From: an uncultured Anaerolineaceae bacterium | GTDB lineage: Bacteria > Chloroflexota > Anaerolineae > Aggregatilineales > Phototrophicaceae | Reading direction: 5' to 3' | Length of the DNA: 12,056 nucleotides | Assembly: GCA_964552425.1 (NCBI GenBank) | Contig: CAZKIB010000128.1 | Coordinates: forward strand, 1 to 12,056 | Shown here: piece by piece, positions 1-12,056 of the stretch | Position numbering within the stretch: the first letter of the stretch is position 1 | Layout of the letters: every line of letters begins with the position of its first letter | Program-made: the position numbers and the translations under genes | Notes under the pieces: generated by a model | Told to the model about the DNA's origin: nothing | The model's database searches: none | The model's input: the letters and a program-made list of their open reading frames with translations, nothing else

Positions 1-1089
1 CGTTACGGTGTGATACAGGCCGAACAACGTCCATACCGCCAGCAGCGCCAGGGCGAGGATGCGGCGGCGTTCGGCCAGGGTCGCCAGTCCCAAACCGAGC
101 AGTAAGGCCAGCAGCGGCCACAGCGGCATCAGATAGCGCGTGCGGTTGGGCGTGATAATGGCGGTAATCTCATTCAGGATGATCGTCAGAACCAGCATGA
201 TGAACAGCAGGAAGATCACCATACCGGCCTGTCGCAGCCTGTGCATCCACAATAAAGCAGCCGTTAGCGCCAGCAGGCCCACCAGCAGACCGACCTGCCC
301 GCTGCTGAACCAGTACGCCAGCGCCTGCACAACACCGGCTGCATCCAGCGCGATGTCTTCCCGGCTGCCGTAACGCGCGCCGCCAAGAATCACACTCAGC
401 CAGGGCAGAAACAACAGGCCCGCGGCCCCCAGTGTCGCGCTGATCGCCAGCCAGCGGCGGTTCTTTGGCGCGAACAGCAGGTGATACAGGCCAAGCGCAC
501 CCAACGGCACAAACCCGATCACATGGGTGTAGATCAGACTCAACGCTCCCAGAAACAGCGCCGGCCACAACCACAGCGCCGGGCGAATCAACACCCGCCG
601 GTAGACCCACACCGTAAAGATGGTCAGCAGGGCCACCAGCGTATACATGCGGATTTCGTGCGTGAAGTGGATAAAAAACGGGCTCACACCCAGGACTGTG
701 CCCGCGTATAAACCGGCGCGTGGGGAGAACCAGTCCCGCCCGGCCCGGTAAGTCCAGGCGGCGGCCAGCATTCCAAACCCCAGTGACAGCGCCCGCAGCG
801 CCAGCGGCGACCAGCCCACCAGCGCGGCCCATCCGCTGAGAACAAAAAAGTAACCCGGTGTGTGCTGCGGGCTGTTGACCTGCACCGATTCCCAGACCTG
901 CGCCGGGTTGAACGGCACACGATAAACCGCGCCGATATTGCCCACCGAATACAATTCGTCAATCCACAGGGGTGCGTCCGCCAGTTGGAGAATGCTCACT
1001 GCCGCCAGCAGCAGCAGTACCGGAATCAGCCACCACCATAAACGGCTGCGATCTGGGGTTGTTGGAATCGGCGGCACAGTGGCATTCAT
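1..1089 (-). CDS. GT-C fold membrane glycosyltransferase (PMT/ArnT-like, family GT39/GT83-type), 5'-complete but 3'-truncated by the window start; paralogue of the adjacent gene
   Basis: Manual reverse-complement translation from ATG at 1089 gives MNATVPPIPTTPDRSRLWWWLIPVLLLLAAV...LWIDELYSVGNIG...SPQHTPGYFFVLSGWAALVGWSPLALRAL...FFIHFTHEIRMY...LLFAPKNRRW...RTRYLMPL, and the frame stays open to position 1. It is colinear with, and roughly 50-60% identical to, the 1118..3010 product, including the DE motif in the first periplasmic loop typical of PMT/ArnT enzymes. Missing from the ORF track only because no stop codon lies inside the window. Confidence 0.8.
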   Translation of the reverse strand, partial: MNATVPPIPTTPDRSRLWWWLIPVLLLLAAVSILQLADAPLWIDELYSVGNIGAVYRVPFNPAQVWESVQVNSPQHTPGYFFVLSGWAALVGWSPLALRALSLGFGMLAAAWTYRAGRDWFSPRAGLYAGTVLGVSPFFIHFTHEIRMYTLVALLTIFTVWVYRRVLIRPALWLWPALFLGALSLIYTHVIGFVPLGALGLYHLLFAPKNRRWLAISATLGAAGLLFLPWLSVILGGARYGSREDIALDAAGVVQALAYWFSSGQVGLLVGLLALTAALLWMHRLRQAGMVIFLLFIMLVLTIILNEITAIITPNRTRYLMPLWPLLALLLGLGLATLAERRRILALALLAVWTLFGLYHTVT

Positions 1090-1117
1090 CCTGTCTGGCA
1101 AAGATACTGAGGATACT

Positions 1118-3010
1118 TTAAGCACCGGTGATTTGTACAGTTCCAACGGGCAGCTCGTCTCCGCTGCCGCCCGTGTCATGTTCGCCGGTTAAGCGCTCCC
1201 CCGTACTCCAGTTATAGACCGCCGCCGTGAGCGTGTAGTCCCCCGCCGGAACATCCACCAGCGGCACAGGGATCAACTGCCAGCCAAAGCCGGCCGGACG
1301 CAGGCCGACATCCGCCTGGGTGACAAATTCGCCGCTGGCATCCCACAATTTGAGCGATACCGAGTAGGTGCTGGCGGGTATCTCTTCCCCAACTGACCAG
1401 CCGGCCGCGACCAGCAGGCGGCCCTGTTCCGTGTCCACGCCGGTTACGATGCCGCGCAGATCAATCCCTGCCGGGTAATGCACCAGCCGCGTCTGCGGTT
1501 CATCCACTTCCAGGCAGCCAATGACCGTCAGGTGATAACGCTCCATCACAAAGTCAGGCCGCTCAACCGGCGCAGCGCACAGCGTATAATCTTCCATCAG
1601 CACAGCGCGATAGGGCGCGAGCTGTTCCGGCGCGGTCTGCGGCTCGTATGCCAGCCACACGGTCAGCCGTGAATTAAGAGTGCGCAGCAGATCAAGCCGC
1701 ATTTCTCCGGTGGTGCGCGCTTCCGGCAGCGTGGCGAAATAGCCCTGCGGGACCAGATTCTGCGTATGAAACTGGCCGACAGTAAAAAAGCGGAAAATCT
1801 CGAAGACATGCCCCTGCCGTGAAAAACTGATGAGCAGGTCGTCCGGCTGAGCATGAGCGTTCGCTGCGGCCACAATTTCGCGCAGCGGCGGATAATCCTT
1901 CAGGTAGCGCGGGCCGTCCATCTCGGCCAGAAAATCCGCGTTCAGGGTGTTGGCGATCCCGAAACCGAGCCACACCGCCAGCAGCGCCACAGCCAACCGG
2001 CCCCAACGCAGTTTTTCCAGCATGGTCAGCCCCAGGGCCACCAGCAGCGCCAGCAGCGGCCACAGGTGAATCAGGTAGCGTGTGCGGCCCTCGCTAATCA
2101 TCGGGCGCACCTGATTAGCCGCCAGGGTCAGCACGAAGATCACGACGAGAAAGAACCAGACCTGAAGCGCGCCGCGCTCTCTGCGAAGCACAGCCAGCGC
2201 GCCCAGACCGGCCAGCAGCGCCAGTTCGATTGGGTTGCCGCTGCTGAACAGATGCAGCATTTCGGTGAAAATCGCCAGCGGCGGGAGCGGTTCTTCCCCC
2301 AACCCCACATTGCGCACGCCCTGAAGCAGCACCTGCATCCAGGGCACAAGCGACACACCGACTACCGCCAACACAATTGCCACTATCCACCAGCGGCGAT
2401 TTTTGGGCACGAACAGCAGGTGATACAGGCCGACAGCCGCCAGCACCAGCGCGCCGAACAGATGGGTATACAGCAGGAACAGTGCGCCAGTAAACAGCGC
2501 GGCCCATTCAATCCGGCGTGGTTCGCGCCGGCGACTGGCGATGCGCCCGTAAATCCACAGCACAAAGACCGTCAGAAAGGCGATCATCGTGTACATGCGG
2601 ACTTCGTGGGTGAAGTAGATGAAAAACGCGCCCAACGCCAGCGCCGCCGCCGCGTATACCCCTCCCCGCCAGCCCAGCCAGTCCGCGCCGAGGCGGTAAG
2701 TCCAGGCCACCGCCAGCAGACCGATCAGCAGCGCCAGCGCGCGCAGGCCAAAAGGAGTCCATCCGGTCAGGGCCGCCCATCCCGCGAGGATCACAAAATA
2801 ACCGGGCACATGCTGCGGGCTGTTGCTGCTGAGGGACTGCCACACCTGCACAGGGTTATAGGCTGGCCCCTGATAGCCGCCCACATTGCCGATGGAAAAG
2901 ACTTCGTCCAGCCAGAGCATGTCCATGTTCAGGCCGTACGCGCCGAACGCCATCAGCACCAGCAGGATGGGGATCAGCCAGAACCAGTGTTTATTCCGAG
3001 TGTTTGACAT
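1118..3010 (-). CDS. GT-C fold membrane glycosyltransferase (dolichyl-phosphate-mannose protein mannosyltransferase / ArnT-like) with an extra roughly 230-aa soluble C-terminal domain of unknown function
   Basis: 630-aa ORF. The N-terminal roughly 400 aa are polytopic membrane protein with an LWLDEVFSIGN (DE) loop-1 motif, SPQHVPGYF and FFIYFTHEVRMY segments typical of GT39/GT83 enzymes. The C-terminal roughly 230 aa are hydrophilic and non-membrane. The antisense 384-aa ORF is R/Q/H-rich low complexity. Confidence 0.9.
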   Translation of the reverse strand: MSNTRNKHWFWLIPILLVLMAFGAYGLNMDMLWLDEVFSIGNVGGYQGPAYNPVQVWQSLSSNSPQHVPGYFVILAGWAALTGWTPFGLRALALLIGLLAVAWTYRLGADWLGWRGGVYAAAALALGAFFIYFTHEVRMYTMIAFLTVFVLWIYGRIASRRREPRRIEWAALFTGALFLLYTHLFGALVLAAVGLYHLLFVPKNRRWWIVAIVLAVVGVSLVPWMQVLLQGVRNVGLGEEPLPPLAIFTEMLHLFSSGNPIELALLAGLGALAVLRRERGALQVWFFLVVIFVLTLAANQVRPMISEGRTRYLIHLWPLLALLVALGLTMLEKLRWGRLAVALLAVWLGFGIANTLNADFLAEMDGPRYLKDYPPLREIVAAANAHAQPDDLLISFSRQGHVFEIFRFFTVGQFHTQNLVPQGYFATLPEARTTGEMRLDLLRTLNSRLTVWLAYEPQTAPEQLAPYRAVLMEDYTLCAAPVERPDFVMERYHLTVIGCLEVDEPQTRLVHYPAGIDLRGIVTGVDTEQGRLLVAAGWSVGEEIPASTYSVSLKLWDASGEFVTQADVGLRPAGFGWQLIPVPLVDVPAGDYTLTAAVYNWSTGERLTGEHDTGGSGDELPVGTVQITGA

Positions 3011-3073
3011 GTGTCCAGACCACAGCGAAACCGCAGTCGCGCATTATGGCAGGATTTCGGCGTGTCGCAAAGG

Positions 3074-5122
3074 TCAGACATCGCGTTGATGGACCGGCGC
3101 GGCCAGCCGTTCGGCGATCAGTTCGGCCACATCCTTGACGACAGGGCCGCCGCTGCTGTGGGCCTGGGCGGTTTCAAACATCTGCATACAGAACGGACAG
3201 CCCACAGCCAGCACATCCGCGCCGGTGGCCTTCGCTTCCTCATAACGGTTGAGGTTGACGGCCTGTTCGCCGGGTTCTTCTTCTTTCCAGAACTGCGCGC
3301 CACCCGCCCCGCAGCAGAACGAATTGCGCCCGTGCCGGGGCATCTCAATCAGGGAGTCTTCCAGCCGGTTCAGGACTGTGCGCGGCGCGTCCACCACATC
3401 GTTATGCCGCCCCAGGTAGCACGGGTCATGAAACGTCACGTTGGATTGTTTACCGGGGTGCGCGCTGAGGGGCAAGCGTCCGGCCTGAATCAGTTCCTCG
3501 ATCAGTTCGGTGTGATGCACTACCGCGTACTGGCCGCCAAACTGGTGATACTCCTTGCCCAGGTTGTGGAAACAATGCGGGCAGGTCACGACGATGCGCG
3601 GCGGATTGACCGAGTTAAGGGTTTCAACATTGGCCGCCGCCATTTCGGAGTACAGAAATTCGTTCCCGGCCCGGCGGGCAGCATCCCCGGTGCAGGTTTC
3701 CTGTTCGCCCAGCACCGCAAAATTCACCCCGGCGGCGTGCAGCACTTTGACCAGTGCGCGGGCCGTGAGTTGGGCGCGCGGGTCATAACTGGCGGCACAA
3801 CCCACCCAGTAGAGAATATCAAAATCGGGATTTTCATCCACCGTTGGCACCGGCATATCCAGCCCGCTGGCCCAGCGGAAGCGCGCCCCGGCTTCCTGCT
3901 GCCAGGGGTTGCCCTGACGCTCCATACCGTTGAACGCGCCTTGCAGTGCCGCCGGGAAAGCGCCCTCCACCAGCACCTGATCGCGCCGGATGTCGAGAAT
4001 ATCAAACATCGGCTCGTTGCCTACCGGGCAAATATCGATGCAGGCCCCACAGGAGGTGCAGGCCCACACCGCCGACTCACTGATGGCGAAATTCATCAGC
4101 ACATGCAGCGATTCCTCACCGTTCGCCAGCCCGGTCATCTGGTCGCGGAGCAGATAACGCTTGTTGATTTCCAGCGCCGAGGGCGACAGTTCCTTGCCGG
4201 TGACATAGGCCGGGCAGACATCCTGACAGCGGTTGCACTGGATGCAGGCAAAGGCGTCAAAAATCTGCGTCCTGCTGAGATGTTCTATCCGCGCCGCGCC
4301 AAACTGCTCCCGGCTGTCGTCTTCAAAATCCAGCGGTTCCAGTTCACCAAGCGAAGTGCGCGGTGGGCGCGTCAGGTAATTGAGCGGGGCCATAAACAGA
4401 TGGGCGTGTTTGCTCACAGCAAAGTACGGCAAAAAGATCAGGATGCCGCCCAGCGCCACCCACCAGAACACATGAATCAGCAGGGTCAGGCCGTCGGCAT
4501 TCAGCCCGGCGAACAGCGGCGAGAGCAGCGTGGCGAACGGCTGCAACAAATCCGGCCCGGTCCCGGCCACCCGCGCGGACTGGCCCAGAAAACGCGCCCC
4601 CACATGCACCAGAATGAACCCGGCGACGATCAGCGAATCCTGACCGACTGCGCCGGCTTTGACCTTCGGGTGCAGCAGCACCTTCTCATGAAACTGAAGC
4701 TGTTTGCGGTTGGGCAAGAACCAGCGCCGCAGGATGAAATAAGTCACGCCTACCAGCACGACCACGCTCAACACATCGGCGGTCAGGCGATAAAGTTCAA
4801 ACAGGATGCCGCTGTCTTCCAGAAACACATAACCGGGGAAGAAGCCTTCCAGCACGTCGCCAAAGTTGACCAGAAAATAGAATGTGAAGCCCCACACCAC
4901 GCCGAGATGAAACAGGCTGGTGAGACGGCGTGTTTTGAGCGTCGTGCGCTGCGTCAGGTAAATCACCAGCGCGTCCCAAGCCCGCCGGGGCAGGTTATCC
5001 AGGTAGAGCTGGCCCTCGCCCCGGTTGATAATGCGGTACATGTCGGCAAATCCAGCCAGCGCCGCCGCCCCCGCCAGCGCCGCCAGCAGCACAAACAACA
5101 TTTGTTCAACCGGAGTCAGCAT
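3074..5122 (-). CDS. Membrane-bound iron-sulfur reductase: fusion of a NarI/HdrE/DsrM-like cytochrome b membrane domain with an HdrD/DsrK-like catalytic domain (two 4Fe-4S ferredoxin motifs plus two CCG domains); Rv0338c-like architecture
   Basis: N-terminal roughly 250 aa hold several TM helices with conserved His (HLGVVWGF, HVGARF, HVFWW, HAHLF). Two ferredoxin motifs follow (CIQCNRCQDVCP, CTSCGACIDICP), then two cysteine-rich CCG-type domains (CTGD...CPHC; CYLG...FCCGAGG...CPFC). The start is ambiguous: ATG at 5122 (MLTPVEQM, preferred) or TTG at 5137 as in the ORF track. The 716-aa plus-strand ORF is antisense to it. Confidence 0.88.
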   Translation of the reverse strand: MLTPVEQMLFVLLAALAGAAALAGFADMYRIINRGEGQLYLDNLPRRAWDALVIYLTQRTTLKTRRLTSLFHLGVVWGFTFYFLVNFGDVLEGFFPGYVFLEDSGILFELYRLTADVLSVVVLVGVTYFILRRWFLPNRKQLQFHEKVLLHPKVKAGAVGQDSLIVAGFILVHVGARFLGQSARVAGTGPDLLQPFATLLSPLFAGLNADGLTLLIHVFWWVALGGILIFLPYFAVSKHAHLFMAPLNYLTRPPRTSLGELEPLDFEDDSREQFGAARIEHLSRTQIFDAFACIQCNRCQDVCPAYVTGKELSPSALEINKRYLLRDQMTGLANGEESLHVLMNFAISESAVWACTSCGACIDICPVGNEPMFDILDIRRDQVLVEGAFPAALQGAFNGMERQGNPWQQEAGARFRWASGLDMPVPTVDENPDFDILYWVGCAASYDPRAQLTARALVKVLHAAGVNFAVLGEQETCTGDAARRAGNEFLYSEMAAANVETLNSVNPPRIVVTCPHCFHNLGKEYHQFGGQYAVVHHTELIEELIQAGRLPLSAHPGKQSNVTFHDPCYLGRHNDVVDAPRTVLNRLEDSLIEMPRHGRNSFCCGAGGAQFWKEEEPGEQAVNLNRYEEAKATGADVLAVGCPFCMQMFETAQAHSSGGPVVKDVAELIAERLAAPVHQRDV

Positions 5123-5298
5123 AAAGATTATTCCCAATACGTGGTATTCTCACTTCAATGAAGCGGAGTTTACCACCCACGCCTGAAAATGAGCAAAGCA
5201 AAGTCACGTTTGTATCAGGTAAGAAATTCCCGTTTCAAAGCTTCTTGATGTTAACGCTTGTGCAAAAAGACACGATCACCCCGACTGGAGTATATCGG

Positions 5299-5922
5299 AT
5301 GGCAATTGATTTCAAGCCTGTCAGCGAAGGTAAGATGCAGTTGTTGGAGTATTCGGGACGTTTTAGCGTCAACGACCTGCGGAAAGCCACCAACGACAGC
5401 ATCGACTTTTTTCTGGACCTGATTAAGGATATGGACGACGCCGACATGGTGTTCGCCCCCTACGACCCGGACGCCAACGACCCCCACGCCGCGCCCGGTG
5501 AAGAACACATCGGCTGGGGCATGGGACATCTGATCGCCCATGTCACCGCCAGCGCGGAGGAATGGGCCAGCTACAGTTCGATTCTGGCGCGGGGTGTCGC
5601 CTACCCTGCGGAACCCCGCCTGCGTTATGAAACCCCCTGGCGCGCAGTCGATACCAAATCGAAAGCCGTCCAGCGCCTTGAAGAAAGCCGCCGCATCCGC
5701 CTGGCCTATCTGGCCGCCTGGCCGGATTACCCCAACCTCGAACTCAAGCGCGAGCTTTCGCCCCGGTTTGTCGAACGACATGGTGAAATGAACGCACCGG
5801 CCTGTTTCCTGTTTGGTCTCAAGCATGAAGTCGGCCATTATGACCAGTTCCGCGAGGTCGCCCGCCAGATTCATGAGGTGAAGCAAACCGCGCCCGCGCA
5901 GACCGCTGCTGCCGCCGGTTGA
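5299..5922 (+). CDS. DinB/YfiT-family (DinB_2-like) metal-dependent protein, possible thiol-S-transferase-type enzyme
   Basis: His-containing motif HIGWGMGHLIAHVTASAEEW and overall size match the DinB/YfiT four-helix-bundle family (bacillithiol/mycothiol transferase relatives). The ORF track opens at 5158, but 5158-5298 is AT-rich (non-coding composition). ATG 5299 (MAIDFKPV...) is preceded by GGAG nine nt upstream and gives a family-typical roughly 207-aa product. Start therefore uncertain among 5158, 5248 and 5299. Confidence 0.75.
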   Translation: MAIDFKPVSEGKMQLLEYSGRFSVNDLRKATNDSIDFFLDLIKDMDDADMVFAPYDPDANDPHAAPGEEHIGWGMGHLIAHVTASAEEWASYSSILARGVAYPAEPRLRYETPWRAVDTKSKAVQRLEESRRIRLAYLAAWPDYPNLELKRELSPRFVERHGEMNAPACFLFGLKHEVGHYDQFREVARQIHEVKQTAPAQTAAAAG

Positions 5923-5953
5923 CGGCCTGATGTCCTCAGCCAGGACTCAATCA

Positions 5954-5986
5954 GGTGTATCGTATCAGTGTGCGGTACACCTTTTT
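5954..5986 (+). terminator. Probable intrinsic terminator downstream of the DinB-family gene
   Basis: Roughly 12-13 bp imperfect stem ggtgtatcgtat/gtgcggtacacc (three G-U pairs, 4-nt loop cagt) followed directly by TTTTT at 5982-5986, 32 nt after the TGA stop at 5920-5922. Confidence 0.5.
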
Positions 5987-6011
5987 GATTCCGCCAATTT
6001 CCCCAGACCTA

Positions 6012-6040
6012 TTGCAATCTTCCGGCACGTCTTCTATACT
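6012..6040 (+). promoter_or_regulatory. Sigma70-like promoter for the hisS leader transcript
   Basis: TTGCAA at 6012-6017, a 17-nt spacer, then TATACT at 6035-6040. This is a near-consensus -35/-10 pair with ideal spacing, in an AT-richer intergenic region just upstream of the His-codon leader ORF. Confidence 0.45.
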
Positions 6041-6076
6041 CAGCCTATTGCTGGTTCTGAGATTGTGGGTCAGGCT

Positions 6077-6118
6077 ATGTTTTTCCATCATCATCATTCA
6101 CAGGAAAAGTACAGCTAA
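6077..6118 (+). CDS. Putative histidine-rich leader peptide (MFFHHHHSQEKYS) of a hisS transcription attenuator
   Basis: atg ttt ttc cat cat cat cat tca cag gaa aag tac agc taa: a 13-codon ORF with four consecutive His codons. It lies between a promoter-like element and a hairpin plus T-run terminator, about 130 nt upstream of the histidyl-tRNA synthetase gene. The ORF track reports the in-frame longer version 5930..6118, which would start upstream of the predicted promoter. Confidence 0.5.
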   Translation: MFFHHHHSQEKYS

Positions 6119-6144
6119 CCGGCGACCCGATTCGAGATCACAGA

Positions 6145-6169
6145 GCGCGGACGTTGGTTCGCGCTTTTT
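6145..6169 (+). terminator. Attenuator terminator: GC-rich hairpin plus T-run in the hisS leader
   Basis: gcgcgga(c) / (g)ttcgcgc gives a 7-bp stem (6 Watson-Crick plus 1 G-U) with loop cgttgg at 6145-6164, followed by TTTTTATTT at 6165-6173. It sits 26 nt after the leader-peptide stop and about 75 nt before the hisS start codon. Confidence 0.55.
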
Positions 6170-6246
6170 ATTTGCATGAAACCTGTGCCGTTCGCGCAGG
6201 GGTGGTTTGCGAACCGCCCGGCGCTTGATTACACAAGGAATAAAAA

Positions 6247-7590
6247 ATGGCTGACGTGAAGATTCAACCCCGCTTGCCCAAAGGAATGCGTGACTATCTC
6301 CCGCAGGAGATGCTCAAGCGCGAGTACGTGTTTAACATCGTGCGCGACGTGTTCCACCTGTACGGCTTCGAGCCGCTGCAAACCCCGGTGCTGGAACTGA
6401 ACGAAATCCTCATGGGCAAGTATGGCGAAGACGCCGAAAAGCTGATCTATCACGCCCAGCACCCCGGCGGTAAGGAAGAACTCGCCCTGCGCTACGATCT
6501 GACCGTGCCGCTGGCGCGTGTGGTCGGCCAGTACCAGAATGAGATCAACCTGCCGTTCAAGCGCTACCAGCTTTCACCGGTGTGGCGCGCGGAACGCCCG
6601 CAGCGAGGCCGTTACCGCGAATTTTACCAGTGTGATGTGGACATCGTGGGCATCGCCGGCATGAGCGCCGACGCGGAAATCATCGGCGTTGTGGTGACGG
6701 CGCTGAAAAAACTCGGCTTCCCGCAGTTCACGGTCAAAATCAACAACCGCAAGCTGCTGACGGCCATCGGCCAGTATTCCGGCGTGCCCGACGCGCAGTT
6801 GGGCGATCTGTACCGCAGCGTCGACAAGTTCGACAAAATCGGCGCGGACGGGGTGCGCAGGGAACTGGTCGAACGCGGCATTTCCGGTGAAGTCGTCGCC
6901 CGCATGATGGACCTGATCCTCGCGCACGAGCCGGGCCTGGGCAACTTGGATGTGCTGGAACAGGCGATGGGCAGCATCCCGGCGGCGCAGGAAGGTATCC
7001 GCGAACTGCGCGAGCTGGCGGCCTGGCTGGAAACCATGTCCATCTCGCCGGAGGATTACAGCACGGATTTTACGATGGTGCGCGGCCTGGGTTATTACAC
7101 TGGCCCGATCTTCGAGACGGTCATCGAGGAGCCGAACCTCGGCAGCATCAGCGGCGGCGGGCGCTATGACGACCTGATCGGCATGTTCCGCAAGGAAAGC
7201 CTGCCTACCACCGGCACATCGCTTGGCATTGAACGCATCATCGACCTGATGGAATTCTTCAGGCTGTACCCGGAGCATATCGTCGGCACGGTCATTCAGG
7301 TGTTTGTCAGCGTGTTTGATGAAAGCACCCGCGCCGAATCGACCCGGCTGGCGGCGGAACTGCGCGCACAGGGCATCCGCACCGAACTGCAACTGGAAGA
7401 TCGCAAACTGGGCCGCCAGTTCCAGCACGCAGACCGCCGGGGAATCCCGCTCGTGGCCGTGCTGGGGCCGGAAGAAGTGGCACAGAAAATCGTCAAACTC
7501 AAGCGCCTGTCAGATGGCGAAGAATTTGCTGTGCCGCGCAGTGACCTGGCTGCGAAGGTGCGCGAACTGCTTGGCACACAGGTCCGATAA
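6247..7590 (+). CDS. hisS: Histidine--tRNA ligase (class II histidyl-tRNA synthetase)
   Basis: 447 aa with class II aaRS motif 2 (RYREFYQCDVDIVG) and the HisRS-type motif RGLGYYTGPIFE. C-terminal anticodon-binding domain present (GIPLVAVLGPEEVAQKIVKLKRL), so this is not the truncated HisZ paralogue. RBS AAGGA eight nt upstream of the ATG. Confidence 0.93.
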   Translation: MADVKIQPRLPKGMRDYLPQEMLKREYVFNIVRDVFHLYGFEPLQTPVLELNEILMGKYGEDAEKLIYHAQHPGGKEELALRYDLTVPLARVVGQYQNEINLPFKRYQLSPVWRAERPQRGRYREFYQCDVDIVGIAGMSADAEIIGVVVTALKKLGFPQFTVKINNRKLLTAIGQYSGVPDAQLGDLYRSVDKFDKIGADGVRRELVERGISGEVVARMMDLILAHEPGLGNLDVLEQAMGSIPAAQEGIRELRELAAWLETMSISPEDYSTDFTMVRGLGYYTGPIFETVIEEPNLGSISGGGRYDDLIGMFRKESLPTTGTSLGIERIIDLMEFFRLYPEHIVGTVIQVFVSVFDESTRAESTRLAAELRAQGIRTELQLEDRKLGRQFQHADRRGIPLVAVLGPEEVAQKIVKLKRLSDGEEFAVPRSDLAAKVRELLGTQVR

Positions 7591-7641
7591 CTGGCCTATA
7601 ATCAGGCGGTATAAAGATGAATCGCACTGAAGGATCACATC

Positions 7642-8991
7642 ATGGACTTCAACCTTCTTCGGACAACCACAGAACTCGCCATTCGCTACCTCGACGGGCT
7701 GAATGAACGCGGCGTTGCGCCAACCGATGCGGCACTGGCACGGCTGACCGAGTTGGGCGGGCCGTTCCCGGATATGCCCACCGACCCGATGCAGGTCATC
7801 ACGCTGCTTAACGAGGTGGGATCACCAGCTACCGTTGCTACCGCAGGCAGTCGCTATTTCGGGTTTGTCATTGGCGGCGCTTTACCGGCGTCGCTGGCTG
7901 CGAACTGGCTGGCCGGGGCATGGGATCAGATGGCCGGGCTGTACGTTTCTTCGCCTGTCAGCGCGGAGCTTGAAGAAACTGCCCGACGCTGGCTGCTGGA
8001 CGCGCTGACGCTGCCGCCGGATGCCGAAATCGGCTTTGTGACCGGTGCAACAATGGCAAATTTCACCGGGTTGGCAGCAGCCCGACATGCTTTGTTGAAG
8101 CGTGCAGGATGGGATGTCGAAGCAGATGGTCTGTTTGATGCGCCGCCTGTCACCGTGGTGGTCGGTGATGAGGTTCACGCCAGCCTGTTGAAAGCCCTCA
8201 GCCTGCTGGGGTTTGGCCGGAACCGGGTGGTGCGCGTGCCTACCGATGACCAGGGTCGCATGATGCCGGACAAGCTTCCACCGCTTGATAACTCAACCCT
8301 CCTTTGCATCCAGGCTGGAAATGTCAATACCGGGGCGTTCGACCCCACAGACATTCTTTGTGATCGCGCGCACGAGGCCGGGGCATGGGTCCATGTGGAT
8401 GGCGCGTTTGGCCTGTGGCTGGCGGCCAACTCGCAGCGTACTCATCTCACGGCGGGCACTGCCAAAGCCGACTCCTGGGCGCTTGACGCACACAAGTGGC
8501 TGAATGTGCCTTATGACAGCGGCCTGGCGATCTGCCGCAGTCCCCAGGATTTGCGGGCCGCCATGTCCACCAGTGCCAGTTACCTGCTGGAAAGCGAACA
8601 ACGTGACCCCTTCCAGTTTACGCCGGAATTATCAAGACGGGCACGCGCTGTTGAAATCTGGGCGGCGCTCCTCTCACTGGGCCGTTCCGGGCTGGCCGAC
8701 CTGCTTGAACGCACCTGCCAACTGGCGGAGCGGTTTGCGAACGGGCTACGGGCCGCCGGTTATGACATCCTGAACGAAGTGGTTGCCAATCAGGTGCTGG
8801 TTTCCTTTGGCAATGCCGATACCACCCGGCGGGTGATCGCCGCAGTCCAGCAGGAGGGGACCTGCTGGTGCGGGAGTACCGTCTGGCATGGGCACATAGC
8901 CATGCGCATCAGTGTCTCCAGCTGGGCCACGACCGAAGCCGATGTGGATTGCAGCCTGGACGCAATGATCCGCATCGCACGAGCCGGATAA
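7642..8991 (+). CDS. PLP-dependent group II decarboxylase (aspartate aminotransferase fold type I family); substrate unknown
   Basis: 449 aa with DAHKWLNVPYDSG, matching the PLP-lysine region of DOPA/tyrosine/glutamate decarboxylase-type enzymes (cf. NPHKWLLVNFDCS). RBS GAAGGA eight nt upstream. Lies 51 nt downstream of hisS with no intervening terminator, so possibly co-transcribed. Confidence 0.88.
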   Translation: MDFNLLRTTTELAIRYLDGLNERGVAPTDAALARLTELGGPFPDMPTDPMQVITLLNEVGSPATVATAGSRYFGFVIGGALPASLAANWLAGAWDQMAGLYVSSPVSAELEETARRWLLDALTLPPDAEIGFVTGATMANFTGLAAARHALLKRAGWDVEADGLFDAPPVTVVVGDEVHASLLKALSLLGFGRNRVVRVPTDDQGRMMPDKLPPLDNSTLLCIQAGNVNTGAFDPTDILCDRAHEAGAWVHVDGAFGLWLAANSQRTHLTAGTAKADSWALDAHKWLNVPYDSGLAICRSPQDLRAAMSTSASYLLESEQRDPFQFTPELSRRARAVEIWAALLSLGRSGLADLLERTCQLAERFANGLRAAGYDILNEVVANQVLVSFGNADTTRRVIAAVQQEGTCWCGSTVWHGHIAMRISVSSWATTEADVDCSLDAMIRIARAG

Positions 8992-9105
8992 TCCGCCTGT
9001 GCCCCCCAATGATTGGGGGATTCGGGGGCAGGCTTTCGGGCGTAAGATGAGATTTATCGTTCAGTAGTGGGGGTATTAAGTCCCTCGTGAAAGGCGGTAA
9101 ATTTC

Positions 9106-10953
9106 GTGTTCGATCTTATGGTACTGGGTGTTCTTGCAGTGGGCCTGCTGGTCATGCTGGTGATTTTGCCCAGTGTCACATTGGGATTGGTTATCATCAG
9201 TGAGCGGCAGGTGGGCGTGGTCGTCAAGAAGTTCGACCTGAACCGCCGTTCGCTGGAACCGGGCAAGCTGATTGCCCTCAATAAGGAACCGGGTTATCAG
9301 GCCGATACGCTGGCTCCTGGCTGGCATCTCGGTTACTGGCCCTGGATGTATACGATCATCAAAGCGCCGGTCACGGTCATTCCCCAGGGTGAAATCGGCC
9401 TGGTAGTCGCCAATGACGGCGCGGCCATCCCGTCCAACCGTATTCTGGGCGAGATTGTCGAATCCGACAATTTCCAGAATGCGCGCCAGTTCCTGCTCAA
9501 CGGTGGTCAGAAAGGCCGCCAGCTTGGCATCCTCACCGCCGGTACCTACCGCATCAATACGGCGCTGTTTTCCATTATCACCGCAGCAGACGCCGAAGAT
9601 CATGATATGTCGCCGGATCAACTGAAGGTCTATCAGGTCGCGCCGGATATGGTCGGCATCGTCACCACGCTGGACGGTGAACCGATTGCCGAAGGTGAGA
9701 TCGCCGGTCTGTACATGGACAACCATGAGAACTTCCAGAACGCGCAGGCATTCATCGACGGCGGCGGCAAACGCGGTCTTCAGGAGCAGGTGCTGCTGTC
9801 CGGTTCATGGAACCTGAACCCCTGGTTTGTGAACGTCGAGCAGGTTCCCATGACGGCTATCCCGATTGGTTATGTCGGTGTGGTCATCTCGTACATCGGC
9901 AAGGCGCATGAGGACATCAGCGGTGTGGAGTTCAAGCATGGCGATCTGGTGAATACCGGGCACAAGGGTGTGTGGGCCATCCCGCTGCACCCCGGCAAAC
10001 ACCCTATCAACACGCGGGTGATGCGTGTTGAACTCGTTCCGACCACCAACATTGTCCTCAACTGGGCGAGCCGCACCGAAGCGCACAATTACGATAACAA
10101 GCTGTCGTCCATCACCGTGCGTTCCAGTGATGGGTTCGGGTTTTCGCTGGATGTCTCGCAGATCATCCACATCGGGATGCTGGAAGCGCCCAAGGTGATT
10201 TCGCGGGTCGGTTCGGTGCAGAATCTGGTTGATCATGTCTTACAGCCAATTGTCGGCAACTACTTCCGCAACGCGGCGCAAACCTATACCGTTCTGGATT
10301 TCCTGATCGCCCGCAGCGAACGGCAGGCAGAAGCCGCCTCGCACATCGCCAAAGCGCTGCGCGCCTACGATGTGGAAGCCATTGATACCCTCATCGGCGA
10401 CATCAACCCGCCAGAGAAACTGATGGTGACACTGACAGATCGCAAGATCGCCGAGGAGCAGCGCAAGACCTATCAGGTGCAGCAGGCCGCGCAGGAACAG
10501 CGCCAACTGCTGGTGCGTGAAACGGCTCAGGCCGATATTCAGCAGGAGATGGTCAAGGCGGAACGCAGTGTCAGCATCGCAGAGATGCACGCCCAGGCCG
10601 AAATTCAGCGGGCTACCGGCGAGGCCGAAGCGGTGCGTCTGATGGCGCAGGGTGAAGCCGAGTCGATCCGTGCGAAGGGTGAAGCCCAGGCCGAAGCCTA
10701 CCGCGCCGGCGCGGAAGCGATGGGCGCAGAAGGCTACACTGCTGTGCAGTTGATGCAGGTCGTCGGTCAGAACAGCATCCGCATCATCCCGGAAATTCTG
10801 GTCGGTAGCGAGGGCAAAGGCAGCATCGCCGAAGCGCTGCTCGGCGTTCTGCTCCAGCAGCAGTTGAAGATGCAGCAGCAGCCCGCCGCGCATAACGGGC
10901 ACAACCCTGCGTCTCCGGCGCTTGTCGCCAGTGATACGCAACCCACAGAGTAA
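9106..10953 (+). CDS. Flotillin-family SPFH/band-7 membrane protein (YqiK/FloT-like)
   Basis: 615 aa. N-terminal TM helix followed by ISERQVGVVVKKF (start of the SPFH domain), an internal flotillin-type region and a C-terminal Ala/Glu/Gln-rich coiled-coil (EAEAVRLMAQGEAESIRAKGEAQAEAYRAG). GTG start at 9106 with AAAGG about ten nt upstream; the alternative ATG at 9118 lacks an RBS. Confidence 0.88.
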   Translation: MFDLMVLGVLAVGLLVMLVILPSVTLGLVIISERQVGVVVKKFDLNRRSLEPGKLIALNKEPGYQADTLAPGWHLGYWPWMYTIIKAPVTVIPQGEIGLVVANDGAAIPSNRILGEIVESDNFQNARQFLLNGGQKGRQLGILTAGTYRINTALFSIITAADAEDHDMSPDQLKVYQVAPDMVGIVTTLDGEPIAEGEIAGLYMDNHENFQNAQAFIDGGGKRGLQEQVLLSGSWNLNPWFVNVEQVPMTAIPIGYVGVVISYIGKAHEDISGVEFKHGDLVNTGHKGVWAIPLHPGKHPINTRVMRVELVPTTNIVLNWASRTEAHNYDNKLSSITVRSSDGFGFSLDVSQIIHIGMLEAPKVISRVGSVQNLVDHVLQPIVGNYFRNAAQTYTVLDFLIARSERQAEAASHIAKALRAYDVEAIDTLIGDINPPEKLMVTLTDRKIAEEQRKTYQVQQAAQEQRQLLVRETAQADIQQEMVKAERSVSIAEMHAQAEIQRATGEAEAVRLMAQGEAESIRAKGEAQAEAYRAGAEAMGAEGYTAVQLMQVVGQNSIRIIPEILVGSEGKGSIAEALLGVLLQQQLKMQQQPAAHNGHNPASPALVASDTQPTE

Positions 10954-10966
10954 TTCATTCGATTGC

Positions 10967-10997
10967 CAGGTGCAGGGGACTGTCAACCCTGCACCTG
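10967..10997. terminator. Perfect 11-bp inverted repeat (caggtgcaggg / ccctgcacctg, 9-nt loop) between the convergent flotillin and FAD-oxidoreductase genes; possible bidirectional terminator
   Basis: Seen directly in the sequence. Overlaps the stop codon of the minus-strand gene (10983-10985). No clear T-run on either side, so the terminator function is uncertain. Confidence 0.3.
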
Positions 10998-12056
10998 TGC
11001 TGCGCTTCCCGTCACACGCGCCAGCACCTCCGCCACTTCAGCATAATTCACATCCTGCGGCAGGCGCCCACTCAGGGCAGCCAATGCGCCACACGCCCCG
11101 GCGGATTGACCCATTGCCACCGCATTGCCGGTCACACGGTAGCTGGCATGGGCAATAAAATCCCCGCTGATGCAGCGCCCCGCCATCATCAGGCCGTCCA
11201 CGTCACGAGCAATCAGGGCACGCAGCGGAATATCGTAGGGCTGTGCAGTGCCACCCTCACGGCTGTAACTTTTGTCTTTGCTCTTATCCGTCGAATGCAC
11301 ATCCACCGGGAAAGTCACCCGCGCGACGGAATCCGTATGCTGCGCGCCTTCAATCAGATCATCGCGTGTCACGGTATAGCGCCCATGCACCCGCCGCCCT
11401 TCGCGCACCCCAATCTGTTCTCCAGTCGCCACAATGCGCAGACCACCCCAGATGCCCCCTAACCCGCGCAGCGCATTCACCGCCCGGTGCAGTTCCCCCC
11501 GCGCGCGAAGGGTCGCCTGCGAAATCGCTCTGGCATCATCACAGCGCACCCCGTATTCGTGATTAAGCGCCATCACGAACAGATTATCATAGATACGCAT
11601 CAGGCAGGGTTTGGTGTAGGAAATTTCGACTCCGCCGCGCCGAATCTCTGCCAGCAGGCGCTGTTTGGGTGGGTTCAACCCGGCGTGCCATTCCGTAACA
11701 TAGGGTTCTACCGCAGTGGCTTCGATACCCGTCACCAGCATCATAAGCGTCATCGGCTGAATCTGCCCGGTATCAGGCCGGCCCATCTCAAAACCACAGC
11801 CAAGCTGCGCGGCCAGATCGCCATCGCCCGTACAGTCGATAAACACTTTCGCGGTCCAGGCTTCCCGCCCGGATTTCGACTCGGTAATGACAAACGCCGC
11901 CCGGTTATGTGCATCTTTCGCCGCCGTGACCACCCGCGTATGCAGTCGCACGTCGACACCCGCGCCAGCACATAGTTCTTCCAGCAGCAGCTTCATCGCT
12001 TCCGGGTCATAGCTGAAATCGCGCTCCAGGTCCTTGCCGCGATAGAGCGGTTCGGC
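10983..12056 (-). CDS. FAD-dependent oxidoreductase (FAD_oxidored/pfam12831-like), C-terminal part; N-terminus lies beyond the window end
   Basis: The ORF is open from the window edge (RC of 11997-12056 reads AEPLYRGKDLERDFSYDPEAMKLL, in frame with MKLLLEEL...). Contains CTGDGDLAAQLGCGFEMG, typical of this FAD-oxidoreductase family. Convergent with the flotillin gene. Confidence 0.82.
   Translation of the reverse strand, partial: AEPLYRGKDLERDFSYDPEAMKLLLEELCAGAGVDVRLHTRVVTAAKDAHNRAAFVITESKSGREAWTAKVFIDCTGDGDLAAQLGCGFEMGRPDTGQIQPMTLMMLVTGIEATAVEPYVTEWHAGLNPPKQRLLAEIRRGGVEISYTKPCLMRIYDNLFVMALNHEYGVRCDDARAISQATLRARGELHRAVNALRGLGGIWGGLRIVATGEQIGVREGRRVHGRYTVTRDDLIEGAQHTDSVARVTFPVDVHSTDKSKDKSYSREGGTAQPYDIPLRALIARDVDGLMMAGRCISGDFIAHASYRVTGNAVAMGQSAGACGALAALSGRLPQDVNYAEVAEVLARVTGSAAQVQG

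Follow-up and report, generated by a model that had tools for sequence, protein, structure and literature searches.

In the his operon of E. coli and Salmonella, the hisL attenuator (Rfam RF00514) combines a short leader ORF carrying a run of His codons with alternative antiterminator and terminator structures that follow it, and the supply of charged tRNA-His is sensed there by ribosome stalling. In E. coli the pheM leader peptide attenuates, by means of its cognate codons, the cognate synthetase gene in pheST. The hisS genes of Firmicutes are preceded by a T-box (RF00230), in which uncharged tRNA is sensed directly by RNA–tRNA contact, without translation. Outside the Proteobacteria, Seliverstov et al. 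(2005, PMC1262725) predicted classical attenuators for the trpS and leuS genes of Streptomyces, and Naville & Gautheret (2010, PMC2965389) predicted a His leader peptide in front of hisZ and of a hisS paralogue (hisS*) in bacilli.

The element described here lies in front of hisS in a 12,056-nt stretch of an Anaerolineae (Chloroflexota) genome, which we refer to as the window. It resembles hisL in its short His-run leader ORF, in the alternative structures that follow it and in the proposed mode of sensing, but carries four His codons against the seven of hisL and precedes a synthetase gene instead of a biosynthetic operon. With pheM–pheST it shares the putative autoregulatory logic acting via charged tRNA, while the amino acid (Phe) and the phylum are different and the sequence is unrelated. 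The Streptomyces trpS and leuS cases are likewise examples of leader-peptide attenuation of synthetase genes outside the Proteobacteria, for other amino acids and in another phylum. The T-box has the same input, the charging ratio of tRNA-His, and the same output, terminator read-through before hisS. The leader of bacilli is also a His-codon mini-ORF with a premature terminator before a hisS-family gene, predicted by comparative genomics only; as far as can be judged by description and not by sequence, it differs in being located on the paralogue and on hisZ, the main hisS being equipped with a T-box, whereas in our case the element stands on the hisS equivalog of a member of the Chloroflexota.

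The original prediction, made from the letters of the window, named pheST as a precedent but stated that attenuation by a cognate leader peptide is not described for hisS, which is overstated in view of the published predictions for hisS*, hisZ, trpS and leuS. Our full-text searches did not find an earlier description for the Chloroflexota or for a primary hisS, and one may exist in Lopatovskaya et al. (2010), a paper on how operons for amino acids and aminoacyl-tRNAs are attenuated. As a mechanism the device is familiar; what is new is the phylum, and the target gene is unusual. A scan of the window against Rfam at E ≤ 1 returned neither His_leader nor T-box and gave only a chance snoRNA-like match elsewhere, and 20 related loci scanned at the gathering score yielded no family, T-box included.

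Between positions 6012 and 6250 a promoter, a leader ORF, a hairpin with a T-run and hisS follow one another (Table 1), and all four elements were confirmed in the order originally proposed. The leader ORF is preceded by a weak Shine-Dalgarno-like sequence (GUGGG/CAGG at 6066–6075), a point against the attenuator model proposed below. It carries its four CAT codons in a row; among 20,000 shuffles of 6041–6141, HHHH appeared in 1 and HHH in 48. The terminator has an 11-pair stem and the loop GTTG followed by the T-run, folds with −17 kcal/mol and ranks first among the terminator-like sites of the window. It begins 23 nt after the stop codon, and the distance of 26 nt previously given between the ORF and the GC-rich hairpin is right when counted to the G+C core. 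The T-run ends about 75 nt and the leader stop 128 nt from the start of hisS. Upstream there is a DinB_2-family gene (5158–5922) with its own terminator-like hairpin at 5953–5982, and for this reason the hairpin at 6142 is not considered to be the terminator of that gene.

Table 1. Features of the hisS leader region and their positions in the window
Feature	Positions	Strand	Basis
-35 hexamer TTGCAA	6012-6017	+	Sequence; identical in 11/13 closest relatives, spacer fixed at 17 nt
-10 hexamer TATACT	6035-6040	+	17-nt spacer after -35; putative transcription start near 6047
Segment 1, UUGCUGGUU	6048-6056	+	Complementary to segment 2; candidate anti-antiterminator
Leader ORF MFFHHHHSQEKYS, 13 codons and stop	6077-6118 (ATG 6077, TAA 6116-6118)	+	Sequence; homologous His-run mini-ORFs in >24 related loci
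Four consecutive CAT (His) codons, proposed sensor	6086-6097 (codons 4-7)	+	Sequence
Segment 2, antiterminator 5' strand: stop-codon nt 2-3, CCGGCG and ACCCGAUUC	6117-6133	+	Masked folds, pair counts, RNAalifold
Segment 3, terminator 5' arm (6142-6152) and loop (6153-6156)	6142-6156	+	Common to antiterminator and terminator
Segment 4, terminator 3' arm	6157-6167	+	98.9% paired cells over 16 sequences; 2 pairs changed on both sides
T-run TTTTTATTT, proposed release site	6165-6173	+	TTTTT invariant in 16/16 sequences
hisS Shine-Dalgarno AAGGA	6235-6239	+	Sequence
hisS, histidine--tRNA ligase (447 aa), proposed regulated gene	6247-7590	+	Pfam and TIGR00442

The promoter TTGCAA-17-TATACT matches 9 of the 12 consensus positions, which taken singly is not above chance in the window (3 such sites vs 3.9 expected). 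Among the 13 closest relatives, 11 have both hexamers and the length of the 17-nt spacer unchanged while the sequence of the spacer varies, and the distance from the end of the −10 hexamer to the leader AUG is 31–37 nt in 12 of the 13 closest loci with a matched promoter. At the other end of the element, the product of the 6247–7590 gene is, by its sequence, a genuine histidine--tRNA ligase and not HisZ. It matches Pfam tRNA-synt_His (2.6e-45) and HGTP_anticodon (9.6e-19) and attains 390 bits with the TIGR00442 equivalog model (cut-off 287), against 203 bits with the hisZ model, which is under the cut-off of 272. The PLP-decarboxylase gene downstream of hisS was considered as a co-regulated histidine decarboxylase and set aside: it gave only sub-threshold NCBIfam matches (PanP, DABA and Tyr decarboxylases), and its adjacency to hisS is kept only in loci L161 and L165.

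Very probably the locus carries a transcription attenuator of the classical, ribosome-mediated kind, in which a leader peptide adjusts the transcription of hisS to the supply of His-tRNA(His). Such a His-codon attenuator feeding back on hisS had been proposed at the outset, and both the conservation of the element and its mutually exclusive structures support it in silico. Transcription would start about 30 nt upstream of the 13-codon leader ORF, and the transcript would act as a four-segment device. When charged tRNA-His is plentiful, the ribosome would pass the four CAU codons and reach the UAA, where its footprint would cover segment 2 over 6117–6129; segments 3 and 4 would then pair, and the hairpin with its U-run would end transcription near 6167–6172, before hisS. 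When charged tRNA-His is scarce, either under histidine starvation or with too little HisRS, the ribosome would stall at codons 4–7, segment 2 would be left free to pair with the emerging 6143–6158, the terminator would not be formed and RNA polymerase would read into hisS. If no ribosome is loaded, segment 1 would hold segment 2, segments 3 and 4 would pair, and termination would be the default. Because the regulated gene makes the very molecule that is sensed, the loop would be homeostatic, the output of HisRS governing its own synthesis, as in pheST. We infer from this arrangement the translation of the leader, the activity of the promoter and the terminator and the stalling of the ribosome, as well as the direction and the size of the response.

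The terminator persisted in every equilibrium fold of 6047–6260 and 6047–6172, whether or not a ribosome mask was applied, and the leader as a whole folds no better than shuffled sequences (z = −1.2). Since the terminator always wins, the equilibrium minimum free energy cannot alone reveal a switch, so truncated, footprint-masked folds and comparative counts were used, and the model therefore depends on co-transcriptional kinetics. In the E. coli trp attenuator the terminator is likewise favoured at equilibrium, and the function of the device depends on kinetics in the same way. Following E. coli, the footprint was assumed to end 12 nt past the first nucleotide of the A site. Under this assumption a ribosome on the last His codon leaves the RNA free from 6108, and segment 2, from 6118 to 6133, pairs with 6143–6158, i.e., with the whole terminator 5' arm and the loop, at −14.1 kcal/mol; a ribosome on the stop codon covers the RNA to 6128, and what remains is an unrelated structure of −2.3 kcal/mol. 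The same contrast is seen over the 21 leaders, in which a footprint on the His codons permits an antiterminator of −8.7 to −19 kcal/mol, pairing in most of them 5–10 nt of the terminator 5' arm, while a footprint on the stop codon leaves only −1.5 to −5.7 kcal/mol in most. As in a classical attenuator, the antiterminator uses the 5' arm of the terminator, and the two structures are mutually exclusive. Thus a structure sequestering the 5' half of the terminator, which the original prediction called for, does exist and does depend on ribosome position as expected, in truncated folds and not at equilibrium. An alternative antiterminator, formed by 6051–6059 with the terminator 5' arm (−11 kcal/mol), was not adopted because it would not discriminate between ribosome positions.

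All three helices were examined comparatively. Pairs were counted on a 16-sequence alignment (A2) with slid partners as controls, and it is these controls, together with RNAalifold, that provide the stronger evidence, the shuffle counts returned by the tool not being probabilities and the sequences being mutually related. The terminator helix (segments 3:4) is paired in 98.9% of the cells vs 19–64% in the slid controls and exhibits compensatory G-C/A-U exchanges. For the antiterminator (2:3) the value is 89.0%, or 94.8% in its core, vs 30–45% in the controls, with four pairs changed on both sides. This core consists of the stop codon and the CCRR of a CCRRCG motif paired with the loop, and the clearest single case is locus L170, where the loop CGUCAG (vs CGUUGG) is matched by the post-stop segment GCUGAC (vs CCRRCG). 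Presented with sequences ended before the 3' arm and supplied with no structure, RNAalifold returned the same antiterminator; from the full alignment it returned the terminator only.

The third helix, between segments 1 and 2, is paired in 68% of the cells vs 19–45% in the slid controls, with five pairs changed on both sides, the figure being lowered because the window's own copy is misaligned. Segment 1 is present in the minimum-free-energy fold of 6047–6141, and its duplex with segment 2 amounts to −12.0 kcal/mol. The relatives have its counterpart, the motif CGYUGG, immediately before the leader AUG; it changes together with segment 2, and one of the pairs is CG in 6, UA in 5 and UG in 2 sequences. 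The elements exist and show both conservation and co-variation; the three helices exclude one another, and the terminator and the antiterminator are rightly placed with respect to the ribosome footprints. Segment 1 precedes the leader AUG, whereas in hisL and in the classical layout generally it is part of the ORF; a further difference from hisL is that the antiterminator strand has its start in the stop codon itself. Most relatives have segment 1 directly against the AUG, where a ribosome halted at His codon 3 or 4 would cover it. In the window 21 nt separate it from the AUG, so that a stalled ribosome would not cover it and its pairing with segment 2 during stalling would have to be prevented in some other way, which counts against the model. 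We would advance, as a tentative possibility that may well prove wrong, that this is the first recognised leader-peptide attenuator family in the Chloroflexota, placed on a primary hisS and having an inverted architecture, in which the anti-antiterminator precedes the start codon of the leader, lying at the ribosome-binding site or beside it, and the 5' (not the 3') edge of a ribosome stalled at early His codons (3–7) frees an antiterminator strand that starts inside the stop codon.

To follow the distribution of the element, we read the DNA 5' of hisS for 171 related loci. Both in metagenomes and in a species-level collection of genomes, the nearest hisS genes all belong to metagenome-assembled genomes of Anaerolineae, Aggregatilineales, Phototrophicaceae (Chloroflexota). 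An automated scan required a His run in a small ORF and, no more than 110 nt further on, a hairpin and T-run. It was positive for 13 of the 26 loci having a hisS at least 52% identical to that of the window and for none of the 115 loci that are more distant; HHH in any of the small upstream ORFs was found in 12/26 of the clade loci vs 0/115 of the distant ones. Further relatives, fetched via a protein index and having hisS 76–93% identical, possess the element in 11 cases out of 11, with the leaders MAFHHHHPQGNYS, MFHHHHWTEEQLF, MMFHPHHLNRIPNS, MFFHHRTIHNTI, MMRHHHPKREHS, MFHHHHSTMEKHP, MFHHHHFKIVDTV, MICHHHHGNAYPC, MLFHHHLIAYRC, MNLQRHHHAIVERG and MMYQKRNHHPILNNT. These two sets (13/26 and 11/11) bear out the expectation that relatives would conserve a short His-codon ORF, a hairpin and a T-run upstream of hisS. 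The distance from the stop codon to the terminator is 22–27 nt in 20 of the 21 leaders.

The same promoter and terminator might delimit an independent small transcript, either an sRNA or the mRNA of a His-rich (e.g., metal-binding) micropeptide, hisS being transcribed from its own promoter downstream of 6172. The element does possess promoter-like and terminator-like sites of its own, and the 75-nt spacer separating the T-run from hisS, which exceeds 200 nt in some relatives (L167), could house another promoter. We nevertheless regard such an arrangement as very unlikely. The element occurs only beside hisS and only in this clade, the peptide sequence is unconserved save for the His run, and no promoter-like site was found within 6170–6246. 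The stop-to-terminator spacing and the pairing of the stop region with the loop, which are conserved and co-vary, would moreover be needless for a free-standing peptide gene.

Under the leader-peptide attenuator model the His codons themselves are the sensor, and their history in the clade is informative. In its more distant members the leaders are built differently and are still His-rich: locus L010 has MPARVSLQHHHSGNRP, L011 has MFFHHHAGGFY and L005 has MNCTHTHHHHPQPPYR, while L013, L090 and L092 have leaders of 28–29 codons (MNRRSSLAHIHSHHHAHHYDAPLCRAGD in L092). Outside the His run the peptides have diverged, as a comparison of MAFHHHHPQGNYS, MFHHHHWTEEQLF, MICHHHHGNAYPC, MNLQRHHHAIVERG and MPARVSLQHHHSGNRP illustrates, and since the run has been kept, selection appears to act on the codons and not on the peptide product. 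In the 21 leaders, His is encoded by 56 CAT and 18 CAC codons, against 31 and 54, respectively, in the genes of the window, a comparison that extends across several genomes; a preference for the wobble-read CAU in the leaders would fit an adjustment towards greater sensitivity. It counts against the model that the element is missing from roughly half of the wider clade, including L003, which has the same DinB_2–hisS gene order. L007 has kept the frame and the terminator with only one His codon, and L082 lacks the start codon of the leader, so the module can persist without the His run. These two loci are also what speaks for a terminator that is constitutive or coupled to translation in a general way, perhaps sensed by a protein or Rho, with His codons that are incidental and inherited within the lineage. 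This is highly improbable, as His runs are retained where all the other residues have diverged, including the independent 28–29-codon architectures of L013, L090 and L092, and among the small ORFs upstream of hisS in the loci scanned, His is the only amino acid that stands out for its runs.

The region between the T-run and hisS is not counted as part of the attenuator. It was suggested originally that the repeats gttcgcgc and gcgaac could form the antiterminator; this role belongs to 6117–6133 with 6143–6158 instead, and the repeats are not conserved. They are present in the window, with the second gttcgcgc at 6190–6197 and not at 6189–6196, and gcgaac at 6209–6214 and not at 6207–6213, and sit in a long imperfect hairpin (6182–6238). 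In L161, the closest relative, whose hisS is 93% identical, this region is missing, the distance from the T-run to hisS being about 50 nt. The second, translational, switch that had also been suggested is unsupported, because the hairpin is missing in L161 and folds no better than shuffled sequences (z = −1.5; an equal or better fold in 15 of 200 shuffles), and we treat 6182–6238 as variable inserted sequence. That the leader should act mainly on translation or mRNA stability is the least credible of the alternatives: the minimum-free-energy fold of 6168–6250 does pair CCU (6182–6184) with AGG (6236–6238) of the hisS Shine-Dalgarno sequence, and re-initiation from a leader gene has been proposed in other bacteria (PMC4833913), but the masking hairpin is subject to the objections just given, other relatives have unrelated G+C-rich palindromes in its place, the leader stop is too far from the hisS start for coupling, and the conserved element is a canonical hairpin with a U-run.

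Our results would extend leader-peptide attenuation, known chiefly from pheST and the biosynthetic operons of Proteobacteria, to the main hisS of the Anaerolineae, a mostly uncultured and poorly studied class. The case is clean and experimentally tractable, and will not surprise specialists. The compact module of about 125 nt, conserved, co-varying and absent from Rfam, lends itself to modelling and could serve for the annotation of metagenome-assembled genomes. For hisS a further case of 'sensor switching' is added, the gene having a T-box in Firmicutes, a predicted leader peptide here and nothing in close relatives, and the patchy presence of the element within one clade constitutes a natural series on attenuator gain and loss.

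The long leaders found at three of the related loci read upstream of hisS (L013, L090 and L092) form a His-rich sub-family whose members share the C-terminus DAPLC(H/R)AG. This ending is encoded by GCCACGCC, a sequence complementary to GGCGTGG, the 5' arm of the terminator. What is conserved is therefore probably an antiterminator strand within the ORF, at the RNA level, rather than the peptide. A further His-rich leader frame, with 12 His in 35 codons, is present in L015 (2779–2886); its only start is TTG, and an overlapping frame, which may be the one read instead, begins with ATG and would encode the Ile/Thr-rich peptide MMSIDTLIYISTILIMSITMLTIAPLKERPEDIVF.

Two other relatives carry variant or decayed copies of the attenuator. 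L007 (about 2870–2967) retains the promoter, the terminator and a correctly placed leader ORF of 20 codons with a single His codon. In L082 (about 1370–1462) the promoter and terminator remain, together with two His codons and the motif CCAGCG after the stop; its leader has no in-frame start codon, and a relocated CCGCCU, complementary to the loop AGGCGG of its terminator, pairs with it.

Within the leader ORF of the window, positions 6078–6086 pair with 6103–6111 (UGUUUUUCC:GGAAAAGUA), forming a small hairpin that encloses the His codons and that, folded by itself, has an energy of only −3.6 kcal/mol. In L081, L084, L162 and L166, inspection by eye shows comparable short pairings, made of other sequences, around the His run. 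This intra-leader hairpin might act as a polymerase pause hairpin.

The spacer between the attenuator and hisS can itself fold into a long imperfect hairpin (see the table), at the base of which the hisS Shine-Dalgarno AGG (6236–6238) is paired with CCU (6182–6184). The structure was not significant against shuffled sequences (z = −1.5) and is missing in L161, the closest relative. Since different G+C-rich palindromes occupy the same place in L164, L165, L167 and L170, the spacer looks, on the sequence comparison, like an insertion hot spot. As a separate observation, L009 has a second mini-ORF, MHIDSHHH (2951–2977), between its attenuator terminator and hisS, besides the upstream leader MRYHRKHHRNN.

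Two of the copies of the octamer GTTCGCGC, spaced by 33 nt, flank the attenuator T-run. The octamer has five copies in the window against 1.06 expected, and none of 200 shuffles had as many as five.

Features located in the window and in the related loci
Feature	Locus	Position	Strand	Remark
ORF, 630 aa	window	1118–3010		
ORF, 716 aa	window	3011–5161		
Terminator-like hairpin	window	5953–5982	+	13 pairs + TTTTT; 31 nt past DinB_2-family gene
Spacer hairpin	window	6182–6238	+	long, imperfect
Octamer GTTCGCGC	window	468, 2521, 6157, 6190, 7560		
Group-II PLP-dependent decarboxylase gene	window	7642–8991	+	Pfam Pyridoxal_deC
His-rich leader, 28–29 codons	L013	1048–1137		
	L090	469–558		
	L092	100–186		

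Farther upstream, the two long ORFs had no match in Pfam or NCBIfam. Each overlaps a long ORF on the opposite strand, the 630-aa frame the one at 1853–3007 (+) and the 716-aa frame the one at 3074–5137 (−), and the two are therefore to be considered candidate coding frames, with either strand possible. The terminator-like hairpin stands between the DinB_2-family gene and the promoter of the hisS leader. On the other side, 51 nt separate the end of hisS from the decarboxylase gene, for which NCBIfam gave only sub-threshold matches (PanP, DABA and Tyr decarboxylases). This adjacency is present in L161 and L165 and absent in the other relatives; in the window the two genes may belong to a common transcript.
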